The position numbers were made by a program, and so were the translations under genes. A DNA stretch of 43,839 bases from a virus (lineage: Duplodnaviria; Heunggongvirae; Uroviricota; Caudoviricetes): the IMG/VR virus record IMGVR_UViG_2734482537_000014. One strand, 5' to 3'. Under the pieces are notes generated by a model. That model worked only from the letters and a program-made list of their open reading frames with translations. It was not told the DNA's origin and searched no databases. Below are positions 1 to 43,839 of this stretch, one piece after another. Position 1 is the stretch's first letter. Each line of letters opens with the position of its first letter.

Positions 1-1236
1 CTACGATAACCGCGCATTCAACATGGCTACCTGTTCGTCGTTCATGTCATCAATCCACATACCGTAAATTTCATACACCATCTGCGCAGTTTCATGCCCC
101 ATCTGGCTGGCTATAAACGCCGGGTTCGCTCCTGCCGTCAACAGCCAGCAGGCAAAAGTATGCCGCGTATGGTACGGATTACGGCGGCGAATACCAGCAC
201 GTTTTACTGCTGCATTCCATCTCGCACCCAAACTGCTTACCGAGTAATAAGGTTTCTGTTTTCCGTTACACACTCTGGGCATGAAAACAAAATGCAGTTT
301 TTGCTTTTCGGTTCTGCCGTACTCCCGATGATAAAAAGTGATTTCGCTTTTGCGATGATGCCCGGTCAGTTTGTATTGCTCCTTCAGTGCTTCAAGAGCA
401 GGCTGCAGTAGTGTTACCGTCCGGATCCCCGCATTTGTTTTTGGGGGACCGAACATATCCAGTATCGTCAGGTTTCTTCTGACATTCACAACTCCCTTCT
501 CGAAATCCACATCCTCCCACGCCAGAGCAGCCAGTTCCCCGTGACGAAGCCCGGAGTATACGGCAAATTTCCACAAGTTCTGGCTCTGTCCTTTTTCACT
601 TTCCATTAATGCATTGAATTCTGTTTTAGATAACGGGTCAGGCTTTATTCTGTTTCTCTGTAATTTCTTTACTCCTTCAAATGGTTTGGTTGATATAAAT
701 CCCGACTGATACGCAAAACGTAACAACGAACAGAGCAGGGCGATATAGTTATCAACTGTGCGCACGGTTCTTCCTTTTTTGTTGGATCTTGGATTATCCA
801 GGTAAAGCGTTTCTCCATGCAGCAGTTCATTCCGGTAGTTTAAGATATCGCTATAACGAATATGCGATATCGGAGTACTCTCACAAATTATTATCCTGAG
901 TGTTTTTAATTGTGATTTCGTTTTCTTCATTGTGTTTGTTGTTAACTCTGTTTCTTTAATTTTTGTCCAGATATCACAAAGCTCCCCGAACGTTTTTATG
1001 ACCCTCGTTGTCACCATTTTTGCCCCAGTGCTGGACTGGGGAAAACGTCTTAAATACTCAAACTCACCGGAATTGATTTCATGAACTATCAACGCTCTTA
1101 AATTCCCGGCTTTTTTAATGTTACTGTTAGTAACCTCCCAGCCTTTCAATGTTTCCCGACATCGTTTTCCTCGAAACATGAACCAGATGCGAATGTATTT
1201 ACCTCGAATCTCGACACCTGTTGGTAATTTAGACAT
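1..1236 (-). CDS. intR: Tyrosine-recombinase integrase (Rac IntR-type), 411 aa, complete
   Basis: ORF track 1..1236 minus; stop codon is the reverse complement of positions 1-3; C-terminal HTRHTF...VYEIYG region fits the tyrosine recombinase catalytic motifs; first gene of the leftward operon. Confidence 0.9.
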   Translation of the reverse strand: MSKLPTGVEIRGKYIRIWFMFRGKRCRETLKGWEVTNSNIKKAGNLRALIVHEINSGEFEYLRRFPQSSTGAKMVTTRVIKTFGELCDIWTKIKETELTTNTMKKTKSQLKTLRIIICESTPISHIRYSDILNYRNELLHGETLYLDNPRSNKKGRTVRTVDNYIALLCSLLRFAYQSGFISTKPFEGVKKLQRNRIKPDPLSKTEFNALMESEKGQSQNLWKFAVYSGLRHGELAALAWEDVDFEKGVVNVRRNLTILDMFGPPKTNAGIRTVTLLQPALEALKEQYKLTGHHRKSEITFYHREYGRTEKQKLHFVFMPRVCNGKQKPYYSVSSLGARWNAAVKRAGIRRRNPYHTRHTFACWLLTAGANPAFIASQMGHETAQMVYEIYGMWIDDMNDEQVAMLNARLS

Positions 1237-1237
1237 A

Positions 1238-1453
1238 TCATGAGTCTTTGATAAACTGATTTATCTTTGGATAGTTATACCAGATAATCCCTCGCTTACT
1301 GTCTGGCTTCCCTAAAGGAGATACTCGTTTGAAGTGGAAGCCTTCCACCCAACAGTTCTGGCGGTATGCTTCAATTTGTCTGGCCCCCAGACCAGTGCGA
1401 AGCATCAGGCCGTATTCAACCATCCACTCTTCATTAAAGATTACTTGTGCCAT
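1238..1453 (-). CDS. xisR: Excisionase (YdaQ/XisR-type), 71 aa from ATG at 1453
   Basis: ORF 1238..1477 minus begins with TTG; first ATG gives [14 protein letters not shown]... of 71 aa; directly upstream of and abutting int. Confidence 0.75.
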
Positions 1454-1552
1454 CGCATCACCTCTGGCAGGCGCCAATGTTAGACTTAAATTGACGCCCG
1501 ATGTTGATTATTAATAATCAGCTATGAAGTTTTAATTTGAATACAATGCAAT

Positions 1553-1741
1553 TCACGAGGACTGAAGTTTCTCGCAATTAAAATTTATCAGTTTTACTTT
1601 CTGCTCTCTGGAAACGCCTGCTTCTTTTTTACCTGAGAGCATTTTTTCGCATTCTGATTTCGTTAGTTTAGATTTTGAATATCTTGTCCAGTTAGTAGGA
1701 GTGCCACCTTCCTTTTCAATAGTGGCGGTAATTTTATACAT
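1553..1741 (-). CDS. ydaC: YdaC-like small protein (Rac early-left region)
   Basis: ORF 1553..1813 minus; preferred start is ATG at 1739-1741 (MYKITATIEKEGG...) preceded by GGAGG with about 5-nt spacing; this ATG overlaps the TAA that closes the ralR frame. Longer starts up to 1813 are possible. Confidence 0.6.
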   Translation of the reverse strand: MYKITATIEKEGGTPTNWTRYSKSKLTKSECEKMLSGKKEAGVSREQKVKLINFNCEKLQSS

Positions 1742-1928
1742 GAACACCTCCATTATTATTTCCAGTGGTTCGTTTATTTCATCGTTCGAGTGCTTCTTTT
1801 TCACTTCCACCATAACCGGTTCGGGATTCGCATCCGTTACACTTCGCTCGGTAATATCCTGAAATGGCTTTCACCGTTACTGATGGACAACCACAAAATG
1901 GACATGGTTTAACATTGTCATATCTCAT
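1734..1928 (-). pseudogene. ralR: ralR (restriction alleviation, Lar) frame with an in-frame TGA at codon 50
   Basis: Minus-strand ATG at 1926-1928 gives MRYDNVKPCPFCGCPSVTVKAISGYYRAKCNGCESRTGYGGSEKEALER, then TGA (1779-1781), then 14 more in-frame codons NKRTTGNNNGGVHV and TAA at 1734-1736. Total would be 64 codons, the size I recall for RalR. Too short (49 aa) to appear in the ORF track. Confidence 0.5.
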
Positions 1929-1983
1929 AATTTTTCTCATAAAAATATTTCAAGTTGGCGGTGCATTACACCGCCAGGCTGAA

Positions 1984-2793
1984 TTATTCCTCTGAATTAT
2001 CGATTACACTGTATTCCCCGGTTAATACAGAGGAATCTGCAGGATCGATTGTCAGTGGTTCCTTTTCATCCATTGATACTGCACGCTGGATCTCAATTGA
2101 TACGGGCAGATATTTGAACAGGCGACGAATAGCCGTTTTCTTTGCCATTTCTTCCCAGTGAGTTACCCACGGCCCGTTATTACCAGCTTTACTCTGGCTG
2201 CGCACCAGCTCAATCTGTTTGCGCGTCATAACTTCAAACTGAGTACCTCCGTCTTTCAGTCTTGCGACAGCATAGACGTGGGTAACAGGGGCATCTTCGT
2301 TTTCTCCTGGGCGGTGTATTAACTTTTCATCAAGGCCAAATTCGAAATTAAACTCGTCACCTTCACGGACAACACGGGCTGACAGGCTGGCGATTTGACC
2401 TGAACGGCGAGCCAGATCAATCATGCCGCGATAGCCAATGATTAGCTGAACGTTTTTTTTACCGCTCTTTTCGTTTTTATTACCAAAAGGCAGTAAATAT
2501 GCATGACCGAGGGCGCTACCGGGCTCAAGTCCGAGCTGTGAACACTGTACGATTGCACTGACAAAACTCATAGTGTCACAGTTTCCTAACGCCGGAACTT
2601 TACGAATTTCTGTGGTGGCGATACGGATCATACGTTCAGCCGTCATATGGCGTGGAAGAGCTGCTGCCAGTTGCTCTTTCATTGATGGCTGGTTAATAAA
2701 ACTAATCACGTCGTTATTTTTAATTGCTGCTGGTGCACGGTTTCCCTGAGTTTTTTGCAGATCGGCTTTTGCGATTGGTGGTTGCTTAGTCAT
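1984..2793 (-). CDS. recT: RecT single-strand annealing recombinase, 269 aa
   Basis: ORF 1984..2850 minus; ATG at 2791-2793 gives [23 protein letters not shown]..., matching Rac RecT as recalled; start overlaps the recE stop by 8 nt. Confidence 0.9.
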
Positions 2794-5386
2794 TTGCATA
2801 TTCCTTAGCCCAGCGGGGCAGTGATAACGTCTTAATAGCTGGCCATTCATCGGTATTGAGGCAGTCAGCCAGGGTTCGCAGATTGCGGTGATATTCCAGC
2901 TGACCTGCCAGTTTTGCTTCTTCGCCCATCATGAAAATTTCAACCGGATAACGTCCGCATTCAATAGTTGTGCTGGCAACCAGAAAAACGAAAGTTGGCT
3001 GCACTCCAAACTGTGCTTCATAACCGTCACTGTAGAATGCATCCTGAACGTGATAGCGGTAGTCGTAATAAGCGGTTTTGAATCGTTGAATATCCGCCGT
3101 AGTTTTCACGTCCATGATCCAGTGAAATTCAGGGATAATTTTGTCCGGACGGCACCGACACAAAATTGCTGTTTCAGGATCTTCCCAGTAAATTGATGAT
3201 TCAGCGTGTCCGGCGCTTTCAACAAGCCATTGCCCCAGCGGCAAAGCCATAACGCTCTGATACATGAGTTCAATTTTCCGGCCTTCTTCGGCAGTGATAA
3301 CCGTTTTTCCTGTGCTTGCGCATTCCCTCAGAAACGCTTTCTCTTCTTCTTTTCCGGAGTTTGTCCGGCGGTTAAATTCAGGTGCTACGATAAAGCGGTT
3401 ACTGAATTCTTCCGGCTCAAGTACCCGGCAGTGGAAAGCGGTTCCTAAATCGAGCGTTTTTGTCTTTGTGGTGTCCACGGGGGCATTTTTACGCCACAAA
3501 TACAGTGCCGGAGTATCAGCAATGTCATCGAGCTGAGACTTACTGACACCGGGACCCGCGTGGTAATTCTCATTCGAAATTCCGTAATAAATACCTGGCT
3601 CTATGTCTTCTACGATTACGGGATCTGCGACTTCGCCAGTTTCATCACTGCAATCGCGATGCGGATCGCTGCCAGCATTCTCATTGTGCGGATGTTCAGC
3701 GCCTTCCATTTCCTCCGGATCATTTTCCTTAGCTTCAACCTGACTCTCTTCATCGAATGTTTCCTGGTATGTTGCGTCGCCCATCACCGCACCACAGTCA
3801 GGGCAGTTATCCCCGCCAGTCTGGCCGCAGGCATTGCAGGCTATTTCCGGTTCCTGTTGCACTACTGGCTCAGGTTGATTCATATCCGGGCTGGTTTTTT
3901 CCGTTTCTGGCTGGTTCTGGTACACACAATCGCGAGTCTGGATCCCCTTTACCCATTTCGGATCGTTCGGGTCGCTAATTCCGTCAACAAATTCACCACG
4001 TGATGCAGCAAGCAATTTATCGGCATCGACAGGATTTTTTGATGGAATGTTTTTCCGGGCTTCATGGAGTTCTGCCCGCAGTTCCTGATATTTCGCATCA
4101 ACAGAATTTACCTGTGACTGAGCATCCAGCGGCTGCGTGTCCTGATGATGTTCAGTTGCGTCCGGTTCCATTGTTTCAGCCTCTCCCTGTTCAACTGCCG
4201 TTGTTCCAGATGGTTGCGGTTTTTCTTCATCATCCTGTTTTCCTTCTTCTGTTACTCGCTGCGGCATCGGGGCAGAGGAGCGACCGCAGGCAATATCCAC
4301 GATTTCCGGATCAGGGTTGGCATGATCGGTTTCAGTCAGTACTTTGTTCAGATATTCAGTGACGTGCGCGGGGATGACCTCGATCCCAATTGGTGCTTCT
4401 TTTACGGACGCAACCACGATGGCGCGGGAATAATCCAGCCCGCCAGGCATGGTGATGAATTTGTCGCGGAAAACAGAAAAGGGCGGTTTATTTTCAGCGA
4501 TAATTTCCTCAATGCGTTTAGCGTGTGCCGGATGAAGGTTATAGATGTCCAGATCCATTGAACGGGCCAGTACGCCAGTGGCTACGTCCCGCGCCAGTGA
4601 CGTCAGATCGTGTACGAAACCTTCGCCGCGATCGGTGAGGTTTCCGCCGCCAGCATTAGCACCGGAAGCCGTGCGAGTGATGTGTGAAACACGATTACCC
4701 TTCATCCACTCTTTTGTCAGCAGTCCTCGATCGGTGTAGTCAGCGTTCAGGTATGCTTCGAAAAAAGCAGTTATCAGTCCCAGGTTTGAATTACCAGGAT
4801 TAGGGAAAACTTTGTCAGTGTCACGAACCAGTTTGTGGAGTTCGCGAATTTCCAGCGGGTCGAGCAGGCTGGTTTTGTGGGAAACAGCCAGGGCAGTAAC
4901 AGCCGGTAGTTCTTCAGCCCGAGCAATGTGTAATGCCTGGAGTCCGTCGCGTGAAACGTGCGTTACCGGTTTTTCGCTGCCGTGTTGAGCAAGCCAACGA
5001 ATGGGCAGTTCCTGGCCAGAAATTGGGAGTAGCATATTCTCCTCAATCTCAGTCATGTCTTCGCCGTTGACGTTGGTATTGCCTTGATAGTGAGCGTTGT
5101 CTGGTGCTGCTCCCGGTTTTAGTTCCCATGTCATGGAGTCTTTGCTGAGTTGATAGCGTTCACTCCAGGTAAAATCGATCTCACCTTCAGCGGGCAGGTC
5201 ATTAACGACAGGAAAATTCGTGGCAACAGCTTTAAAATAGCTGCTCAGTTTTTTACCTGACTTAACGATCAGGTAGTCCAGAGTGGCACAGGTCGATTCA
5301 AAATCGTTGCTTGCCCACAGGACGACGTCAGGTTCACCGGATGATTTTTTCGCTTTCCGTAACAGGAAGAGTGGTTTTGTGCTCAT
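2786..5386 (-). CDS. recE: RecE exonuclease VIII, 866 aa
   Basis: ORF 2786..5386 minus; [24 protein letters not shown]...; length and position upstream of recT match Rac RecE. Confidence 0.9.
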
Positions 5387-5487
5387 TGTTTTTTAACCTC
5401 AACTCAGATTAAAATTCGTTTTGTTCAGTGAATGATCTTGCCGGATACACACTGTTCATAGCCTGCGCCATACGCAGGCTATTTCTT

Positions 5488-5763
5488 TCAGATTTCACCT
5501 TTTAATTTCATTGCAATTAGAGTTGCCAGAAATTCGGCTTTTTTTTCTGCGGGCAGATTCTTTCCGATATGCACCAGGCACATTTTTTTGACACCTTCAT
5601 CAAGTGTTTTTACGTTGCCTGATGGACCATCGATATCAACCACAGTGAATGGGGTTTCTTTATTTTCTGTTTTAATTACGTAGCCAATGCGCTTTCCTTC
5701 CAGATTCACCTCGTGAACAATGTCATCGGTAGTTACAACAGTGGCTTCATAATTGGTAATCAT
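5488..5763 (-). CDS. racC: RacC, 91 aa
   Basis: ORF 5488..5811 minus; ATG at 5761-5763 (MITNYEATVVTTDDIVHEVN...) preceded by AGGAG on the minus strand. Confidence 0.8.
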   Translation of the reverse strand: MITNYEATVVTTDDIVHEVNLEGKRIGYVIKTENKETPFTVVDIDGPSGNVKTLDEGVKKMCLVHIGKNLPAEKKAEFLATLIAMKLKGEI

Positions 5764-5837
5764 GTTTTTCTCCTTAATTAAGGTTGAGCGAATACCTGCC
5801 ATTTCTGGCATAAATTCAGTTTCGAATAGTCAATTAA

Positions 5838-6008
5838 TTAAAGTTCATGTGCCATCTGGTCTTTTTCGGCACAAGCTTCACTGCAATATTTTCTCGGTTC
5901 GTCTTTTGATAAAATCCCGTGCATGAAGTGAAGCATTCTTTCAATAGCTTTGCTTTCTTCAACGTCTTTTTTGCAAAGGTGGTAAGCACATTTTATTTTC
6001 TTAGTCAT
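5838..6008 (-). CDS. ydaE: YdaE-like Cys-rich small protein, 56 aa (below ORF-track size cutoff)
   Basis: Hand translation of the minus strand: [56 protein letters not shown], stop TAA; start ATG at 6006-6008 overlaps the kilR stop. Confidence 0.75.
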   Translation of the reverse strand: MTKKIKCAYHLCKKDVEESKAIERMLHFMHGILSKDEPRKYCSEACAEKDQMAHEL

Positions 6009-6229
6009 CACCATGACTCCGCCTTTACAGGTAAACCATCACGACCGAGGAAGACTTTAATCATGCGGTCAGTAATGCATGTTTTTGTGGTCAGGTTACG
6101 AATATATAGTTTTCGCTTTTTAATATTGTTTGCCGAGGCAATATATGTCCGGCCTTCATGAAGAACATAATCGCCAGGAGTCACACACTGACGTGGTATT
6201 TCATCAGTTCCGAAGTGATGTGCAATCAT
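6008..6229 (-). CDS. kilR: KilR (FtsZ-targeting killing protein), 73 aa
   Basis: ORF 6008..6241 minus; ATG at 6227-6229 gives [35 protein letters not shown]..., matching Rac KilR as recalled. Confidence 0.85.
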
Positions 6230-6670
6230 AATTATCTCCATTTTTACAAATGAACTTTGTTGATGCGGTGCCTGGTGCCTCCAGGTGACTGCAACCAGTT
6301 AACAATTACAGTCGGCTTTCCCACCCAAACCAATAAGGACTAACATGACTTTTAACTGTGCCACGTGCGCTTAGCCGCATTCACCGCATCACAAAATTCA
6401 CTTTAAAAAGGGCGGACATCAGCCGAACTTCAAGAAAAAAACTGATGCCGCCAGGACTACACACAGCAATGTCGTTATTTACAACCGGAGGCGCACTCCC
6501 ACCATTTAAATTTAACAGACAAGACCGACTCTTTATGGATATCGGAAATGCGCCTTCGTGTTGTGCCCGGTTTTATTTCACCACCTCCGGGCTTCGGTGG
6601 TCTCGGCTATACCCCTACAGCGAGAGCTTGTGTTAACATTTCAATACCCTTACAGTTGAGAGTTATTGAT

Positions 6671-7159
6671 ATGTTGGATGTATTTACTCCATTGTTGAAA
6701 CTTTTTGCTAACGAGCCACTCGAAATACTTATGTATACGATTATCATTTTTGGTCTCACTCTCTGGCTGATACCGAAAGAGTTTACTGTCGCATTCAATG
6801 CTTATACTGAAATACCTTGGCTCTTTCAGATTATCGTTTTTGCCTTTTCTTTCGTGGTCGCCATTTCCTTCTCAAGATTGCGAGCACATATTCAAAAGCA
6901 TTATTCATTACTACCAGAGCAACGAGTATTGCTTCGTTTATCTGAGAAAGAAATCGCTGTATTTAAAGATTTCCTTAAAACAGGAAATCTTATTATCACT
7001 TCTCCTTGCCGTAACCCGGTTATGAAAAAATTAGAACGGAAGGGCATCATTCAACATCAGAGTGATAGCGCAAACTGTTCTTATTATCTCGTCACCGAAA
7101 AATACTCCCATTTTATGAAGTTATTCTGGAACAGCAGGAGTAGACGTTTTAATCGTTAG
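6671..7159 (+). CDS. sieB: SieB superinfection exclusion protein, 162 aa
   Basis: ORF 6548..7159 plus; ATG at 6671 gives MLDVFTPLLKLFANEPLEILMYTIIIFGLTLWLIPKEF... with membrane-like N-terminus; opposite strand to kilR. Confidence 0.8.
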   Translation: MLDVFTPLLKLFANEPLEILMYTIIIFGLTLWLIPKEFTVAFNAYTEIPWLFQIIVFAFSFVVAISFSRLRAHIQKHYSLLPEQRVLLRLSEKEIAVFKDFLKTGNLIITSPCRNPVMKKLERKGIIQHQSDSANCSYYLVTEKYSHFMKLFWNSRSRRFNR

Positions 7160-7311
7160 CTTACTGTGTGCTTCTCCAACCATCGGCGCGCACCAGTTTC
7201 GGTTTTAAATGTTTTGCTTTTGGTATACGTCATGGCAGTGAACGTTCCATCCTGGTTGGGGAACACGCCGCACACCAGGGATTCGTTGTTGCCGAGGTCG
7301 ATTTTTTGCAT
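7156..7311 (-). CDS. ydaF: YdaF-like small protein, 51 aa (not in ORF track)
   Basis: Hand translation of the minus strand from ATG at 7309-7311: MQKIDLGNNESLVCGVFPNQDGTFTAMTYTKSKTFKTETGARRWLEKHTVS, stop at 7156-7158; convergent with and overlapping the sieB 3' end by 4 nt. Confidence 0.6.
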   Translation of the reverse strand: MQKIDLGNNESLVCGVFPNQDGTFTAMTYTKSKTFKTETGARRWLEKHTVS

Positions 7312-7321
7312 TTTGCGAATC

Positions 7322-7456
7322 TCACATCTTGTTGCTGTGTATAGCGACTTCTGCCTGCCAGAGATCCCAGTCGTTGCTGCGTAAAGCCTGCACAGCCTGG
7401 TTGTAAGTGATACCGCAACAATCCATCAAATACTGAACTACTTCGTAATGCACCAT
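7322..7456 (-). CDS. ydaG: YdaG-like small protein, 44 aa
   Basis: ORF 7322..7504 minus; ATG at 7454-7456 (MVHYEVVQYLMDCCGITYNQAVQALRSNDWDLWQAEVAIHSNKM) preceded by AGGGGAGAGA on the minus strand. Confidence 0.65.
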   Translation of the reverse strand: MVHYEVVQYLMDCCGITYNQAVQALRSNDWDLWQAEVAIHSNKM

Positions 7457-7746
7457 CTTATCTCTCCCCTTAACGCCGGGTGGCGGAACTGAAACCTGCT
7501 GCACTGCAAAATCTGAACCCTGCCGTCATGTTCATACGCCTCGGGCTGGCTACTTAACCCCTGACCACTGCCTGGTAACTCGAAGTATTGCCCTGCGTTC
7601 TGTGGGGCGGGGTGGGTTGGTAGGTATATAATGTACTTTGTGTTCATTGATGTAAAGTACTATAAGTACATTTTGTGTGTAAAAAAATGAGATGGGATAA
7701 AGTGAAGCACAAACCCGGAGGGGGACGCTACCGGATTTATGCTGGT

Positions 7747-8166
7747 TTAAGAGGCTTTTTGTTTTTTCTTTCGTGCTAGCTCTTCGTAAATTGCATTGTA
7801 CTTCTGTTTTTTCTCCTCAAGAGTTTTTAAAAGTTCATCTGTCTCACTGTCAGGGAGCTCGTCCAGAAGGTCAATGATGATTTTTTGTCTTGGATTTAAC
7901 TCCTGATAGAAACGTACCTGTCCACTTTCTTCTGTATCCTCTCCCAAAAGATAGGTTGGTGTTGTTCCAATGAGTGTTGCTAATTCCCTTAATTTCTCTC
8001 GGCGAGGAATTGTTTCGCCATTAAACCATTTGCTAACCGCTTTTGGTGTTAATTTCATTCGACGGGCAATTTCTGCCTGCCTTCCATGTTGTTCATAACC
8101 AGCGTTTTCACAGGCTAGCGCAAGCCTACTGGCGAACTCTTTACGCGCTTTATCTTCATGAACCAT
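7747..8166 (-). CDS. racR: Prophage repressor, XRE/cI-like HTH, no S24 peptidase domain (RacR position)
   Basis: ORF 7747..8184 minus; HTH segment RQAEIARRMKLTPKAVSKWFNGETIPRREKLRELATLIG; divergent from the cro-like gene across a 79-bp palindrome-rich spacer. Start taken at ATG 8164-8166; GTG at 8184 is an alternative. Allele may differ from K-12 RacR. Confidence 0.6.
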   Translation of the reverse strand: MVHEDKARKEFASRLALACENAGYEQHGRQAEIARRMKLTPKAVSKWFNGETIPRREKLRELATLIGTTPTYLLGEDTEESGQVRFYQELNPRQKIIIDLLDELPDSETDELLKTLEEKKQKYNAIYEELARKKKQKAS

Positions 8167-8178
8167 AAGTTCAATGAT

Positions 8179-8238
8179 ATTCACTCTTGAATGTACTGTC
8201 AGTTCTGTTATAGCATGTACTCAAAGTTCACATTGTGA
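8179..8238. promoter_or_regulatory. Candidate rightward operator/promoter region between repressor and cro-like gene
   Basis: Direct repeats ATGTACTgtcAGTTC (8191-8205) and ATGTACTcaaAGTTC (8215-8229); palindromes ATTCActctTGAAT (8179-8192) and TCACAtTGTGA (8228-8238); possible -35 TTGAAT (8187-8192) and -10 TATAGC (8209-8214); GAGGGTG Shine-Dalgarno before ATG 8246. Confidence 0.4.
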
Positions 8239-8245
8239 GGGTGAT

Positions 8246-8500
8246 ATGAACCAGAAAACACTTGAAGATGTAATCAAAACTGTTCGCGTTTCTGTTGTGG
8301 CCGACGTTTGTGGTGTCAGCCAAAGAGCAATCTACAAATGGATGGATAACGGAAAATTGCCTCGCACAGAATATACCGGCGAAACAAATTACGCTGAAAA
8401 AATCGCTCATGCATCAAACGGATTATTTTCTGCTGATGTAATTTTAACTATTGGCAGAAATAAAACTACTACGAAAAAGCTGATGGGAGTTGATTCATGA
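8246..8500 (+). CDS. ydaS: Cro-like HTH protein (YdaS position), 84 aa
   Basis: ORF 8174..8500 plus; ATG at 8246 with GAGGGTG Shine-Dalgarno; HTH-like VCGVSQRAIYKWMDNGKLP; stop overlaps the ydaT start (ATGA). Confidence 0.6.
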   Translation: MNQKTLEDVIKTVRVSVVADVCGVSQRAIYKWMDNGKLPRTEYTGETNYAEKIAHASNGLFSADVILTIGRNKTTTKKLMGVDS

Positions 8501-8919
8501 AAATCAAGCATGAGCACATCGAGTCAGTGTTGTTAGCCCTGGCAGCCGAAAAAGGGCAGGCATGGGTAGCCAATGCCATTACTGAAGAATATCTGCGCCA
8601 GGGGGGCGGCGAATTGCCCCTGGTACCAGGCAAGGACTGGAATAATCAGCAGAATATCTATCACCGTTGGTTGAAAGGTGAAACGAAAACGCAAAGAGAA
8701 AAAATTCAGAAGCTGATCCCAGCAATTCTGGCAATCCTTCCGCGCGAGCTGCGTCACCGACTCTGCATCTTCGATACCCTGGAACGCCGTGCATTACTGG
8801 CGGCGCAGGAAGCGTTAAGTACGGCAATTGATGCGCATGATGATGCAGTCCAAGCCGTTTACCGGAAAGCGCATTTCAGCGGCGGCGGGTCTTCCGACGA
8901 TTCTGTCATTGTTCATTAA
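8497..8919 (+). CDS. ydaT: YdaT-family protein, 140 aa
   Basis: ORF 8497..8919 plus; MKIKHEHIESVLLALAAEKGQAWVANAITEEYLRQ...; size and position match Rac YdaT. Confidence 0.7.
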   Translation: MKIKHEHIESVLLALAAEKGQAWVANAITEEYLRQGGGELPLVPGKDWNNQQNIYHRWLKGETKTQREKIQKLIPAILAILPRELRHRLCIFDTLERRALLAAQEALSTAIDAHDDAVQAVYRKAHFSGGGSSDDSVIVH

Positions 8920-8931
8920 GCAAAAGTTTCC

Positions 8932-9789
8932 ATGCTGTTTGTGCTTATTCTAAGCCACCGGGCAGCATCATACGGGGCAATTATGGCCGCATTACCATAC
9001 ATGCAACTGTACATAGCTGATTACCTGGCTGACACCATGCATTTGTCAGCAGAGGAGCATGGTGCGTATTTGTTGCTGATGTTCAATTACTGGCAAACAG
9101 GAAAGCCAATACCTAAAAACAGGCTGGCAAAAATTGCCCGTCTGACTAACGAGCGATGGGCTGATGTTGAACCATCCTTGCAGGAGTTTTTTTGCGATAA
9201 CGGCGAGGAATGGGTGCATCTTCGGATTGAGGAAGATCTGGCATCAGTCAGGGAAAAATTAACCAAAAAATCAGCCGCAGGAAAAGCATCTGTTCAGGCC
9301 AGAAGAAGCAGAAAGGAAGCAGATGTTCAAACAAAACAAGAGAGAAATTTAACAGGTGTTCAAACAGATGTTGAAGTGGTGTTTGAACATGATGTCAACA
9401 CAAAGGCAACTAATAAAGATACAGATAAAGATCTAAAAACAGATCCCCCCCTAAATCCCCCCCGGGGGAATCGAGGTGTCAAAAAGTTTGACCCTCTGGA
9501 TATTGCTTTGCCGAACTGGATTTCTGTCTCGCTTTGGCGTGAGTGGGTTGAATTTCGCCAGGCATTGCGAAAACCGATTCGAACGGAGCAGGGCGCTAAC
9601 GGGGCGATACGGGAGCTGGAAAAATTCCGCCAGCAGGGTTTTTCACCTGAGCAGGTGATTCGACACAGCATCGCCAATGAATACCAGGGCTTGTTCGCGC
9701 CGAAAGGTGTTCGACCTGAGACGTTACTCCGACAGGTTAACACCGTCTCGTTACCGGATAGTGCGATCCCGCCAGGCTTCAGGGGGTAA
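8932..9789 (+). CDS. ydaU: YdaU (DUF1376-type) replication-associated protein, O-like position, 285 aa
   Basis: ORF 8932..9789 plus; immediately upstream of the DnaC-like loader gene; contains an internal iteron-like repeat cluster (see next feature). Alternative start at 8983. Confidence 0.75.
   Translation: MLFVLILSHRAASYGAIMAALPYMQLYIADYLADTMHLSAEEHGAYLLLMFNYWQTGKPIPKNRLAKIARLTNERWADVEPSLQEFFCDNGEEWVHLRIEEDLASVREKLTKKSAAGKASVQARRSRKEADVQTKQERNLTGVQTDVEVVFEHDVNTKATNKDTDKDLKTDPPLNPPRGNRGVKKFDPLDIALPNWISVSLWREWVEFRQALRKPIRTEQGANGAIRELEKFRQQGFSPEQVIRHSIANEYQGLFAPKGVRPETLLRQVNTVSLPDSAIPPGFRG
9324..9468. other. Candidate replication origin inside ydaU (iterons, A-rich stretch, C7/G5 tract)
   Basis: TGTTCAAACA at 9324-9333 and 9357-9366; its reverse complement TGTTTGAACA at 9380-9389; related GATGTCAACA at 9391-9400; then an A-rich stretch (aaagatacagataaagatctaaaaacagat) and CCCCCCCtaaatCCCCCCCGGGGG at 9445-9468. 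Confidence 0.3.
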
Positions 9790-9795
9790 CTGACC

Positions 9796-10542
9796 ATGAA
9801 AAATATTGCGACAGGCGACGTTCTTGAACGTATCCGCAGACTGGCCCCGTCACATGTAACCGCGCCATTCAAGACGGTAGCGGAGTGGCGCGAGTGGCAA
9901 CTTTCCGAAGGCCAGAAACGTTGTGAGGAGATCAACCGTCAGAATCGTCAGTTGCGGGTGGAAAAAATTCTGAATCGCTCTGGCATCCAGCCATTGCACC
10001 GCAAATGCTCGTTTTCGAATTACCAGGTGCAGAACGAAGCGCAGCGATACGCGTTGAGTCAGGCGAAATCCATCGCTGATGAACTGATGACCGGGTGTAC
10101 AAATTTTGCGTTCAGCGGAAAACCTGGTACCGGGAAGAACCACTTAGCGGCAGCTATCGGGAATCGCCTGCTGAAAGACGGTCAGACAGTGATTGTGGTT
10201 ACCGTGGCTGATGTTATGAGTGCCCTGCACGCCAGCTATGACGATGGGCAGTCAGGCGAAAAATTTTTGCGGGAACTATGCGAAGTGGATCTGCTGGTTC
10301 TTGATGAAATTGGCATTCAGCGCGAGACGAAAAACGAGCAGGTGGTGCTGCACCAGATTGTTGATCGCCGGACAGCGTCGATGCGCAGCGTGGGGATGCT
10401 GACAAACCTGAACTATGAGGCCATGAAAACATTGCTCGGCGAGCGGATTATGGATCGCATGACCATGAACGGCGGGCGATGGGTGAATTTTAACTGGGAG
10501 AGCTGGCGTCCGAATGTCGTCCAGCCAGGAATTGAGAAGTAA
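9796..10542 (+). CDS. ydaV: DnaC-like AAA+ helicase loader, 248 aa
   Basis: ORF 9796..10542 plus; Walker [16 protein letters not shown] and Walker [10 protein letters not shown]. Confidence 0.85.
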
Positions 10543-10564
10543 TTTTTACCGGGAGGAAATTTTT

Positions 10565-11326
10565 ATGGAGACTGTTTTTGACGCACTGAAAGCAATGGGA
10601 AAAGCCACATCCATAGAACTTGCTGCGCGACTTGATATCAGTCGTGAAGAAGTGCTGAACGAACTATGGGAACTGAAAAAAGCTGGTTTCGTTGATAAAA
10701 GCGCGTACACCTGGCGTGTGGCTGATAACAACGTTCAGCAGGAACAGCCAATGCAGGCAGAACTGCCGGAAGAAACCACCACGGCAACTGTAGTGAAAAT
10801 CTCAGAGTGCGATTTAACCGCGACGATTGAACAACGCGGACCACAAACGGCGGATGAACTGGCTACGCTGTTCGGTACAACATCCCGCAAAGTTGCTTCA
10901 ACGCTGGCAATGGCAATCAGCAAAGGACGCCTGATTCGCGTAAACCAGAACAGTAAATTTCGTTACTGCATGCCGGGCGATAATTTACCAGCAGAGCCGA
11001 AAGCTGCATCGGTAGCGGAAACTGATGGTAAAGCCTTTCCTCAGCCAGCCGGTGTTGCGTTACCAGTACAGGAAGCGGCAACACAGGAAGATATTAAAAC
11101 AGAAACTGTGGCGGACATTGTGCAGTCGCTGCCATCGTTTACTGAAACGCAAGCGGATGACCTAGTTTTACCATCGCTGCATATGGCAAACCGCGAACTG
11201 CGTCGGGCGAAAAATCATGTCCAGAAGTGGGAGCGAGTCTGCGCCGCGCTGCGGGAGCTGAACAAGCACCGGGATATTGTCCGACAGATTGTCGATTCCT
11301 CCAGTCGTATTGTGTCGGAAAAGTGA
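10565..11326 (+). CDS. ydaW: YdaW-like phage protein, N-terminal winged-helix-like region
   Basis: ORF 10514..11326 plus; preferred start ATG 10565 ([13 protein letters not shown]...) after GGGAGG. Confidence 0.6.
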
Positions 11327-11341
11327 TTGCCGGAGGCGCTT

Positions 11342-11758
11342 ATGGCAAAAGTTTTTACACAGGAAGAGCGTGAAAAAATTAAGGAGCAGGTTGTTGAGTT
11401 GGTACGCCAGAGTGGGCGCGAGACGTTAAGGCAACTGGAGGCCAAGACAGGTGCGACAAGATATCTGATGAGCATTCTTGCCAGAGAGTTGGTTGCCAGT
11501 GGCGATGTATACAACTCTGGCTATGGGTTATTCCCGTCTGAACAGGCTCGTAAGGATTGGAAAAACGCCCGCAAAAAACTATCCAGGGCAAAGGTGAAAA
11601 AAACGGTTGTGGTTGATCCTGACCTTATCTGGTCATTACCAGACGGAGAAATACGCCGCTATGACAGGCGTCAGAACATAATCTGTCGCGAGTGCCGGAA
11701 GAGTGAAGTTATGAAACGTGTACTGGCATTTTATCAAGGAAATCTTCGGTATTTATAG
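11342..11758 (+). CDS. Hypothetical phage protein, about 138 aa
   Basis: ORF 11327..11758 plus, start likely ATG 11342 (MAKVFTQEEREKIKEQVVELVRQ...); composition similar to the replication module; last gene before the AT-rich island. Confidence 0.5.
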   Translation: MAKVFTQEEREKIKEQVVELVRQSGRETLRQLEAKTGATRYLMSILARELVASGDVYNSGYGLFPSEQARKDWKNARKKLSRAKVKKTVVVDPDLIWSLPDGEIRRYDRRQNIICRECRKSEVMKRVLAFYQGNLRYL

Positions 11759-11896
11759 ACGTTACTAGATCAAAGAGCATTAGTTCATATGTAAATTGAC
11801 ATTTTTCTGGCACAGGGGAGAGCTAGCGTGGTTGTCCGCTTTGTGCCAATAGCGGACATTGCTGGCTCATGGTATGTTAGTTTAAGGAGGCAGGTT

Positions 11897-12919
11897 ATGC
11901 CCTGTATTTCGCTGTGGTATAATAGTTGCGCAATTGATACAAGGGAGCGTTACATCGTGAAAATTGTTTTCGAGGTTAATGGAAAGAAAGTTCCACTAAA
12001 ATCTTTAAAATACATAAGCAAAAAAGATCAACTCGAAGTAATGAAAAACTGGTTCTTTGAAAACTTTGAAGATCCGGCAAATGCTTGTCCGTATGAAAGT
12101 AGAGAAGGTGGCTATGCTTACATATATGGCGGGCCGTATGATGCGAGCGAAGAACTACAATCCATCTTCGGTCAATATGTTAAATCTGAGTATATTGAGG
12201 AATTAGTAGATGAATTACAAACACAATGTTTTGACTGGTCTGGAAACTCAAATAATATAGATGATTGGTACGATGATGATATCTACGACGCTGTAACGTC
12301 TTCCGGTAATCCGTATTTAAAATTCATTGATAATATCGATAAAATAAAAAAACTTGCAAAAGATAAAACTGAACAACAGCAAAAAAACCACTTGCTTAGT
12401 TTGCTCTACACGAATGTTATTACAGCTTTGGAAACGCTTTATGTTGAGCTATTCATTAATTCTATAGAGAAAGATGATGTCTACATAGCCAATTGTATAG
12501 AAAAAGGTAAGACTGAATTTAAAGTAAGCAAAGATATTGCTGCGTTGCCTTTCAAGGGTGAACCCATCGAGAAAATTAGGGGAGAGCTAATCAGGTCAAT
12601 CAAGGAACACTTGATCAGTGCAAGCTGGCATAGCACTAAAAAGGTAATCGACCGCTATGAAGCTACATTCGATATAAAAGTACAAAAAGACTGTCCGATA
12701 GAAGCTATTGAATTGGCAACCCTCAATCGAAATCACTTAGTGCATCGTGGTGGAAAGGATAAAGAAGGGAACCTCGTAGTGATTACAGACCAGGATCTTG
12801 AAACGCTGATTGAAAATGCATCGAACCTGGCAATTATGCTCTACAACAGTTTAAATGTAGCAACGAATAAAACCACCATTTTGCAACCAGATGACAAACC
12901 GTTCATTCATGAATTTTAA
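11897..12919 (+). CDS. Gene A of AT-rich accessory cassette: hypothetical protein, about 340 aa, with HEPN-like R-N-x3-H motif near C-terminus
   Basis: ORF 11828..12919 plus; ATG 11897 preceded by AGGAGG with 6-nt spacer (GTG 11957 is an alternative); codons 12728-12745 encode RNHLVH; visibly AT-richer than flanking phage genes; stop 15 nt before gene B. Confidence 0.6.
   Translation: MPCISLWYNSCAIDTRERYIVKIVFEVNGKKVPLKSLKYISKKDQLEVMKNWFFENFEDPANACPYESREGGYAYIYGGPYDASEELQSIFGQYVKSEYIEELVDELQTQCFDWSGNSNNIDDWYDDDIYDAVTSSGNPYLKFIDNIDKIKKLAKDKTEQQQKNHLLSLLYTNVITALETLYVELFINSIEKDDVYIANCIEKGKTEFKVSKDIAALPFKGEPIEKIRGELIRSIKEHLISASWHSTKKVIDRYEATFDIKVQKDCPIEAIELATLNRNHLVHRGGKDKEGNLVVITDQDLETLIENASNLAIMLYNSLNVATNKTTILQPDDKPFIHEF
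11915..11923 (+). promoter_or_regulatory. Extended -10 element TGgTATAAT (only meaningful if gene A starts at GTG 11957)
   Basis: TGGTATAAT read directly at 11915-11923, followed by AAGGGAG and GTG at 11957; an isolated consensus -35 TTGACA lies at 11796-11801 without a good -10. Confidence 0.25.
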
Positions 12920-12934
12920 TAGCGCAGGTCATAC

Positions 12935-13936
12935 ATGGATATTCGCACACGAAAGACAAAATTTTTAGAGTCGTTAGATTCAACTGAAGTGATACGCAAA
13001 GCAGTAAGTCTCGCTATAGATTGCATTATTGATAATCATAATAGTAATGAAGATACCCCCTTAGTTATTACCAGCTATGATGATCTCTGTAGAATCCAGG
13101 TGCTAAATTATGTACAGGAGTTTTGCGAAGCTGCATTCCCTGATATGGATGAATATTACTTTAGTCCTAACATACTTCGCATCAACGGCAAGACTAGTGA
13201 AGAAGCTTGTATTAACTTAATTAAACTCTTAAGAAGTACAAAAGGCATGCTATTCTGGTCCGATGCCCCATCGTGGTTCGCTAGCCTCCCCGACGGATTA
13301 TTCCATGTTGTTAACATTGATCAAAAAATCGTTACTCGCGGCCTTAATAAGAAAAACTCTAAGCCGACAATAATCAATAAAGATTACAGTGTAGATACAC
13401 TACTATCAGAGCTATTTTTGAATGGCGCACACATGGAGCAACCCAACGTACACAACGTTTCTGAGGGAAACATGAAGTTCTATGATGAATGCCATGCTGG
13501 ATTAATCAGACCAATACCCGCTCCAATAGGCGCGTCATACGATGAAGAGATCACAATTAATTCTCCAGATTGGCAAAAGCTCGCGTGTGTAGCTTTACGC
13601 CGCTATCAGTCGAAGGAATGTCATGACGGAATGCAATGGGATACAACCGATCATGGTTGGACTGATGTAATCGCGTATCCATTCGTCGAAGAAATACAAT
13701 CAATGGATAATAGTGGTTATCGACAATGTTTAGTTGGGCTGGTCACAATAAACAATTCAAATGCAAATTCTCCGTACCTATCTACCGTTTGGATACATCC
13801 ATTTTATCGCAGGAGAGGGTTATTAAGTAAGTTATGGCCAAAATTACAAGAGTTATATGGAAGTAACTTCGAAATTGAGCGACCTAATGAAAATATGAAA
13901 GCATTTCTGAAAAGTGCGAAACACGCAGATTACTAA
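12935..13936 (+). CDS. Gene B of AT-rich accessory cassette: hypothetical protein, 333 aa, C-terminal region weakly GNAT-like
   Basis: ORF 12935..13936 plus; C-terminal VWIHPFYRRRGLLSKLWPKLQEL (R-R-R-G at 13808-13819) resembles the GNAT CoA-binding motif A and NENMKAFLKSA resembles motif B; same AT-rich composition as gene A. Confidence 0.6.
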   Translation: MDIRTRKTKFLESLDSTEVIRKAVSLAIDCIIDNHNSNEDTPLVITSYDDLCRIQVLNYVQEFCEAAFPDMDEYYFSPNILRINGKTSEEACINLIKLLRSTKGMLFWSDAPSWFASLPDGLFHVVNIDQKIVTRGLNKKNSKPTIINKDYSVDTLLSELFLNGAHMEQPNVHNVSEGNMKFYDECHAGLIRPIPAPIGASYDEEITINSPDWQKLACVALRRYQSKECHDGMQWDTTDHGWTDVIAYPFVEEIQSMDNSGYRQCLVGLVTINNSNANSPYLSTVWIHPFYRRRGLLSKLWPKLQELYGSNFEIERPNENMKAFLKSAKHADY

Positions 13937-14119
13937 TTTATGAATCAGTCTGTGGAGTTAGGGTTGGTGTGAACAAGTAGGGTAAGAGCCTCAACGTGAT
14001 GCTATGCCGACCTGCTCCCTGAGAATTCACACAGAAGGCTGCTAGCAATGTCTGCAGATCGCTCAAAGCGGACTAAAATGTTGGCTTGTTTCTGACTTAG
14101 AGCATTTAAGGAAGTGCTG

Positions 14120-14338
14120 GTGGTGACTGGTTGTTGTGTTCCATTTCTACAGAATAAAATCACAGAAACTATACCCAATAGTTGTATTGAATCACTGACG
14201 AGACAGCCTCATATTTATCAGGACTGGTGTGCGTCTAATACAGGGGGTTGTCGTGCTGGTTCTCAAATGTGCGCTGGCTATTGCGGCTGTAATGGCAATT
14301 TATTGTCTTGCTGTTGTTCTTATGGAGCGGCTTTCTGA
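14120..14338 (+). CDS. Cys-rich small ORF (about 72 aa), coding status uncertain
   Basis: ORF 14114..14338 plus; in-frame GTG at 14120 after AAGGAAG; product has 12 Cys including CC and CCC runs; a Chi octamer GCTGGTGG lies at 14116-14123. Confidence 0.3.
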   Translation: MVTGCCVPFLQNKITETIPNSCIESLTRQPHIYQDWCASNTGGCRAGSQMCAGYCGCNGNLLSCCCSYGAAF

Positions 14339-14502
14339 TTGATTACATACTGGCTAGAAAAAAGGTGTTACCTTGGTTTATCTTTGTCCGGCAAGGTGCG
14401 CTCATTAATCTTAAGTAAATTTATTGCTCAAGTATTCAGATTACTTCTTATGGTTGAAGTCTCCTGTCAATGTAGAACCAATATATTTACAAAAATGAGA
14501 CC

Positions 14503-14533
14503 CGTCGGGGATAGCCCTGCCGGGTCTGACTGT
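14503..14533 (-). terminator. Putative intrinsic terminator for the minus-strand YeaR-like gene
   Basis: Inverted repeat AGACCCG / CGGGTCT followed on the minus strand by a short T-rich run (cattttTgtaaa); lies just downstream of the 14557 stop. Confidence 0.35.
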
Positions 14534-14556
14534 TAAAGCATTTTTAATATGATCAT

Positions 14557-14895
14557 CTATTTTTTGGTGCTATAGACTTTTTCGCCCGAAAAGTCTGGAG
14601 CGACCCAAAAGTTAATATTAAACTGAGCATCATCGCTTAGTTCAACACGGTGCCAGTATTGTGGTGGGCTTGTTGCAAAAGCGCCAGCATTAATGACTAC
14701 TTTTATCTCCGGTTCAGTAGCATTCTCATCAGTAAAACCATAATATGTTACAGTGCCTTCCATTACGCACAACTGCCCAAAAACACCTGCTGCTGTATTA
14801 TGATGTGTTAATAACGCTGAAGGTACGTTCTCTTTTGTGAAGAACGGAGTTGAGCGTTTGATTACCCAATCTTTAGGAATTCTCTTGTGTGTCAT
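14557..14895 (-). CDS. DUF1971-type protein (YeaR / TehB N-terminal domain-like), 112 aa
   Basis: ORF 14557..14919 minus; ATG at 14893-14895 preceded by GGAGGAGG; pattern RSTPFFTKENVP...GVFGQLCVMEGTVTYYGFTDENATEPE...AGAFATSPPQYWHRVE...FNINFWVAP matches recalled E. coli YeaR. Confidence 0.6.
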   Translation of the reverse strand: MTHKRIPKDWVIKRSTPFFTKENVPSALLTHHNTAAGVFGQLCVMEGTVTYYGFTDENATEPEIKVVINAGAFATSPPQYWHRVELSDDAQFNINFWVAPDFSGEKVYSTKK

Positions 14896-15708
14896 AACCA
14901 CCTCCTCCAAAACATGCATTAAAAATGCATCTTTTGGAGGGTTATGTCAAGCTGTTATGAAACACATAATTGATATGTTGATTAGAGGAGAAGATAGAAT
15001 AAATATGGTTGTTTTTCGTATAACTATTTGTTTTACTTTTAGTTTATGCATTCTGTGTGTTAGGAATAAGTTATTAAAGTTTAATCAAAAAATCTCGATG
15101 TAGTCCACATAGATTACTGTTACTGAACCTTATTGTGTGTATTAGTTGTGTTCTGAAATTTCAGCTTAATTATTTATGATGTATTTTTTAACGATAAATA
15201 TTTTCCCAGGATACCTTTACTGTGTATATAAATAAATTATATACGCATAAATAATGTAAAGGCGTCCTTTTAGATATATCTTATCAAATGTTAATGACTT
15301 GAGTGGGAAATATGATTCCAGCAACTTATCATGTGGCTACTTTATAAAAATAATGCCCATATAAAACAACAAGCGAAAAGGATTACGGATAAAAAAGGAG
15401 CGAGATGTGCGAACTTGTTATTTTCCATGTTTAACCACCTTAAATAATTGATGATGACGGGATGATTGCATCTGTAATGCTTTTATTGAAATGTTATGAT
15501 AAAAAAGAACTTTTGCATAACATTAAAATGTAATTTATCTAATCGTTTTTAATAATAAGTGTCGTATTTCTATCCTTGTACCAGCTATTTGATATGTAGT
15601 GTTTGTTCATGCTATGTGGGGCTTTACACCATAGCCAGTTTATTTATACTTTATTCGTCAGCCTGAACAACTGGCATCTGCTGCGCTGCGCCATCGAGAG
15701 ATTGAGAA

Positions 15709-16308
15709 ATGGCGCATATACAACTGGTCAAACAAACCTCTTCTGGTTTACTTCTCCCGGCGACGCCGGAGAGTTGCGATTTTCTGCATCAAATCAAAAT
15801 AGGTGAGTGGATACACGCAGACTTTAAGCGTGTGCGTAACTACGCATTCCACAAGCGTTTTTTCAAACTCCTGCAACTGGGATTCGATTACTGGACTCCG
15901 GTCGGTGGGGCGATCACGCCTCGCGAACGAGAACTGCTGTCTGGTTTCGTTGATTACCTGTGCGAATCAGTTGGTCGGGAACACACGCCAGCCCTGAGTG
16001 ATGCCGCAGAGCAATACCTTAACACCGTTGCGACTCGTAGAACCCGGGATACGGCGTTGCTAAAGTCGTTTGAGGCTTTCCGCGAGTGGGTAACCATTCA
16101 GGCCGGATTTTACACCGAGCATATTTATCCGGACGGTAGCCGTGGGCGTCGGGCAAAATCCATCGCTTTTGCGAATATGGACGAAGTCGAGTTTCAGCAG
16201 GTTTATAAATCTGTACTGAATGTGCTGTGGAACTGGATTCTGTTCCGTAAATTCTCCTCTCAGGAGGAAGTTGAAAATGTGGCCGCACAACTACTGGAGT
16301 TTGCGTAA
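15709..16308 (+). CDS. Lambdoid nin-region protein (YdfU/DUF1367-like as recalled), 199 aa
   Basis: ORF 15709..16308 plus; follows a roughly 600-bp AT-rich non-coding stretch; stop overlaps the next start (TAATG). Confidence 0.55.
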   Translation: MAHIQLVKQTSSGLLLPATPESCDFLHQIKIGEWIHADFKRVRNYAFHKRFFKLLQLGFDYWTPVGGAITPRERELLSGFVDYLCESVGREHTPALSDAAEQYLNTVATRRTRDTALLKSFEAFREWVTIQAGFYTEHIYPDGSRGRRAKSIAFANMDEVEFQQVYKSVLNVLWNWILFRKFSSQEEVENVAAQLLEFA

Positions 16309-16598
16309 TGGTGAATTTACGTAAAGCGGCTAAAGGCCAGATGTGCCAGATCAGAATCCCTGGCTACTGCAATCACAATCCCGAAACCTCTGTGCTGGCG
16401 CATTACAGGCTGGCGGGGACGTGCGGAACAGCGACAAAACCACATGATATGCAGGCGGCGATAGCCTGTAGCTCATGCCACGATCTAATCGACGGGCGGG
16501 TAAAAACCAGCGATTACACCAAAGAAGAATTGCGCCTGATGCATGCTGAAGGGGTTTTTCGCACACAAGAAATCTGGAGAAAGAAAGGTCATTTATGA
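16308..16598 (+). CDS. YbcO-like (DUF1364) Cys/His-rich putative nuclease, 96 aa
   Basis: ORF 16308..16598 plus; MVNLRKAAKGQMCQIRIPGYCNHNPETSVLAHYRLAG...CSSCHD resembles DLP12 YbcO as recalled. Confidence 0.6.
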   Translation: MVNLRKAAKGQMCQIRIPGYCNHNPETSVLAHYRLAGTCGTATKPHDMQAAIACSSCHDLIDGRVKTSDYTKEELRLMHAEGVFRTQEIWRKKGHL

Positions 16599-17137
16599 TT
16601 TACCCAACGAATACAGGAAAAAGCGGAGAACACCTTCGCCTCACCACGCTGGAAAGTGTCTGGATTCAGGGAAAACTACGTATGTGGGGGCGCTGGTCGT
16701 ATATTGGCGGTGGCAGGTCAGGGAATATGTTCAATCAGTTGTTGGCATCCAAAAAACTGACGAAAACAGCCATTAATGAAGCCCTGCGCAGAATGAAAAA
16801 AGCGGGAATAGAGAAAGCTGAGCTGGAAGCGTTTTTGCGAGAGATGATCAACGGCAAGCAAAAGAGCTGGCTGGCGCATTGTACTGATGCAGAGGCGTTA
16901 TGTATTGATCGAGTCATAAGTGAGGTGCTGGCAGAGCATCCAGGATTGATTTGCATTCTCCGGCAACGCTATGAAGGGCGGGGGATGACTAAGCGCAAAA
17001 TGGCTGAATTGCTAAATGATGCACACCCAGAGTGGTGTTTTAGCACATGCGAAAAACGGATTGCTAATTGGTTAGCTGTTGCTGAGTATGCCCTATATAT
17101 TCCCATGCGTGAATCATTTGCTGAGAAAATGGCTTGA
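16595..17137 (+). CDS. Late-gene antiterminator Q candidate (possibly Q21-type), 180 aa
   Basis: ORF 16595..17137 plus; last gene before a strong intrinsic terminator and the lysis region; assigned by position, not by a confident motif. Confidence 0.5.
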   Translation: MIYPTNTGKSGEHLRLTTLESVWIQGKLRMWGRWSYIGGGRSGNMFNQLLASKKLTKTAINEALRRMKKAGIEKAELEAFLREMINGKQKSWLAHCTDAEALCIDRVISEVLAEHPGLICILRQRYEGRGMTKRKMAELLNDAHPEWCFSTCEKRIANWLAVAEYALYIPMRESFAEKMA

Positions 17138-17216
17138 TTTCTTACGTATAAACTGCTTCAATTTTGCTATGCTTCGCAAAGCTGTATCGCGAGGCGGATT
17201 GCAGACATGGACATCG

Positions 17217-17247
17217 TAAAAAAACCGCTTAATGCGGTTTTTTTACG
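17217..17247 (+). terminator. Intrinsic terminator (tR'-like), bidirectional-looking
   Basis: AAAAAAACCGC-ttaat-GCGGTTTTTTT; about 80 bp after the Q-like stop; possible promoter elements TTGATT (17134-17139) and TTCAAT (17157-17162) upstream. Confidence 0.6.
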
Positions 17248-17562
17248 TCAGGAAAGCAGGGGAGAATGCTGCTAGTTGGGCAACTGGTCTTTCTGCTCCA
17301 AATTATAACAGAGACCAGTTATAGTTTCGGTGCTGTGTTTTTTTTACAATATTGTGATAACACATTGCTGGCGGGAGTTTTGATATTTCTTGGCAGGGGC
17401 TGATGATGCGTTATCCTGATGTCGTCAACTCATATAAAATGAGATGAGAGATCATTGCAGGGTGGTTTGTAATTCGCTGTTTAGCGGGACAATATGTTGT
17501 CTGATACAAGACACCCGACGCCTCAGATTACTATAATAAAGACGAAGCATCCTTTGTATTGA

Positions 17563-17590
17563 CCAACCGCCTGTTTAGGCGGTTCTTTTT
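17563..17590 (+). terminator. Second intrinsic terminator candidate
   Basis: AACCGCC-tgtttag-GGCGGTT followed by CTTTTT. Confidence 0.4.
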
Positions 17591-18181
17591 GGGCTGGTTT
17601 ATTGTATGCCAAATGATTATTAAAAAGGTTGTGTTAATAACAAGATCCGAAATAATATGCCTGCATATTTTTATCTTGCTTATATTCTGCATATTGTGCA
17701 TAGCAGGCTCATCCCTGCAATCAAAACTGTATGATGAGTATTTTTTGTTTTCCTTTTTTCCAGTCATCTGATGATGACCTGCTTCTTTTTAATCCGGATC
17801 GACATCAGTTTTTTAAGATAATTCCTGCGAGTTATATGCATAAATGCCACAAACTCCGCATTTTATGTGGTTGGGAGTTGCCGGGCGCGCAGTGAGTTTG
17901 CTAAGAAAACTCCTGCATGGTGAATCCCCCTGTGCGGTGGGGTGATACCATTAACCTTTTCTGTCGCCGACAGGTATCACGAACATTTTGTTCACCGGGA
18001 GGCACCCGGCACCATGCACTTCAATAGATTCTCTCCACATTATGGATATTCTTTCAGAATATCCCACGCAGACTTTGTGTAAATGTTAACAAATGTGCGT
18101 TTTATTTGATCTGATTCGCTGTTTGAGCGTCCAAAACAACGGTATATATAATCCTTTACTATATGACATATGTGAGGAAAA

Positions 18182-18610
18182 ATGGGTTTTCGTAGCGCAT
18201 CAATTCTTACGTTGATTATTAGTGGGATTATTATCGGGTGCACTGATGCTGTATCGACAAATTATCATGACCGTACATCATATTACTCCGATAAAGCAAT
18301 AGAGACACAGTATGTGAGTTCATCTGAACGTACTTCTGATGTTAGTGAGGATATCCGTCTGTATGCCCATCAAATCAAGAGCGCCATCGAAAAACAGTTC
18401 GGGGATGCGAGTAAGTATTCAGGAAAAGAGTGTACACTGAGAATGCATATGGCCCCGAATGGCCTTCTACTGGAGGTTAAAAGAGAAAGTGGAGACCTCG
18501 ATTTATGTCGTGAAGCGATGAATGCGATAAAGAATGCTGATATACCTGCCCCCCCTTCGCCGGAAGTATATAAAGTATTTCAAAATGGGGTGCTGGATTT
18601 TAAACCCTGA
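18182..18610 (+). CDS. Lipoprotein with TolA C-terminal (domain III)-like region, 142 aa
   Basis: ORF 18182..18610 plus, GAGGAAAA Shine-Dalgarno; hydrophobic leader ending in lipobox IIGC; C-terminal ...YAHQIKSAIEKQFGDASKYSGKECTLRMHMAPNGLLLEVKRESGDLDLCREAMNAIKNADIPAPPSPEVYKVFQNGVLDFKP resembles the E. coli TolA C-terminus as recalled. Confidence 0.6.
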   Translation: MGFRSASILTLIISGIIIGCTDAVSTNYHDRTSYYSDKAIETQYVSSSERTSDVSEDIRLYAHQIKSAIEKQFGDASKYSGKECTLRMHMAPNGLLLEVKRESGDLDLCREAMNAIKNADIPAPPSPEVYKVFQNGVLDFKP

Positions 18611-18760
18611 TATTTATTGTTTTGTAATAAACGGTTTCGGCTTAGGTTTGTTCTGACACAGCTACGGCACTGAGCTAAATTTAGCGGATAGTCAGCTCTG
18701 AGCCAGTGGCGGACGTAACAACTACTATTGCTGAGATTTTAATGGATTGAGGAGCAAGAA

Positions 18761-19156
18761 GTGGGATTAAAGAAAATCGTTATGTTGACTTTTTGGGTCG
18801 GTTTTGTTGCGGGATGCACACCTTTACACCCTTCAGATTGCCACAAAACTACTGCTACAGGTAGTTGCAGTTCAGGACGCTGGGATGATCAGGATGAATG
18901 GGGGGCGCAAGCGCGGGGAATCAGAGCTGCAATTAATGCCAAACTTGATGAGCCGCATAACTGGAAAGGGAAAAAATGCAGGTTGCATATGGAATTCTCT
19001 CAGGATGGCACGGCGTTAAAAATATCTACCAGTAACGGTGATAAAGCCTATTGCGAAGCGATAAAGTCCGCAGCTCATAAAGCCAAATTTCCGGCCTTCA
19101 ACAATCCGGAAGTCTACAGAGATTTTCAGAAATCTGGCTTTGACATGCGAGGTTAG
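18761..19156 (+). CDS. Paralogous lipoprotein, TolA C-terminal-like, 131 aa
   Basis: ORF 18761..19156 plus, GTG start after GAGGAG; lipobox VAGC; shares the C-x-L-x-M...G-x-L...GD...C-x-A...A...PEVY-x-x-FQ pattern with the upstream gene. Confidence 0.6.
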   Translation: MGLKKIVMLTFWVGFVAGCTPLHPSDCHKTTATGSCSSGRWDDQDEWGAQARGIRAAINAKLDEPHNWKGKKCRLHMEFSQDGTALKISTSNGDKAYCEAIKSAAHKAKFPAFNNPEVYRDFQKSGFDMRG

Positions 19157-19281
19157 CTCTTCAATTACTATATCTCATTCATAGCAAACTGACAGATTTG
19201 ATGATGTTCTATATACGAAACCTGTGATGTCAAGTCTGAGCTAATACAAATAAACATAATATCAGAGAAATACATTTTATT

Positions 19282-19305
19282 AGCTCGCTACGGCGAGCTT
19301 TTTAT
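19282..19305 (+). terminator. Intrinsic terminator upstream of the holin gene
   Basis: AGCTCGC-tacg-GCGAGCT followed by TTTTTAT. Confidence 0.45.
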
Positions 19306-19407
19306 ATTGCATCGTCTCCAGCATATATATCAATTAAGGCTCTGATTGATGTGTCTGAAAGCCTACACATAATAACTATGCCATCCGTTCCGTGCGGAGG
19401 TGAGGCT

Positions 19408-19623
19408 ATGAAATCCATGGACAAAATTTCAACAGGCATTGCCTACGGCACCTCCGCAGGCAGTGCTGGCTACTGGTTTTTACAGTTGCTCGATAGAGTA
19501 ACTCCGTCACAGTGGGCTGCAATCGGTGTGCTGGGTAGTCTGGTATTTGGCCTGCTGACGTACCTGACAAACCTTTATTTCAAGATTAAAGAAGATAAGC
19601 GCAAGGCTGCGAGAGGTGAATAA
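19408..19623 (+). CDS. Holin, phage 21 S-like pinholin, with dual-start motif MKSM
   Basis: ORF 19351..19623 plus; ATG 19408 after GGAGGTGAGG; [24 protein letters not shown]...[13 protein letters not shown] with two hydrophobic segments and a charged C-terminus; second in-frame ATG at codon 4. Confidence 0.8.
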
Positions 19624-20120
19624 TGCCTCCATCATTACGAAAAGTCGTTGCTGCTGCTATTGGTGGCGGAGCAATTGCTATAGCATCAGTGTTAATCACT
19701 GGCCCAAGTGGTAACGATGGTCTGGAAGGTGTCAGCTACATACCATACAAAGATATTGTTGGTGTATGGACTGTATGTCACGGGCATACAGGAAAAGACA
19801 TCATGCTCGGTAAAACGTATACCAAAGCAGAATGCAAAACACTCTTGAATAAAGACCTTGCCACTGTCGCCAGACAAATTAACCCGTACATCAAAGTCGA
19901 TATACCGGAAACAACGCGCGGCGCTCTTTACTCATTCGTTTACAACGTGGGTGCTGGCAATTTCAGAACATCGACGCTTCTTCGCAAAATAAACCAGGGC
20001 GATATCAAAGGCGCATGTGATCAGCTACGTCGCTGGACATATGCTGGCGGTAAGCAATGGAAAGGTCTCATGACTCGTCGTGAGATTGAGCGTGAAGTCT
20101 GTTTGTGGGGGCAGCAATGA
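19623..20120 (+). CDS. SAR endolysin (T4-lysozyme-family muramidase with N-terminal signal-anchor-release segment), 165 aa
   Basis: ORF 19623..20120 plus, ATG overlaps the holin stop; Gly/Ala-rich hydrophobic N-terminus [27 protein letters not shown], then lysozyme-like core. Confidence 0.85.
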
Positions 20121-20686
20121 GCAGAGTCACCGCGATTATCTCCGCTCTGGTTATCTGCATCATCGTCTGCCTGTCATGGGCTGTTAATCATTACCGTGAT
20201 AACGCCATTACCTACAAAGCCCAGCGCGACAAAAATGCCAGAGAACTGAAGCTGGCGAACGCGGCAATTACTGACATGCAGATGCGTCAGCGTGATGTTN
20301 NNNNNNNNNNNNNNNNNNNNNNNNNNNNNNNNNNNNNNNNNNNNNNNNNNNNNNNNNNNNNNNNNNNNNNNNNNNNNNNNNNNNNNNNNNNNCAGCGTGA
20401 TGTTAATGCACTCGATGCTAAATACACGAAGGAGTTAGCTGATGCGAAAGCTGAAAATGATGCTCTGCGTGATGATGTTGCCGCTGGTCGTCGTCGGTTG
20501 CACATCAAAGCAGTCTGTCAGTCAGTGCGTGAAGCCACCACCGCCTCCGGCGTGGATAATGCAGCCTCCCCCCGACTGGCAGACACCGCTGAACGGGATT
20601 ATTTCACCCTCCGGGAACGACTGGTAATGATGCAGGCCCAACTTGAAGGTGCTCAGCAATACATAACCGAGCAGTGTTTAAAGTAA
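20117..20686 (+). CDS. Rz i-spanin, interrupted by a 93-N in-frame gap
   Basis: ORF 20105..20686 plus; [61 protein letters not shown] [gap] [28 protein letters not shown]... resembles lambda Rz as recalled; embedded Rz1 in the +1 frame. Confidence 0.7.
20300..20392. other. Run of 93 N (assembly gap or masked sequence) flanked by identical 12-mers
   Basis: Ns at 20300-20392; CAGCGTGATGTT at 20288-20299 and again at 20393-20404; 93 is a multiple of 3, so the Rz frame is preserved. Confidence 0.9.
20442..20627 (+). CDS. Rz1 o-spanin lipoprotein, 61 aa, embedded in Rz
   Basis: ORF 20442..20627 plus; [52 protein letters not shown] with lipobox VVGC and proline-rich body. Confidence 0.75.
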   Translation: MRKLKMMLCVMMLPLVVVGCTSKQSVSQCVKPPPPPAWIMQPPPDWQTPLNGIISPSGNDW

Positions 20687-20823
20687 AATCTTAACTACAA
20701 TATGATTCATTTTGATGATTGTTTCATAAGGAACAGTGAAGTAAGATCTAAGAGGAGTTAAATTTTATACAGTATAATCATAATATTGCAGCAAGGTGGT
20801 TATAATTGAAAGAATATTTAGAT

Positions 20824-22281
20824 ATGAATACATCTCATGTAAGAGTTGTTACTCATATGTGTGGGTTCCTGGTTTGGCTCTATAGTCTTTCAATGTTGCC
20901 ACCAATGGTTGTAGCATTGTTTTATAAAGAAAAAAGCCTGTTCGTTTTCTTTATAACTTTCGTTATATTTTTTTGCATTGGTGGCGGAGCGTGGTATACA
21001 ACTAAGAAATCTGGCATTCAATTACGTACCCGTGATGGGTTTATTATAATTGTAATGTTTTGGATTTTGTTTTCTGTTATTAGTGCATTCCCTTTATGGA
21101 TTGACTCAGAACTTAATTTAACGTTCATTGATGCTCTGTTTGAAGGGGTTTCTGGAATAACAACAACAGGAGCAACTGTAATTGATGATGTTAGTTCATT
21201 ACCTCGGGCATATTTGTACTATCGGTCACAGTTAAATTTTATAGGTGGTTTAGGAGTTATTGTTCTGGCGGTTGCAGTATTGCCATTATTGGGTATTGGT
21301 GGTGCAAAGCTTTATCAGTCAGAAATGCCGGGGCCATTTAAGGATGACAAACTCACTCCCCGCCTGGCCGATACGTCACGGACACTGTGGATAACTTATT
21401 CTTTATTAGGTATTGCTTGTATTGTCTGTTATAGACTTGCAGGAATGCCTTTGTTTGATGCTATTTGTCACGGGATTTCCACAGTTTCGCTTGGTGGTTT
21501 CTCAACTCATAGCGAGAGTATCGGATATTTTAATAACTATTTGGTTGAGCTGGTGGCTGGTTCTTTTTCCCTGCTATCGGCTTTCAACTTCACTCTTTGG
21601 TATATTGTTATTAGCAGAAAAACGATAAAACCTTTAATCAGAGATATTGAACTTCGTTTCTTTCTGTTAATAGCCTTAGGGGTGATCATTGTTACCTCTT
21701 TCCAGGTCTGGCATATAGGTATGTATGACTTGCATGGAAGTTTTATTCATTCGTTTTTTCTTGCCAGCTCCATGCTCACTGATAATGGTTTAGCTACGCA
21801 GGATTATGCAAACTGGCCCACGCACACGATAGTGTTTTTGCTGTTGTCAAGTTTCTTTGGGGGATGTATAGGTTCAACCTGTGGTGGAATTAAGTCACTT
21901 CGATTTCTTATACTTTTCAAACAAAGCAAACACGAGATAAATCAGCTTTCTCATCCCAGAGCGTTGTTGAGTGTAAATGTAGGAGGGAAGATAGTTACAG
22001 ATCGTGTAATGAGGTCTGTATGGAGTTTCTTTTTTCTTTATACTCTCTTCACGGTGTTTTTTATACTGGTGTTAAATGGTATGGGATATGATTTTCTTAC
22101 ATCATTTGCAACAGTGGCTGCATGTATTAATAATATGGGATTAGGTTTTGGGGCTACTGCATCGTCATTCGGAGTGCTTAATGACATTGCAAAATATTTA
22201 ATGTGCATAGCTATGATTCTTGGTCGCCTTGAAATTTATCCTGTTATTATATTGTTTTCAGGTTTTTTTTGGCGCTCCTAA
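20824..22281 (+). CDS. trkG: TrkG potassium uptake protein (Trk system membrane subunit), 485 aa
   Basis: ORF 20806..22281 plus (TTG in track); ATG at 20824 gives MNTSHVRVVTHMCGFLVWLYSLSMLPPMVVALFYKEKSLF...; polytopic membrane protein; AT-rich relative to phage genes; known Rac cargo gene. Confidence 0.85.
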   Translation: MNTSHVRVVTHMCGFLVWLYSLSMLPPMVVALFYKEKSLFVFFITFVIFFCIGGGAWYTTKKSGIQLRTRDGFIIIVMFWILFSVISAFPLWIDSELNLTFIDALFEGVSGITTTGATVIDDVSSLPRAYLYYRSQLNFIGGLGVIVLAVAVLPLLGIGGAKLYQSEMPGPFKDDKLTPRLADTSRTLWITYSLLGIACIVCYRLAGMPLFDAICHGISTVSLGGFSTHSESIGYFNNYLVELVAGSFSLLSAFNFTLWYIVISRKTIKPLIRDIELRFFLLIALGVIIVTSFQVWHIGMYDLHGSFIHSFFLASSMLTDNGLATQDYANWPTHTIVFLLLSSFFGGCIGSTCGGIKSLRFLILFKQSKHEINQLSHPRALLSVNVGGKIVTDRVMRSVWSFFFLYTLFTVFFILVLNGMGYDFLTSFATVAACINNMGLGFGATASSFGVLNDIAKYLMCIAMILGRLEIYPVIILFSGFFWRS

Positions 22282-22418
22282 TATATGGCTGATTTATAAT
22301 TGTGAGTTTAATATTATGTTGACTCACTCATTGATCCAATACCTAACTTTACCAGCAACACCTCCGCCCCCAGTAGCACTGGCTGCTGGGGTGCGTTTTA
22401 TTCATAAAGCAAGGCTGT

Positions 22419-23207
22419 ATGAGCGAGAAATTAAAGATAGTCTATCGCCCATTACAAGAATTGTCACCGTATGCGCACAACGCCAGGACGCACAGTACTG
22501 AGCAGGTGGCACAACTGGTAGAAAGTATTAAGCAATTCGGCTGGACTAATCCGGTGCTGATTGACGAAAAGGGCGAAATTATTGCGGGTCACGGTCGTGT
22601 TATGGCGGCTGAAATGCTCAAAATGGATTCTGTTCCGGTCATTGTTCTGTCTGGCCTGACGGATGAGCAGAAAAAGGCGTACCGCCTGGCAGATAATCGC
22701 CTGCCGATGAATGCTGGCTGGGATGAAGATCTGTTGCGGATGGAGCTGTCGGACCTAATCAATGCTGATTTTGATGTCTCCCTGACAGGCTTCATCCCGG
22801 CAGAAATTGATGAACTGTTGACGGATGTTTTGCCCGGTACAGGAAATGAGGAGGAGCCGTATACGACGAAAATTGATACGCCTGTTTATGAGCCGTCAGG
22901 CGGTAAACCGGATATCAGTGAACTGTACGACGATACGAAAACTCAGGAGCTGATCAGCCGGATACGTTCGGCGTCCCTTGATCCTGATATTGAGAAATTC
23001 CTCCTGTGTGCAGCAGAACGTCACACGGTGTTTAATTTCAGCAGAATTGCGGACTATTACGCTCATGCCCCCGCTGAAATTCAGTGCCTTTTCGAGGAGT
23101 CGGCGCTGGTGATCATTGATTATCAGCAGGCTATTGAAAATGGATTTGTCCGAATGACGCAGCGCATGGTGGAGATCATGCATGGCGGGGAGGAGGAATA
23201 TGCGTGA
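22419..23207 (+). CDS. ParB-like nuclease-domain protein (YnaK position), 262 aa
   Basis: ORF 22419..23207 plus; N-terminal KIVYRPLQELSPYAHNARTHSTEQVAQLVESIKQFGWTNPVLI...IIAGHGR fits the ParB/Srx-type domain pattern. Confidence 0.65.
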   Translation: MSEKLKIVYRPLQELSPYAHNARTHSTEQVAQLVESIKQFGWTNPVLIDEKGEIIAGHGRVMAAEMLKMDSVPVIVLSGLTDEQKKAYRLADNRLPMNAGWDEDLLRMELSDLINADFDVSLTGFIPAEIDELLTDVLPGTGNEEEPYTTKIDTPVYEPSGGKPDISELYDDTKTQELISRIRSASLDPDIEKFLLCAAERHTVFNFSRIADYYAHAPAEIQCLFEESALVIIDYQQAIENGFVRMTQRMVEIMHGGEEEYA

Positions 23208-24132
23208 TGATTTTTGCGCCTTTATTCTGACTCACGGGCGACCGGACAAAGTTCTGACTTACCGGACGTTGCGTCGTGCTGGCTATACCGGGAAAATTTT
23301 TATCGTTGTTGATGATGAAGATAAGACACGGCATCAGTACATGGCTGAATTTGGTGAACAGGTGCTGGTATTTTCCAAAGCCGATATTGCTAGTCGTTTT
23401 GACGAAGCCGATAATTTTAGTGACCGCCGCTCAATTTTTTACGCCCGTAATGCCTGTTTCGACCAGGCAAAACTGGTCGGGTGTAAATACTTCATTCAGC
23501 TCGATGATGATTATCACGAGTTCCAGTTTCGGGTGGATCGCAACTATGACCAGGCCTATTTCCCGATAAGGAAACTGGATGAGATCCTTTCTGAAATGCT
23601 TGCGTACTACGAATCAATACCTGCTCTTTCCATCGCTATGTCGCAGGGCGGGGATTTTCTTGGTGACAATGGCGGCCATGCTTCGTGGGTGAAACGCAAG
23701 GCAATGAACAGCTTTATCTGTTCGGTTGATCGACCGTTCTCATTCATGGGGCGCATTAACGAGGATGTGAATACGTACACGAATCTCGGTCGCTGTGGTG
23801 AATTGTTTATGACGATCGGTGCTGTCCAGTTAGGGCAGAAACAGACGCAGAAAAACAGCGGCGGAATGACCGAGCTGTATCTGGATTCCGGAACCTACGT
23901 TAAAAGTTTTTACTCCGTCATGTATGCGCCGTCGTGCGTAAAAATCTCACTTATGGGTGCCAGTCATAAACGCATTCACCATCAGGTCACCTGGAACAAC
24001 GCTGCAGTAAAAATCCTTCACGAAAAATACAGGAAGAAGACACCCTGCATATCAATGGGGGTGACAAATGATTCCGTATTCGAAAGTCGAGTCTCTGGCA
24101 GCGTGCCGGATGACTGCACAACAAATCGCTGA
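23200..24132 (+). CDS. Hypothetical protein, about 310 aa, with GT-A glycosyltransferase-like motifs (tentative)
   Basis: ORF 23182..24132 plus; ATG 23200 after GGGGAGGAGG; motifs FIVVDDEDK and IQLDDDY resemble the nucleotide-binding and DxD motifs of GT-A fold enzymes; not confirmed. Confidence 0.45.
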   Translation: MRDDFCAFILTHGRPDKVLTYRTLRRAGYTGKIFIVVDDEDKTRHQYMAEFGEQVLVFSKADIASRFDEADNFSDRRSIFYARNACFDQAKLVGCKYFIQLDDDYHEFQFRVDRNYDQAYFPIRKLDEILSEMLAYYESIPALSIAMSQGGDFLGDNGGHASWVKRKAMNSFICSVDRPFSFMGRINEDVNTYTNLGRCGELFMTIGAVQLGQKQTQKNSGGMTELYLDSGTYVKSFYSVMYAPSCVKISLMGASHKRIHHQVTWNNAAVKILHEKYRKKTPCISMGVTNDSVFESRVSGSVPDDCTTNR

Positions 24133-24319
24133 CGTTCTGGATGTTGATCTGAACCGACTGAAAGAAAATCGGGAAGCAATGACAGATTTTTATGCGGCCA
24201 TCCGTAAGGGCAGAGCGAAAGGTGAAGCCGAGTTACGAGCGGCATTGTTTAAGCTTGCCAGAAAAGGGGATGCCTTTGCTCTGCGCGAACTACTCAGGGT
24301 GGATAAAAATCAGGACTAA
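24068..24319 (+). CDS. Small HTH-like protein upstream of terS, 83 aa
   Basis: ORF 24068..24319 plus; GGGGGTGA Shine-Dalgarno before ATG 24068; overlaps the 3' end of the previous ORF; helix-turn-helix-like MTAQQIADVLDVDLNRLKE. Confidence 0.4.
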   Translation: MIPYSKVESLAACRMTAQQIADVLDVDLNRLKENREAMTDFYAAIRKGRAKGEAELRAALFKLARKGDAFALRELLRVDKNQD

Positions 24320-24322
24320 CTG

Positions 24323-25417
24323 ATGAGCAGACCGGACTGGGGGGCGTTGCAGCAGGAGTATATTGCTGAATACACCCGCTCCGGTATATCTCCGGTGGCA
24401 TGGTGTGAAGCAAGGGGACTGAATTACGCAACAGCCCGTCGTTACATCAAAAAAACTCCGAAAAATGCGCAGACAGAAATGTGCAAAACTGCGCAAAAAA
24501 GTGCGCAGAAAAAATCTGCGCAGACTGCACAAAAGCGGAACGAAAAATCTCAGGAAAAAAAGCCAGTATTCGATGCGGGCCTGAATGAGGGCGACGCGGA
24601 GGAATTTTCGTTCTGTCCCGATGAATTCGGCATTTCTGACCAGCAGGCTAAGTTTGCGATGCTTGTTGCTCAGGGTAAAAAGCCGACAGAGGCGTACCGA
24701 CTAGCCGGTTATGAGGGGCAAGGTGCGACAGCTAACAGCAACGCCAGTCGTATGCTTAGAAATGCCAGGGTTTTTCGCGCTATCAGCTACTTCCGCAATC
24801 AGTACCAGAAACGCTATACCGCAGACCTGGATTTACTAGTGAGTCAGTTGATGGCTATTGTCCTGGCCGACCCCAATCAGCTTGCACAATTTCGCCGTGT
24901 TAACTGCCGTTATTGCTGGGGCGAGAATCATCTCTACCAGTGGCGCGATATAGCAGAATTCGACAAGGCAGCGGCGCAGGCTTCCAGAGATGGCAAACCC
25001 GAACCGGAATATGGAGGCCTCGGCTTTGTTGATAACGCCATACCCAATCCGGACTGCCCGAAGTGCTGCGGTGAGGGAACGGGACAGCTTTATATGGCTG
25101 ATACCACTCTGCTTGATGGGGATGCGCGGCAATTATATGCAGGGGCAAAATTCGGAAAATTCGGCGTTGAGATCCTGCTGGAGGATAAGGCTGCCGCCCG
25201 GCGTGAATTGTTGCGTTTGTTTTCTGCTGGCGGGGCTTTATGTGCAGATAAGCGGCTACGGGAACTGGAAATTGAACGGCGCAGAATGGAAAACCAGAAG
25301 CTGCGCAAAGAGATCGAAACGGTGGAAGATAATGAACATCCCCAGCCTGTGGCGATCAATATTAATGTGGTTGATGCCAGAGTAAGGAGTGATGAAGATG
25401 ATCTCTCCGACGCTTAA
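24323..25417 (+). CDS. Terminase small subunit with N-terminal HTH extension, 364 aa
   Basis: ORF 24323..25417 plus; internal segment GISDQQAKFAMLVAQGKKPTEAYRLAGYEG fits the small-terminase signature; immediately upstream of and overlapping the large terminase gene. Confidence 0.7.
   Translation: MSRPDWGALQQEYIAEYTRSGISPVAWCEARGLNYATARRYIKKTPKNAQTEMCKTAQKSAQKKSAQTAQKRNEKSQEKKPVFDAGLNEGDAEEFSFCPDEFGISDQQAKFAMLVAQGKKPTEAYRLAGYEGQGATANSNASRMLRNARVFRAISYFRNQYQKRYTADLDLLVSQLMAIVLADPNQLAQFRRVNCRYCWGENHLYQWRDIAEFDKAAAQASRDGKPEPEYGGLGFVDNAIPNPDCPKCCGEGTGQLYMADTTLLDGDARQLYAGAKFGKFGVEILLEDKAAARRELLRLFSAGGALCADKRLRELEIERRRMENQKLRKEIETVEDNEHPQPVAININVVDARVRSDEDDLSDA
24466..24531. repeat. Array of TG(C/T)GCA hexamers inside terS (candidate pac/recognition site)
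   Basis: TGCGCA at 24466, 24490, 24502, 24517; TGTGCA at 24480; TGCACA at 24526; spacing 9-15 bp, each followed by an A-rich run; encodes the low-complexity AQK-rich peptide. Confidence 0.3.
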
Positions 25418-26699
25418 TGTGCCTCAGGCGCGATTTCTTTCAATGCCCCATAAATTTAAAGCCTATATTGCTGGTTTTGGCTCGGGCAAAACATGGGTTG
25501 GGTGTGGCGGCATATGCAAGGGGATTTGGGAGCATCCAGGTATAAATCAGGGATATTTTGCGCCAACGTATCCCCAAATTCGCGATATTTTTTACCCTAC
25601 AGTGGAAGAAGTTGCTGCTGACTGGGGATTGAACGTAAAAATTAATGAGGGAAATAAAGAGGTTCACTTTTATTACGGACGCCAGTATCGGGGAACCACT
25701 ATCTGCAGATCGATGGAGAAGCCACAAACGATCGTCGGTTTCAAAATTGGTAATGCGTTGGTGGATGAACTGGACATTTTGCCGAAGGAAAAAGCCAGAA
25801 CGGCGTGGCGCAAGATAATTGCACGTATGCGTTATAAGATTGATGGACTTCGCAACGGTATTGACGTTACAACCACGCCGGAAGGATTCAAATTTGTCTA
25901 CGAGCAGTTTGTTAAAGCCGTGCGTGAAAAAACAGAGCTGGCCTCACTGTATGGTCTGGTGCAGGCATCTACTTTCGATAATGAAAAGAACCTGCCAGCA
26001 GATTACATTCCTTCGCTTCTTGAATCATACCCTCCAGAGCTGATTAAAGCCTATCTTCGAGGACAGTTTACTAACCTGACAAGTGGTACTGTTTACCATC
26101 AGTTTGACCGGAAACTGAATAATTGCGAAGAAGTGGAGCAGCCAGGGGAGCCGATTTATATTGGGATGGATTTTAACGTTGGAAAGATGGCGGGAATCGT
26201 CCATGTGCTGCGTTTGGGGCTTCCATGTGCGGTAACTGAAATCATCAATGCCTACGATACGCCGGATATGATCCGCATCATTAAAGAACGCTTCTGGCTG
26301 TATGATGGGAATGATTACCGGAAAGTGAGGGAAATTTATATTTATCCAGATGCTTCCGGGGATTCCAGAAAATCAAGTAACGCAAGTACGACGGATATAG
26401 CCCAGCTTAAGCAGGCTGGTTTTAACGTTGTGGTGAACAGCTCGAACCCGCCAGTAAAAGATCGCGTTAACTCAATGAATGCAATGTTCTGCAATGCCAA
26501 TGGTGAGCGTCGCTATAAAGTTAATGTGAAGCGTTGCCCGTTATATGCCGAATCTCTGGAGCAACAGGTCTGGGATGAGAAGGGGGAGCCTGATAAAAAA
26601 TCTGGCAATGATCACCCGAATGATGCCGGAGGTTATTTCATCGTTAAGCAATTCCCTATTGTCAAACCGACCGGAAGAGTCACATCACTTCGGATTTAA
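25389..26699 (+). CDS. Terminase large subunit, 436 aa
   Basis: ORF 25389..26699 plus; Walker A-like AGFGSGKT near the N-terminus; C-terminal nuclease-like region. Confidence 0.85.
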   Translation: MMKMISPTLNVPQARFLSMPHKFKAYIAGFGSGKTWVGCGGICKGIWEHPGINQGYFAPTYPQIRDIFYPTVEEVAADWGLNVKINEGNKEVHFYYGRQYRGTTICRSMEKPQTIVGFKIGNALVDELDILPKEKARTAWRKIIARMRYKIDGLRNGIDVTTTPEGFKFVYEQFVKAVREKTELASLYGLVQASTFDNEKNLPADYIPSLLESYPPELIKAYLRGQFTNLTSGTVYHQFDRKLNNCEEVEQPGEPIYIGMDFNVGKMAGIVHVLRLGLPCAVTEIINAYDTPDMIRIIKERFWLYDGNDYRKVREIYIYPDASGDSRKSSNASTTDIAQLKQAGFNVVVNSSNPPVKDRVNSMNAMFCNANGERRYKVNVKRCPLYAESLEQQVWDEKGEPDKKSGNDHPNDAGGYFIVKQFPIVKPTGRVTSLRI

Positions 26700-26701
26700 T
26701 T

Positions 26702-28108
26702 ATGGCTGATATATCAACACCCAACCTCGACTATAACGATATGCTGGAGGCGTGGGATATTAACGACGCACTGATGGGCGGTACGCTTGAAATGCGCAGG
26801 CAGGGGGAAAATTATCTCCCAAAATGGCCTAACGAAGATGAAGACGCTTATAAAAAACGCCTGTCTGTGGCTACGCTACTTCCTGTGTATGAAGAAAGCA
26901 TCAAGCAAAATATTGGGCGCATATTTGCAGAGCCGACAGTATTGAGTGAGGAAACGCCGGCAAAAATCAGGGAATATGCAGAAAATATCGACATGGAGGG
27001 GAGCCGACTGGATGTGTGGGCGCAGCAATTTTTCAGCCTCGCATTTCAGTATGGTGTGGCACATGCGCTGGTGGACTATCCACGAACGGATATGAAAGAG
27101 ATTCGGACAAAAGCCGATGAAAACGCGACCGGTGGTCGTCCGTACGTTACGATGCTGAATCCACGCCAGGTTATTGGATGGAAATCGAAAGTTGAAAAAG
27201 GGAAAGTTGTTCTCACTGATTTGCGTATAAAAGAGGTCATCATTATTGATGGTGATGATTTCGGGCAGAAGAAGGTGGAGCAGATCCGCCATATTATGCC
27301 CCGTCGAGTTGAAATTTATCGACGTAGCGAAGGCACTAATGGCGAATCTGTCTGGACGCTTCATGAGTCATGGAATACCAGCCGTGATGATATTCCTCTG
27401 GTAACACTGTACACGAAGAAAACAGGATTTATGCGTGGTACACCGCCATTGCTTAATCTTGGCTTGCTGAATATCAAGCACTGGCAAAGCCAGAGCGAGC
27501 AGGACAATATTCTTCATGTTGCCCGCGTTCCATTGCTGGTGGCCTACGGGCTGGACAGGAATGAAGAACTGACGGTTGGTGCATCCACCGCTACGATTTT
27601 TGAGGACAGAACAAAAAATGGCCTCGAATATGTTGAACATAGTGGCGCAGCGATAGAATCTGGCGAAACATCACTTGAGAAGCTGGAAAATCAGATGCGT
27701 CATGCCGGCGCTAAACTTCTGCGTGCTGAAAATACATCCACCAAATCTGTTGATCAGACTAATGAAGAGCGAATGCAGGAAAACTCGCCGCTTTATACAA
27801 TGGCGAACTCCCTCGAAGATGCCCTCGATAATATTCTCCAGATAATGGCGGAATGGATCGGAGAGAGTTGCGGTGGCAATGTGGATGTGCGCACTGAACT
27901 GGATGTATCTGCCCAGGTGTTTGACTCATCCTCCGCGCTGGCTGTTCAGTCATTGCGTCAGGGCGGTGATATACGTCAGATTGATGCGGTTCGGGTGTTG
28001 CAGGCGTTGAAATTTATCGATCAGGATTCCCGTCCAGAGGAAGTGATCGATGAATTAAAAAATCAGAGTGTAATGCTGATGGAAATCAATGATGCAAACC
28101 GTGAATGA
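26702..28108 (+). CDS. Portal protein, 468 aa
   Basis: ORF 26702..28108 plus; assigned by size and position directly after the large terminase. Confidence 0.7.
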   Translation: MADISTPNLDYNDMLEAWDINDALMGGTLEMRRQGENYLPKWPNEDEDAYKKRLSVATLLPVYEESIKQNIGRIFAEPTVLSEETPAKIREYAENIDMEGSRLDVWAQQFFSLAFQYGVAHALVDYPRTDMKEIRTKADENATGGRPYVTMLNPRQVIGWKSKVEKGKVVLTDLRIKEVIIIDGDDFGQKKVEQIRHIMPRRVEIYRRSEGTNGESVWTLHESWNTSRDDIPLVTLYTKKTGFMRGTPPLLNLGLLNIKHWQSQSEQDNILHVARVPLLVAYGLDRNEELTVGASTATIFEDRTKNGLEYVEHSGAAIESGETSLEKLENQMRHAGAKLLRAENTSTKSVDQTNEERMQENSPLYTMANSLEDALDNILQIMAEWIGESCGGNVDVRTELDVSAQVFDSSSALAVQSLRQGGDIRQIDAVRVLQALKFIDQDSRPEEVIDELKNQSVMLMEINDANRE

Positions 28109-29204
28109 ACGGCTGCGTGATGAATCAATTGCTCATGCAGTCTGGATATCCCGCTATAGCACTGGCGTGGCTGCCAGAATGGTGAAAATACTGAATGACA
28201 GCGATGCGGAACTTACTGCTCGCCTGCTGATAGCACTGGACAGCCTCGATCCAGGTAGTTTTACCGTTAAGCGCCTGGAGTCACTTCTGGCGAGCGTCAG
28301 AGAGGTTAACCGCACTGCTATTAACAGCATGTTTACCAGTCTCTCCGGAGAGCTGAACGAGCTGGCAATTTATGAGGCTGGTTATCAGTTAAGTCTGTTT
28401 GATTCTATGCTACCTGATTTTGTTGCTGATGTTCACCCTCTGGTTGGTATCTCTCCTGATGCACTTTATGCCGCTGCAATGGCGCGACCATTCCAGGGAC
28501 GACTGCTCAGTGAGTGGGCCTCAGATCTTGAGGCGGATCGGCTCAGACGCATAACAAATACAGTGCGTCAGGGTTTTTTGCTGGGGGATACCAATGAGCA
28601 GATCGCAAGAAAAATTCGGGGACATGTCAGTAAGGGATTTCAGGATGGTGCATTGCAGATGAGCCGGGCTAATGCGGCCAGCATTGCAAAAACAGCGGTT
28701 GGACATCTTGCTGCTACTGCCCGTGAGAGTTTTGCCAGCGCGAATAATGATTTGATTAAGGGTAAGCAATGGTTATCAACGCTTGATAATCGTACTACGC
28801 CACAATGTCGAATCAGGGATCGCCTCAAATATACGCTGAATAATAAACCTGTAGGTCACAGCGTGCCTTATTTGCAGGGGCCGGGAAAAATTCATTTCTG
28901 CTGCCGCTCAACGGAAACGTTCATTCTGAAATCAGCGAAGGAACTGGGTATTGATGTTCGCGATATTTCCCCGGCTGAGCGGGCCAGCATGGATGGCGTG
29001 GTGGCCGGAGATACAACCTACAGGGAATGGTTTTTGCGTCAGCCTTACACCAGACAAAAACAGATTGTGGGGGAAAGCCGAGCAAAGCTGATTCGGGATG
29101 GTGGTATGTCGCCAGATGAATTTTACACCGATAAAGGCGAATGGCTGACGCTGAAGCAGCTCCGTGAGCGTGATGCACAGGTATTCAGAAAAGCAGGGAT
29201 TTAA
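28089..29204 (+). CDS. Head morphogenesis protein (Mu F / SPP1 gp7-like), 371 aa
   Basis: ORF 28089..29204 plus; overlaps the portal gene 3' end; typical position and size. Confidence 0.7.
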   Translation: MMQTVNERLRDESIAHAVWISRYSTGVAARMVKILNDSDAELTARLLIALDSLDPGSFTVKRLESLLASVREVNRTAINSMFTSLSGELNELAIYEAGYQLSLFDSMLPDFVADVHPLVGISPDALYAAAMARPFQGRLLSEWASDLEADRLRRITNTVRQGFLLGDTNEQIARKIRGHVSKGFQDGALQMSRANAASIAKTAVGHLAATARESFASANNDLIKGKQWLSTLDNRTTPQCRIRDRLKYTLNNKPVGHSVPYLQGPGKIHFCCRSTETFILKSAKELGIDVRDISPAERASMDGVVAGDTTYREWFLRQPYTRQKQIVGESRAKLIRDGGMSPDEFYTDKGEWLTLKQLRERDAQVFRKAGI

Positions 29205-29223
29205 ATAAATCATTTATTACAAC

Positions 29224-29250
29224 AGGCTACCTTCGGGTGGCCTTTTTTAT
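29224..29250 (+). terminator. Hairpin plus U-run between head morphogenesis and scaffold genes (partial terminator or stabilising hairpin)
   Basis: AGGCTACC-ttcg-GGTGGCCT followed by TTTTTTATT. Confidence 0.45.
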
Positions 29251-29308
29251 TGCTGCGATCCGGATGGTGAGCAGCGTAACTGTCGGAAGACTTAAACCAG
29301 GTACTAAT

Positions 29309-30073
29309 ATGAAACTGAAAACGGTCGAGATTAACGGAAAACAATACGCAGAAATTGATACTGCTGGCCTGCCAGTTTATGTGCACGACGATGGTAAAGA
29401 AATTGGCTTCGATGCACCGCTGGCGACAAAAAAAATTACAGAGCTTAATGGCGAGGCAAAAAATCATCGCCTGGCTAAAGAAGCTGCAGAGGAAAAACTG
29501 GCTAAGTTTGCCGCTATCGAAGACCCGAAGAAGGCGATCGAGGCACTGGAAATGCTGTCAAAAATCGACCAGAAAAAGCTGCTCGATGCGGGACAGGTTG
29601 ACCAGGTTAAGGCAGAAATTACGAAAAATTTTCAGCAGCAATTAGATGAAGAAAAGCAACGCTCTCAGATGCTGGAGAAGCAGCTTTACGATTCTATGAT
29701 TGGCGGTAGTTTTGCGGGTTCAAAATATATTGCCGATAAAATTGCGATCCCGGCAGATTTATTACAAGCCCGCTTCGGGCAGGCATTCAAAGTGGAAGAA
29801 GGGAGGATCGTTGCTTATGACGCTTCCGGCAACAAAATTTATTCCCGCGCGAAGCCTGGCGAACTGGCGCAGTTTGATGAGGCGCTGGAGTTCCTTGTCG
29901 AAAATTACCCTCAGAAAGACTACATCCTGAAAGCCAGTGGCAACAATGGCGGCGGCTCCCGTCCGACACAGCATGATATTGGTCAGAAAACGATGAAACG
30001 CTCTGCTTTTGATGCACTGGATGTTGCAGGTAAGCAAAACGCATTGAAAGACGGTATCACAATCGTTGATTAA
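29309..30073 (+). CDS. Scaffolding protein, 254 aa
   Basis: ORF 29237..30073 plus; ATG 29309 (MKLKTVEINGKQY...); charged, Lys/Glu/Ala-rich helical sequence immediately upstream of the capsid gene. Confidence 0.7.
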   Translation: MKLKTVEINGKQYAEIDTAGLPVYVHDDGKEIGFDAPLATKKITELNGEAKNHRLAKEAAEEKLAKFAAIEDPKKAIEALEMLSKIDQKKLLDAGQVDQVKAEITKNFQQQLDEEKQRSQMLEKQLYDSMIGGSFAGSKYIADKIAIPADLLQARFGQAFKVEEGRIVAYDASGNKIYSRAKPGELAQFDEALEFLVENYPQKDYILKASGNNGGGSRPTQHDIGQKTMKRSAFDALDVAGKQNALKDGITIVD

Positions 30074-30171
30074 CACATTTGTCAGCTTCCGGATGGGAGC
30101 TGGTGTCAGGGCTGGATAGCTCATTACTCCATCTATTCACAATTACGCAAATTTTTAAGGAATATTTAATT

Positions 30172-31311
30172 ATGGCTGGAAATACCCTGACCGGGTTGAT
30201 CCCGACTATTTATACCGCCCTGGATGTTGTATCCCGTGAGCAGGTAGGTTTTATCCCTGCGGTAGCAAAAAACGCAAAAGCTGACGCCGCAGCAAAAGAT
30301 CAGACGGTAACCGCGCCAGTTGCGCCTGAGGCGAAAACCGAAGATATCGTACCGGGGCCGTCAGCTCCGAATACCGGTGATCAAAATATTGGCACTGTTG
30401 ATGTAAAAATTACTAAATCCAAAATGGCACCGGTTAAATGGAATGGTGAAGAACAACTGGCTCTTGGCCCTTCAGGGACTTACAACACCATTCTGGCTGA
30501 TCAGTTCAAGCAGGCTTTTCGCGCCCTTGCAAACGAGGTTGAGGCTGATCTTGGTGCGTTGTATTTCGGTGCTTCCCGCGCCGTGGGAACCGCAGGGACA
30601 ACGCCGTTTGGTGTTAAAGATGATCTTTCTGATGCTGCTCTGGCTCGTCAGGTTCTGGAGGATAACGGCGCACCGACAACCGATCTGCAGATGGTGCTTG
30701 GCTCCACTGCCATTGCTAATTTGCGCGGAAAACAGTCTGTATTGTTTAAAGTGAATGAATCCGGCACTGAACAGCTACTGCGTGAGGGCGTGTTGGGGCG
30801 TCTGGAGGGATTCAATATTCACAGTTCGGCAGGTGTGAAACGAGCGCCAAAGGTTGCTGCAACTGGTTATCTCGTGAATGGAGAGAAAAAAGAAGGCGAT
30901 GTTCTTATTTCCATTGATACTGGTTCGGGGAGTATTTCTGCAGGTCAGATTGTTACGTTCGCTGGTGATCCGAATCAGTATGTTGTGGCAGCAGCGACCA
31001 GCAATCTGATTACTCTTGCAGCGCCCGGACTGCGTCAGGATCTGGCCGATGATACTGCCATCACAGTTGTTGGGGCCTTTACTGCAAATATGGCGTTTGA
31101 TCGCAACGCGTTTCTGCTGGCATCCCGTACTCCGGCAATGCCGGAAGGTGGCGATAATGCTGATGATGTAATGAATGTTACGGACCCGATTTCAGGGATT
31201 ACGTTCCAGATTGCACTGTATCGTCAGTATCGCCAGGTGCGCTATGAAGTTGGACTGGCATGGGGTGTTTCATCAGTGAAGCCGGCACATGGTTGTCTGA
31301 TTCTTGGTTAA
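30172..31311 (+). CDS. Major capsid protein, 379 aa
   Basis: ORF 30079..31311 plus; ATG 30172 (MAGNTLTGLIPTIYTALD...) after AAGGAA; followed by a hairpin terminator. Confidence 0.8.
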   Translation: MAGNTLTGLIPTIYTALDVVSREQVGFIPAVAKNAKADAAAKDQTVTAPVAPEAKTEDIVPGPSAPNTGDQNIGTVDVKITKSKMAPVKWNGEEQLALGPSGTYNTILADQFKQAFRALANEVEADLGALYFGASRAVGTAGTTPFGVKDDLSDAALARQVLEDNGAPTTDLQMVLGSTAIANLRGKQSVLFKVNESGTEQLLREGVLGRLEGFNIHSSAGVKRAPKVAATGYLVNGEKKEGDVLISIDTGSGSISAGQIVTFAGDPNQYVVAAATSNLITLAAPGLRQDLADDTAITVVGAFTANMAFDRNAFLLASRTPAMPEGGDNADDVMNVTDPISGITFQIALYRQYRQVRYEVGLAWGVSSVKPAHGCLILG

Positions 31312-31320
31312 ACATTCAAA

Positions 31321-31341
31321 CGGGGCTTCGGCCCCATTTTT
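31321..31341 (+). terminator. Intrinsic terminator-like hairpin after the capsid gene
   Basis: GGGGC-ttcg-GCCCC followed by ATTTTTAAT. Confidence 0.45.
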
Positions 31342-31353
31342 AATGGGGGGCAT

Positions 31354-31530
31354 ATGGCCGGATTAACTAAAGAGCAAAGAGCACAGCGTGAAGCCGCACA
31401 AAAAACGCAAATTGAGTTAGTGGTTATGGTGACCGATTATCAGATGTTTCCCGGCGCACCAACTATCGCTAATGTTCATCCTGATGAAGTTGACAACTGG
31501 AAGGCTATGGGCTGGAAAACTCAGGAGTAA
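31354..31530 (+). CDS. Small hypothetical ORF, 58 aa (below ORF-track cutoff)
   Basis: Hand translation: MAGLTKEQRAQREAAQKTQIELVVMVTDYQMFPGAPTIANVHPDEVDNWKAMGWKTQE, stop TAA; fills the gap between capsid terminator and the next gene. Confidence 0.4.
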   Translation: MAGLTKEQRAQREAAQKTQIELVVMVTDYQMFPGAPTIANVHPDEVDNWKAMGWKTQE

Positions 31531-31533
31531 CAC

Positions 31534-31929
31534 ATGATCACTTACGTGACCTGTGATGACGTTGATAATGCGTTTGGGAACGCCTGGACGAGTGAGAACG
31601 CTAAAAATAAAGCTGTTTTAATGGCTAATGCCTGGCTTAATGGCTTCAACCTGAAAATTAACCCATCCCGTATTCCGGAAGAGGTAAAACTTGCGGGAGC
31701 ATATGCAGCCAGAATTGCCTCATTCGGTAAGTTGTTTCAGCAGAAAAATGATTCTGGCGTTGTTATCAGTAAAGCCGTGTCGGCTGACGGGGTCAGTGTA
31801 TCGAAATCATTTTCTGAGTTGCCAGCAAACAGCACTGCATTGCTTGAACCCGATTTACAGCTTGCGATAGCACTGCTGAAACCGTACGGACTTAGTCGCT
31901 CACAAGTCAGGGTTGTGAGGGGGGGATAA
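31534..31929 (+). CDS. Head-tail connector/adaptor protein, 131 aa
   Basis: ORF 31534..31929 plus; assigned by position and size; stop overlaps the next start. Confidence 0.55.
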   Translation: MITYVTCDDVDNAFGNAWTSENAKNKAVLMANAWLNGFNLKINPSRIPEEVKLAGAYAARIASFGKLFQQKNDSGVVISKAVSADGVSVSKSFSELPANSTALLEPDLQLAIALLKPYGLSRSQVRVVRGG

Positions 31930-32312
31930 TGGGGCTTCGTGAAGAGATTCAGTCAGAGGTTGCCGCTGCTTTTGATGAGGATTTAGCGGACGCCGTGAGT
32001 GATTTTTCTGGTTCTTACGTTACGCACCGGCACTGGGATCCTGTGACGGAAACTGGCGGCGAATCCACCGCAATCTATACCGGGCGAGGCGTGTTGACAC
32101 GTTATAAGCTGGGCAGAATTGATGGGATTAATATTTTGCATGGTGACCTTAAATTAACCGCTCTGGTATGCGAGGTTACGGATAAACCAGCTGTCGACCA
32201 TATTATTGAGATTTATGATCCTGTATCAAGGCAGTTACAACGATACGAGGTAATTACAGCAAGTGTAGATCCTTCCGCATCAGTTTACTCTATCCAGTTA
32301 AGGAGAGCGTAA
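31929..32312 (+). CDS. Head closure / head-tail joining protein, 127 aa
   Basis: ORF 31929..32312 plus; positional assignment. Confidence 0.5.
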   Translation: MGLREEIQSEVAAAFDEDLADAVSDFSGSYVTHRHWDPVTETGGESTAIYTGRGVLTRYKLGRIDGINILHGDLKLTALVCEVTDKPAVDHIIEIYDPVSRQLQRYEVITASVDPSASVYSIQLRRA

Positions 32313-32693
32313 ATGGCAAAGGCATGGGATATAGAACCGTCAATATTTGCCGGGATGATTGAGGAAGATGTAGGGCTGAAGATTCGCTACATCGCTATGC
32401 AGATTCTTACTGCTATTGATATTGCTGCTCCGGTTGATACCGGACGTTTCAGAAATAACAACCTGGTGTCGTTACAGCATCCCGATTTTGGTATATCTGA
32501 TAACGTGGATCCGAACGGTACGATTGCTGTTCAGCGTGGGATCGGGGTTATTTCGAAAGCTGCAAATTACGGGGTTATTTATATCCAGAATAACCTTCCT
32601 TATGCAGAGGCTCTTGAAAACGGTCATTCACAACAAGCGCCAACTGGCGTGTATGCCAACGCTTTTCATGGTGTTTTACAGGCTTACAAATGA
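32313..32693 (+). CDS. Tail completion (neck) protein, 126 aa
   Basis: ORF 32313..32693 plus; positional assignment. Confidence 0.5.
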   Translation: MAKAWDIEPSIFAGMIEEDVGLKIRYIAMQILTAIDIAAPVDTGRFRNNNLVSLQHPDFGISDNVDPNGTIAVQRGIGVISKAANYGVIYIQNNLPYAEALENGHSQQAPTGVYANAFHGVLQAYK

Positions 32694-33082
32694 AGTTTAC
32701 TGAAATCAGAAATACGGTTATTTCCAGAATGACGGCACAGACGATTATTGATGGAAAAGACGTATTGTATCCGAACGGGCCAACGTTCGATCCTTCCGGT
32801 AAGTTAATCTGGGCGCGGTTAAGTAATATTCCCGGGCAGGCTGGAGTTAATGAAATTGGCGCGGGGCCGGTTGTTTATCGCACGGGGATAATCATTATTC
32901 AGTTATTTGTCCCCGCAGGTTCTGGTTCAAAACTCATTACTGAGACAGCCGATAAATTGCGGGAACTGTTTGAGTTTCAGGATGACGATCGTCTCAGTTA
33001 CCAGGCTGTTTCCTCAATAGCCGTTGGCGAAAAGAATGGCTGGTTCCAGCTTAATCTTCAAATTCCATATCGCGCGCTCTAG
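32690..33082 (+). CDS. Tail terminator-like protein, 130 aa
   Basis: ORF 32690..33082 plus; last small gene before the major tail gene. Confidence 0.5.
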   Translation: MKFTEIRNTVISRMTAQTIIDGKDVLYPNGPTFDPSGKLIWARLSNIPGQAGVNEIGAGPVVYRTGIIIIQLFVPAGSGSKLITETADKLRELFEFQDDDRLSYQAVSSIAVGEKNGWFQLNLQIPYRAL

Positions 33083-33108
33083 CGCAATTAATGACATAGG
33101 AGGCTCCT

Positions 33109-34071
33109 GTGAGTTCAGGTGCAAAGGTTATCTCGGCATTTATCCGGGAGACGGTTGCAGGCACTACGCCAGCAAGTGGTGACTGGAGTTTATTAAAACG
33201 CACAAGCTGGGGAGTAAAACCCACCCAGAATAAAGGCGAAAATAATGAGATTGGTGGCTCCCGGATGGCTCAGGGGGCGACGCCTGGCACTGTGGATGTC
33301 GGCGGTGATGTTGGTACCAAATTTCGCTGGGGTCAACATGATGATTTTCTTGCATCCTGTTTCGGCGCGGAATGGTCAGGCGATTCTCTGACAATGGGGA
33401 ATGAGCGAATAACATTTTCTCTGGCGACCTATGCGTCCGATGTCGGAATTGCCTCTGTCGTCAGAGGAGCGCAGGTTGGCTCATGGAAAATGCAGATCCC
33501 TAACGACGGCGATATTACAGCGACCGTAACCTTTGCCGGACTGGACTGGGAATCAAAGGCCGATGATACGAATTTTATCAAAGGCGAACCTGTGGATAGT
33601 GCAGGAAAGCTACGTTATTCGTTTAAGGAGGTTTCAGCAGTAAGCCTGAATGGTGTTGCCGGAGGTAACGGTTTTTGTATCGACAGTTTTGATATTCAGT
33701 TCGATAACAAACTCCAGACACAGCGTTGTATCGGGACTGGCTCGCCTTATGCAGGAGCAAATATTCCGACTACTTTTACACCGTCCGGTACGGTGACGCT
33801 TTCATGGTCTAAAGCCGCGTGGGAAATCTGGAGTAAAACACTGACTGGAGAAACAGTTCCGTTCAGCTTCACGCTTTCGAATGGAGAGGGGGCATACACT
33901 TTCAGTTTCCCGAAGGTTCAGGTGTCAGGTGAATGGCCTGATGGGGGTAATAGCGACATTATCCAGGTTCAATTGAGCATTACCGCAGCAGATGAAGCAC
34001 CTACGATAACCAGAAAAAAAAATTCCCCGGCTGCCGTGATCGCAAAAGCCAGTGCTGAGGCGATTAGTTGA
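33109..34071 (+). CDS. Major tail tube protein, 320 aa
   Basis: ORF 33109..34071 plus, GTG start after AGGAGG; Gly/Ser/Thr-rich; directly upstream of the G/GT chaperone pair. Confidence 0.7.
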   Translation: MSSGAKVISAFIRETVAGTTPASGDWSLLKRTSWGVKPTQNKGENNEIGGSRMAQGATPGTVDVGGDVGTKFRWGQHDDFLASCFGAEWSGDSLTMGNERITFSLATYASDVGIASVVRGAQVGSWKMQIPNDGDITATVTFAGLDWESKADDTNFIKGEPVDSAGKLRYSFKEVSAVSLNGVAGGNGFCIDSFDIQFDNKLQTQRCIGTGSPYAGANIPTTFTPSGTVTLSWSKAAWEIWSKTLTGETVPFSFTLSNGEGAYTFSFPKVQVSGEWPDGGNSDIIQVQLSITAADEAPTITRKKNSPAAVIAKASAEAIS

Positions 34072-34119
34072 TTTTCCGTTATTCCTCCTGTGGTACTGCC
34101 CTACAGGGGGACGCATTGA

Positions 34120-34581
34120 ATGAGGTTATGGATGTTTATTCTTAATCAGAAAATTATCATTGGTGGAGAACGCTGGTTTACGCCAATGAAGGACTTAAAA
34201 CCTGTAGACGGGTTAAAACTGTTGGTGGCAAGCAGCGATAACGATCAGTATCGCTCCCGTAATGCATTAATCCGTCGCCACATTGAGAAAATGGATGCCA
34301 GTTTGCACGTCGGAACGAAGGAGTTTGATATTTCAAAGGTTTCCGAGGTGGATTCTGTTGATGATTTACTCATTGATAATGCCGCTCGTTATCTGCTGAA
34401 AGACTGGAAAGGGGTTGGTGAACTGGTTAATGGTGTTGAGGTTGCACTGGAATATACGGCAGAACGAGGGATCGCGCTGCTTAAGCAGAATCCAGAGTTG
34501 TACTGGCAGATCCTTGCAGAAGCAGCCAGCATCGCCCAGGGTAAAGAGCAGCAGAAGCAGGATACGATAAAAAAGCCATAG
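34120..34581 (+). CDS. Tail assembly chaperone G (zero-frame product)
   Basis: ORF 34120..34581 plus; ends DTIKKP; slippery heptamer A_AAA_AAG at 34569-34575 just before the stop. Confidence 0.7.
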   Translation: MRLWMFILNQKIIIGGERWFTPMKDLKPVDGLKLLVASSDNDQYRSRNALIRRHIEKMDASLHVGTKEFDISKVSEVDSVDDLLIDNAARYLLKDWKGVGELVNGVEVALEYTAERGIALLKQNPELYWQILAEAASIAQGKEQQKQDTIKKP

Positions 34582-34889
34582 CTGCCCAGCGGTGGTTATC
34601 GGAGTTCGGGGGAGAAAGGGGGGAAAAGGCAAGATGGAAGCGAGAAAAACTCAGGTTGCCACCGATACCGGAACCAGAAATAGACCCGGTGCTTAAGGAG
34701 TTGTTGTACGCCTATTCGGTAATATCCCGTGCCCGACGTTATGCTGGAATGGCTGGGGTGCCTTTGCCTTTATCTCTGACAGAGATAAATGAATATTTAG
34801 CCACTCATCCGGTATTGATTGAGCGCGATGAATTTGAAGCAGTGATCTTTGCACTGGATGACCAGTATTTTCAGGAGCAGTGTGTGTAG
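34120..34889 (+). CDS. Tail assembly chaperone GT fusion via programmed -1 frameshift
   Basis: The -1 frame is open from 34575 with no stop through ORF 34656..34889; heptamer A AAA AAG read directly in the G frame. Confidence 0.55.
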
Positions 34890-35008
34890 TTGTTAATTAC
34901 GTACACTCTGTTACAGAGATGTGATGGTGTCTTTAATTAAATCGATGATGCTCCTGGAGAAAAGCATTGCGTGGCCTCGTAATCGCTATATCTACTATTA
35001 TGTCGCCT

Positions 35009-35036
35009 GAAACCCACTTCGCGGTGGGTTTTTTGT
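35009..35036 (+). terminator. Hairpin plus U-run between GT and tape measure genes
   Basis: AAACCCAC-ttcgcg-GTGGGTTT followed by TTTTG. Confidence 0.35.
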
Positions 35037-35054
35037 TGTCAGGAGTTTTAATAA

Positions 35055-38000
35055 ATGGCAGAGCAAACCTCGCGTCTCGCAATAATTATTGATAGCACTG
35101 GAGCGAAAAATAATGCTGACAATCTGACCTCCTCATTAGTCAAAATGACGCAGGCTGGGGAAACTGCTGCAAATAGCGCAGGGAAAGTGACTAAGGCAAC
35201 AGAAGATGAGAAGAACGCGCTCGCAAAATTAAAAGCAGCTATTGATCCAGTTGGTGCCGCAATTGATACTGTCGGTCGACGCTATTCTGAATTAAAGAAA
35301 TTTTTCGATAAAGGGCTTATTGATAAAGAAGAATATGAATTTCTTGTCCGTAAACTTAATGAAACCACAGAGGAATTGAGCGGGGTTGCGCAAGCGCAGA
35401 GAGAAGCCGAGAAGGCCGGAAAACTTGCTGCCGCCCAGCAGGAAGCGCAGGCTCAGGCCTTTCAAAGAATGCTGGACAAGATCGACCCTCTGGCTGCGGC
35501 GCTAAGAAATCTTGAACAACAGCATGATGAACTTAATGCTGCGTTTGCATCCGGGAAAATAAATGGTTCTCAGTTTGAGAATTATAGCCGAAAAATACAG
35601 GAAACACGGCGAGAGCTTACCGGAGAGGCTCAGGCAGAGCGAGAAGCAGCAAAAGCGCATGATGAACAGGTTGTTGCTTTGCAACGTCTGATTGCTCAAC
35701 TTGATCCTGTCGGAACTGCTTTTAATCGTCTGGTAGAACAACAGAAACAGCTCAATGAAGCAAAAGCTAAGGGGATGCTTTCTCCTGAAATGTATGAGGA
35801 GCTTTCTGGAAAACTTCGTGCTATGCGGAGTGAGCTTGAGGTTACTCAATCACAATTAAGCAAAACCGGAATGTCGGCAAAACAAACGGCTTTTGCTATG
35901 CGCATGTTGCCTGTACAAATGACGGATATTGTTGTTGGGTTGTCCACTGGTCAGTCGCCATTTATGGTGTTAATGCAGCAGGGCGGCCAGCTAAAAGATA
36001 TGTTCGGTGGGATTGGCCCGGCGATCAAAGGTGTAGGTTCTTATGTGCTGGGATTAATTAATCCTTTTACCCTGGCCGCAGCAGCCGTTGGGGTCTTAGG
36101 ACTGGCTTACTATAAAGGCTCTCAGGAGCAGGACGAATTTAATAAATCTCTTATTCTTACCGGAAATCAGTTGGGGACAACCAGCGGGCAATTGGGCGAT
36201 ATAGCTCAACGTGCCGGGAATGCGGCTGATTCGACAACTGGTGCTGCGGCGGCAGTATTAAATCAGCTTGTGCGTTCGGGAAAGGTAGCGAGCAGTTCGC
36301 TGGAGCAAGTGACGACAGCGATAGTAAAAACGAGCGAAGTAACAGGAATATCAACCGAACAACTGGTTAATGACTTCAATGAAATTGCAAAGGATCCTGT
36401 CAGTGCCATATCAAAACTTAATGATCAGTACCATTTTCTGACACTTGCGACTTATAACCAGATTAAGGCGCTACAGGATGAAGGGAACCAGCAGGAGGCC
36501 GCCCGCATTGCGACAGAAGAATACTCATCCTCAATGATCCAGCGCACCAACCAGATTAAAGAAAATCTTGGTTATCTTGAGACTGCATGGAAAGCTGTCG
36601 CAGACTCCGCAAAATGGGCATGGGATTCCATGCTGGATATTGGCCGTGAGGCCTCCCTTGATCAAAAAATCTCAGATGTTCTCCGTCAAATTGATGAAAT
36701 AGAAAAAAATACCCGACCCGGAGTTTTCGGGTTAGGTGGCATTGGAGATGGCGGAGCTCAAAATAAAAGGCTGGCACGATTAAAGCAGCAATTGGGCGTA
36801 CTTCAAGCAGAAAAAATTGCTCAGGACGTACTAAATTCATCAATAAACGATTACAACAAGCGACAACAGGAAGGAATTGAACTCAGACAGAGAGCAGATG
36901 CCTTTTCAAAACAATATCAGACCCGGGAGCAGCAGAGAGCTAGTGAACTTGCAAAACTGGAAAAGCTAAAGAATCAGTATTCAAAGGAAGAATATAATAA
37001 TCTTATCGCTCAAATAAATGAGCGTTATAAAGATCCAAAGCAACCAAAGGCGAAAGGTTATTCTGATGATGCAGCCCAACGAATGATTGATCATCTGAAT
37101 CAACAGAATGCGTTACTAAGTTCACAAGCTGAGTTGACCGTTAAATTAAGTTCCTCTGAACAGGAACTGGTTAAGTGGCGTCAGCGGATTGCCGACCTAG
37201 AGTCACGACCATCATCGAAATTAACCCAGGATCAGAAATCGCTTCTCTTACACCGGGAAGAAATAACCACGTTGATGGAGAAAAATGTTGCGATTGAAAA
37301 AAATAACAGGCTAATCAAGGAATCCGCCGAAATAACAGCATGGCGTGATTCATTGCAGGCTTCGATTGATAATCGTCAGCAGGGGTATGATATTCAGATT
37401 GCTGGTTATGGGGTTGGCGATAAAAATCAGCAACGCCAGCAGGAATTACTGCGGATTGAACATGGATATAACAATCAGCGTCTGCAACTTGAACGTGACT
37501 ATGCAGATAAATCCCGTGGAATGTCAGATCATGTTTTTCAAGAGAAAATGCAGGCTCTGAATGATGCTCTGGAACGGGAAAAAGAAATTGTCAGACAGAA
37601 AAACGAGCAGCTCGATATTCAGGCAGGAGACTGGGTTAGTGGTGCCTCCCAGGGATTCAATAACTGGCTGGATGACACTAAGGATATCAGTGAGCAGATA
37701 AAATCAACCACGACTCAGATGTTTGATGGGATGACCGATGCGCTGGGTGATTTTGTCACGACAGGCAAGGCAAATTTTCGTTCTTTCGCTACTTCCGTGA
37801 TTTCGGATCTTAGTCGAATAGCATTAAAGGCTTCAATTACTGGGATTTTCGACAGCATTAGTAACAGTTCTTCTGGGGGGATTTTAGGAACTATCGGGAG
37901 TGCTATTAGTAAATTTATTCCGAATGCAAAGGGCGGTGTTTATGAGTCTCCGTCATTGAGCACGTATTCGAACGGTATTTATGATTCCCCGCAATTTTTT

Positions 38001-38288
38001 GCTTTTGCAAAAGGGGCTGGTGTTTTTGGTGAGGCTGGACCGGAAGCCATTATGCCATTAACACGAACTTCCGATGGTTCTCTTGGTGTCAGAGCTATTA
38101 ATAGTAAAAGTGGTAATGGAGGCGGAGATATTACCTATGCCCCTGTATACCAAATCACTATTCAAAATGACGGCCAGAATGGAGAGATTGGCCCTCAGGC
38201 AATAAAAGCACTTATGGGGATGGTTGATCAGCGGGTGCAGGGCAATCTGTTAAATATGCGACGTGATGGGGGAATGTTAAGTGGCTAA
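35055..38288 (+). CDS. Tail tape measure protein, 1077 aa
   Basis: ORF 35055..38288 plus; long coiled-coil-rich N-terminal half, Gly-rich hydrophobic segment, position between GT and M. Confidence 0.85.
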
Positions 38289-38619
38289 TACGGAAGAATT
38301 TCACTGGTTACCAGAGGATGGAATGAAAACAGAAAATAAACCATCGATAAAAACTGTAAGATTTGGTGATGGTTATGAGCAACGAAGTCCAAATGGACTT
38401 AATCATTCTCTGCGCGTTTTCACCTGTGATTTCAAAGTTGAGGCGAATGAACGTGATTCATTTGAAAAATTTTTAGCCCGGCATGAAGGCTATAAATCTT
38501 TTTTTTGGCGCCCGCCGGGTATTAACAGAAAAATCAGAGTGGTGTGTCGAACGTGGTCAGCGACAGAACATATCACCTATACCGATTTTTCGTGTCAGTT
38601 TGACGAAGTGGTGATCTGA
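38281..38619 (+). CDS. M: Minor tail protein M (lambda gpM-like), 112 aa
   Basis: ORF 38281..38619 plus; ...[16 protein letters not shown]...[16 protein letters not shown]... similar to lambda M as recalled. Confidence 0.8.
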
Positions 38620-39317
38620 TGCAGGACATACAACAGGAAACGCTGAATGAATGCATTCGTGCGGAGCAGTCGGCCAGCGTGGTGCTCTGGGAAATCGACC
38701 TGACCGAGGTAGGCGGGGATCGCTACTTTTTCTGCAATGAGCAGAACGAGAAAGGAGAGTCTGTCACCTGGCAGAGTCGGCAGTATCAGGCCTATCCCAT
38801 TCAGGGGAGTGGATTTGAGATGAACGGCAAAGGTGCCAGTGCAAGGCCAACGCTGAAAGTCTCTAATCTGCACGGCATGGTCACCGGGATGGCGGAAGAC
38901 CTGCAGAGTCTGGTCGGCGGAACGGTGGTCAGGCGTAAGGTTTACGCCCGTTTTCTGGATGCGGTGAACTTCGTCAACGGAAACAGTGACGCCGATCCGG
39001 AGCAGGAGGTGATCAGCCGCTGGCGTATTGAGCAGTGCAGCGAACTGAGCGCGGTCAGTGCCTCCTTTGTACTGTCCACGCCGACGGAAACGGACGGCGC
39101 TGTTTTTCCGGGGCGCATCATGCTTGCTAATACCTGCACCTGGACCTATCGCGGTGATGAGTGCGGTTATCACGGTCCGGCTGTCGCGGATGAATATGAC
39201 CAGCCAACGTCCGATATCACGAAGGATAAATGCAGCAAATGCCTGAGCGGTTGTAAGTTCCGCAATAACGTCGGCAACTTTGGCGGCTTCCTTTCCATTA
39301 ACAAACTTTCGCAGTAA
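38619..39317 (+). CDS. L: Minor tail protein L (lambda gpL-like), 232 aa
   Basis: ORF 38619..39317 plus; [33 protein letters not shown]... closely resembles lambda L as recalled. Confidence 0.85.
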   Translation: MQDIQQETLNECIRAEQSASVVLWEIDLTEVGGDRYFFCNEQNEKGESVTWQSRQYQAYPIQGSGFEMNGKGASARPTLKVSNLHGMVTGMAEDLQSLVGGTVVRRKVYARFLDAVNFVNGNSDADPEQEVISRWRIEQCSELSAVSASFVLSTPTETDGAVFPGRIMLANTCTWTYRGDECGYHGPAVADEYDQPTSDITKDKCSKCLSGCKFRNNVGNFGGFLSINKLSQ

Positions 39318-39322
39318 ATCCC

Positions 39323-40066
39323 ATGACACAGACAGAATCAGCGATTCTGGCGCACGCCCGGCGATGTGCGCCAGCGGAGTCGTGCGGCTTCGTGGTGAGA
39401 ACACCGGAGGGGGAAAGATATTTTCCCTGCGTGAATATTTCCGGTGAGCCGGAGGAGTATTTCCGGATGGCTCCGGAGGACTGGCTGCAGGCAGAGATGC
39501 AGGGTGAGATTGTGGCGCTGGTCCACAGCCACCCCGGTGGTCTGCCCTGGCTGAGTGAGGCCGACCGGCGGCTGCAGGTGCAGAGTGATTTGTCGTGGTG
39601 GCTGGTCTGCCGCGGGGCGATTCACAAGTTCCGCTGTGTGCCGCATCTCACCGGGCGGCGCTTTGAGCACGGGGTGACGGACTGTTACACGCTGTTCCGG
39701 GACGCTTACCATCTGGCGGGAATTGAGATGCCAGATTTTCATCGTGAGGACGACTGGTGGCGTAATGGTCAGAATCTCTATCTGGATAATCTGGAGGCTA
39801 CAGGGCTGTATCAGGTGCCGTTGTCAACGGCGCAGCCGGGCGATGTGCTGCTGTGCTGTTTTGGTTCATCGGTGCCGAATCATGCCGCCATTTACTGTGG
39901 TGACGGCGAGCTGCTGCACCATATTCCTGAACAACTGAGTAAACGAGAGAGGTACACCGACAAATGGCAGCGACGCACACACTCCCTCTGGCGTCACCGG
40001 GCATGGCACGCATCTGCCTTTACGGGGATTTGCAGCGATTTGGCCGCCGCATCGACCTTCGTGTGA
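39323..40066 (+). CDS. K: Tail assembly protein K (JAB/MPN plus NlpC/P60-like), 247 aa
   Basis: ORF 39323..40066 plus; HSHPGG...SEADR JAMM-type motif; lambda K-like. Confidence 0.8.
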   Translation: MTQTESAILAHARRCAPAESCGFVVRTPEGERYFPCVNISGEPEEYFRMAPEDWLQAEMQGEIVALVHSHPGGLPWLSEADRRLQVQSDLSWWLVCRGAIHKFRCVPHLTGRRFEHGVTDCYTLFRDAYHLAGIEMPDFHREDDWWRNGQNLYLDNLEATGLYQVPLSTAQPGDVLLCCFGSSVPNHAAIYCGDGELLHHIPEQLSKRERYTDKWQRRTHSLWRHRAWHASAFTGICSDLAAASTFV

Positions 40067-40611
40067 AAACGGGGGCCGAAGCCATCCGGGCACTGGCCAC
40101 ACAGCTCCCGGCATTTCGTCAGAAACTGAGCGACGGCTGGTATCAGGTGCGCATTGCCGGGCGTGATGCAGGCGAAAATGAATTATCTGCCCGTCTTAAT
40201 GAACCGCTGGCAAATGGTGCCGTGATCCACATCGTTCCGCGTCTGGCGGGTGCCAAAAGTGGCGGTGTGTTTCAGGCGGTGCTGGGTGCGGCGCTGATTG
40301 CGGTGGCATGGTGGAACCCTGTGGGCTGGCTGGGGGCCGCGGCTGTATCGGGTATGTATGCAGCAGGGGCCAGTATGATCCTGGGTGGTGTGGCGCAGAT
40401 GCTGGCACCGAAAGCCAGGACGCCCACGGCAGCCAGTACAGATAACGGCAAACAGAACACGTATTTCTCGTCACTGGATAACATGGTTGCCCAGGGTAAT
40501 GTTCTGCCTGTTCTGTACGGGGAAATGCGCGTGGGGTCACGTGTGGTTTCTCAGGAGATCAGCACGGCAGACGAAGGGGATGGTGGTCAGGTTGTGGTGA
40601 TTGGTCGCTGA
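39964..40611 (+). CDS. I: Tail assembly protein I (lambda gpI-like), 215 aa
   Basis: ORF 39964..40611 plus; overlaps the K 3' end; Gly/Ala-rich hydrophobic middle; C-terminal ...NVLPVLYGEMRVGSRVV... lambda I-like. Confidence 0.8.
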   Translation: MAATHTLPLASPGMARICLYGDLQRFGRRIDLRVKTGAEAIRALATQLPAFRQKLSDGWYQVRIAGRDAGENELSARLNEPLANGAVIHIVPRLAGAKSGGVFQAVLGAALIAVAWWNPVGWLGAAAVSGMYAAGASMILGGVAQMLAPKARTPTAASTDNGKQNTYFSSLDNMVAQGNVLPVLYGEMRVGSRVVSQEISTADEGDGGQVVVIGR

Positions 40612-40671
40612 TGCAAAATGTTTTATGAGAAACCGCCTGCGGGCGGTTTTGTCGTTTATGGAGCGTGAGGA

Positions 40672-43600
40672 ATGGGTAAAGGCAGCAGTAAGGGGCATAC
40701 CCCGCGCGAAGCGAAGGACAACCTGAAGTCCACGCAGCTGCTGAGTGTGATCGATGCCATCAGTGAAGGGCCGGTTGAAGGTCCGGTGGATGGATTAAAA
40801 AGCGTGCTGCTGAACAGTACGCCGGTGCTGGACAATGAGGGGAATACCAACATCTCCGGCGTCACGGTGGTGTTCCGGGCAGGTGAGCAGGAGCAGTCAC
40901 CGCCGGAGGGATTTGAATCCTCCGGCTCCGAGACGGTGCTGGGTACGGAAGTGAAATATGACACGCCGATCACCCGGACCATCACGTCGGCAAACATCGA
41001 CCGTCTGCGCTTTACCTTCGGTGTACAGGCACTGGTGGAAACCACCTCAAAGGGAGACAGGAATCCGTCGGAAGTCCGCCTGCTGGTTCAGATACAGCGT
41101 AACGGTGGCTGGGTGACGGAAAAAGACATCACCATTAAGGGCAAAACCACCTCGCAGTATCTGGTCTCGGTGGTGGTGGATAACCTGCCTCCGCGCCCGT
41201 TCAGTATCCGGATGCGCAGGATGACACCGGACAGCACCACAGACCAGCTGCAGAACAAAACGCTCTGGTCGTCATACACCGAAATCATCGATGTGAAACA
41301 GTGCTACCCGAACACTGCACTGGTCGGCGTACAGGTGGACTCGGAGCAGTTCGGCAGCCAGCAGGTGAGTCGTAATTATCATCTTCGCGGGCGCATTCTG
41401 CAGGTGCCGTCGAACTATAACCCGCAGACGCGACAATACAGCGGTATCTGGGACGGAACGTTAAAACCAGCATACAGCAACAACATGGCCTGGTGTCTGT
41501 GGGATATGCTGACCCACCCGCGCTACGGCATGGGGAAACGTCTTGGTGCGGCGGATGTGGACAAATGGGCGCTGTATGTCATCGGCCAGTACTGCGACCA
41601 GTCAGTGCCGGACGGCTTTGGCGGCACGGAGCCGCGCATCACCTGTAATGCGTACCTGACCACACAGCGCAAGGCGTGGGATGTGCTCAGTGATTTCTGC
41701 TCGGCGATGCGCTGTATGCCGGTATGGAACGGGCAGACGCTGACGTTCGTGCAGGACCGACCGTCGGATAAGGTGTGGACCTATAACCGCAGTAATGTGG
41801 TGATGCCGGATGATGGCGCGCCGTTCCGCTACAGCTTCAGCGCCCTGAAAGACCGCCATAATGCCGTTGAGGTGAACTGGATTGACCCGGATAACGGCTG
41901 GGAGACGGCGACAGAGCTTGTGGAGGATACGCAGGCCATTGCCCGTTACGGTCGTAACGTCACGAAGATGGATGCTTTTGGCTGTACCAGCCGGGGGCAG
42001 GCACACCGCGCCGGGCTGTGGCTGATTAAAACAGAACTGCTGGAAACGCAGACCGTGGACTTCAGCGTGGGCGCAGAAGGGCTTCGCCATGTGCCGGGCG
42101 ATGTCATTGAAATCTGTGATGATGACTATGCGGGTATCAGCATCGGCGGGCGCGTGCTGGCGGTAAACAGCCAGACCCGGACGCTGACGCTCGACCGTGA
42201 AATCACGCTGCCATCCTCCGGTACCATGCTGATAAGCCTGGTTGACGGAAGTGGCAATCCGGTCAGCGTGGAGGTTCAGTCCGTCACCGACGGCGTGAAG
42301 GTGAAAGTGAGCCGTGTTCCTGACGGCGTTGCTGAATACAGCGTGTGGGGGCTGAAGCTGCCGACGTTGCGCCAGCGCCTGTTCCGCTGTGTGAGTATCC
42401 GTGAGAACGATGACGGCACGTATGCCATCACTGCCGTGCAGCATGTACCGGAAAAAGAAGCCATCGTGGATAACGGGGCGCACTTTGACGGCGACCAGAG
42501 CGGCACGGTGAATGGTGTCACGCCGCCAGCGGTGCAGCACCTGACTGCCGAAGTCACCGCAGACAGCGGGGAATATCAGGTGCTGGCGCGCTGGGACACG
42601 CCGAAGGTGGTGAAGGGGGTGAGCTTTATGCTTCGCCTGACCGTGGCAGCGGATGACGGCAGTGAGCGGCTGGTCAGCACGGCCCGGACGACGGAAACCA
42701 CATACCGCTTCACGCAACTGGCGCTGGGACGGTACACGCTGACAGTCCGGGCGGTAAATGCCTGGGGACAGCAGGGCGATCCGGCGTCGGTATCGTTCAG
42801 GATTGCCGCACCGGTAGCACCGTCGCGGATTGAGCTGACGCCGGGCTATTTTCAGATAACTGCCACGCCGCATCTTGCGGTTTATGATCCGACGGTACAG
42901 TTTGAGTTCTGGTTCTCGGAAACGCGGATTACCGATATCAGGCAGGTTGAAACCACAGCCCGCTACCTTGGCGCGGGGCTGTACTGGATAGCCGCCAGTA
43001 TCAATATCAAACCGGGCCATGATTATTACTTTTATATCCGCAGTGTGAACACCGTTGGCAAATCGGCATTCGTGGAGGCCGTCGGTCGGGCGAGCGATGA
43101 TGCGGAAGGTTACCTGGATTTTTTCAAAGGCAAGATAACCGAATCCCATCTCGGTAAAGAGCTGCTGGAAAAAGTTGATCTGACGGAGGATAACGCCAGC
43201 AGACTGGATGAGTTTTCGAAAGAGTGGAAGGACGCTAACGATAAATGGAATGCGATGTGGGGCGTCAAAATTGAGCAGACCAAAGACGGCAAACATTATG
43301 TCGCGGGTATTGGCCTCAGCATGGAGGACACGGAGGAAGGCAAGCTGAGCCAGTTTCTGGTTGCCGCCAATCGTATCGCGTTTATTGACCCGGCAAACGG
43401 GAATGAAACGCCGATGTTTGTGGCGCAGGGCAACCAGATATTCATGAACGACGTGTTCCTGAAGCGCCTGACAGCCCCCGCCATTACCAGCGGTGGCAGT
43501 CCTCCGGTATTTTCCCTGACATCAGACGGAAAGCTGACCGCTAAAAATGCGGATATCAGTGGTAGTGTGAATGCGAACTCAGGAACGCTCAACAATGTCA

Positions 43601-43839
43601 CGATTAACCAGAACTGTACGATTAAGGGCATGCTGGAGGCGACCCAGGTCAGAGGGGATTTCGTTAAAGCTGTATCAAAAGCCTTCCCGAAAAAAGTCGG
43701 TACGTGGGGTAACACGGAAACACCAGACGGTACGGTTACAGTCACCATCAGCGATGATCATAACTTTGACCGCCAGATTATTATTCCGCCCATTATTTTT
43801 AACGGTATAGCGTATGACGATCCGGGGAGCGGAAATAAC
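40672..43839 (+). CDS. J: Host specificity / central tail fibre protein J (lambda gpJ-like), 3'-truncated by window end
   Basis: Absent from the ORF track because no stop lies in the window; ATG at 40672 after GAGCGTGAGGA gives [41 protein letters not shown]... and stays open for 1056 codons to position 43839. Minus-strand ORFs at 41602-43748 are antisense shadows of this gene. Confidence 0.85.

What the first reader, a model, noticed from the sequence alone, without database searches (positions are those of the whole stretch)
11760..13940. AT-rich two-gene cassette between replication module and nin/Q region: candidate undescribed defence or abortive-infection pair (HEPN-like + GNAT-like)
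Two co-oriented ORFs 15 bp apart (about 340 aa and 333 aa) sit exactly where K-12 Rac, as I recall it, goes straight from ydaW to the rzpR/rzoR remnant. Composition drops sharply to an AT-rich codon style at 11.8 kb and recovers after about 15.7 kb, as expected for a horizontally acquired moron. Gene A carries R-N-H-L-V-H (codons 12728-12745), which fits the HEPN Rx4-6H RNase signature with a polar residue after the Arg. Gene B ends with VWIHPFYRRRGLLSKL...NENMKAFLKSA, which resembles GNAT motifs A and B. A HEPN RNase paired with a possible acetyltransferase is not a combination I can assign to any named system. Both motif matches are short and could be chance. The start of gene A is ambiguous (ATG 11897 with AGGAGG, or GTG 11957 behind an extended -10).
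Basis: partly seen in the sequence, partly recalled or inferred. Interest (0 to 1): 0.85.

Follow-up and report, generated by a model that had tools for sequence, protein, structure and literature searches.

The report
Mobile HEPN plus acetyltransferase prophage cassette
A 2.2-kb swappable gene cassette in a Rac-like E. coli prophage encodes a predicted RNA-cutting "suicide" protein and a rare acetyltransferase; sister cassettes in the same slot carry proven anti-phage genes, so this is a well-supported but untested candidate for a new anti-phage module.

Summary

The pair forms one discrete 2,240-nt block (11834-14073) with its own promoter. The same block occurs at 83-100% identity in unrelated genomic contexts. 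It is bounded by two 24-nt palindromic motifs, which also flank fun(Z) in phage P2 and at least 51 other cargo types. That cargo includes PD-T7-1, DarTG, AbiH and TIR proteins.

Both genes are under purifying selection and diverge together. However, each family mostly occurs alone elsewhere. Natural knock-outs of A or of B exist with the partner intact, so this is not a classical toxin-antitoxin pair.

Best reading: a fun(Z)-type mobile defence cassette in which A is an aRES-like abortive-infection RNase and B is a co-transcribed accessory enzyme of unknown target. Defence activity is inferred, not shown.

The parts
11834..14073 (+). Whole mobile cassette (2,240 nt): left motif, leader with promoter, gene A, gene B, 3' tail, right motif
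   Evidence: blastn shows this block, and only this block, conserved at 83-98% in loci with unrelated flanks. GC is 0.37-0.38 against flanks of 0.43-0.66.
11834..11857 (+). Left boundary motif 'L': GTCCGCT-TTGTGCCAAT-AGCGGAC, a 24-nt palindromic hairpin
   Evidence: One match in the window against 0 expected. Present at the 5' edge of every A+B locus. 139 L/R hits in 1.76 Mb of loci against 0 in shuffles. DNA fold -7.4 kcal/mol, z -4.95. The same motif flanks P2 fun(Z).
11915..11923 (+). Extended -10 promoter element TGgTATAAT inside the cassette leader (inferred promoter of A-B)
   Evidence: Read directly from the sequence. TGnTAyAAT is nearly invariant across cassette copies and is kept in the A-deletion derivatives. 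The generic scan did not list it because it has no -35 element.
11941..11947 (+). Shine-Dalgarno AAGGGAG, 9 nt before GTG 11957
   Evidence: conserved as AAGGGAG or AAGGAGG.
11957..12919 (+). Gene A, 320 aa: N-terminal HEPN/RES-NTD1 domain (about residues 1-115) plus C-terminal HEPN domain (about residues 135-310)
12032..12232 (+). Stretch of A matched by Pfam HEPN_RES_NTD1 (residues 26-92)
   Evidence: E 1.9e-4, 22.2 bits, below the gathering score of 27.4. The match holds at family level.
12431..12433 (+). Codon of invariant Glu159, the upstream acidic residue typical of HEPN sites
   Evidence: Invariant column E159. Its role is as described in PMC3710099.
12728..12748 (+). HEPN catalytic motif R258-N-H-L-V-H263-R264
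   Evidence: R258, H263 and R264 are invariant in 58 sequences.
12935..13936 (+). Gene B, 333 aa: family-specific N-terminal domain plus C-terminal GNAT-fold acetyltransferase domain
13724..13867 (+). Stretch of B matched by Pfam Acetyltransf_1 (residues 264-311; beta4-alpha3 'motif A', ...VWIHPFYRRRGLLSKLW...)
   Evidence: E 9e-4, 19.9 bits against a gathering score of 20.7. R292 is invariant.
14050..14073 (+). Right boundary motif 'R': GTCTGCA-GATCGCTCAA-AGCGGAC, a degenerate copy of consensus GTCCGCTYYTCGCTCAnAGCGGAC
   Evidence: 2 mismatches. It lies at the 3' edge of the block in all A+B loci. This copy folds weakly, -3.1 kcal/mol.

Best explanation
Window 11834-14073 is a fun(Z)-type mobile moron cassette. 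This is a promoter-bearing gene block bounded by two related 24-nt palindromic motifs, and it is exchanged between P2-like phages, lambdoid/Rac-like prophages and chromosomal islands of Enterobacterales.

Its cargo most likely excludes superinfecting phages. Gene A is a stand-alone abortive-infection protein built like aRES. It has the same N-terminal (presumed sensing or regulatory) domain, but a HEPN RNase replaces the RES NADase as effector. The proposed mechanism is inferred: on infection, the N-terminal domain releases the HEPN domain. A HEPN dimer then forms a metal-independent RNase site from R258/H263 with E159, cuts cellular and phage RNA, and arrests growth.

Gene B is co-transcribed from the same extended -10 promoter. 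It is an acyl-CoA-dependent acetyltransferase with a strongly conserved acceptor-side surface and a private N-terminal domain. It acts as an accessory or second module whose target is unknown. It is not an obligate antitoxin of A.

Shown: the folds, the invariant catalytic residues, the mobility and boundaries of the block, co-divergence under purifying selection, and the company of proven defence genes in sister cassettes. Inferred: the anti-phage phenotype, RNA as substrate, the trigger, and any A-B cross-talk.
For: A is a HEPN protein:
- PF18735 is found in 31/58 homologues, best E 7e-11.
- E159, R258, H263 and R264 are invariant.

A's N-terminal domain:
- PF18870 is found in 55/58 homologues.
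- It was described as fused alternatively to HEPN or RES in Abi-like architectures (PMC3710099).
- RES+PF18870 proteins (aRES) are stand-alone defence proteins that cause growth arrest (bioRxiv 2026.01.28.702374).

B is a GNAT.

The pair is one mobile unit:
- The same 2.24-kb block sits in unrelated flanks.
- L and R motifs are at its edges in every copy.
- The promoter and Shine-Dalgarno sequence are conserved.
- dS is similar for A and B and dN/dS is below 0.45 for both.

Defence context:
- 97 L..R segments in viral contigs fall into 51 cargo types.
- Cargo matches PD-T7-1, PD-T7-5, ThsB/TIR, DarT+DarG, AbiH, PDC-S07/S31/S33/S39/S66 and type IV REase.
- The same motifs flank P2 fun(Z), a T5-exclusion gene (PMC8987985).
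- Chromosomal copies of the A+B block have large ATPase- and helicase-like ORFs beside them. I did not run these neighbours against any family library, so their defence identity is a reading of N-terminal sequences only.
- The slot after the DUF977 gene holds other cargo in other E. coli. 41 of 97 cassettes lie in that slot.

Not a toxin-antitoxin pair:
- Strain SF-173 has B split by IS1 while the A protein is identical.
- Strain AHB12 has A truncated and B intact.
Against: - No phenotype is available.
- PADLOC 2.0 has no model hit for A or B.
- The window's own A and B score below the Pfam gathering thresholds (22.2 against 27.4, and 19.9 against 20.7). The assignments rest on family-level hits and predicted folds.
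- L/R cassettes also carry non-defence cargo (MFS, SDR, alkyl sulfatase, LysR), so membership of the cassette family does not prove defence.
- The GNAT 'P-loop' Gly is not invariant in the B family (RRKRKL and RGERLL variants), so catalytic competence is not certain.
- No trigger is known, and no direct evidence links B to A's activity.
Confidence: 0.6

Rival explanations
1. Enzyme-antitoxin (type VII-like) pair. B acetylates A, or A's substrate, and keeps the HEPN RNase silent. Infection lowers B activity or acetyl-CoA and unleashes A. This would parallel MntA AMPylating HepT.
For: - The operon layout has a fixed 15-nt gap, and the genes co-diverge.
- Loss of A with B kept happened several times independently: L097/L146, L147, AHB12, and the DnaC-B fusion in L151. 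Only one clear loss of B with A kept was seen.
- B-family genes also lie next to two other HEPN-type or HEPN-associated genes. One is an Abi_2 protein with RNRVAHH in Marinomonas. The other is an AAA_13 PrrC/RloC-type ATPase inside one L/R cassette in L115.
- B's closest folds include protein lysine acetyltransferases: ATAT, HAT1, ESCO1 and MYST.
Against: - SF-173 carries an IS1-split B with an unchanged A protein and is viable.
- A-family genes are solo in nearly all of the genome loci inspected.
- aRES, which has the same N-terminal domain, needs no partner.
- Most distant B homologues have no recognisable HEPN neighbour.
- HEPN genes are common in defence islands, so chance adjacency is plausible.
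Confidence: 0.17
2. Two unrelated single-gene modules that merely became neighbours, for example by loss of an R-L junction between two cassettes. A is a stand-alone Abi protein. B does something unrelated, such as a second defence, xenobiotic or antibiotic acetylation, or metabolite modification.
For: - Both families are mostly solo elsewhere.
- Either gene can be lost.
- Cassette arrays with R-11..19 nt-L junctions exist, so fusion by junction loss is easy to imagine.
- L/R cargo includes metabolic genes.
- Structural neighbours of B include aminoglycoside and polyamine acetyltransferases.
Against: - No junction remnant lies between A and B. There are only 15 nt carrying a ribosome-binding site.
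- The pair stays together with the same spacing from 100% down to 83%/78% identity in many contexts.
- There is a single conserved promoter upstream of A.
- The A-deletion derivatives reuse that promoter for B.
Confidence: 0.15
3. Not a host-protective defence. The cassette would be a prophage counter-defence or lysogenic-conversion module. For example, B would acetylate and inactivate a host immune component or signalling molecule, and A would degrade host or competitor RNA during the prophage's own lytic cycle.
For: - The cassette is located in the early-right operon region of a prophage, between the replication and nin genes.
- The acceptor-side residues of B are very conserved. This suits a conserved host molecule better than a fast-evolving phage protein.
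Against: - The cassette has its own promoter, and it is equally found outside prophages, next to chromosomal genes and next to large ATPase- and helicase-like ORFs.
- Sister cassettes carry bona fide defence systems.
- The aRES homology points to host-protective abortive infection.
Confidence: 0.08

Closest known systems
aRES (antiphage RES-domain protein; Osterman et al., bioRxiv 2026.01.28.702374)
   Same: - Single-chain protein with the PF18870 (HEPN/RES-NTD1) N-terminal domain followed by a toxic effector domain.
- Found in defence islands.
- Acts alone and causes growth arrest.
   Different: - The effector here is a HEPN RNase, not a RES NAD+ phosphorylase.
- Here it is followed by a co-transcribed GNAT gene.
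- Defence has not been tested.
HEPN/RES-NTD1 + HEPN architecture predicted by Anantharaman et al. 2013 (PMC3710099)
   Same: The same two-domain layout. It was explicitly called similar to Abi proteins, with the N-terminal domain shared between HEPN and RES effectors.
   Different: - That paper places the fused HEPN in the MAE_18760/MAE_28990 group. Pfam here assigns RiboL-PSP-HEPN.
- No GNAT partner was described.
- The earlier work is purely computational.
HepT/MntA (HEPN/MNT) type VII toxin-antitoxin
   Same: - The neighbouring gene encodes a group-transfer enzyme.
   Different: - The partner is a GNAT, not an MNT nucleotidyltransferase.
- A carries an extra N-terminal domain.
- Natural loss of B with A intact argues against antitoxin dependence.
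AbiD/AbiF (Abi_2) and other single-protein HEPN Abi systems
   Same: - N-terminal domain plus C-terminal HEPN, acting by abortive infection.
- RiboL-PSP-HEPN is described as distantly related to AbiD/F.
   Different: No Abi_2 Pfam hit and no PADLOC AbiD/F hit for A.
Phage P2 fun(Z) moron flanked by inverted repeats (Nilsson et al. 2004, as cited in PMC8987985)
   Same: The same L and R 24-nt motifs flank fun(Z) in P2 (L 15335-15358, R 17432-17455). They also flank cargo in the Z/fun hotspot of P2-like phage 899. The cargo there is a superinfection-exclusion gene.
   Different: - The cargo differs.
- The host element here is a Rac-like lambdoid prophage, in the slot after the DUF977 gene.
- I could not read the 2004 paper, so the identity of 'their' repeats with L/R is inferred from position.
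Integron gene cassettes (including defence cassettes of chromosomal and mobile integrons)
   Same: - Short promoter-bearing or promoter-less cargo units of 1-3 genes.
- Arrays with conserved imperfect-palindrome junctions of about 60-67 nt.
- Cargo rich in defence genes.
   Different: - The junction lacks RYYYAAC/GTTRRRY core sites.
- Each cassette carries one motif at each end.
- Cargo lies in either orientation.
- No intI was seen.
- The recombination mechanism is unknown.
GNAT toxins of type II TA systems (TacT, AtaT, KacT, ItaT)
   Same: GNAT fold on mobile elements.
   Different: - Those proteins are about 170 aa with an RHH antitoxin gene upstream and are toxic alone.
- B is 333 aa with a private N-terminal domain and no such antitoxin, and it is tolerated alone.

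Membership tests
HEPN superfamily | Rx4-6H motif with a polar residue after the Arg | tested here: met
   R258-N-H-L-V-H263. R258 and H263 (plus R264) are invariant in 58 sequences.
HEPN superfamily | All-alpha four-helix up-down bundle fold | tested here: met
   [not shown]
HEPN superfamily | Conserved acidic residue upstream of the motif | tested here: met
   E159 is invariant. The feature is described in PMC3710099.
HEPN superfamily | Metal-independent endoribonuclease activity | not testable with these tools
   Needs biochemistry.
Pfam HEPN_RiboL-PSP (PF18735) | Score above the gathering threshold | tested here: inconclusive
   The window protein gives no hit at E<=1. 31 of 58 homologues hit, best E 7.1e-11.
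aRES defence system | PF18870 N-terminal domain | tested here: met
   55 of 58 homologues hit. The window protein scores E 1.9e-4 and 22.2 bits, below the gathering score of 27.4.
aRES defence system | RES NAD+ phosphorylase effector domain | tested here: not met
   No RES hit. The C-terminal domain is HEPN. A is therefore not an aRES member, only built like one.
HepT/MntA type VII TA | Adjacent MNT nucleotidyltransferase antitoxin | tested here: not met
   The neighbour is a GNAT. No MNT domain was found in the flanking genes I scanned.
HepT/MntA type VII TA | The toxin cannot be kept without its partner | tested here: not met
   SF-173 has B interrupted by IS1 while A is identical to WP_014639476.1.
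GNAT superfamily (gene B) | GNAT alpha/beta fold | tested here: met
   [not shown]
GNAT superfamily (gene B) | Pfam Acetyltransf_1 above the gathering score | tested here: inconclusive
   The window protein scores 19.9 against 20.7 bits. 26 of 45 homologues hit, best E 6e-6.
GNAT superfamily (gene B) | Motif A Q/R-x-x-G-x-G/A pyrophosphate loop | tested here: inconclusive
   The window has R-R-R-G-L-L. R292 is invariant, but the Gly is replaced in several homologues (RRKRKL, RGERLL).
GNAT toxin / RHH antitoxin TA (TacT, AtaT) | About 170-aa GNAT with an upstream RHH antitoxin, toxic alone | tested here: not met
   B is 333 aa with an extra domain. B is kept alone in A-deleted cassettes.
P2 fun(Z)-type inverted-repeat-flanked cassette | Cargo bounded by the L motif on one side and the R motif on the other | tested here: met
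   L at 11834-11857 and R at 14050-14073. The same motifs flank P2 fun(Z). The conserved block ends at these motifs.
P2 fun(Z)-type inverted-repeat-flanked cassette | The same cargo in different genomic sites, and different cargo in the same site | tested here: met
   (the same block in unrelated flanks). (L155: a different cargo between L and R in the same Rac slot).
Integron cassette | attC with RYYYAAC / GTTRRRY core sites and an intI-linked array | tested here: not met
   34 junction sequences inspected and no such cores seen. No Rfam hit. A search for intI was not done systematically.
Known defence systems in PADLOC-DB 2.0 | HMM hit to any system protein | tested here: not met
   A gives only noise (E about 0.01-0.02). 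B gives none.

The most novel reading that the evidence does not exclude
The B-type GNAT would be a dedicated partner of HEPN-class RNases. It would be an acetyl-CoA-dependent switch that sets or licenses RNase activity, for instance by acetylating the RNase or its RNA/tRNA target. It would have been recruited independently to three different HEPN architectures: NTD1-HEPN in Enterobacterales, an Abi_2 protein in Marinomonas, and a PrrC/RloC-type AAA_13 protein in a marine cassette. That would be a new, acetylation-based mode of controlling an abortive-infection nuclease. In addition, the L/R-bounded cassettes that carry it would be moved by a still unidentified site-specific mechanism shared by P2-like phages, lambdoid prophages and chromosomes.
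Probability: 0.15. Interest if true: 0.8.

Novelty: new variant of a known kind. Interest (0 to 1): 0.55.

Why it matters
Three consequences follow if the reading is right.

1. Gene A would show that the aRES sensor domain is a portable front end that can drive an RNase instead of an NADase. The same trigger could then be studied with two read-outs. It would also give phage inhibitors of aRES a second target class.

2. A GNAT co-transcribed with a HEPN effector has no described counterpart. Working out its target would either add acetylation to the known ways of regulating immune nucleases, or reveal a second effector.

3. The cassette frame is a practical discovery handle. The L and R motifs delimit cargo precisely. 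In a single capped scan they returned 51 cargo types. Of the nine most frequent types tested, five match known or candidate defence proteins. The unmatched cargo is therefore an enriched list of candidate anti-phage genes in E. coli, Salmonella, Klebsiella, Serratia and their prophages.

The cassette is present in about 4% of complete E. coli genomes, including the ExPEC/APEC strains S88, IHE3034 and APEC O1. This is relevant to phage therapy host range.

Tried and rejected
- ATG 11897 as the start of A. Rejected: homologues start at the GTG position, the ATG and its Shine-Dalgarno sequence are not conserved, and the frame is closed upstream in L090/L092/L096/L102.
- Obligate A-B co-occurrence. 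Rejected: tblastn of B on 80 A-family genome loci finds B only in the closest three. A is absent from all B loci at 39-56% identity.
- 'B-only' loci at 86% identity as ancestral single-gene cassettes. Rejected: they keep the leader and the last 40-65 nt of A, so they are internal deletions.
- Classical toxin-antitoxin dependence. Rejected: natural disruptions exist in both directions.
- Sequence search of the A profile against PDB chains. Only noise was found, so fold search was needed.
- hhalign of A's HEPN profile against single neighbours of distant B genes. Uninformative: even the Pfam-confirmed Abi_2 neighbour scores nothing.
- Rfam search for the leader, the motifs and the junctions. Nothing relevant.
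- Full-text searches for the RefSeq accessions, the motif and junction sequences, and a HEPN+GNAT system. No hits.
- Integron attC identity of the junctions. Not supported on inspection.
- The generic promoter/terminator scan found no more sites than in shuffles and missed the extended -10.
- The afdb50 fold library was unavailable, so B's N-terminal domain remains without a structural match.
- The Nilsson et al. 2004 paper and the 2016 P2 review could not be read.
Full report
**What is in the sequence.** The window is a Rac-like prophage integrated next to ttcA in E. coli. It is 100% identical over the finding to strain FORC_081, where both genes are annotated 'hypothetical protein'. Two same-strand ORFs are present. 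Gene A ends at 12919 and gene B runs 12935-13936, leaving 15 nt between them. GC falls from about 0.51 to 0.34-0.41 over the two genes. It stays low (down to 0.27) until about 15.6 kb and then returns to about 0.50. However, K-12 has lost the whole nin/Q/lysis region there, so it is not an 'empty site'.

**Start of gene A.** All 57 aligned homologues begin at the position of GTG 11957 (M-K-I/V-V-F...), not at ATG 11897. In an alignment of the leader from 14 cassette copies, ATG 11897 and its AAGGAGG are not conserved. By contrast, an extended -10 (TGnTAyAAT, 11915-11923), AAGGGAG (11941-11947) and the GTG (ATG in L102) are conserved. In several copies the upstream frame is closed. Gene A is therefore 320 aa, as RefSeq also calls it.

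**Gene A is a two-domain HEPN protein.**
- The window protein gives only a sub-threshold hit to HEPN_RES_NTD1 (PF18870; E 1.9e-4). Across 58 family members, 55 hit PF18870 and 31 hit HEPN_RiboL-PSP (PF18735; best E 7e-11).
- E159, W224, H225, R258, H263 and R264 are invariant down to 25% identity.
- The architecture 'HEPN/RES-NTD1 + HEPN' was described computationally in 2013 as resembling Abi proteins. The same N-terminal domain is alternatively fused to RES (PMC3710099).
- Proteins with RES plus PF18870 have since been shown to be a stand-alone anti-phage system, aRES, that depletes NAD+ and arrests growth (bioRxiv 2026.01.28.702374).
- Gene A is thus an effector-swapped relative of aRES. 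It is not a member, because the RES domain is absent. PADLOC-DB 2.0 has no model for it.

**Gene B is a GNAT-fold protein with a private N-terminal domain.**
- Foldseek ranks HAT1, ESCO1, MYST and aminoglycoside acetyltransferases first.
- 26 of 45 homologues hit Pfam Acetyltransf_1. The window protein scores 19.9 bits against a threshold of 20.7.
R292, P317, M321 and F324 are invariant, but the motif-A glycine is not.
- The first 175 residues match only B-family proteins: 20 clusters among 1.84 billion representatives. The family is small and confined to Gammaproteobacteria.

**Are A and B a pair?**

Against obligate pairing:
- The A family is found in many phyla (192 confirmed genome loci). 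B follows A only in the three closest loci. Neighbours of more distant A genes are heterogeneous.
- All B genes at 39-56% identity lack A.
- Natural knock-outs exist in both directions. E. coli SF-173 has B split by IS1A with an unchanged A protein. Strain AHB12 has lost the 5' half of A next to an IS1, with B intact.

For a functional unit:
- Wherever B is at least about 78% identical, A (83-100%) sits upstream with the same spacing. This holds in loci whose flanks share nothing with the window.
- Synonymous divergence is similar for the two genes (for example 0.65 and 0.63 in L102). Both are under purifying selection, with dN/dS 0.12-0.21 for A and 0.20-0.43 for B.
- The three 'B-only' loci at 86% identity keep the cassette leader and the last 40-65 nt of A. 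They are internal deletions that place B directly behind the shared promoter.
- Distant B genes twice lie beside other HEPN-type genes. One is a Pfam-significant Abi_2 protein with RNRVAHH in Marinomonas, divergent and about 320 nt away. The other is an AAA_13 (PrrC/RloC-type) ATPase directly downstream in a marine contig. Several other B loci show no such neighbour.

I conclude that the two genes travel and are expressed together, but that neither is an addiction partner of the other. Functional coupling remains possible but unproven.

**The pair is one discrete mobile cassette.**
- blastn against loci with unrelated flanks shows a conserved block corresponding to window 11834-14073/4. Its GC is 0.37-0.38 inside flanks of 0.43-0.66.
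- The block starts with a 24-nt palindromic motif, L (GTCCGCTTTGTGCCAATAGCGGAC, 11834-11857). It ends with a related motif, R (consensus GTCCGCTYYTCGCTCAnAGCGGAC; the window copy at 14050-14073 has 2 mismatches).
- R is roughly the reverse complement of L. That is my own base-by-base reading, about 20 of 24 positions.
- With up to 4 mismatches there are 139 L/R hits in 1.76 Mb of fetched loci and none in shuffles. Every A+B locus has L at the 5' edge and R at the 3' edge.
- Other cargo lies between the same motifs. In E. coli EC20, the same Rac slot holds TetR + adenosine deaminase + NTP pyrophosphatase + SIR2 between L and R.
- Cassettes form arrays whose junctions are mostly a conserved 66-nt composite: R, an 18-nt spacer (CTTCAGCTCAGTnAnnTn), then L. 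34 junction sequences were listed, several of them the two strands of one site, and most have an 18-nt spacer.

**Cargo of the cassette family.**
It yielded 97 L..R segments of 0.5-5.4 kb in 51 cargo types, each with 1-4 predicted ORFs in either orientation. 41 of the 97 lie directly after a DUF977 gene, that is, in the slot seen in the window.
- Cargo proteins match PD-T7-1, PD-T7-5, ThsB/TIR, DarT and DarG, AbiH, several PDC candidates, a pAgo-associated nuclease and a type IV restriction enzyme. They also match some metabolic families.
- Chromosomal copies of the A+B block have neighbours that look, from their N-terminal sequences alone, like OLD-type ATPase + UvrD-type helicase pairs (Gabija-like), a dGTPase and a methylase. 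I did not run these against any family library.
- Other occupants of the slot in E. coli include QueH + hokD, an alpha/beta hydrolase + hokD, and two unknown genes + hok.

**The cassette type is not new.** The junction also occurs in P2-like phages. In phage 899 it lies between two cargo genes in the Z/fun hotspot, between the tail-fibre assembly and sheath genes. In P2 itself, L (15335-15358) and R (17432-17455) flank fun(Z), the T5-exclusion gene. [quoted passage not shown] 2004 (PMC8987985). I could not read the 2004 paper. The two recent papers on P2/P4 defence hotspots do not mention such repeats. Neither Rfam nor full-text searches for the sequences returned anything. How the cassettes move, whether by a site-specific enzyme or by short-homology recombination at the motifs, is unknown.

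**Mechanism proposed.** The cassette is a fun(Z)-type superinfection-exclusion module. A is an auto-inhibited, aRES-like abortive-infection RNase whose N-terminal domain responds to infection and frees a dimeric HEPN site (R258/H263/E159). B is co-expressed and modifies an unknown, conserved acceptor. The folds, the invariant residues, the mobility and the neighbourhood are shown. The phenotype, the substrate, the trigger and B's role are inferred. The main rivals are a type VII-like acetylation switch (0.17), two unrelated modules fused by chance (0.15), and a prophage counter-defence or conversion function (0.08).

**Verdict.** This is a new variant of a known kind: an aRES/Abi-like HEPN protein with an undescribed GNAT companion, carried on a known but little-used cassette frame. 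Interest is moderate (0.55). A candidate HEPN defence gene is ordinary in itself. The GNAT partner and the cassette handle for finding further defence genes give it value.

Noticed in passing
window 11834-11857 and 14050-14073; also L155:5507-5530 and 8996-9019; L285 (phage P2):15335-15358 and 17432-17455: Two related 24-nt palindromic motifs (L and R) bound interchangeable cargo cassettes. In arrays they form conserved junctions, most of them 66 nt (R + 18-nt spacer + L). At least 51 cargo types were found in viral contigs, many matching known defence proteins. The same motifs flank fun(Z) in P2. The mobilising mechanism is unknown.
   Followed up: yes
window 18691-18714: A third L-like motif (GTCAGCTCTGAGCCAGTGGCGGAC, 3 mismatches) lies between two small TolA-like genes upstream of the lysis genes. 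No matching R motif was found. It may mark another cassette slot.
   Followed up: no
window 14557-14919 (minus strand) and 14920-15700: A DUF1971 / TehB-N-terminal-like gene is followed by an ORF-poor stretch with GC 0.27-0.31. The stretch has no Rfam match at E<=1. In other prophages this position holds hokD. The DUF1971 gene stays in place when the upstream cassette is swapped (L155).
   Followed up: partly
L155:5507-9019 (E. coli EC20, NZ_CP084900.1): The same Rac slot holds an L/R-bounded cassette with TetR + adenosine deaminase + non-canonical NTP pyrophosphatase + SIR2. This looks like a nucleotide-centred defence candidate.
   Followed up: no
L151:9644-10606 (IMG/VR contig); proteins P0147/P0148: A 320-aa chimeric ORF joins the N-terminus of the DnaC-like replication protein to residues 133-333 of B. 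It results from a deletion that removed DUF1627, DUF977, gene A and the 5' part of B.
   Followed up: partly
L115:5881-9411; L281:4038-6005: Distant B homologues lie next to other HEPN-class or HEPN-associated genes. One is a 754-aa AAA_13 (PrrC/RloC-type) ATPase inside one L/R-bounded cassette. The other is an Abi_2 protein with RNRVAHH in Marinomonas epiphytica.
   Followed up: partly
L278 (E. coli MB56, NZ_CP073936.1):1730-5092: Two ISSen4 copies bracket gene A. One lies in the cassette leader and one lies between A and B. This is a composite-transposon-like arrangement that separates B from the promoter.
   Followed up: no
NZ_CP069974.1 (136-kb plasmid), NZ_JBSWAN010000003.1 (89 kb): Three of the roughly 210 E. 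coli copies of the cassette are on plasmids (possibly phage-plasmids) rather than in chromosomal prophages.
   Followed up: no
L002 (JAIHTM010000277.1, MAG labelled Collinsella sp.): A 3.3-kb contig of an actinobacterial MAG is 100% identical to the E. coli cassette and its DUF977 flank. This is most likely a binning contaminant.
   Followed up: no
L171:143-341, L194:5844-6037, L275:4392-4575: Sub-threshold Rfam hits to IS009 (49-57 bits against a gathering score of 117) recur in three contigs that carry L/R cassette arrays. Their meaning is unknown.
   Followed up: no

What the first reader, a model, noticed from the sequence alone, without database searches (positions are those of the whole stretch)
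18182..19156. Two tandem paralogous lipoproteins with TolA domain-III-like sequence in the Q-to-holin moron slot
Both ORFs have a lipoprotein leader (lipoboxes IIGC and VAGC) followed by about 90 residues that match my recollection of the E. coli TolA C-terminus, including the terminal PEVYKVFQNGVLDFKP. TolA domain III is the contact point for TolB/Pal and the co-receptor for filamentous phage g3p and several group A colicins. A membrane-anchored periplasmic copy could act as a decoy for superinfection exclusion or colicin tolerance, or could perturb Tol-Pal during lysis. The genes occupy the same late-transcribed slot that carries stx or bor in other lambdoid phages, and each is preceded by AT-rich sequence.
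Basis: partly seen in the sequence, partly recalled or inferred. Interest (0 to 1): 0.7.

Follow-up and report, generated by a model that had tools for sequence, protein, structure and literature searches.

The report
Prophage lipoproteins copying TolA's tip
A Rac-type E. coli prophage carries, just before its lysis genes, two small outer-membrane-type lipoproteins that copy the tip domain of host TolA, the domain used by colicins and filamentous phages to enter the cell; they are common, uncharacterised, and may act as decoys.

Summary
ORF1 (18182-18610) and ORF2 (18761-19156) each have a lipoprotein signal peptide, a disordered linker and a complete TolA domain III. Evidence: Pfam TolA_C E=2e-23 and 1e-14; 60% and 34% identity to E. 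coli TolA 334-421; AlphaFold models within 0.6-1.1 Å of solved TolA-III.

They lie between a Q-like antiterminator and a P21-type holin in an intact Rac prophage.

- The pair is not a tandem duplication. The ORFs share only about 30% identity.
- ORF1-type genes occur alone in other lambdoid prophages, at the stx position.
- ORF2-type genes occur on pO157, on I-complex plasmids and as chromosomal singletons in many Enterobacterales.
- bor does not sit in this slot.

Both families are under purifying selection (dN/dS 0.07-0.24). ORF1-type is in 16.5% and ORF2-type in 23% of complete E. coli genomes. Pipelines label them "TolA" or a tolA pseudogene. I found no functional study.

ORF1 keeps the β3 edge (LDFKP) that binds g3p, colicin N and TolB.

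Best explanation, inferred and untested: motor-less decoys giving tolerance to Tol-dependent colicins and filamentous phages. Tol-Pal interference is the main rival.

The parts
16595..17137 (+). DUF1133 protein, the likely Q-type late antiterminator upstream of the slot
   Evidence: Pfam DUF1133 356 bits. It also hits Phage_antitermQ at 26.1 bits against a cutoff of 26.
17885..18071 (+). STnc100-family RNA element, 111 nt upstream of ORF1
   Evidence: Rfam RF02076, 86.6 bits (gathering score 47), full-length match. In another prophage (L212) copies of this element flank the ORF1 variant on both sides.
18123..18152 (+). Sigma-70-like promoter candidate for ORF1 (TTGAGC-18 nt-TATAAT) in 32% GC DNA
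   Evidence: 10 of 12 consensus matches; GC content. This is a consensus match only and activity is untested.
18182..18610 (+). ORF1, a 142-aa lipoprotein. Signal peptide aa 1-19, lipid-modified Cys20 (18239-18241), Thr at +2, disordered linker aa 21-54, TolA-III domain aa 55-142 (18344-18607). RBS GAGG at 18174-18177.
18549..18555 (+). C7 homopolymer inside ORF1. Database variants frameshifted here lose the β3 strand.
   Evidence: the run; P0130 and P0135 switch to the +1 frame at this point.
18761..19156 (+). ORF2, a 131-aa lipoprotein. GTG start with GAGGAG RBS at 18749-18754, Cys19 (18815-18817), Thr at +2. Conserved Cys-containing linker (CTPLHPSDCHKTTATGSCSSGRWDDQDEWG). TolA-III domain aa 44-131 (18890-19153).
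19282..19304 (+). Intrinsic terminator (AGCTCGC-TACG-GCGAGCT followed by a T run) between ORF2 and the holin. It closes a promoter-genes-terminator moron unit.
19408..19623 (+). P21-type holin S (essD), the first lysis gene. It marks the right edge of the slot.
   Evidence: Pfam Phage_holin_2_1, 120.9 bits; PGAP annotation.

Best explanation
What it is (shown): two independent cargo genes ('morons') in the late region of an intact Rac prophage. They lie between the Q-like antiterminator and the holin. Each encodes a small lipoprotein: signal peptide with lipobox, a flexible linker of about 25-35 residues, and a complete disulfide-containing copy of TolA domain III. Neither has TolA's membrane anchor (domain I) or its long helical domain II.

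How it most likely works (inferred):
1. [quoted passage not shown] There the TolA-III head hangs into the periplasm, but it is not connected to the TolQR motor.
2. Incoming ligands that must capture the real TolA-III would meet these copies first. Such ligands include the N1 domain of filamentous-phage g3p, the translocation domains of colicins N, A and K, and the TolB N-terminus that nuclease E-colicins exploit.
3. The ligands would bind by the same β-strand addition, and import would stall because no force is transmitted.
4. The result would be tolerance of the lysogen or plasmid host to Tol-dependent bacteriocins and Ff/If1-type phages.

ORF1 mimics E. coli TolA closely on both binding edges. 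ORF2 keeps only the β3 edge, in conservative form, so the two probably cover different ligand sets. Expression would come from a local promoter in lysogens and, at much higher level, from the Q-dependent late transcript after induction.
For: Architecture and fold.

Lipoprotein features:
- The lipobox Cys is invariant in 18 of 18 family members.
- Thr or Ser at +2 is conserved in the ORF1 family.
- Both TolA disulfide cysteines are retained.

Binding residues:
- ORF1 keeps β3 L-D-F-K-P and Y340, I344, I348. D418P and K420P abolish g3p-N1, ColN and TolB binding; I344D and I348D give full ColN resistance and Y340A partial resistance (PMC4339652).
- ORF1's colicin A edge is LLEVKR versus LLDIKP, with two of three cation-pi lysines kept (PMC3365938).
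- The Asp equivalent to D418 is invariant across both families.

The genes are functional, not decaying:
- dN/dS is 0.07-0.14 in the ORF2 family.
- dN/dS is 0.09-0.24 in the ORF1 domain and 0.47-0.78 in its signal peptide plus linker.
- dS against host tolA is saturated, so this is not a recent fragment capture.

The benefit looks self-contained and host-level:
- ORF2-type genes are single-gene inserts in unrelated chromosomal contexts in Enterobacter, Serratia, Citrobacter and Klebsiella.
- They are found in 33 species' genomes, nearly all Enterobacterales.
- They are also on pO157 and on I-complex plasmids next to nikB.

Moron anatomy: promoter-like site and terminator, and presence/absence among related prophages.

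Precedent, from my own knowledge: Levengood-Freyermuth, Click & Webster, J Bacteriol 1993. Free TolA-III exported to the periplasm made wild-type cells tolerant to colicins E1, E2, E3 and A, and also leaky. The paper is not held in the library.

Converse precedent: periplasmic g3p-N1 sequesters TolA and gives phage and colicin A resistance (PMC10424213).
Against: - No binding, localisation, expression or phenotype data exist, and I found no paper on these proteins.
- The same precedent shows that free TolA-III also makes cells leaky, so a decoy carries a cost and the selected effect could be the leakiness itself.
- The position directly upstream of the holin in the late operon means the highest expression comes when the cell is about to lyse. 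Protection from invaders matters little at that stage.
- ORF2 has lost all three colicin A lysines and Y340, and it carries a highly conserved linker motif. That hints at a partner that is not a TolA ligand.
- The promoter is only a consensus match.
- OM sorting is inferred from the +2 rule alone.
- No hit in PADLOC.
Confidence: 0.45

Rival explanations
1. Tol-Pal interference is the selected function. The outer-membrane-tethered TolA-III heads bind the N-terminus of TolB, which is itself held at the outer membrane through Pal. They out-compete energised TolA and produce a partial tol phenotype: a weakened, vesiculating, leaky outer membrane. For the phage this would help outer-membrane disruption and progeny release at lysis, or trigger vesicle shedding. 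Colicin or phage tolerance would be a side effect.
For: - The genes sit immediately upstream of holin, endolysin and spanin in the Q-dependent late operon.
- In other prophages ORF1-type genes occupy the stx position, which is expressed massively on induction.
- ORF1's β3 TolB-binding edge is identical to TolA's.
- TolA D418P and K420P mutants that lose TolB binding are leaky (PMC4339652).
- Free periplasmic TolA-III causes leakage (Levengood-Freyermuth 1993, own knowledge).
- The Tol-Pal review notes that modulating TolB interactions could regulate vesicle production (PMC7391070).
Against: - ORF2-type genes are kept under strong purifying selection (dN/dS about 0.1) as chromosomal singletons and on plasmids with no lysis genes nearby. 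A constitutive envelope defect there would be costly.
- The phage already encodes a complete spanin pair (Rz, and Rz1 at 20442-20627).
- A local promoter-like site and a terminator suggest expression independent of lysis.
Confidence: 0.2
2. The TolA-III fold has been re-used for a different partner. One or both proteins, especially ORF2, no longer act through TolA's known ligands. They would bind another envelope component, such as a porin, peptidoglycan, CpoB, or a conjugation or secretion component, through diverged surfaces and the conserved linker. The function could be envelope stabilisation or some role in plasmid or host physiology.
For: - ORF2 is only 34% identical to TolA-III, with the colicin A edge and Y340 replaced.
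- Its mature N-terminus (C-x-PLHPS-x-CHKTTATGSCSSGRWDDQDEWG, with two extra cysteines) is almost invariant across genera. A mere tether would not be expected to be so conserved.
- Its genomic contexts are heterogeneous.
- A search of 1.84 billion representatives found many short TolA-III proteins: 84 of the top 150 are 175 aa or less, and 48 of those carry a lipobox. This is an old and diverse stand-alone family, not just a recent mimic.
Against: - The β3 edge stays conservative in ORF2 (F-D-M-R) and the D418 equivalent is invariant.
- ORF1 is an unusually faithful copy of E. coli TolA-III on both ligand edges.
- No alternative partner is suggested by gene neighbourhood.
Confidence: 0.25
3. 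These are non-functional remnants: fragments of a tolA gene picked up by the phage, as some PGAP annotations imply ('tolA, incomplete, missing N-terminus').
For: PGAP marks ORF1 as a partial tolA pseudogene in strain ECCHD184. Frameshifted copies at the C7 run exist in databases.
Against: - Both have their own start codon, RBS and lipoprotein signal peptide, none of which is part of tolA.
- Reading frames are intact in hundreds of genomes.
- dN/dS is 0.07-0.24 with substantial dS.
- Synonymous divergence from host tolA is saturated.
- Models are confident, with both disulfide cysteines retained.
Confidence: 0.02

Closest known systems
E. coli TolA domain III (residues about 334-421; PDB 1TOL, 2X9A, 3QDP/3QDR, 1S62)
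   Same: Same fold: three helices, a three-stranded sheet and one disulfide. ORF1 is 60% and ORF2 34% identical. ORF1 keeps the β3 strand used by g3p-N1, colicin N and TolB, and most of the β2 edge used by colicin A.
   Different: There is no domain I (the TolQR-coupled transmembrane helix) and no helical domain II. Instead there is a lipoprotein signal peptide and a short disordered linker. The genes are on a prophage or plasmid, not in the tol-pal operon. The head is therefore probably tethered to the opposite membrane and is uncoupled from the proton-motive force.
Engineered periplasmic TolA-III (Levengood-Freyermuth, Click & Webster 1993; cited from memory, paper not held)
   Same: A free TolA-III domain in the periplasm of a tolA+ cell. 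Reported effects were tolerance to colicins E1, E2, E3 and A, plus periplasmic leakage. This is the phenotype predicted here.
   Different: That was an artificial, overexpressed, soluble construct. The proteins here are natural, lipid-anchored, diverged, selected genes on mobile elements.
g3p (pIII)-mediated exclusion by filamentous phages
   Same: It targets the same protein-protein interface (g3p-N1 with TolA-III) to block Tol-dependent entry. Periplasmic N1 gives phage and colicin A resistance (PMC10424213).
   Different: The logic is the mirror image. There the invader's ligand sequesters the host receptor. Here a copy of the receptor would sequester the invader's ligand.
Phage superinfection-exclusion lipoproteins Cor (phi80/N15) and Llp (T5)
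   Same: Small phage-encoded lipoproteins of the outer membrane's inner leaflet that block entry of other phages and colicins (Llp: bioRxiv 10.64898/2026.03.26.714494, listed; Cor from own knowledge).
   Different: They plug the outer-membrane receptor FhuA and have no homology to a host protein. The proteins here copy a periplasmic co-receptor, and no relation to Cor or Llp was tested.
Late-region morons of lambdoid phages (stx in the Q-S slot)
   Same: Cargo inserted between Q and the holin, with presence/absence among related phages and a promoter-like site plus terminator of its own. In L209 an ORF1 variant sits between the tRNA genes and nanS-p, where Stx phages carry stx.

Membership tests
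TolA, the Tol-Pal system protein (NCBIfam NF007065 / TIGR02794 equivalogs) | Full-length match to the equivalog model at or above its curated cutoff | tested here: not met
   NF007065: ORF1 107.8 bits and ORF2 53.7 bits against a cutoff of 213. TIGR02794: ORF1 scores 75.6, above the 59.45 cutoff, but matches only model positions 265-362 of 362; ORF2 scores 47.2, below the cutoff. This partial hit explains PGAP's 'TolA' name.
TolA, the Tol-Pal system protein | N-terminal transmembrane domain I and long Ala/Lys/Glu-rich helical domain II | tested here: not met
   The proteins are 142 and 131 aa. Residues ahead of the TolA-III domain are a lipoprotein signal peptide and a low-confidence linker.
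TolA, the Tol-Pal system protein | Encoded in the ybgC-tolQRA-tolB-pal-cpoB cluster | tested here: not met
   Located in a Rac prophage between the Q-like gene and the holin. The K-12 tol-pal locus was fetched for comparison.
Pfam TolA_C (PF06519) domain family | Domain match above the gathering score, and the TolA-III fold | tested here: met
   82.6 and 54.6 bits against a cutoff of 25. Foldseek top hits are E. coli TolA-III, TM 0.85-0.94.
Pfam TolA_C (PF06519) domain family | Conserved intradomain disulfide pair (E. coli C363 and C388) | tested here: met
   Both cysteines are aligned and invariant in both families.
Bacterial lipoproteins (Lgt/LspA/Lnt pathway) | Positively charged n-region, hydrophobic h-region, lipobox with an invariant Cys | tested here: met
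   ORF1 begins MGFRSASILTLIISGIIIG|C and ORF2 begins MGLKKIVMLTFWVGFVAG|C. The Cys is invariant in 18 of 18 aligned members.
Bacterial lipoproteins (Lgt/LspA/Lnt pathway) | Actual lipidation and outer-membrane localisation | not testable with these tools
   Only the +2 rule applies: Thr at +2, no Asp, which predicts Lol-dependent sorting to the outer membrane (established knowledge).
Phage moron | Cargo between conserved phage genes, variably present among related phages | tested here: met
   ORF1-type occurs with or without ORF2 and behind two different Q types. Only 1 of 50,697 GenBank phage records carries either gene.
Phage moron | Own promoter and terminator, allowing expression from the repressed prophage | tested here: inconclusive
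   A promoter-like site at 18123-18152 (10 of 12) and a strong terminator at 19282-19299 were found. No transcription data are available.
Superinfection-exclusion or colicin-tolerance determinant | Reduces entry of a defined phage or bacteriocin when expressed | not testable with these tools
   No experimental data found. No PADLOC model matches. PHROG 5772 is listed as 'unknown function'.

The most novel reading that the evidence does not exclude
Stand-alone, lipid-anchored copies of TolA domain III form a widespread, unrecognised class of periplasmic 'receptor-decoy' defence genes in Enterobacterales. They would be carried by prophages (in the stx slot), virulence and resistance plasmids (pO157, I-complex) and chromosomal islets. 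They would neutralise Tol-dependent colicins and filamentous phages by offering a motor-less copy of the co-receptor. Different family members (ORF1-type, ORF2-type and dozens of other short lipoproteins) would be tuned to different invaders.
Probability: 0.35. Interest if true: 0.8.

Novelty: new variant of a known kind. Interest (0 to 1): 0.62.

Why it matters
Tol-dependent colicins and filamentous phages are major agents of competition among gut Enterobacteriaceae. Known resistance comes from receptor loss or from tol mutations that cripple the envelope.

A mobile gene that gives tolerance by supplying a decoy of the periplasmic co-receptor would be a new defence principle, and one that leaves the essential host system intact. 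It would help explain how lysogens and plasmid hosts survive bacteriocin warfare. It would assign a function to a gene on pO157, on I-complex resistance plasmids and in about a sixth to a quarter of E. coli genomes.

It would also give Tol-Pal researchers natural, evolved competitors of the TolA-TolB interaction.

On the practical side, these genes are currently mis-annotated as 'TolA' or as tolA pseudogenes. They could also blunt colicin-based or M13-based antibacterial strategies.

Tried and rejected
- **Literature.** Nine full-text searches used TolA with prophage, lipoprotein, exclusion, colicin, moron, IncI1/nikB and pO157, plus the RefSeq accessions. Seven of them looked for work on these proteins and found none. 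The other two were for background on TolA-III ligands and the 1993 precedent.
  - Hits in PMC6854850 only list 'TolA protein, hypothetical protein' as a 1,355-bp strain-specific phage segment.
  - The TolA remark in PMC11125564 refers to a gene annotated as tail fibre and could not be tied to these ORFs.
- **The key precedent.** Levengood-Freyermuth 1993 could not be retrieved. It is cited from memory.
- **Other phages.** I looked for the fold or genes elsewhere in phages. One GenBank phage record carries them, mEp460_ev081. No BFVD viral structure matches at E<=0.001.
- **Defence databases.** PADLOC gives nothing.
- **Recent capture from host tolA.** Rejected, because synonymous sites are saturated.
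- **Tandem duplication.** Rejected. The ORFs share 30% identity, nucleotide homology with other prophages stops at ORF1's stop codon, and ORF2's nearest relatives are on plasmids.
- **ORF2 as a core IncI1 backbone gene.** Rejected. In pESBL, nikB is followed directly by trbC.
- **Complex prediction.** Modelling with g3p, colicin or TolB peptides was not possible with the tools and caps available.
Full report
**1. Observation**

The window encodes two adjacent + strand ORFs at the stated coordinates.
- ORF1 is 18182-18610, 142 aa. It begins MGFRSASILTLIISGIIIGC and ends PPSPEVYKVFQNGVLDFKP.
- ORF2 is 18761-19156, 131 aa from a GTG preceded by GAGGAG. It begins MGLKKIVMLTFWVGFVAGC.
- PGAP starts ORF2 at ATG 18782, which removes the charged n-region. 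The plasmid orthologue has ATG at the position of the GTG, so 18761 is the better start.

Both match Pfam TolA_C well above its cutoff of 25 bits: 82.6 bits, E=2.4e-23, and 54.6 bits, E=1.3e-14. Both match solved E. coli TolA-III chains, at E about 5e-28 and 5e-9.

Pairwise identity:

| Pair | Identity |
|---|---|
| ORF1 vs K-12 TolA 334-421 | 60% (52/86) |
| ORF2 vs K-12 TolA | 34% (26/77) |
| ORF1 vs ORF2 | about 30% |

AlphaFold models are confident for the domain (pLDDT about 90) and low (<50) for residues 1-52 of ORF1 and 1-41 of ORF2. They superpose on TolA-III as follows:
- ORF1: TM 0.94, rmsd 0.6 Å on 2X9A chain B.
- ORF2: TM 0.92, rmsd 1.1 Å on 3QDP.

**2. Context**

The window is an intact Rac prophage. 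It carries intR, xisR, ralR, recET, kilR and sieB on one side and lysis genes, trkG and terminase on the other.
- Upstream of the pair is a DUF1133 protein that also reaches the Phage_antitermQ threshold. Downstream are a P21-type holin and a lysozyme.
- Between them lies about 1 kb without long ORFs. It contains an STnc100-family RNA element at 17885-18071 (86.6 bits).
- A sigma-70-like promoter candidate (TTGAGC-18-TATAAT, 18123-18152) sits in 32% GC DNA just before ORF1.
- A strong intrinsic terminator at 19282-19299 separates ORF2 from the holin.

This is the classical moron layout. Its mention of bor is not, because bor lies after the lysis genes in lambda (own knowledge). Only ORF1 is preceded by AT-rich DNA.

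**3. Two genes with two histories**

*ORF1-type genes.*
- They are confined to E. coli and Shigella.
- They occur in 898 of 5,426 complete E. coli genomes, and 959 of 962 places are chromosomal.
- Variants at 91% and 66% identity sit alone, without ORF2, in other lambdoid prophages behind either a PF03589 Q or DUF1133.
- In L209 the order is Q, TfpB, AraC, tRNAs, ORF1 variant, NanS-p, DUF1378, DUF826, holin. That is the place where Stx phages carry stx.
- Nucleotide homology between these prophages and the window ends at ORF1's stop codon.
- In L212 the ORF1 variant is flanked by STnc100 copies.

*ORF2-type genes.*
- They are in 1,269 of 5,426 genomes, at 826 chromosomal and 536 plasmid places.
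- At about 87% identity they lie directly downstream of the nikA-nikB relaxase genes on IncI1/B/O and K/Z plasmids.
- They also lie on pO157 between psiA/hok and toxB.
- A canonical IncI1 plasmid lacks the gene, so it is cargo there too.
- Relatives at 63-89% identity, plus a few at 47-53%, occur as single-gene inserts in unrelated chromosomal neighbourhoods. The genera include Enterobacter, Serratia, Citrobacter, Klebsiella, Raoultella, Leclercia, Pantoea, Kluyvera and Rouxiella.

The pair is therefore not a tandem duplication. It is two independent acquisitions that happen to be adjacent in Rac-type prophages.

*Rarity in free phages.* Only one of 50,697 GenBank phage records carries either gene. 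No BFVD viral structure has this fold at E<=0.001.

**4. A wider family**

A search of 1.84 billion cluster representatives with ORF1 gave 333 hits. Among the best 150, 84 are 175 aa or shorter, and 48 of those have a lipobox after a hydrophobic stretch. Several others have ordinary signal peptides. Named members, from Serratia and Kosakonia, are auto-annotated as 'TolA' or 'colicin import membrane protein'.

Stand-alone exported TolA-III proteins therefore form a sizeable, uncharacterised family.

**5. The genes are functional**

Pairwise Nei-Gojobori estimates:

| Comparison | dN/dS | Note |
|---|---|---|
| ORF2 family | 0.07-0.14 | dS 0.5-1.1 |
| ORF1 TolA-III part | 0.09-0.24 | |
| ORF1 signal peptide plus linker | 0.47-0.78 | |
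| ORF1 vs host tolA | not meaningful | synonymous sites saturated |

- The lipid-modified Cys and both disulfide cysteines are invariant.
- The reading implied by some PGAP records, 'tolA, incomplete, missing N-terminus', is wrong.
- Neither protein is TolA. Domains I and II are absent and the NF007065 equivalog cutoff is missed. TIGR02794 is passed by ORF1 only, through a partial C-terminal match, which explains the misleading name.

**6. Ligand surfaces**

Published work defines two binding edges on E. coli TolA-III.
- **β3 (L417, D418, K420), with helix residues Y340, I344 and I348.** g3p-N1, colicin N and the TolB N-terminus add a β-strand here. D418P and K420P abolish all three interactions and make cells leaky (PMC4339652; PMC7391070).
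- **β2 (375-LLDIKP-380), with K368, K379 and K396.** This edge is used by colicin A (PMC3365938).

How the two ORFs compare:

| Site | ORF1 | ORF2 |
|---|---|---|
| β3 (LDFKP in TolA) | LDFKP, identical | F-D-M-R-G, conservative |
| Y340 / I344 / I348 | all kept | Y340 becomes Gln; both Ile kept |
| β2 (LLDIKP in TolA) | LLEVKR | ALKIST |
| K368 / K379 / K396 | two of three kept | all three lost |

The Asp equivalent to D418 is invariant in both families.

ORF2 also has an almost invariant mature N-terminus with two extra cysteines, CxPLHPSxCHKTTATGSCSSGRWDDQDEWG.

**7. Mechanism**

*Shown.* These are exported, lipobox-bearing, folded TolA-III heads without any connection to TolQR. They are encoded as conserved cargo on mobile elements.

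*Inferred.*
- Thr at +2 predicts sorting to the outer membrane's inner leaflet.
- The 25-35-residue linker would let the head reach the zone where colicin translocation domains and g3p emerge, and where TolB-Pal resides.
- There it would compete with the energised TolA.

The experimental precedent is soluble TolA-III exported to the periplasm. It gave tolerance to colicins E1, E2, E3 and A, and it also caused leakage (Levengood-Freyermuth et al. 1993, from memory; not retrievable). The mirror experiment is periplasmic g3p-N1, which gives phage and colicin A resistance (PMC10424213).

I favour a decoy or tolerance function (0.45). ORF2-type genes persist under strong selection on plasmids and in chromosomes far from any lysis genes, and the cassette has its own promoter-like site and terminator.

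The rivals are:
- **Deliberate Tol-Pal interference to weaken the outer membrane at lysis (0.2).** It is favoured by the late-operon position and disfavoured by the non-phage distribution and by the presence of a full spanin pair.
- **A re-purposed fold with a different partner, mainly for ORF2 (0.25).**
- **Pseudogene fragments (0.02).**

Decoy and interference are not exclusive.

**8. Novelty**

The domain and the gene calls are in the databases: Pfam, PHROG 5772 'unknown function' and PGAP names. I found no functional description in 8 million full texts, and there is no PADLOC model.

A natural, mobile, lipid-anchored copy of a periplasmic co-receptor is a new variant of a known kind. It is common: ORF1-type is in 16.5% and ORF2-type in 23% of complete E. 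coli genomes, and ORF2-type is on pO157 and I-complex plasmids. The hypothesis can be tested directly with standard colicin and phage assays.

Noticed in passing
window 17885-18071 (+); L212 6704-6877, 7599-7803, 7854-8061; L002 5891-6081: A full-length match to Rfam STnc100 (RF02076) lies 111 nt upstream of ORF1. In another prophage, three copies of the element bracket the ORF1 variant. A 37-nt core (window 17991-18026) also recurs in phage Evi. These repeated elements may be the recombination joints at which late-region morons are swapped, or part of the late leader RNA.
   Followed up: partly
window 18549-18555: There is a C7 homopolymer inside ORF1. Database proteins P0130-P0137 are frameshifted at or near this run and replace the β3 strand with an unrelated tail. 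This could be sequencing error or slipped-strand on/off switching.
   Followed up: partly
L003 5995-6426; L004 3079-3510; L219 5995-6426: ORF2 homologues (about 87% identity) sit directly after the nikB relaxase gene on IncI1/B/O and K/Z plasmids, and between psiA/hok and toxB on pO157. I-pilus-specific filamentous phage If1 uses TolA-III as co-receptor (PDB 2X9A), so a plasmid-borne decoy against pilus-specific phages is conceivable.
   Followed up: partly
L013 20451-20711 (equivalent to window 18350-18610): PGAP annotation of ORF1 is inconsistent. It is an intact 'tolA: cell envelope integrity protein TolA' in SE11, but a partial tolA pseudogene ('missing N-terminus') in ECCHD184, for identical DNA.
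   Followed up: yes
window 20300-20392: A run of 93 N (masked sequence) lies inside the Rz spanin gene. The translated flanks repeat the motif QRDV on both sides.
   Followed up: no
window 20442-20627 (+): An embedded Rz1-type o-spanin ORF (lipobox VVGC, proline-rich) lies within Rz. The late operon therefore encodes three predicted outer-membrane lipoproteins in a row.
   Followed up: no
window 1557-1735 (+): The RalA antitoxin sRNA (RF02694, 225 bits) of the RalR/RalA type I toxin-antitoxin system. It confirms the Rac identity of the prophage.
   Followed up: no
window 17508-17594 (+): A promoter-like site (AAGACA-18-TATAAT) is followed 28 nt later by a strong terminator (AACCGCC-TGTT-TAGGCGGTT plus a T run). 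This could be the late promoter with its terminator. The segment 17509-17804 is 83% conserved in prophages that carry a different Q gene.
   Followed up: no
L009/L010 6957-8736: In Serratia marcescens the ORF2 homologue lies next to a GmrSD_N plus HEPN gene pair, a defence-island-like neighbourhood.
   Followed up: no
window about 20806-22281 (+): trkG, a potassium transporter gene, sits as cargo directly after the lysis cassette, as in K-12 Rac. K-12 Rac lacks the Q-to-lysozyme segment that holds the two TolA-III genes (own knowledge of the K-12 map; not checked here).
   Followed up: no
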